A stretch of 29,198 nt of DNA from Octopus sinensis (lineage: Eukaryota): contig NW_021833178.1 of the NCBI RefSeq assembly GCF_006345805.1, forward strand, positions 1 through 29,198. The letters run 5' to 3'. Every line of letters begins with the position of its first letter. Within the stretch, counting starts at the first letter, position 1. A model generated the notes under the pieces. It was not told where the DNA came from. It saw only the letters and a program-made list of their open reading frames with translations, and made no database searches. The position numbers and the translations under genes are program-made. Shown here piece by piece: positions 1 through 29,198 of this stretch.

Positions 1-69
1 ATTATGTGTAAATGAAAATATATATCTCTTTACATTTACACACACTACCTATGACAATCTATCTATCTG

Positions 70-263
70 TCTATGTACGTATATATATATATATATATAT
101 ATTATTAATATATATATATATATATATATATATCGCATATATACATATATATGTATATACTAAGATATAAGTACAGCTACACACAAATGCATATTATACA
201 TAATGTCCGCTTCTGCGTACAGGCATTTATACACTCTCTCCACACACACATGCTGCTATATAC

Positions 264-296
<33 letters not shown>

Positions 297-594
297 CATA
301 TATATACACCCGCTTCCACTGGCGCATATCTTCGTTCATAGCTTCATCGTTCATTGTTAATCGTGAATAATAAAACTGTTGTTTGGATCAATTCCAGCTG
401 CAGGAATTTTGATTCCGGTCTCATCTTACCAAATACCTTTACCACCCGTCAAGATCTCTGTAGCTCCCTCCTACAAGTCAGCACCACCGCAGTCTCCAGC
501 TCACCCCAACGCCCGCCACCACCCGCCACTTACACACCGCCCCTCCATTACCATCAACCATCAGCACCGCACGCAACCATCAGAAATTTTTTTA

Positions 595-636
<42 letters not shown>

Positions 637-683
637 ATATGTATGTATGCAGGTATGTAGCATATATATAATATATATACATG

Positions 684-721
<38 letters not shown>

Positions 722-723
722 TA

Positions 724-769
<46 letters not shown>

Positions 770-1073
770 TATATATATACATCTATGTATGTTTATATGC
801 ATGTATATGTGTGTATTATCATGATCATCCGGGCCTAGTCCGGCAACACACCCTTTATCTTTCCCCTTATCTTCATCGCTTTGTATACTTCTTCGTATAT
901 CCTCATCTCCCTTACCAACTTTTTCTGCATGTATATGTGTGTGTGTGTGTGTATTACATACATGCATACATATATATACACCTACATACATAAAGATTCA
1001 TACATTCATATACATACACACACATATATCTGTATATGCATATATATATATATATATATATGTCTATATATGC

Positions 1074-1119
<46 letters not shown>

Positions 1120-1330
1120 CGTATATATATGTGTATATATACATACGTATTACATACGTATATATACATATATATATACATATATATATATACGTATATA
1201 TACATATATACATATACATATATGCATATGTATACACACACACATGCATTTCTATACACACATACACACACAAACATACACTCATGCACACATACATATA
1301 TTTATGTATACTTACATGCACATGTATATA
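70..1330. repeat. Compound (AT)n/(AC)n microsatellite field with two short unique islands
   Basis: Seen directly. Confidence 0.9.
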
Positions 1331-1682
1331 GAAAAGCACCGGTTTATCTGAAATTACTTGTCACTCCCGCAGAGTAAGTGTATACCAAGTTTGTATTGAT
1401 GTCTAATAACAAAGGTGTTAGCTGGCAGATGTCCGAGTTATAAATAAAGCATCGGACAATCAGATTGAGATGTTCTCATCCGGTCATTGACCGTATTATG
1501 ATCATGTCATTGCATGACATGGCCTTTATAATGCGCAGTCCAGCCAATGTTATACGAACGATCTTTGTCGAGCTTTTATGGAAGTAAAAAAAAAAAGGCT
1601 GACAAACCAAAATCAGTTTAATGAGTGCGTTTTACATGGAATACAAATAAACAAAGAGAATTATGTTAGAGAATTCATTTTT

Positions 1683-1793
1683 ACAGCTGTTTTAGGTGAA
1701 CATGTATGATTCCACGCACCTACGATATTATGAGACTTTATTACAAAATATACACTGTTACGGTATCAATCATACTTCATCCGAAACAGCTGT
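1683..1793. repeat. Short imperfect inverted repeat, possible mini-MITE
   Basis: ACAGCTGTTTTAGGTGAACATGTATGATT (1683-1711) versus the reverse complement of 1768-1793, ACAGCTGTTTCGGATGAAGTATGATT. Confidence 0.55.
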
Positions 1794-2201
1794 TAAGTTA
1801 AGATCATTATGCAATTGTTTATTTATATTTCTTATAAATACACTTATTGCACTTTTGTTTAACTGATTCTTTTTACTTCTCTCTCTCTTATTATCTATCT
1901 TCTCTCTCTCTTCCTCCTCACTTTCTCCTTCTTTCTCTCTCTCTCTCTATATATGCTTATGTATATACATGTATATATATATATATATATAAAACTCTAT
2001 TCTTTTTTTTATATATATATATTTTTTATTTTTTTTATTTATATATTTTTTTTATTTATTCTTTTATCTAATTTAACACTGACTCCTTGACCACTCCCTC
2101 AAGTATGATATTTTGCGCTATGCCTACCCCCAAAAAGTCCCCCACCACCACCCCTTTAAACCTGCCTAAATGTATAAATGCCAATACAATTCTTGTTAAC
2201 T

Positions 2202-2252
2202 AGCTTCCTGAAGATTTCTCTTGAATGAAACAGTTCTAGTCCTGTAGAAGCT
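2202..2252 (+). ncRNA. Type I hammerhead ribozyme-like motif, predicted cleavage after A2246
   Basis: AGCTTC (2202-2207) pairs with GAAGCT (2247-2252) as stem I. Core CTGAAGA 2208-2214. Stem II TTC/GAA with TCTT loop, closed by a non-canonical U.U. GAAA 2227-2230. Stem III ACAG/CTGT with an 8-nt loop. GUA triplet 2244-2246. Confidence 0.75.
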
Positions 2253-2296
2253 CCTTCTATATAATAAATATATATATATATATAAATATATATATA

Positions 2297-2660
2297 TAAA
2301 TTATAAGAGAGTTACTACTATGTGGATAGCTGTAGTGCTAAAAATAGCCTCGTTACTAGTAATAGCCACAGAAAGATGTTTCCAAGAAGAAATAACATTA
2401 CATTTAACGGAAGGAAAGTGAAATATAACGAAAAAATAGATTGACCCTGAACAATAGTTTCATTACTAATGTAATATGTAATTTTACTTACATAGACATC
2501 TATAAATCATCGGTCAATCTATTTTTTCGTTATGTTTCACTTTCCTTCCGTTAAATGTATTGTTATTTCTTCTTGGAAACATCTTTCTGTGGCTATACTA
2601 GTAACGGAGCTATTTTTAGCACTAGAGCTATCCACATAGTGGTAACTCACTTATAATTTA
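2297..2660. repeat. Long inverted repeat (foldback/MITE-like): ~150-bp arms, 65-bp spacer
   Basis: Left arm 2297-2446 equals the reverse complement of 2512-2660 with about 8 differences (manual alignment). Confidence 0.95.
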
Positions 2661-2733
2661 TGTATAAATTTGTATTATCTCCCTAGTTTTATGTGCTAAG
2701 CTACTTGGTGTTAAATTGATGATATTATTAAAT

Positions 2734-2943
2734 TAATATCAAATTTTTCACCCTCATTTATGAATTTATAAATTTAATGATACTGCAGTAAATATTTCAT
2801 GCAGTATTCGTTTCCAATGAGTTTTAGCATGCTTTTGGCGGGGAATTTGAGGCATTACTACAAATGCAATCGATTAAACCGCACGTGTATTTGACGCTCG
2901 CGAGGGTCTAATAATATCAAATTTTTCACCCTCATTTATGAAT
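2734..2943. repeat. Exact 32-bp direct repeat pair
   Basis: TAATATCAAATTTTTCACCCTCATTTATGAAT at 2734-2765 and 2912-2943. Confidence 0.9.
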
Positions 2944-2961
2944 ATATATACATATATATAT

Positions 2962-3021
<60 letters not shown>

Positions 3022-3065
3022 CAATCCTAGATACATATATATGTATATGTATGTGTATATTATGT

Positions 3066-3490
3066 ATACGAGCAAAACGCCCCCCCCATCTAATGGACGG
3101 TGCTGAGGTGTCAAATATTTAACCAAATTTTCTGAAAACAACTTGTCCGTCCGTCCCATAGGCCTCCCCTTTGAGAAACACTGATTTAACCTAAATTTGA
3201 AACATCAAACAGGCCGGCTTTTTTTTGCACAAACTTCACGTGCATTTTTCTCGCGTACGCGTATTATCGATCGCAACAGCTGATGTACTTGCGCGTACAA
3301 ATGCACGTTCCCACGGCTTTATCGATCGCATTCTCACCCGGAATCGATTTTTGTAATTTTTTCAAGATTTATACACGCCCTGATACCCTCTGTATCTACA
3401 TATCAAATTTGAGCACAATCGGATGGAAGATACCCGAGATCCTAGAAGACACAGACACAGACAGACAGAACGGATTTTATATAATAGAAT
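3066..3490 (+). mobile_element. Non-autonomous Helitron-like (Lep1/DINE-1-like) element
   Basis: Ends with CAAATTTGAGCACAATCGGATG, an (ACAG)n microsatellite and TTTTATATAATAG. This is the same 3' organisation as the element at 17467-17863. Confidence 0.55.
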
Positions 3491-3533
3491 ATATCCATAT
3501 TGAAATTATATATATATAAATATATATGGGTAG

Positions 3534-3593
<60 letters not shown>

Positions 3594-3644
3594 AATATAC
3601 ACACATATATACATATATGCATACACGACAAAGACACACACACA

Positions 3645-4194
3645 AATATCCCCCTACAAAGATGTCCTCAGGCAAGCAGGAATAACAAGCATGTTTGCAC
3701 TCCTCACGCAAAGACGTATGAGATGGCTTGGGCATGTTAGCCGTATAAAAGATGGCAGAATCCCCAAGGACATACTCTACGGAGAGCTTGCTAGGGGTAC
3801 TAGGTATGTGGGTAGCCGCTCTTACGTTACAAGGATGTTTGCAAAAGGGACATGAAGGCCTGCAACATCAATATTAGCGGTTGGGAGGCAGTTGCCGGCA
3901 ACCGTGGAGACTGGCGACGTACCGTAAGAGAGGGAATACAAAGGAGTGACAGAGAGAGAGAGAGGAGAAATGGAAAGACAAGAAAAGACGTCAACAAGAA
4001 ACTATGGCATTACAACCAGCCAGGAACAGTCTTCGCTACATTTGCGGTACCTGCCAGAGGGAGTGTTTGTCCAGGATAGGACTACACAGCCACAGCAGGA
4101 AATGTATCAGGACATGAAATGTAAAAGCCGGACTAGACTACTTTATGCGCAACTCCATTGTCCCCGAGACAAAAAGGATGCCAACCAACCAACC
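3645..4194 (+). mobile_element. RTE-clade LINE, 5'-truncated 3' fragment with frameshifts
   Basis: Translates to YKDVLRQAG...RRMRWLGHVSRIKDGRIPKDILYGEL...RYKDVCKRDMKACNI...WRRTVREG, then YICGTCQRECLSRIGLHSHSRKC (RTE C-terminal Cys/His motif). Ends in a (CAAC)n tail. Confidence 0.9.
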
Positions 4195-4524
4195 AATATA
4201 TATATATAAAATATAAATTAGAGATAAAAACCACTATTATGCAACTCAAACAGTGATAGACATAAATCAATACATAAATAAGAAATAAAATATAATTTTA
4301 TAAAACATATAACTTATAACTAGATCTCAAAAAGTATAAAAATGAATGATCAATATATAATAAGTTGCATAATAGTGGTTTTATCTCCAATTTATATTTT
4401 ATATATACTGTGAAATTTGATTTAATACTAAATCTAATTTTTCCCAGTAAGTTTGGAGTTATACTCCCTAATATTATTATAATTATATATATATATATAT
4501 ATATACACAGATACATATATATGT

Positions 4525-4569
4525 ATGGTGATGCTCCAGCATGGCTGAAACAAGTAAAAAATAAAGAAT
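4525..4569 (+). mobile_element. SINE family B, 3' tail fragment
   Basis: GGTGATGCTCCAGCATGGCTGAAACAAGTAAAAA matches the tails of copies at 5915, 14892 and 21446. Confidence 0.55.
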
Positions 4570-5097
4570 ATATATATATATATATATATACATATATACA
4601 CATTATGTATGTATATATTAGTGTACAGTGAAGCTGATATTTATGATACATGTCTAGGTATTGCTTGTAAAAGACAAAATTTGTCGTAAATGTGTGTGAG
4701 TGTATATGAGTGTGTGTGAGTGTTTATGTGTGTGCGTGTGTGTGTGATTATGCGTGTATGTGTAAGCTTGTGTGTGTTTGTAATTGAATAGACATATGAA
4801 AAACTTGTGCGTGTAAACATGTGTAGGTGTTTGAGGCCACGTATTTCTGTTGGCAATTTCAGTTTGGCAATAATTTTATTTTCGGTGCAAAACGTTTAAT
4901 ATCTCGAGGGCAAACATCAATGATTAAGATCAGTAGGGGCTTACAGTTTGCAGTGCTCAAAACCCTCACGAAATGTGAGATGTTTCTATAGCAACTAGTG
5001 CTGGAAAGCGATTTAAATAATTCTCAGCTATTTGGAATCTCTTGTTACGTTTTTAAGAAACATTCTGGAATTGTGGAAAGAAAAATCTACAACTGAT

Positions 5098-5525
5098 GTA
5101 GGCACAGTCATGTTTGTGTCGTTAAGAAACTCGCTTTTTAACCACGCGGCTTCAGGTTCAACCCAACTCCGCAGTACATTGGGTAAGTGTCTGCAACGCA
5201 AGCACCGGACCGACCAATGCTTTGTGAGTGAATGTGGTTACCGGAAACTATGTGGAAGCCCGTCTCATATGTATATATATATATGTACGTATATTTGTAC
5301 ACGTGTGTCTGTAGTTGTGTTTGTAACCTCTCACCGCTTGACAACCGATTGATTGGTTTGTCGGTTTGTTTGCAGCCCCGAAACATAGCAGTTTGGCAAA
5401 AGATATTGACAGAATAAGTACTACACTTAATAGAAGTAGTAGAGTGGATTTGTTCAACTAAACTTATCAAGGCTACACCCTACCATGGTTGCTTGCTGAT
5501 AACTGAAACCAGAAACAAAGAAGAG
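5098..5525 (+). mobile_element. tRNA-derived SINE family B, diverged full-length copy
   Basis: B-box-like AGGTTCAACCC, then GGGTAAGTGTCT...GCTTTGTGAGTG...GGAAAC...GAAGCCCGT, internal microsatellite, CGCTTGACAACCG, AGAATAAGTACTA and a CTGAAAC tail. Collinear with the inverted copy at 5915-6275. Confidence 0.8.
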
Positions 5526-5740
5526 TTTTCAACTCTAGGCACGGGGCATGAAATTTTTTTTGGGGAAGGGCCAATCGATTAGATTGATCCCAGTACGCAA
5601 CTGGTACTTAATTTATCGACTCTGAAAGGATGAAAGGCAAAGTCGACCTCGGCAGAATTTGAACTCAGAACGTAAAGACAGACGAAATACCGCTAAACAT
5701 TTCGCCCGTTGTGCTAACGTTTCTGCCAGCTCGCCGCCTT
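5526..5740 (-). mobile_element. tRNA-derived SINE family A
   Basis: Reverse complement of AAGGCGGCGAGCTGGCAGAAACGTTAGC...GAGTTCAAATT...GAGGTCGACTTTGCCTTTCATCC, with a tail ending GTGCCTAGAG. Confidence 0.9.
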
Positions 5741-5914
5741 AGGCAAGAGATATAATGAGAGCAAATACAGATTACGAAGATAGATGTTAATACACGTATG
5801 AATACATAGACCTATATATGCATAGATATATACATTCAAGCATATATGCATAGATACTTACATATATACATACATGCACACACGTATACATTCGCTCACA
5901 CACACACATGTATA

Positions 5915-6275
5915 TATCTTTTATCTTTTACTTGTTTCAGTCATTAGACTGCGGCCATGCTGGGGTGCTGCCTTCAATTTTTAGTCGAATGACCAAATCG
6001 CCCCCAGTGCTTATTCTTTAAAGCCTGGTACTTAATCTATCATCCTCTTTTGCTGAATCACTAAGTTACGGGGACATAAACACACCAACACCGGTTTTCA
6101 AGAGATGGGGGCGGGGCAACCACCGGCATAAAGACACACACATATACATACGACAGGCTTCTTCTAGTTTCCGTCTATCAATTCCACTCGCAAGGCTTTG
6201 GTCACCCCGAGGCTACAGTAGAAGACACTTACTCATAGCGTCATGCCCGGATTGAACCCGGATTCCTAAATCACG
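5915..6275 (-). mobile_element. tRNA-derived SINE family B
   Basis: Plus strand reads TTTTACTTGTTTCAGTCATT...GCGGCCATGCTGG...CTAAGTTACGGGGAC...TTTCCGTCTA...CAAGGCTTTGGTC...AGAAGACACTT. Confidence 0.85.
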
Positions 6276-7790
6276 TTCCAGAAAGAGTGGATAAAGAGAC
6301 GCTCCTGGTTAGTTCTGACGTAACCAGTTCCCATTCAAATATCCCCCATGGATTAGGATTAGAAGCAGAAAAATTCTGGGCAGACAAATACCCTCACAGA
6401 ATTCAGCAGAGATTCTTGAAAGAATTGACTCTTGAAAAAGAAAAAAAAGCAACTTCCTCATACGTCTTGCACCAGGAATAAATGAGTTTTTCTTTGACAA
6501 CCAATATTACCTTCAAATCCATGGCACTTGAAGGATTACTGTTGGTTCTTGGAAATAACTGTTTTGAGAACCAGTATTAGCTTCAAATATAAGGCGGCGA
6601 GCTGGCAGAATCGTTAGTTCGCCGGGAAAAATGCTTAGCAGTATTTCGTCCGTCTTTACGTTTTTAGATCAAATTCTGCAGAGATCGACTTTGCCTTTCA
6701 TACTTTCGGGATCGATAGAATAAGTACTAGTTGAGCGTTGGGGTCGATTTAATCGACTTAGCCCTTCGGAATTAGTTTTGATCCTATTTGGTGAGAAACT
6801 GGAATCGATTCCTGATGGCTGTTTTATATTGTAAGGAAAACCTTAGAAGATTCATTAGAATTAATTAATAACATTCTCAAATCGTTTCAATTCACCATGG
6901 AAATAAATAAAAGATGGTTGTCTGTTTTGGATATCCTGATAATTAAAGAAAATAAGATGCTTAAAACTGATCTCAGTTGCAAGGAAACGGACGCACACAA
7001 TATTTAGATTTTATATCTTGCCACTCATTCCATTCAACATGGCAAGGTGTAATATTCACGGAGGCAAGTAGACAAGAGAGACAACTGGTAGAACTAAATA
7101 TATTCCTTTAGAAACAATAATAGCCCCCGAAACGCTTAGTAAATGGTATCATAAACAAAGCAGAAGAGATCTCAAACTCTGGCTTTCGGAAAAACATTCT
7201 AAATGAGGATGAAGAAGACAAAAAACGTAAATGTAAATATTCCAGTTGTATCCATCCGTAATTTCAGACACCAACTTAGATTCGGCCAAACGAATTCTAC
7301 ACCAACCATCAAAGCTCAGGAAAATAATTTAAAATAAAAATTACAAATGATCAACAGTGGAAGACAACCACTAAATCTTAAAATACTCATAAGAAAGGCA
7401 AAAATTACACCAGAAGAAAAAATAATGCAGCTGAGAAGCAGTGGGGACCTTCATTAGGAGACTTGTGAAATAATTTAAAGAGGGGAAAGCCAAAAAAATG
7501 CCAAGAATGGGAAGGAATTGAAGGTTAATGCAAATATGAATTGAGAAAAAAAAAATTCATCTACTAATCACATGCAATGCAATGAGAATTATATCGGCCA
7601 TAAGCAGTCAAAATTAATAGATCAGATTAGAGTACATAAACAACAAATCAACGATCATCTCTAAGAAATGATCCTTGTAATGAACATCAGCACATTTGTA
7701 CAAAGGAAAAACGATCAATTACGGAATAAAAGAACTGAAAAACAAATTATAAGAAATCAGAAATACTGAATAGCAATACTAAAATCAACT
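6276..7790 (+). mobile_element. Decayed Penelope-like element (RT plus GIY-YIG endonuclease remnant), interrupted by a SINE
   Basis: LLVSSDVTSSHSNIPHGLGLEAEKFWADKYP at 6302-6390 (PLE RT, cf. FDVxSLYxNIP); PDGCFIL at 6811 (decayed DDCF); NNILKSFQFTMEINKRWLSVLDILI...KTD...QYLDFISCH at 6867-7024; QCNENYIGHKQSKLIDQIRVHKQQI with YIG at 7590-7598. Many stops and frameshifts. Confidence 0.85.
6591..6766 (+). mobile_element. SINE family A inserted into the Penelope-like element
   Basis: AAGGCGGCGAGCTGGCAGAATCGTTAG...GACTTTGCCTTTCAT...GGGGTCGATTTAATCGACTTA. Confidence 0.9.
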
Positions 7791-8589
7791 TTCTCTATAC
7801 AGAATCTGACGTGCGTGTCTGAAAAACTAAACAGTGAACGCTCTTACACACGATGCGAAGATTTTATGCCAAAATGGTGTCACACAGGTTTTTAGAGATT
7901 TTCAGAATGATTTTTATTATCGAATTACACACACACACAAACACACATATGCACTTGTGTGTGTGTATGTACTGTGTGATTTTTATGTTAAATTACGGTT
8001 AACATTTTAAAGGTAGTTTAAGAATAACAACTGAACATTTGCAGATGGGGAGGGAGGTGACACAAGGATGAGAGTAAATTTTATTGTAGAGTTCAAATCC
8101 TTAATGCCGTCAGGTGAAACTTGAAGTCCTAGTTATCATGAACTATCTGTGTGTGTGAGTGTGTGTATGTGTGTATATATATCTAAATGTGTGCGTGAGG
8201 GTATGTATATGTATATATATCCACACACACACACAACACACACACACATATATATATATATACATACACTCATACACACACATAAACATACGCACACACG
8301 TGTGTATAGGCACAAAAGAGAGGAGAGAAATAGAAATAGCGTGTCTCTTCACCCAAAGAAAATATCAAAGATGAAACACAAATATCAAAGAATCTCTATG
8401 TAAACAATGCCCCAGGTTTTGTGCTTCTGGTGCAAAGTCTTGGAAAATGTTCTACTCTCGTTTTCTGATCAATTGCAACGAACAGGAAATATTAGATTTC
8501 GTACTTTTATGATTCCGGTCAGGAATGATATCAGACTCATCTAACCCATTTTTTTCCCTGATATAACAGTTGTGAATCGTTATAGTAAC

Positions 8590-8945
8590 CATATTACCGG
8601 ATCATAATTCAAATCCATTAAATTGTATATACATTAAACAGTTCAGATTCTCCAATCTGTGCTGTGTTGTGCATAGATAATTAAATAACTACGTTGCCAG
8701 TCAAAGTACCGTTGTGTCAATGTGACTGATCTTTTCAGTTCAGTCAACAATATTACCGTTCCTCGATGTATCCCGAAACAGAGATGAAACTAGTCAAGTC
8801 AATCAAATCAGGTGATTTCCTCCTTAGCAACTCGGAGTTTCGACAATTGTGCTTTTTAGGTTTTGCTGGGGATATTCTCAATCGAAACCTAACGAACGCA
8901 TATGCGAAACTCCGTGCGGCTAAGAAGTGAATCGTGGACTTTATA
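8590..8945 (-). mobile_element. Possible highly decayed Tc1/mariner transposase C-terminus
   Basis: Minus strand gives RRKSPDL...GYIEER...LTELK (cf. WPPRSPDL...WGYIK...L.ELK) and an upstream *PHGVSH (cf. QQDGAPxH). Similarity is weak. Confidence 0.25.
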
Positions 8946-9005
8946 CAAATAAATAATCGCTACTGTATATAAATATATTGAATACTATTTTTTTCTACAC
9001 TAAAC

Positions 9006-9042
<37 letters not shown>

Positions 9043-9950
9043 TCATCTTCTTTATGCTTTGTGTATTTACCAACCCCATCACCACTATCATCACAAAGAA
9101 TAAACAGCTGGCGATTCTGCTCGTTTGCATTGTGCATCATTGCTCATTTCTGCACTTCCTCTTTTCAATGGCCCCCCTCTCCACCACCACCACCACCACC
9201 ACCACCGAAAAAATTCAACAATAACAAGAGCATCGTTAACCTTTCTTTCGCTTCACTCTTTCTTCCTCACACTTCCGACTTCACACTTGGTGACATTAAA
9301 CTTCTACTTTTCTAAGGAAACCTTACACCTTTACATTTCCCTTTTCTCCAAACTTGCCGACGCAACGCTTTCCCATTTCAAAATATGATATTCATTGAAC
9401 GTACTGTTTGTCTTTTGCTAAAACGTCTTCCATGAAGAATTATCTCAGCAAATTTCTTGGTGCTCTCGATCCTCTTCTTTTACCAAAATGAACCATCAAA
9501 CGTCTGTGCCTTTCATTGAGGAATTCTTTTCGGCTCGTTACGTCATAGAAATAGATTTGATAGACAAAATACACAAGCTGTACTCATTTCACCCTCGCAC
9601 CAGATACCCAAAGTTAAGCTGGTTTTAATATGTTCGCAACTTTAAAAATACCCCACGTATTATTTAATTGTCCTTTTAAGGACAGAAACTAAGTAGCAAA
9701 CGATTCTTCTTCTTCTTCTTCTCTTCTTCTGTACGTATACAGAAGCCAAAAAAAAAAAAAAAAAGAAGAGTGCTATTGTTATCAATATATTTCGGCCTTT
9801 GTATACCTTCTGGAGGAGTTACCTCAATCCTACAAAATATTTCCATAAATGAAGTAGATTGACAAGTTTATTTTTTGAACCTGTGGAAGGTATGCTAGAT
9901 GCCGCAATATCGTTCACTTGATAACAATGGCACTCTTCTCTTTTTTTGCT

Positions 9951-9997
<47 letters not shown>

Positions 9998-10022
9998 TAT
10001 TATTATTATTATTATTATTATT
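9951..10022. repeat. (ATC)n followed by (ATT)n microsatellite, 3' flank of the R4/Dong element
   Basis: (ATC)15 at 9951-9995 and (ATT)9 at 9996-10022. Confidence 0.95.
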
Positions 10023-11688
10023 CAGTAGTTTTATTTTTATAGCGTGCTTTCACTTCACTACCGAGCACAGCTCTGTGTGCCTTGGGTATGTGCTGTGATT
10101 TGTTGTGATGCTCTGATGGTTATTGTATGGAAAGTGTTCTGCGTAGGATGTGTGCAGTGCCTAGTAGTGCAATTTTCTGTATGTTATATGTGTTTGTAAG
10201 TCCTGGTGTTTTTGTTATGTATTTGTCTGAATATTTTTTTATTATGCCTAATGCACCTACTATGATAGGAATTGTTTCTGTTTTCAGATTCCACATTCTA
10301 GTTACCTCTATTTCCAGGTCTTTGTATTTTGAGAGTTTCTCCATTTCTTTTAGAGACACGTTGTCATCAGCCGGTATTGATACATCAATTAGAAAGCATT
10401 TTTTTCTTCATGATCTCTGACAACTATATCTGGTCTGTTGGCCTTAATTTCTCTATCTGTGTGTATCGGCATATCCCAGAGTATGGTTGCTTTCTCGTTT
10501 TCTGTGACTTTTCTGGTGTGTGCCTATACCATCTTTTTTCTGTTGTTATTCCATAATGTTTGCATAGCTTCCAATGTATGTAGGTTCCAACTCTGTCATG
10601 TCTGTGAATATATTCCTTCTTAGCCAAGACTGGGCAGCTAGAGATAATATGATTTATTGTTTCTTGTCCATCTCCACATATTCTGCAGTTACTTGTAATA
10701 TTTCTTTTCATTACATGTTTTTGGTAATTTCTGGTGGGGAGGCTTTGGTCTTGTGCTGCAATTAAAAATCCCTCTGTTTCTGCTTTGAGTCCTGAGCTTC
10801 TCAACCATTGCTGGGATTTTTCTTTGTCTATTTCTTTTGCGTTTAGTTTAGTCCAGTATTTACCATGAAGGGGCTTTTCTTGCCATCGTTTTATCATGGT
10901 TCGTTGCTGTTCTATTTTTAGTTTGGATTTCATTTGTTTTATAGCTTTTGTTGTTTCTTCATCTTCTTCTTCTTCTTCATGTTTATTAGGTGGTATGATT
11001 TCTTGTTTGTATTTGTCAGCTTCCTTAAATACTGAGAACAGTTTTTTGTTTTGCTCGTGTTTTGCCGCTATCTGGATCAGTTTTCCTTCCTTCTGAAGTA
11101 GATATTTTTGCAGTCCTATGGTGGTTATTTTATAGTAGTTTTCCAGCTGTATAAGGCCTCTACCACCTTCTATACGTTGTATATATAGTCTTTCTATGTC
11201 AGATTTTGGGTGATGCATCCTAGATCCTGTCATTATTTTTCTTGTTTTCCTATCTATTTTGGTCAGTTCATTTCGTGTCCAGTTAAGGATATTGTAGCTG
11301 TAACTTATAACTGGGACAGCTAAAGTGTTGATACCTATTATCTTGTTTTTAGCATTGAGCTCTGTGTTTAGTATTGATCTAACTCGTCTATAATATTCTT
11401 TTTTTATTTTCTCTTTCATTTGTGTGTGTTGTGTCTTATCTAGTTCATGGATTCCTAAGTATTTGTAAGTTTGGCTTTGGTCTAATTCTTTTATTTCATT
11501 GGTTTTATCTAGTGTGATGTTGTTACTCTTAACTAGTTTTCCTCTTTTCAGGGTTACTTTGGCGCATTTTTCTAATCCAAATTTCATATCTATTTCTTTG
11601 GTAAATCCATGAACTGTCTTTAATAGTGTTTCCAGCTGTTTGTCATTTGCAGCGTATAGTTTTAGGTCATCCATATATAAAAGGTGGC

Positions 11689-11690
<2 letters not shown>
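10023..11690 (-). mobile_element. R4/Dong-clade non-LTR retrotransposon with restriction-like endonuclease, 5'-truncated and young
   Basis: RT motif SHLLYMDDLKLYA, YKYLG, GGRGL, LKAETEGFLIAAQDQ, CCHC finger CRICGDGQETINHIISSC, RHDRV, and RLE NRPDIVV...IDVSIP...EKLSKY. About 100-bp 3' UTR with AATAAA. TAA repeats on both sides. Confidence 0.93.
10120..11690 (-). pseudogene. Truncated RT-ZnF-RLE reading frame of the R4/Dong element, broken by two 1-bp deletions
   Basis: Adding one A (minus strand) at T4 10509-10512 and at T7 10399-10405 joins the supplied ORFs 10424..11860 and 10120..10359 into one frame: ...HTPEKVTENEKATILWDMPIHTDREIKANRPDIVVRDHEEKKCFLIDVSIPADDNVSLKE... Confidence 0.85.
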
Positions 11691-11767
<77 letters not shown>

Positions 11768-11803
11768 TATTATTATTATTATTATTATTTTATTATCATT
11801 ATT
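11691..11803. repeat. (TTA)n microsatellite, 5' flank of the R4/Dong element
   Basis: Seen directly; it produces the poly-Asn/Ile/Tyr ORFs. Confidence 0.95.
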
Positions 11804-11806
11804 TTT

Positions 11807-12021
11807 AAGGTGATGAGCTGGTCGAATCGTTACCGTGGCGGGCAAAATCCATATCGGCATTTTAACCCGTCTTCATCTTCTGAACTCAAATTCCGCCTGA
11901 GGCCGACTTTATCCTTCATCCTTTTTGGGTCGATAAAATAAGTACCAGTTGAATACTAGGGTCGAGCTAATCCACTTACTCTTCCATCAAACTTGCTGTC
12001 TTTCTGCCAAAATTTGAAACC
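11807..12021 (+). mobile_element. SINE family A, diverged
   Basis: AAGGTGATGAGCTGG...CAAATTCCGCC.GAGGCCGACTTT..CCTTCATCCTTT..GGGTCGATAAAATAAGTACCAGTT. Confidence 0.8.
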
Positions 12022-12045
12022 GTTATTATCGTTGTTGGTGTTGTT

Positions 12046-12235
12046 AAGGCGGTTAGTGTGCAGAATCTTTTGCTCGTCGGACAAAATGCATAGCGGCGTT
12101 TCGTCTGGTTCCTTACGCTCTAAATTCAAATTCCGTCGAGGTCCACTTCACCTTTCACTTCTCCAAGGTCAATAAAATAAAGTTCAGGTCAAGTACTGAG
12201 ATCGTCGATGTTATCGGCTGAAAATTGCTGGCCCC
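12046..12235 (+). mobile_element. SINE family A, highly diverged second tandem copy
   Basis: AAGGCGG...GCAGAATC...ATTCAAATTCCGTCGAGGTC...CCTTTCA...GGTCAATAAAATAAAGT. Confidence 0.7.
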
Positions 12236-13184
12236 CACGCTGTGATTATTGTCAGGTGAGGGACCTCATCACATTCTGATGAGATCTGCTACAGGGACCA
12301 CGTGGCAGCACGGATGAATGGCCATCCGGTTAGGGAAGGCAACAGCATACTTGCTCCATATTTCTGCTGTGAAATCATTATGAGATAATCAGAACGAAGT
12401 AATGGTGTCATCTGATGGGGGACCTGGCGCCGGATCAGGAGGGCTTTTGTTGTAACGTCATCAACACGCTGCAATGGCGTTCGATTCATGGCGACGACGA
12501 CGACGACGATGACAACCAGGCTTGAATTAGATGCAGTTATCTCCATTAATGCATTTGAATGCCGTAGCAAGCAGACGTGCTTCGCATGGCTCCCACTACG
12601 AGAAGAATTTTACCTGGTTTATTTAAGAAAACAAACAAACAAAAAACTAAAACACACACACAAAAAAAAGAAACAAAGCAGAAAAATCTTCATTTCGACT
12701 CTGGAGTATTGACAGAAGGCTTTTGGATTTAAGTCTCCACCCTATTCCGGGTGGGTGGAAAATAGATTTGTCTTTGACATTGTTTTTTTAACTGCGTGTT
12801 TCTTCTGGCAAGCAGCAATTTGTATTCTTCTTGTTTCGGTAAAGCAAGATGATTGACATCAGGAGAAGCTACTTGACACAATGGTAGCATAAAATAACAA
12901 CATCCCACAGAAAGATTTCAAAACACACACAAAAAAGGCACACGATATGACATAAGAACAGGGATGCAAACATGGACAGTTATAGTCAAACATTCGGAAG
13001 AAAACAAAGAAAATTGTGACTTTTTAACGAATTTTAAATTGAATGATAAAACAGTAACGAGAGCAACAGCAACGAGTAATTTTACGAGCGAGTTTGTTCT
13101 TTTAAAAGTTCTGTTAAGGCTGCGAATGACAGTTGTGGTTGTGAGAATGACGTCAGCTGGGAGAAAGAAGAAAACCTGAAAAAC

Positions 13185-13645
13185 GAAGGAGAGAGAGGGG
13201 GGAGGGAGGCAGGAAAGTAGAGGGAGGAAGAGTAAAGGAAAAGAGAGAGAGAGAGGAAAAGAGAGAGAAAGAGAGAAAGAGAGAGAGAGAGAGAGGAAAG
13301 GAGAGGGAGGGAGAGTAAAGGAAAAGAGAGAGAAAGAGAGAGTGTGTGAAAGAGAATGGAGAAAGAGAAATAGGGACATAGAGAAAGGAGAAAGCCAGAG
13401 ATAAAGAGAGAAAGAGGAAGAGAAAGAGAGGCAGAAAGAAGAAAAAGACAGAGAATGAGTGTGAGAGAAAGAGAAAGAGAGACAGAGAAGGGAGAAAGAT
13501 CGGCAGAGAGAAAGAGAGTGAGAGAAAGAGGGATAGAGTGTGAAAGAGATAGAGGTAGAGAAAGGGGAAAGAGAGGGAGAGAGAAAGAAAGAGATAGAAA
13601 GATAGATAGAGATAGAGAAAGAGATAGAGAGAGATAGAGAGATAG

Positions 13646-13709
<64 letters not shown>
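13185..13709. repeat. ~520-bp polypurine tract of degenerate (GA)n, (GATA)n and pure (GA)n
   Basis: Seen directly. Confidence 0.95.
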
Positions 13710-13712
<3 letters not shown>

Positions 13713-14379
13713 CTCCTGTCTGAGGATTTTGATCAAAATAGGGCAAGATCGAAAGTGACAAAGAATAGGGAAGATTTTAATATGCCCCCGAAAGAGGATT
13801 TAGAATGTGCTTTAACCGAGACAAGTTGTGTATTCTGTTTAAAAAGCAGACAAATCTTAGTGCCCCACGCACCAGCTCATAGATTGGTGACCCAGCAAAT
13901 AAGGAAGAGAAATACAAAGGTCACAATAAGATAGATTATTGTTGATGCGACCATTTTGCTTTGTGTCGCCTTTTTCTAATTGAAAAGGGGCGCAGGTGTC
14001 GAGGACAGAAGTGATTTGCAACATGTAATGAGATGGGAGTCTGTATTAAACTGTGAGTACTGAAGACGTGGAAAGAACTGAAGGCCATTCTGAAAGTATG
14101 CCAAGTTGCAGTAGCGGTCAGAATGATGGTGTAGAATAGAGGGAGCTGTTGCCACATGCATGGATGCAAAAACCACTTAAGAACTATCTGTATAGAAGGT
14201 AAAATCTGATTGAAAAAAAAGAAGAGTATTACCAGGCAAGAATGGTAAGAACAATAACCGAAGTCTTGTAAATGCATGTGATGGACAGGAAGATTACAGT
14301 GGCTACTGTTGAAAACACAGTACCAACATTTGCGTCTCCGAAGACGGCTGGAGTATTTCTACAGGGCTTTTTGTTGGAC

Positions 14380-14605
14380 TTAAACACTTTCAGTACCAAC
14401 CTGCTCCAAAACCAACCCTGGTTCTTTGATACTGTCTGCTTTGAAATTACTTAAGTTAAAACGTTACATAAAAGTTTCATGTTAAATTATGTTTCAGACA
14501 CTAGTTTTAGAATGAGTTATTTTACTAAATATTTCAATATTTTAAAAATTAATTGCCAAAAAAAAAAAAAAAAGGTCGTGTATTTTGAATAGAGTTAAAG
14601 GTTAA
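14380..14605. mobile_element. Decayed piggyBac-type MITE bounded by TTAA
   Basis: TTAA at 14380-14383 and 14602-14605, with imperfect ends TTAAACACTTT and AAAGGTTAA. The reverse complement of its right end shares CAAAATACAC, CAATTAATTT and ATTTAGT with the piggyBac end at 17971. Confidence 0.5.
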
Positions 14606-14891
14606 AACCGTGATAATTTTTGCCAATTTTCAAATACTGCGATTTGCCAGTGTTGATATGGACAGCAGAAAATGCTGGGGAATGGAAGAATTCCTTCGCA
14701 ATTTAAGTATTTTGAATTGACTTTGAATTTAATGGTGTCTGCTGGAAGAGTAGGACGGATGAAGTCCTTGTTTTTATCTTTCTTGAGCGCTTCTTTGGAA
14801 ATATGTTTGGCCAGGACCTTCGTTTGTTGGATATTAAAGATTTGTATTGTGACATGGGAGATCTGCAACGGCATTGGTTGACGTTGTTCTG

Positions 14892-15320
14892 TCTTTTATT
14901 GTTTATTCTTATTGCAGTCACTGGATTGTAGCCATGCTGGAGCATCGCCTTGAAGAGTGTAGTCCAACAATTCGGTCCAAGAACAGTTTTTTAAAAGTCT
15001 GGTACTAATTGTATCGGACCTTTTTGTCAAACCGCTAGGTTACGGTGACATAAACAAACCAACATCTGTTGTCAAGTGGTGGTGACAAACACTGACACAC
15101 ACACACACACACACACAAACACATACAGATACGTACGTACACATACACGTGCACACACATATGCACACACACACATACACACGTACACACACATACACAC
15201 ACACATACAGACACGTACGTACACGGACACATGCACACACGTACACACGCACACACGTACACGCACACACACACGTACACGTATACCCCCCCCCACACAC
15301 ACACGTACACGTATACCTCT
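14892..15320 (-). mobile_element. SINE family B, 3' part plus expanded (CA)n linker, head missing
   Basis: GCCATGCTGGAGCATCGCCTTG...CCGCTAGGTTACGG.GACATAAACAAACCAAC...TTGTCAAGTGGTGG. Confidence 0.8.
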
Positions 15321-16225
15321 CCACATTATATTATTGCGATGTGAATCTCCTGAAAAATTAATTTTTAATTTCTTCATAAATTCTTCTTTACTCTCCACAT
15401 TGTGTAGGGTTGTCAGATTAATTCGTTCGTTTCCGCACCACTTTCATTTAGTTTAATTCTTACCAATGTTATTTGAACTAACACGAAAAATATTTTTATT
15501 GTTATATTTTATGATGTTTTTTTGTTTTGTTTTTGCAACTTTATTCTTTCTCTACAACAACATTTGTTCATCGCTTTTAAAATCTGAATAAATTTTGCCT
15601 CTTTTCACATCTGAAGATCGAATGGAAAAAAAAAAAAAGTAGAAAAAAGCGAATGAATTTATCGGACAACCAAATGTAGGAATATTTTTGTTATGAGTAC
15701 ACAATTATGGAGTTCCAGATGATATTTCATTCCAGATGTTATTTAAATTGTATGAAGATGTTGAAATTAAATTTTTATTATTGTTGTTGTAGTGGACAAC
15801 ATTTTCGTCCAACTATTTTTTTGTACGGTATTTTCAACGTCAGATAATCCCGTCGTCACTTCTTATTTTGTATTGTATATCCAGAACTATTTTATGTGGC
15901 GTAAAATAAGGTCCGCTAACTGTCATGCTAATGACGGTTATTGAGTTAGAAACACGTGTAAACGACTGTCTTCTCTCCGGACAAAACGTCTGCTCTTTCA
16001 TTTAACGGAATATCAATTTTGGAGAATTCCAGATTATTCCCCCCCCCCCAGTTCTGCTACTCGGTAATTATGACACATCTAAAGGCGGAGATAATTTTAA
16101 TAAAAGCAAGAATGTATGTTGTATAATATTTGATAGACCTGTATTTATCTAAGAAAGTTAAAGTAGGATTTGTTGCTATTTCTAACGAAATGTTTTCGTT
16201 GACTCACTTCATGATATATGTCACG

Positions 16226-16256
<31 letters not shown>

Positions 16257-16830
16257 TGCGTATGTAGGTAGGCACGTATGTATGTATGCCTGTATGTGAG
16301 TGTGTGTGTGTGTATGTACGTATATTGGCGTTGACGGAAATTAAGTAAGACTCGAAATCGCTAACTTTATTTACATGTGTCTCTTCTTTTTAAAATTCTT
16401 AGAATTCACTTCTGGAATTGAAGAGTTGGTTCCTCCACTGGAATTTTGACAGTAACAACAGTATAAAGTTACATGTTAAACTTCACAAAAAGTCTCATAC
16501 ATTTTCAGAGAATTGTTTACGGAGGGAATTTCAAGTCAAGGATATTAGGATGGGGGCGATGGATTGATAGAATCGAAAGAGCGACGAACAAAATGCTTTG
16601 CAGTGTTTAGTCACCTATCTTTACAAAAGCAACAACAACAACAACAACAACAACAACAACGTTGACGTCAAGGCCGACGACGGCGGCGGCAACGAGAAGG
16701 GTTATTGTGGGTCAATGATCATACAAAGGGCATCAAATAATACGCATTCTCGTACATGTGCACGCGTGGAAACATACGCACGCACACACACACACACATC
16801 CACATCCACACACACACACACATCCACATC

Positions 16831-16868
<38 letters not shown>

Positions 16869-16900
16869 ACACACACACACACTCCCGCGTGCACGCACAT

Positions 16901-17340
16901 ATTCTTCAGCCGTCATCAACCAAGCGCCCTCCCTCTATCCTGAAGTCGGTTTGCCTCAACTCGCCAATTCCCTTTGTGTTGAACCGCATGCTTACACTCA
17001 GCCAGGCTTTTGTTTTCCGTCCATTCTCTAATATCATCAATGCACAAACATCTTTAACAGTCTCTTGCTCTACCCCCACCGCTCTCCTTACCTCTCAGGA
17101 TGGTCTTCTACTCGTGGCGCATTGCACGTCCTAAATGCGATCACTTTGTGCACTTGATTCCCAACAATATGTGTCTTTCGACTTTCTGCTTTTTCTCATA
17201 CGCTGCAATATTTATTACTCTCGCTTTTACCGCCTCTTCTGTTCGATCTGAAAAATATCTTCACCTCAAACGCATTTTCTTTACCATTGTTCTCGACATT
17301 GTTCAAGTTTCTGCCCCGTAGAGGACAACTGCCATAATAT
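16901..17340 (-). mobile_element. Old RTE-type LINE 3' fragment
   Basis: Minus strand: VVLYGAET*TM (W changed to stop), NAFEVKIF, RVIN, HLGRAMRHE, KTILRGK, DDIREWT, WRV, then TGATGA. Matches the recalled RTE pattern LYGAETW...AFE...GHIMR...TILEGK...DNIKEW. Confidence 0.75.
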
Positions 17341-17431
17341 ATTTAAGTATGCTTGACCTCCTGTGTATCCATGAATATCTAGTTGCGTGCGTATGTATGT
17401 ATCTCTCTCTCCCTCCTTCCTTCTCTCTCTC

Positions 17432-17466
<35 letters not shown>

Positions 17467-17468
<2 letters not shown>

Positions 17469-17863
17469 TAGCAGTATCGCCCGGCGTTGCTCGGGTTTGT
17501 AAGGGAAATAACTATATAAGCATTTTTAGAGAGTTATAGCCAAAAAATAGGAAAAAAATGCATTAAAAATGGAAAAAAAATTAAGGTAAATTTCTTTTTA
17601 AATCGTTGACACATCGTAGATATTTTTAGAGAGTTACTTCCCTTATATAATAGCGAAAAAAATGCATTAAAATGGAAAAATATGATGGTAAATTTTTTAA
17701 AATCGTAGACTCATCGTAGACGCGCGCTAATACACAGAAGGGCTCGATATGACTCACGACTATAAGATACCCGTTTTGGTTACACTGCACCGCAAAATGT
17801 GGGAGTAGTTAGGAATCTAAATCGTAGGAGACAGACACACACTTCACTCTTATATATAAAGAT
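17467..17863 (+). mobile_element. Non-autonomous Helitron-like (Lep1/DINE-1-like) element, apparently complete
   Basis: 5' ACTAG with subterminal hairpin CCCGG-CGTTGC-TCGGG (17480-17495), internal ~100-bp tandem duplication, and 3' ACAGACACACAC...CTTATATATAAAGAT. Inserted next to an (AT)n run. Confidence 0.7.
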
Positions 17864-17970
17864 ATAAGTCACGTAGTTATATACACATACTTTGTTATAT
17901 ACACATTCTTAAAAGAAAATGTTATTTTGAATACAACATTTATAAAGAATAAAATATCTTTTGGTTTTTC

Positions 17971-18640
17971 TTAACCCTTTCGTTACTATATTTCTGACCA
18001 AAATACACCCCTTATGTGTTTCAATTAATTTCTAACGTAATCATAAATTTAGTCTGGTTTCATTAAACAACAATAACTTTTTTATTTATGAATATATTAA
18101 TCTGATTTTTGGAAGATAATTTAGTGAAATGTTCTCAACCAATTCTATACTATAATTTTTGTCACAAAGTGACTCTAATTGCAGGTAGATACAGGTAAAT
18201 TCAACAATATATAAAGTTATTAAAATTTTGTTCAAACATCGCTATAGAAAATGGTTATTAGCTAATATTCAATTGGGTATACAACAAAATTTTACGATAG
18301 AATTTGTTATTCTGGGTAACTTTCTGATACCCATAATAATATTTATGGCAAAATAGGCCTTAATTTAATTTAAGGTTGTGGGAAATAACAAACTATCCTT
18401 TCTTTCGCTTTGTTTACGTTTAGCGTAATGATTTCAAATAGGCTCATTCGAAAAAGTAAAAAGAAATAGTTTAAGGCTTTATACTCTTCTGGGAAAGTCT
18501 GTGGCTTGGTGCAGTTTCTTCAGAAAAATCACCAAAAGAAACAGTTTTTAAATTTTCACTCCATTCAGATACCAATTCATTTTCTTAATCGCTGTCGGAT
18601 TCACTGTTTTCACTTTAATAGCTGCAAACTTGCAAAGACA
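17971..18640 (-). mobile_element. piggyBac-like transposon, internally deleted derivative with transposase N-terminal remnant
   Basis: TTAA-CCCTTTCG terminus at 17971. Minus-strand remnants: acidic SENSESDSD, WSENLKTVSFGDFSEETAPSH, NYFFLLFRMSLFEII, and KAYFAINIIMGIRKLPRITN at 18301-18362 (PGBD-type EIKAFLGILILMGI.KLP). The other terminus was not found. Confidence 0.75.
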
Positions 18641-18759
18641 AAGGAGGAGAAGGGTGATAGCGTCAGTGAAACAGTCGCTCCCTTTGTGTGTGTGTGCGTT
18701 TGCGTGTGGTGTATCCCACATTAAGAAAAACATTTGACATATACACCAGAATGTGAGTT

Positions 18760-18936
18760 TTCTCTAATTTTGCTTAATTGGGGTTGAAATTTTAAAAACC
18801 GGACCTGGCATGACCCGATGCATTCTACTCTTAAAAATGCTAGGTAAATTGTAATTGAAGAAATCCTATATTGTAGATTTCTATAACTTACAAAGGGAGG
18901 CAGATAAAATCTGCCTTTTATAATAAGATTATAATA

Positions 18937-18940
<4 letters not shown>
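18760..18940 (+). mobile_element. Helitron-like 3' fragment
   Basis: GGGGTTGAAATTTT...ending TCTGCCTTTTATAATAAGAT, with TATAATAAGAT duplicated and followed by (AT)n. Confidence 0.4.
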
Positions 18941-19008
<68 letters not shown>

Positions 19009-19950
19009 TTATAATAAGTGTAGGTGGTATACGAGTGGATATATATTTATAAAAAAGAAGTTCGAAAACGCCACTATATAAGATAAATTTTAATTTTCTT
19101 AGAAATTTTACATGTTTCGGTTCTTCTTGAAAAAGATCGAGCCTTATAAAAATATTTTAAAAAGTTAAGTGTAATAAAAAAGTTCATAATTATTTCTTAC
19201 TAGTCTCAACTGAGTCCACGTGGTGTTTTTTGTGGGGAGGAAGCATAATAGCTGTCTTATGTGTTGACTAAAGTTGGGGAAATGACCAGTGGCCGAAATA
19301 GCAGTAGCAGCAGTGACTGTTGGTTGTAGTAGTAGTGACCATAGTGGTGGTATTTGGAGTTGGAGTAGTTCATTGACTGTAGTAATAGCAGCAGCAGCTG
19401 TGGATGGAGTTGTGGTAGCAGTTCATTGGCTGTAGTAATAGCAGTAGCAGCAGTGAAAGTGACCGTTATCAGCAGCAGTGGAATATATATATATTCTCAT
19501 ACTCAAAATATAACGCCATTTAAAACCTGAGCGAATACCTTTTAAGCATTCTGAACGAGTCAAACTCGGCTAACTAAATTGAACGGTCAAAGAAATTGTA
19601 ATCCACGAAGCCCGTAAAATTGCATCACGCTGTCTGTCCAGTTCTTAAGTCCAAAGTTAATACACAAAAAGAATTCAGTATAAGGTCGCAGAGAATAGTA
19701 GAAAATAAAACCAATAGATAATTATACAGTTTTAATCAGACTACGCGCATTTCGGATACAAGGCTATTACATAATTCTGCAATTTATTAATCAATCATAT
19801 TAATCAATCATATTAATCAATCAAATATTTCTCGATTAATATGCATGATTAATAAATCGCAGAAGAATACAGCGCGTAGGCTGATTAAAACCGTATAAAA
19901 AGCTCCATTCGTACGTTCTGTGTGTGTGTGTGTGTATGTATTACACCACG

Positions 19951-19991
<41 letters not shown>

Positions 19992-20202
19992 GTAAGAAAC
20001 GACCGAATAGGTTGTACACTTTGCAAACCCATTCGTTTGTTTCGTACCCTTATTGTTTTACGCTACACCAAGCATTCTACTAGTCGTCGAATTATTAGTT
20101 AATAAGTGGAATTGCAAGTCATAGCACAACCATTGTTCGACCTTATCTCCTATTGACTTAGACTTACACAAAAAACAATAGGACGCATTTATAGCCAAAG
20201 TA

Positions 20203-20221
20203 ATTTGCATAAATGACGTCA
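20203..20221. promoter_or_regulatory. Adjacent octamer (ATTTGCAT) and full CRE (TGACGTCA) motifs, candidate enhancer element
   Basis: ATTTGCAT at 20203-20210 and TGACGTCA at 20214-20221 in non-repeat sequence. Motif match only. Confidence 0.25.
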
Positions 20222-20315
20222 GAAAAATATCTCAGAGTGGCTAGTGGCATGCATTTGAATAACACAGACGAAAAGCCTTATGCCAAATACAGCATAAATT
20301 CTTGATTTCTTAAAA

Positions 20316-20698
20316 TTATTTTCTGCTCTAGGCACAAGGCCCGAAATTTTGGGGGAGGTGGGCCAGTCGATTAGATCCACCCCAGCGCTTAATTTATCGA
20401 CCCCGAAAGAATGAAAGCAAAGTCGTCAGAATTTGAACTCAGAACGTAGCGGCAGACGAAATACCTATTTCTTTACTACCCACAAGGGGCTAAACACAGA
20501 GGAGACGAACAAGGACAGACAAACGGATTAAGTAGATTACATCGACCCCAGTGCGTAACTGGTACTTATTTAATCTACCCCGAAAGGATGAAAGGCAAAG
20601 TCGACCACCGCGGAATTTGAACTCAGAATGTAGTGGCAGACGAAATACCGCTAAGCATTTCGCCCGGCGTGCTAACGTTTCGGCCAGCTTGCCGCCTT
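20316..20698 (-). mobile_element. Head-to-tail dimer of SINE family A
   Basis: Complete monomer at 20465-20698 with tail ...CCCCTTGTGGGTAGTAAAGAAATAG, joined directly to a 5'-truncated monomer at 20316-20464 that starts at GTATTTCGTCTGCC and has a different tail (...GGGCCTTGTGCCTAGAG). Confidence 0.88.
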
Positions 20699-21445
20699 TT
20701 TGGTTTGGTAAAATTATCTCTGATTCAAGACGATGTGTCATAATTACAAAATGGCAATTAAGACAAGCTCCACTTGAGAAAGAGAAACCCATGAATGCAC
20801 TCTGTTTTACCGATTCTAAACGAAAGGTTCATAGATCCATTGGGTAGATAAATTCCACAATGGTATATGATATTTGTTTTCCGTCTTAGATAATTATGTC
20901 AGCCTTGCTATGTTTATTTTCAGTTGATTTTTGATGAGAATGCTGCATCAGTATCGCCGTGTTAAAATGCTTAGTTGTATTTAACGTCTGTAGAACCCTT
21001 TTCTTTTTTGATACTTCTCCCAAGCCTGCCGTCGCTACATATAGTATTGTATGTTGTTTAAACAAACGCTAATGGACCAAAAGGAGAAAGTAGGCCGCAG
21101 CAACTGGTGCTCGAGTGTGTAATGTGTTCTGGAGGAATGCGACGGTTTCTTTATGACATCTTGAAATGCATGCATCGTGTGTGCACGAGACAGTGATGCA
21201 GAGGAGCTGTATGGGTGCTAGTCTGTGTCTGTCGGCCTTTACGGATGTTTAGCATACACACATTGGTATATACTATACATACATACATACACACACACAT
21301 ATATACATGCATATATATTTATACACACACACACACACACATATATTTATAAACAAACACACACACATATACATATATGCATATATACATATATACATAT
21401 AATGCATATAGCTATACTCACATATACACATAAATGTATACAAAC

Positions 21446-21511
21446 ATTGTTTTCGGCTAAAGGCGGTGCTCCAACATGGCCATAGTCAAATGATTGAAAC
21501 AAGTAAAAGAA
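21446..21511 (+). mobile_element. SINE family B, 3' tail fragment
   Basis: CTAAAGGCGGTGCTCCAACATGGCCATAGTCAAATGATTGAAACAAGTAAAAGAA. Confidence 0.75.
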
Positions 21512-21537
21512 TATATATATATATATATACATGTATA

Positions 21538-21760
21538 TATTTCTTTATTGCCCACAGGGGGCTAAATACAGAGGGTACAAACAAAAGGATTATGTCGATT
21601 GCATTTACCCCAGTGCGTAACTGGTGATTATTTAATCGACCCCAAAAGCATGAAAGGCAAAGTCGACCTCGGCGGAATTTGAACACAGAACGTAACGGCA
21701 GACGAAATACCGCTGAGTATTTCGCCCGGCGTGCTAACGTTTCTGCCAGCTCGCCACCTT
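21538..21760 (-). mobile_element. SINE family A, full length
   Basis: Reverse complement is about 90% identical by eye to 22294-22525. Confidence 0.9.
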
Positions 21761-22293
21761 ATGTATGTATTAGTTTGTAACTGTAAGTATATTAATAGGT
21801 GTGTATGTAGATAGATTTAAAAAGAAATGAAACGGGAAAATAATTAGAAATGGTTATTGATAGACGAGGAATCAAGCAAATGACATCTGCCATGGTAATT
21901 GTCAACATACCAATGTTTTGTAAAACAAAAAAAATGTCTACTTCCGCCGGATGTGAAATGTTTTGCGCATCAAGTACGTCTCATCAGCCCGGCTAATGTT
22001 TCTGATTTTTGCGTCTAATTGATTTATTTGCAGTTACACTTAACCATCAACAAAACCTGCAGAAGACGAAATAGCTTTGATATCGTACCCACCAGTTACA
22101 CATCATCATCATCATTATCATTGCCTCATTGTCATCGTCGTCGGCGCTGGCGTTATCACCACCATCACCATCACCAGCACCACTACCACCACCATCATCA
22201 TGAAAAAGATATTATATGTATTTTCTCTTTTCTTGTGATAAAATTGTAGACAAAGTTTTTTTTTTTAAAAAAGAAGGTGGCAGTAGTGTTAGA

Positions 22294-22525
22294 GGCGGCG
22301 AGCTGGCAGAAACGTTAGCAGGCCGGGCGAAATGCTTAGCGGTATTTCGTCTGCCGCTACGTTCTGAGTTCAAATTCCGCCGAGGTCGACTTTGCCTTTC
22401 ATCCTTTCGGGGTCGATAAATTAAGCACCAGTTACGCACTGGGGTCGATGTAATCGACTTAATACCCATGTCTGTCCTTGTTTGTCCCCTCTATGTTTAG
22501 CCCCTTGTGGGTAATAAAGAAATAG
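22294..22525 (+). mobile_element. SINE family A, young full-length copy with target-site duplication
   Basis: A-box TGGCAGAAACG at 22304-22314 and B-box GAGTTCAAATTCC at 22366-22378. TSD GTAGTGTTAGA at 22283-22293 and 22526-22536. Confidence 0.95.
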
Positions 22526-23916
22526 GTAGTGTTAGAGAAAGAATTGGTCACCGATGTTGCAGTTTTGTGTTGATGACGACGACGATGATGATGATGATGG
22601 TGGTGGTGTTGATGGTGTTCTTTCTCTACCAGTAAATCTTGAAAAACAATTTTATCACAAGAAAACACAATGTACGTAGAATATCGATCTGTGGGGCCCA
22701 GTAGGTCTCTTAAGGGTCATAAGTTCGATAAAAATACAACCCCCCCGCAAAAAAAAAACTGGAGACTGAGTTTATTTAAAATGTTATCAATAACACTCAA
22801 CAAGTGGAAAGTGCTTGGGTCTGCCTCAAGCGAGGAAATAAACGGTGCTGTGGCATAACATCGTTTTTATTTGTTTTTTTTAATGTTATGCTGTAGTTTA
22901 AGCAAAATTTGGGCATGTAAAGAGATTTCGTAAAGATTTAGTGTGTGAAGTTCCCATGGGGAGAAGCAGTCACGACCTCCAGTATGTCCAGCAATGGAGA
23001 CTGCCGATTGGCTAAATTTATATAATTTTAAATGCATCTAACATTTTTGTTATTAAATTTTAGAAAAAAGAAATGAATGCGATTCATCATCAGCAAACAA
23101 AACTATATCGAAATCACATTGTTTTTTTTTTTAAAATAATCTGTTGAAAATTCGAAAACCGTCAAAAATGTTAGAAGAAACTTAACAAGATTTGCATTTT
23201 CTGAAGTCTCCATTACTTTCTCTACCAGTATTACTAGCAAAAATACCAGTAATGTCATCAGTTCCAGCAGCTGATCATACATAGGTCTGCTCAGTCAGAA
23301 CTCTCTTGGTACTAAAAAAACAATTACAAGAACGCTACTGGATAACGAGGAAAAGTCTATGTGGCTGCCAGGCCTGCTAGAAAAAGTAATCAGATCTCTC
23401 TCTCTCTCTCTCTCAAATTACTCTCCTTTGTTAAAAAAATAACATTAGATATTGTCTGTGAGACACGGTAAGGCAAAAGCAAATGGCAGGGTAGGGACGG
23501 TTTCAGCTCCAACTTTAGACTTGCTAAATAAAAGTCACCCTCAGGCCAAATAGCAACACCAATAACAGCAGCAGCAGCCGTTCAAGGATTTGGACCTGGA
23601 GATCTCCATTTCCCCCGACTTCGAGGGCCACCCCCCAGTGGTATCGGGCATCAACGAAGAGCCAACGACTACAACAAGACGACCAAAGTTTATTTTTCCC
23701 AAGGTCTGGGGTCTCCCGCCCTTAAGCCCTAGAACCTCACCTAATCACCCTTACCCGTCTTGTTGCTTAACAACAACAACAACAACAGCAGCAACAGAAA
23801 CAGCAGCAGCGACAGCTACACGACCTATGAATAAGGCAACATGTTAAGGATGGCGGAGCTTTACTTTATGAAGAAGACGAAGAGATCGAGGAAGGGGGGG
23901 GGCGATAAAAAGATTT

Positions 23917-24244
23917 GCATTTATCTTTTACTTATTTCATTCATTGAAGGATTTTGTCGAACAAATCGACTCCAGCACTTCTTTTTAAAGTCTGCTACTT
24001 ATTCTATCGGGTCTCTTTTGCCGGACCATTAAGTTACGGAAACGAAAACAAACCAATACCGATTGCCAAGTAGTGGAGACAAATACAAGCACAAAAGATA
24101 TACGTACATGCATACATACATACATACATACATACATACATACATACATACATACATACATACATACATACATACATTCGTATATATGTACATACATACA
24201 TGCATAGAAACATAGATACATACATATGTACACACAAATCTCCC

Positions 24245-24328
<84 letters not shown>

Positions 24329-24430
24329 ATGATATACATACCACGGGTTTCCAAACAATTCCAGTTTACCAAATTGACAAGGTATTAACCGGTCCAAGGC
24401 TATGTTAGAAGTTTATTGCCCAAAGTAAAC
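23917..24430 (-). mobile_element. SINE family B, diverged, with expanded (CATA)n/(ATCT)n linker
   Basis: TCTTTTACTT...GTCGAACAAATCGAC.CCAG.ACTT...CTACTTATTCTATCGG.TCTCTTTTGCC...TAAGTTACGG, with head remnant ...CAAGGCTATGTTAGAAG...TTGCCCAA. Confidence 0.7.
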
Positions 24431-26394
24431 CAAATATTTTAGTTTCTGAGAAACTTGTCCCGACTTAAGACCTTTGAGCACATGGAACCACCATTCCTTG
24501 TTAGAGAAACGTATGTTCGTTACTACCTGCACAACGTCTATATTCTACAAAACGTAAACATTTGTTCAATTAAGATGGTTCATACAGCCGTCACACAATG
24601 TCTTTTCCATATTCTGAGATTAAAAATAAGACCCGCACTGTGTTTGCTACGTCGAGTTTTTGGCCCCGAAGGGAATCAGCCAATGCTATTGCCCTTTCTT
24701 TTGCCTATCTGTTTGTGTGTCTGCCTCTGTCTTATTGTATGTAGAAATCTCTGTGTCTGTCTCTCCCCGCTCTGTCAATATATCTCTAACAACATCTTTC
24801 TGCTGTTCCTTATTTTGTCGTCTGTCTCCATCGCTTGTCTGGCTGCTTTATTTGCCTGAATGCCTGTCTGCTTGCTTGCATCTCTGTCTGTCTGTCTGTT
24901 CGTATACTGATTTCATTTCTGGTTTATCTTTTGGATGTTTTATCAACCACAGACTAGCAGCCTATCCTAGGGGAATTCACCTCACATATGTCTGGCGCTG
25001 CAGCAACCGGATATAAGTTCTAGGGGTATGATAATGTAATTCAGGAAAAGAATTAGCAAGCTTTTAGATCAGTTTGTATGTCTATCAATATGCCCATCTG
25101 TCTATCTTAGTATATGTGCCCTCTGTGTCTTATGTAAAGGATTTTCTCTCAGTCAATATATCTAACGATTTGTCGACCTCTTCTCTGTCCTGTCTGTGTG
25201 TGTCTATCTTCTACACTTTGTTGTCTTCCAGTCTGTCTGCCCAGACTCTCTCAATAGGTCTATAATCATTGGGCCACCAATATGTCTGCCCATCCACCTA
25301 TTTGCGAATTTCCTCTGCTTCGTCGTCTGTCTTTCAGTTCTGGGAAGTAAACTTGATCCAGCACCCAGCTTAACATCGCCCTCTAGCATTTTGGGTGCCT
25401 TTAGCGGAATTCATTCTGTTGCAAGGATTCGGGGCCGGTGTCTGTATTAAGGACACCTCCCCGCCTGTACTAATCTCGGAGACCTTATCCAAAGCTTATA
25501 TCCTGCACCTTTCTCTCCTAACTAAAAGATTTAAAAGAATGTCCGTCTATATATCTATCTTTCGGTACTTCTCTCTTTCTCATTAGTGTATGTGTGTCGC
25601 CAATGTTTTGTTGCTTGTCTATCGATCTCTCTGTCCTGTCTCTCTGAACATGTCCTTTCAGTTTAGCAGATCTATCTACCTGTCAATTTTTCTACTTTGT
25701 CTACCTGGCTATCTTCGTAGGTCCATCCACCTATCTATTTGTCTACTTGTATATCTTTCTAGTTCTATCCATCTGCCTATTTATCTCAGTAAATCCCATC
25801 TAAATGTCTGCCTATCTACCCATCTGCCTCTCTCTCGATCATATTGTGTCTGTCTTCTGACTATTGAGTCCATCCTTCTGTTTTCTGCTTGTGGACGTCC
25901 TCTATTTTATTGACCCTCTCCGACCTAATCAATCTGTCCCCAGTCTTATTGTGTCTGTTTGTCTTCGCTTTATTGTTTGCTGTCTCTCAATATGGCCTCC
26001 AGTAAATCCGACCAAGTCACCTTTGCTTTTGTTATCCATCTACTTTTCTATCAACCGGTTTGTCTGTTTGTCTAAAACCTCTCATTTGATTCCTTCTCTA
26101 TATCTCTCTAGAACATTTATCTTTTCACGGGCAGCCTCTCCTATCATCTCTATCACTGGTTTTCGTTTTGTCCGCATACACCTCGGCTTTTGTCTTCCAC
26201 CGAATTCAATCTGTTCCGTCTCTTTTCTTCTATTTGCGCGACCCAGCTTTATCTTGTCTGTTAGGGATAGGGTCTTCTCTGCTTTGTTGTTTGATTTCAG
26301 TAGGTTCATAGGCATGTAAGTACACACACACGCGCATATATACACATACACACCACACATATCTATATATACATATATATTTATATGCACACAA

Positions 26395-26947
26395 GTACGC
26401 CTATGTATGTATGTATGTATGTATGTATGTATGTATGTATGTATGTATGTATGTATGTATGTATGTATGTATCTATCTATCTATCTATCTATCTATCTGT
26501 CTGTTTGTCTGTCAGTCTGTCTACACACATATTCATGTATATGTAAATAAATAAGTATATTAGGCACACACACACATGCACACACACACACTTGTATGTA
26601 TATCTACATATATCTATGCGTTTGCAGAAATATATACATGCATACATATATAACTTATAAATCTAAATGCATGTATATTCATACATATTAGGATACACTG
26701 ACTCACATGTACACACACACACACAAACACACACATACACACACTCACACACTTACATAGGGAGAACAATGTGTGCTTCAGCTGTCACGTTACATCATGT
26801 GTGTTGCTGACAGAAAGATTTAGAAGGTGTCATCGCCGGGGCATAACTCGATTTTTTCAGAGAAGGAAAAACCCTCAGCACGCGCAGTCTTCACGAATAC
26901 TTACCTGCTTGACTCTTCGCAGAGGGGGGGGGGGAGGCATACAAAGA

Positions 26948-26998
<51 letters not shown>

Positions 26999-27077
26999 CG
27001 CAGTCCCGACATTCGTTATTCATACTCAGCAAGTTTAATCATTTATTATCATCGTTATTGTTGTTGAAGTTATTCAT

Positions 27078-27127
<50 letters not shown>

Positions 27128-27430
27128 TTCTTTGAACTTTACAACGTCAGATTCTGTTTTCCAACTATTCTGGCATGATCTTCTGATCTAATGCCATCAT
27201 ATTACCCTCCTACCCACCATCTCTCTCGCTGTATACATACATACATATATATATATATAGATATATATATATATATTATATATAAAATATTATATATATA
27301 TATATATAATATATATATACATATATATATATTACATATATATATAATATATATATATTATGTATATATTATATGTAATATATTGTATATATATATGTAT
27401 TTATATGTATATATATATATATTTATTATA

Positions 27431-27478
<48 letters not shown>

Positions 27479-27802
27479 ATTTATATTATATATATATATA
27501 TATATAATATACTATATATATTAATATATATATATATATATATATATAACATATATATATATATATATAGAGAGAGAGAAGGAGGAGAGAGAAATAAAAA
27601 TATGTGTCTATGTGTTCATCTATTTATACATATATATATCTGTGTGTATTGTGTGTGTGTGCGAGCGTGCGTGTGAGAATGTGTATGTGTGTGTGTCCGT
27701 GTATGTAAAATATAGACAAACTATATGGCATCATATCATTGCGAAAATAAATGGGAAGCAGTGTATGTATATTTATATGTATGTATAATCATACATTTAC
27801 AT

Positions 27803-27847
<45 letters not shown>

Positions 27848-27860
27848 TACACACACAGAT
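26395..27860. repeat. Microsatellite field: (TATG)n, (ATCT)n, (CA)n, (CAA)n, (GT)n and long degenerate (AT)n
   Basis: Seen directly. Confidence 0.9.
26897..26907 (-). other. Candidate strong 5' splice donor CAG|GTAAGTAT, exon ending at 26905
   Basis: Plus-strand ATACTTACCTG is the reverse complement of a donor perfectly complementary to the U1 5' end. No transcript evidence. Confidence 0.35.
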
Positions 27861-28199
27861 GCATATACATACACGCATACTTATATACACATATACTACA
27901 TATCCACATAGCTAAAAGTTTCGTTTACACGTGTGTGTGTTTGTACACACACGCACACCTGTATACACACACATACACACAGACACGCACATACACACAC
28001 ACTCTCTCACACACACATGCATGTACGATGGTATTTAACCAGTTCGTGTACGTTCGAGCTCATAAACTTCTCTTTTTAGAATGATGTTCAAAGACATTGC
28101 ACTATGAGTGATGTCATCGGAGAGTGAAGTGCACGTGTTTCTGCATTGTTTCGCTTCATCAGCAACCAATACCGAATTCATCGTTCACAGATCATTCCT

Positions 28200-28260
28200 G
28201 TATGTATGTATGTATGTATGTATGTATGTATGTATGTATGTATGTATGTATGTATGTATG
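28200..28260. repeat. (TATG)n microsatellite abutting the 3' end of the second R4/Dong element
   Basis: Seen directly. Confidence 0.95.
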
Positions 28261-29198
28261 TCATTATTCAGTTTATTTCAAGATTTCTTGCCAATAGAGA
28301 AAGAACCGGTTTCTAACCTAGATCCAAGGTTCCCTCATTGGAATTTCAACATCAACAACTGGGTATTTTTGTATGTATGTATGTATGTATGTGCAGACTT
28401 GTATGTTTTATGTATGTATTCTCATGCATATACTTGCATATCTAGACACTCATATATATTTAAATGATAAAATTCTGTAAAGTTTTACAGATTTTTACAG
28501 TTTCGTGGTGGACTGGATCTGTAGTCTTTGAATTACTTTCTCCTTTCTGGTTTTAAGATGCCTAATTTCTCAAGATTGGTATTTAGGCAGTGTGTTACAT
28601 ATCCCAGGGCCCCAATAATTGCAGGTATAAACGTGAACTTGTAATCTGGATAGAGTAACTGCAGATTTCGCAATATTTCAGTATAGGTGTTCCCTTTTCC
28701 ACTGATCTTCAGCTTTATGTTAACATCTGCTGGGCAGCTAATTTCCACAACTGTGCACAGTTTTTCTTCTCTATCCCAAATAATTTAATCAGGTCTGTTG
28801 TCCTTACATTTTATGGAGGTCTCGGGATCATCCTTCCAACTGATTTCATTATAGAGTGTCCTAGCTCCAACATCATGTCTCTTCTGTATTTAATACCGTG
28901 ATGACATTTTCGGGCAACTACTTATGATGTAGGTGTTATCCTCAGTGTGGTCTCCACAAAGTCTGCATCGGTTGTCACATTTTACGGTTTTTCCTGCGTC
29001 TCTATCCCTTTTGTACAGCAGGTACTTGGTTGATATTTCCTGTTCCTGGATTGCAAGCACATACCCTTCAAAGTGGGAGGTAGTAATCCTGCTATTGGTC
29101 CATGATAAATTGCTTTGATGATCGATGTTACTATCATCTCAGAGCTTTCTACTAACATATCCATGCGTAGTCTTCTGCTCGTATAGGCTCATGCCTTC
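28261..29198 (-). mobile_element. Second, older R4/Dong-type RLE retrotransposon of a different subfamily, running off the window end
   Basis: One frame from 29198: YEQKTTHGY...TSHFEGYVLAIQEQEISTKYL...CRLCGDHTEDNTYIISSCP...RHDVGAR...NRPD*IIWDREEKLCTVVEISCPAD...IPAIIGALG...TVKICKT. Premature stops at 29139-29141, 28890-28892 and 28785-28787, plus an internal deletion. Confidence 0.88.

What the first reader, a model, noticed from the sequence alone, without database searches (positions are those of the whole stretch)
2193..2268. Near-canonical type I hammerhead ribozyme hidden in apparently junk DNA
Seen: AGCUUC-CUGAAGA-U-UUC(UCUU)GAA-U-GAAA-CAG(UUCUAGUC)CUG-UA-GAAGCU. All conserved core nucleotides are present, stems I and III are perfectly paired, and the triplet is a permissive NUH (GUA). 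A distal helix UUGUUA/UAAUAA (2193-2198 with 2262-2267) would create an internal loop in stem I suitable for tertiary contact with loop II. Established: type I hammerheads occur in Penelope-like element pLTRs and retrozymes of invertebrates. The one deviation is U.U instead of G-C at 10.1-11.1; the TGAAA could be a CpG-decayed CGAAA, so activity may be reduced. No feature or ORF track explains this structure.
Basis: partly seen in the sequence, partly recalled or inferred. Interest (0 to 1): 0.85.

Follow-up and report, generated by a model that had tools for sequence, protein, structure and literature searches.

The report
Hammerhead ribozyme of a Penelope-like retroelement
The motif is real: it is the hammerhead self-cleaving RNA motif at the 3' end of a very abundant Penelope-like retrotransposon, here in a short truncated copy, so it is a further example of a known association and not a hidden novelty.

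Summary
All hammerhead core bases are present, stem I has 6 bp, stem II has 3 bp closed by a U.U, stem III has 4 bp, and the cleavage triplet is GUA.

It is not in junk DNA. Window ~1989-2269 is a 5'-truncated 3'-terminal fragment of a retroelement inserted in a (TA)n microsatellite. The core plus stem II occurs 2,794 times in this 2.72-Gb genome.

Longer copies carry, 3.1-3.8 kb upstream on the same strand, an RT/GIY-YIG ORF. Its motifs are the ones published as diagnostic for the Hydra clade of Penelope-like elements (PLEs).

Rfam's hammerhead models do not detect the motif, although they score a canonical PLE hammerhead of the same genome at 48 bits. Related PLEs (about 40% protein identity) do carry a type I hammerhead at the same place before the (TA)n, with the same U10.1/U11.1 and different, compensating stems. 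A covariance model built only from such relatives hits 2202-2252 at 22 bits (E 7e-4).

The proposed distal helix is not supported.

Self-cleavage is untested. Stem II is weak and competing folds are predicted. Verdict: a new member of a known kind.

The parts
1989..2269 (+). 5'-truncated, tail-less 3'-terminal fragment of a Hydra-clade Penelope-like element (PLE). The 5' boundary is fuzzy because it lies in T/A-rich low-complexity sequence.
   Evidence: 98-99% identical over 2060-2257 to at least 40 other places in the genome. BLAST of flanks shows homology starting at 1990-2036 and ending at 2269-2305. The alignment of 20 copies is. The same 210 nt lie 3.1-3.8 kb downstream of the RT/GIY-YIG ORF on the same strand in 5 copies.
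2202..2207 (+). Hammerhead stem I, 5' strand (AGCUUC)
   Evidence: Pairs perfectly with 2247-2252. Stem I covaries among relatives.
2208..2214 (+). Core C3-A9 (CUGAAGA)
2215..2226 (+). Stem-loop II: U10.1, UUC, loop UCUU, GAA, U11.1 (a U.U mismatch closing a 3-bp helix)
   Evidence: The same U10.1/U11.1 with other, compensating helices occurs in relatives.
2227..2229 (+). Core G12 A13 A14
2230..2245 (+). Stem-loop III: A15.1-CAG, loop UUCUAGUC, CUG-U16.1
2246..2246 (+). H17 (A). The predicted cleavage is between 2246 and 2247.
   Evidence: Follows from the hammerhead numbering applied. Cleavage itself is not tested.
2247..2252 (+). Stem I, 3' strand (GAAGCU)
   Evidence: It also forms a competing 8-bp hairpin with 2254-2261 in the predicted minimum-energy fold.
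2263..2268 (+). AATAAA just before the element's short 3' end (2269)
   Evidence: Canonical PLE hammerheads of the same genome are likewise followed by AATAAA.
2270..2298 (.). (TA)n microsatellite abutting the 3' end, the preferred insertion target of this PLE clade
   Evidence: Preference of Hydra-clade PLEs for (TA)n is reported in PMC8557442.

Best explanation
Window 2202-2252 (+) is the hammerhead ribozyme motif (type I topology, open at stem I) of a Hydra-clade Penelope-like retroelement. The window holds only the last ~280 bp of that element (about 1989-2269): a 5'-truncated, 'tail-less' insertion into a (TA)n microsatellite.

The motif belongs to a hammerhead subtype in which stem II is closed by a U10.1.U11.1 mismatch instead of G-C. 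Hammerheads of related PLEs share this trait.

Inferred mechanism. In sense transcripts of full-length or tandem/inverted copies, the three helices bring the core together. The RNA cuts itself after A2246 (GUA|G). That leaves a 2',3'-cyclic phosphate on the upstream piece and a 5'-OH on the 23-nt-plus-tail piece. This is as proposed for PLE hammerheads that process multimeric pLTR transcripts.

Shown: the motif, its host element, its positional homology, and compensating changes in stems I and II among relatives.

Inferred: that it folds and cleaves. Stem II is weak, so activity is probably low or dependent on context. This truncated copy has no promoter or ORF of its own, so here it is most likely an inert relic unless transcribed by read-through.
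For: Motif and uniqueness in the window.

Host element:
- The 26-nt core plus stem II occurs 2,794 times against 0 for the control pattern.
- The same 210-nt terminus lies 3.1-3.8 kb downstream of an RT/GIY-YIG ORF, on the same strand.
- The ORF and its homologues show DKT, a CxCX5C linker, GIY-YIG without an internal CCHH, CxxC/CxH and RWK. Copies abut (TA)n. These are the traits published for the Hydra clade (PMC8557442).
- An optional ~80-nt tail sits on one arm, and inverted 5'-truncated partners are common. Both are described for PLEs.

Homologous hammerheads:
- PLEs at about 40% protein identity have a type I hammerhead between the stop codon and the (TA)n. In L056, L058 and L059 it has U10.1/U11.1.
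- CTGANGATCGC..GCGTGAAAC gives 41 hits in this genome against 0 control and at least 120 metagenome contigs.
- A pattern that leaves stem II free gives 133 hits against 0 control, with several different helices.
- Stem I covaries: 89 cells changed on both sides against 31 in shuffles.
- A covariance model built from 33 such hammerheads, none from the candidate's family, hits 2202-2252 end to end at 22.1 bits, E 7e-4. The next best hit in the window scores 9.7 bits.

Literature: a natural U10.1-U11.1 mismatch and 2-bp stems II occur among hammerhead representatives, and U-U supports more cleavage than any other mispair (PMC3088659).
Against: - No Rfam hammerhead family matches even at E<=10 on 59 nt. 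A canonical PLE hammerhead of the same genome scores 48.2 bits.
- Predicted folding does not favour the hammerhead. It scores -7.3 against an MFE of -8.5 kcal/mol for the 51 nt alone. In its 3' context, stem I pairs have about 3% probability, because 2243-2250 pairs with 2254-2261.
- Stem II is only U-A, U-A, C-G.
- In copies that span it, sequence runs on across the cleavage site. So the RNAs that were reverse-transcribed were uncut there.
- In a Poseidon PLE, hammerhead mutants did not affect insertion in vitro (PMC11167929).
- Copies are 98-99% alike, so within-family conservation says nothing about selection.
- The set used for covariation was chosen with a pattern and a filter of 3 bp or more in stem I. 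Only the outer stem I pairs and the between-family stem II changes are independent evidence.
Confidence: 0.85

Rival explanations
1. Relic hammerhead. The motif descends from the PLE hammerhead, but in this family it no longer cleaves at a useful rate. The conserved 3' terminal ~210 nt would matter mainly as the template end recognised by the element's RT/EN, not as a ribozyme.
For: - Stem II is weak and AU-rich with a U.U closure.
- Competing folds sequester core bases and the 3' strand of stem I.
- The family amplified to at least 2,794 copies from RNAs uncut at this site.
- Hammerhead catalysis is dispensable for PLE insertion in vitro, and PLE clades without canonical hammerheads proliferate well (PMC11167929; PMC8557442).
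Against: - All core bases are intact in the master sequence, and the three helices are kept by changes on both sides relative to relatives.
- U.U at 10.1-11.1 and very short stems II are found in natural hammerheads, and U-U is the best-tolerated mispair.
- A decaying motif in a family this young cannot be told from a working one by sequence alone.
Confidence: 0.3
2. Chance resemblance. An AT-rich repeat happens to contain CUGANGA, GAAA and UH with short complementary stretches.
For: - About 21 such relaxed matches are expected per genome of this size.
- No Rfam hit.
- The fold z-score is -1.14.
Against: - The motif sits in sense orientation in the last ~70 nt of a PLE, where relatives have a hammerhead.
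- It matches a model trained on other elements at E 7e-4 over its full length.
- U10.1/U11.1, GAAAC and N7=A are shared with other PLE hammerheads of this genome.
Confidence: 0.03
3. The stretch serves chiefly as a structured or palindromic element for retrotransposition. The stem I 5' strand lies in the palindrome GAAGCTTC at the junction of head-to-head dimers. It could act as a stop, a template-jump point or a microhomology point when both DNA strands prime cDNA synthesis.
For: - 12 close (-,+) pairs occur among the first 100 motif hits.
- Eight were read and all join within or next to stem I's 5' strand. In each of the eight, one arm shows tail sequence and the other abuts (TA)n.
- A PLE protein cleaves and extends both strands in vitro.
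Against: - This does not explain the intact catalytic core or the conserved U.U/GAAAC features.
- A 4-8-nt palindrome may give the junction by microhomology with no role for the ribozyme fold.
- No census of all truncation points was made.
Confidence: 0.1

Closest known systems
Hammerhead ribozymes of Penelope-like elements (Cervera & de la Pena 2014, PMC4209133; Hydra clade in Craig et al. 2021, PMC8557442)
   Same: - Type I topology.
- Located in the terminal repeat or 3' region of a PLE, in sense orientation, a few tens of nt from the end.
- High copy number.
- Frequent inverted pairs.
- (TA)n targets.
   Different: - Stem III is a 4-bp helix with an 8-nt loop, not the 1-2-bp palindromic stem of the 'minimal' PLE hammerheads, so no dimer is needed on paper.
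- Stem II is only 3 weak pairs.
- 10.1-11.1 is U.U, whereas Cervera & de la Pena list G10.1-C11.1 as a conserved trait of their set.
- The element has an unusually long (3.1-3.8 kb) TG/TA-rich stretch between ORF and hammerhead, against under 3 kb in total for most described Hydra-clade elements.
Natural hammerheads with a U10.1-U11.1 mismatch and very short stem II (Perreault et al. 2011, PMC3088659)
   Same: The same deviation from the consensus. It is reported as found in nature, and U-U as the most active of the mispaired combinations. Stems II of 2 bp are reported.
   Different: Those examples were described across many sources. Here the trait marks the hammerheads of a PLE lineage: this genome, coral-associated and other metagenome contigs.
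Rfam RF00163 Hammerhead_1 and the canonical PLE hammerheads of this same genome (GUAC-CUGAAGAG-ACCC..GGGU-CGAAAC-AUGUGUC-GUAC)
   Same: CUGAAGA with N7=A, GAAAC, type I topology, AATAAA shortly downstream. The downstream flank is similar in two of six copies (z 4.2 and 5.5).
   Different: Those score 34-48 bits. The candidate scores nothing reportable.
Animal (non-LTR) retrozymes
   Same: Hammerhead-bearing sequence related to PLE termini (bioRxiv 10.64898/2026.07.22.740005).
   Different: Retrozymes are tandem arrays of hammerhead-bearing units. The window has one copy and no tandem unit.

Membership tests
Hammerhead ribozyme, type I | Conserved core C3 U4 G5 A6 N7 G8 A9 ... G12 A13 A14 ... 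A15.1-U16.1, H17 | tested here: met
   CUGAAGA, GAA, A2230-U2245, A2246.
Hammerhead ribozyme, type I | Three helices around the core, with stems II and III closed by loops and stem I open | tested here: met
   stem I 6 bp, stem II 3 bp with a 4-nt loop, stem III 3 bp plus A-U with an 8-nt loop.
Hammerhead ribozyme, type I | G10.1-C11.1 pair at the base of stem II | tested here: not met
   U2215 and U2226. This is a published natural variant and is shared by relatives. So it lowers 'canonical', not 'hammerhead'.
Hammerhead ribozyme, type I | Score at or above the Rfam gathering cut-off (RF00163, 34 bits, or other hammerhead families) | tested here: not met
   No match at gathering or at E<=10 on 151 or 59 nt. 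The positive control scores 48.2 bits. Three relatives with U.U (L056, L058, L059) and L057, whose motif has G10.1-C11.1, also fall below gathering.
Hammerhead ribozyme, type I | Helices supported by compensating changes among homologues | tested here: met
   Stem I: (0 of 500 shuffles reach the observed score, and slid controls are far lower). The inner 3 pairs were pre-selected. Stem II: different helices between families with the U.U kept. A model from relatives hits the candidate at 22.1 bits, E 7e-4.
Hammerhead ribozyme, type I | Site-specific, Mg2+-dependent self-cleavage 3' of H17 | not testable with these tools
   Needs in vitro transcription or mapping of RNA ends.
Hammerhead ribozyme, type I | Loop-loop or bulge tertiary contact between stems I and II (needed for fast cleavage at physiological Mg2+) | tested here: inconclusive
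No conserved contact could be derived.
Hydra-clade Penelope-like element (host of the motif) | Single ORF with RT followed by a C-terminal GIY-YIG endonuclease | tested here: met
   The 652-aa open frame in L047 has YRDDG followed by ..VYTCEV..SYI(G/R)MT..R..H. Recognised by motifs only: Pfam and PDB sequence searches found nothing.
Hydra-clade Penelope-like element (host of the motif) | DKG changed to DKT; RWK motif; CxCX5C linker; no CCHH inside GIY-YIG; CxxC and CxH around the conserved E and N (PMC8557442, section 11) | tested here: met
   SDKTKN, CNCPDKTTC, no Cys between VY and YIG, CCDLC..E, N..C.H. RWK, DKT, C506/C508/C514 and C634/H636 are invariant or nearly so in 20 homologues. The L047 copy itself lacks the RWK part at its N-terminus.
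Hydra-clade Penelope-like element (host of the motif) | Insertion into (TA)n; optional 3' tail on one side; inverted 5'-truncated partner | tested here: met
Hydra-clade Penelope-like element (host of the motif) | Phylogenetic placement of the RT within the Hydra clade | not tested
   No reference PLE sequences were at hand. Placement rests on diagnostic motifs.
Animal non-LTR retrozyme | Tandem array of hammerhead-bearing units | tested here: not met
   One motif in the window and no tandem unit.

The most novel reading that the evidence does not exclude
The 5' edge of this hammerhead (stem I 5' strand, within the palindrome GAAGCTTC) is the preferred junction of very short head-to-head PLE dimers. 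The ribozyme's stem I would double as the point where two cDNAs, primed from the two cleaved DNA strands, stop or anneal. That would tie hammerhead position to the PLE-specific inverted-repeat insertion structure.
Probability: 0.15. Interest if true: 0.55.

Novelty: new member of a known kind. Interest (0 to 1): 0.33.

Why it matters
- It places an unannotated stretch: a truncated Hydra-clade PLE in a (TA)n tract.
- It documents a very abundant PLE family whose hammerhead has U.U at 10.1-11.1 and a 3-bp AU-rich stem II, near the lower limit of what natural hammerheads show.
- It shows a practical blind spot. Rfam's hammerhead models at gathering score miss three U.U hammerheads of related PLEs in other organisms, and the U.U patterns give 41 and 133 exact hits in this genome. 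Censuses of ribozymes in invertebrate genomes would therefore undercount them.
- If the motif cleaves, it is a convenient minimal natural variant for studying the role of the 10.1-11.1 position.
- If it does not, the family shows that a PLE can amplify to thousands of copies with a crippled ribozyme. That bears on the open question of what PLE hammerheads are for.

Tried and rejected
- **SINE on the minus strand.** The extra 80 nt of some copies resemble a tRNA T-arm when reverse-complemented, and the other end is A-rich. Rejected. The copies share a sharp end on the + strand's 3' side, graded truncation on the other side, and an RT/EN ORF upstream on the + strand.
- **Terminal inverted repeat of a DNA transposon or MITE**, because of (-,+) pairs. 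Rejected. The pairs enclose or abut the PLE ORF. They fit the known PLE inverted 5'-truncated partner.
- **3' tail of a LINE.** Rejected once the GIY-YIG domain was seen.
- **Pfam** on the ORF and on homologues gave only noise. A profile of 20 homologues found no PDB chain.
- **cmscan at E<=1 on 40 kb of family loci** returned only spurious mir-297-type matches to TG/TA microsatellites in the 150 rows shown.
- **First DNA search of the genome**, with a query that included the (TA)n run, found nothing, not even itself. A query without it worked.
- **Within-family conservation** is uninformative: the retrieved copies are the best matches and nearly identical.
One diverged copy (EN 70% identical, with stops) still has the terminal 210 nt at 97.6%.
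- **The supplementary hammerhead list of PMC8557442** is not held.

Full report
**1. The observation**

- AGCUUC / GAAGCU (2202-2207 with 2247-2252) is stem I.
- CUGAAGA (2208-2214) is core C3-A9.
- U2215 and U2226 face each other at 10.1 and 11.1.
- UUC/GAA with loop UCUU is stem II.
- GAA (2227-2229) is G12-A14.
- A2230-U2245 plus CAG/CUG with an 8-nt loop is stem III.
- A2246 is H17.

A relaxed type I descriptor of my own finds this and nothing else on either strand of the window.

In 40 Mb of random sequence of the window's composition, a descriptor as loose as the candidate occurs 3.9e-9 times per base. That is 2.3e-4 per window and about 21 per genome of this size. The bare motif is therefore unlikely for one window but not decisive for a scan of many windows.

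**2. Direct tests of the hammerhead reading**

Rfam finds no family in the window at the gathering score. It finds no hammerhead family at E<=10 when only 151 or 59 nt are searched.

The same search scores a canonical hammerhead of the same genome at 48.2 bits. RF00163 has at least 8 hits over its cut-off in the genome. All are of the type GUAC-CUGAAGAG-ACCC..GGGU-CGAAAC-AUGUGUC-GUAC.

Folding does not favour the hammerhead:
- The MFE of 2193-2268 is a different structure, with z -1.14.
- For the 51 nt alone, the hammerhead is -7.3 against -8.5 kcal/mol.
- In its 3' context, stem I pairs have about 3% probability, because 2243-2250 pairs with 2254-2261.

Taken alone, these results argue against a near-canonical ribozyme.

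**3. What the surrounding DNA is**

The window is a whole 29-kb contig of a 2.72-Gb eukaryotic assembly. It is rich in TA and CA microsatellites.

The stretch 2060-2257 is 98-99% identical to at least 40 other places, out of 1,882 first-look candidates. The 26-nt core plus stem II occurs 2,794 times, against 0 for the control pattern.

Copies share a sharp end at ...TATATAATAAAT followed by (TA)n. In 6 of 20 copies there are a further ~80 nt (TAATTTTACTCTGC...GGGACCTACA) and then (TA)n. On the other side the copies are truncated at graded distances.

In five copies the same 210 nt lie 3.1-3.8 kb downstream of, and on the same strand as, an open frame of up to 652 aa. That frame has these features:
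- an RT-like YRDDG;
- a C-terminal GIY-YIG domain;
- DKT instead of DKG;
- a CxCX5C linker (CNCPDKTTC);
- CxxC and CxH around the conserved E and N.

Its 802 database homologues are typically about 700 aa and about 40% identical. They add a nearly invariant RWK.

These are the features by which Craig et al. defined the Hydra clade of Penelope-like elements. So are the insertion into (TA)n, the optional tail on one side and an inverted 5'-truncated partner (PMC8557442). The last two are seen directly.

Pfam and PDB sequence searches did not recognise the ORF. The assignment therefore rests on motifs, not on a tree.

The window's copy (about 1989-2269) is a solo, tail-less, strongly 5'-truncated fragment.

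**4. Is the motif the element's hammerhead?**

No other hammerhead-like motif exists in about 70 kb of family loci, on either strand.

I fetched contigs for seven homologous ORFs from other organisms. None reaches an Rfam hammerhead cut-off. The relaxed descriptor nevertheless finds a type I motif between the stop codon and the (TA)n in four of them, and a decayed one in a fifth:
- L056: AGUUGU-CUGACGA-U-CGCG-AAGA-CGCG-U-GAAAC..GU-A-ACAACU
- L058: ..CUGAUGA-U-CGC..GCG-U-GAAAC..
- L059: ..CUGAAGA-U-CGC-GAAA-GCG-U-GAAAC..
- L057: a G10.1-C11.1 version with a 10-bp stem II

So the U.U is not peculiar to this locus.

Further pattern searches agree:
- CTGANGATCGCN{3,8}GCGTGAAAC has 41 hits in this genome against 0 for the reversed control. 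It also has at least 120 metagenome contigs.
- Of 89 instances read, 53 have a stem I of 3 bp or more and a proper stem III/UH.
- A pattern that leaves stem II free (CTGANGAT..TGAAACTC..GAGT) has 133 hits against 0 control. It shows several unrelated helices inside the U.U, such as CCUGUG/CACAGG, AGC/GCU and UGG/CCA.

Relative to the CGC/GCG form, the candidate's UUC/GAA differs on both sides at two of three pairs and keeps pairing. All six stem I pairs differ while staying complementary.

I aligned 33 such hammerheads, none from the candidate's family. Stem I shows 89 cells changed on both sides against 31 +/- 5 in shuffles, and no slid register comes close. The inner three pairs were pre-selected by my filter. 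The outer pairs at columns 2-60 and 3-59 were not, and they pair in 28 and 26 of 33 sequences.

A covariance model built from that alignment hits window 2202-2252 over its full length at 22.1 bits, E 7e-4. The next best hit in 29 kb scores 9.7 bits. This score is conservative, because stem II was invariant in the training set.

The flank after the hammerhead also has relatives. It reads AATAAA, then ..TTTTACTCTGC..ATGTATTGAGTACC.. in tail-bearing copies. Similar sequence occurs in the canonical-hammerhead family of this genome (z 4.2 and 5.5 in two of six comparisons). It also occurs in coral-associated contigs (..GCTCTGCATGTATTTGCATCGAGCACTC..) and in old copies in this genome (..GTATTGAGCACTCC..). 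I read this resemblance by eye and did not test it further.

**5.

CpG decay. Of the family's copies, 2,794 have T at 11.1 and none has C. Only two have a non-T at 10.1. The master sequence therefore had U.U, as its relatives do.

Published work already notes that natural hammerheads can start stem II with a U10.1-U11.1 mismatch. It also notes that this mispair supports more cleavage than any other, and that stem II is often only 2 bp (PMC3088659).

By contrast, Cervera and de la Pena list G10.1-C11.1 as conserved in their PLE set (PMC4209133). So this lineage differs from the PLE hammerheads they described.

The distal helix has no support.

**6. How it most likely works**

Established for PLEs:
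- Hammerheads sit in the terminal repeats.
- They are thought to process multimeric transcripts.
- Their in vitro activity is often low.
- In one Poseidon element, reverse transcription starts at two internal sites that bracket the optional tail. Both DNA strands are cut and extended, and hammerhead mutants insert normally (PMC11167929).

Applied here by inference:
- Sense transcripts that run through a copy can fold the three helices and cut after A2246.
- The two 3' ends seen in the genome (short, and with tail) both lie downstream of that site.
- A cut RNA would lack both ends, so the RNAs that gave rise to the genomic copies were uncut at this site.

Cleavage is thus at most partial, or serves another step. 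Examples are trimming read-through or tandem transcripts, or producing unit-length RNA.

The window's copy has no ORF or promoter of its own and is probably inert.

**7. Verdict**

The interpretation as a PLE-type hammerhead is supported in substance and corrected in detail.

Activity is untested. I put about 0.85 on 'hammerhead motif of a Hydra-clade PLE' and roughly even odds on measurable self-cleavage.

This is a new member of a known kind. Two side results may be useful. Rfam's models at gathering score miss the U.U hammerheads examined (none of the relatives' loci reached the cut-off). And very short head-to-head dimers join at the hammerhead's 5' edge.

Noticed in passing
L205-L212 (own genome, e.g. 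G000:C1:7124700-7124945): Very short head-to-head dimers of the element's last ~65-150 nt. The two arms join at or next to the palindrome GAAGCTTC, which is the hammerhead's stem I 5' strand. In each of the eight read, one arm shows tail sequence and the other abuts (TA)n. Twelve such pairs occur among the first 100 motif hits on contig C1.
   Followed up: partly
L047, L033, L049, L050, L051 (own genome): This PLE family has 3.1-3.8 kb of degenerate TG/TA microsatellite-like sequence, with a few unique islands, between the stop codon and the hammerhead. Described Hydra-clade elements are mostly under 3 kb in all.
   Followed up: partly
L056, L058, L059 and the 41 and 133 pattern hits in G000: In L056, L058 and L059, hammerheads with U10.1/U11.1 fall below the gathering score of every Rfam hammerhead family, although they have a full core and paired stems. 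The 41 and 133 pattern hits in G000 show how common this form is; they were not themselves run against Rfam.
   Followed up: partly
L061, L070, L074, L077, L095, L137, L138; L200-L204: The same CUGANGA-U-CGC..GCG-U-GAAAC core with long (4-7 bp) stems III occurs on metagenome contigs that do not look like PLEs. The pattern with stem II left free also matches five IMG/VR viral contigs (L200-L204), which were not inspected. The U.U form may therefore not be confined to animal retroelements.
   Followed up: no
L006/L007 (G000:C16:25146363 and 25146794): Two canonical RF00163 hammerheads lie 431 bp apart on the same strand, which suggests a tandem, retrozyme-like unit. There is a weak GIY-YIG-like match nearby.
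   Followed up: no
window 2282-2675: Long foldback: arms 2282-2446 and 2512-2675 are 89-98% complementary around a 65-nt centre, directly after the (TA)n that follows the PLE fragment. It is MITE-like or hairpin-like and its family is unknown.
   Followed up: no
window 2734-2770 and 2912-2948: A 37-nt direct repeat (97% identical), 178 nt apart start to start. The second copy runs into a TA/CA microsatellite.
   Followed up: no
window 3658-3810: The frame reads KDVLRQAGITSMFALLTQRRMRWLGHVSRIKDGRIPKDILYGELARG. From memory this resembles the C-terminal part of a non-LTR (LINE) reverse-transcriptase ORF, so it may be a remnant with stops further on. It was not searched.
   Followed up: no
L059 about 4740-4800: In the 3' UTR of a related PLE, the hammerhead position reads ..AATCGCTGACATATATATATGAAACTCAGAGTTACAGA... 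The 3' half of the motif is intact, but the 5' half and stem II are replaced by a TA run. An intact copy lies elsewhere on the contig (6531-6572).
   Followed up: no
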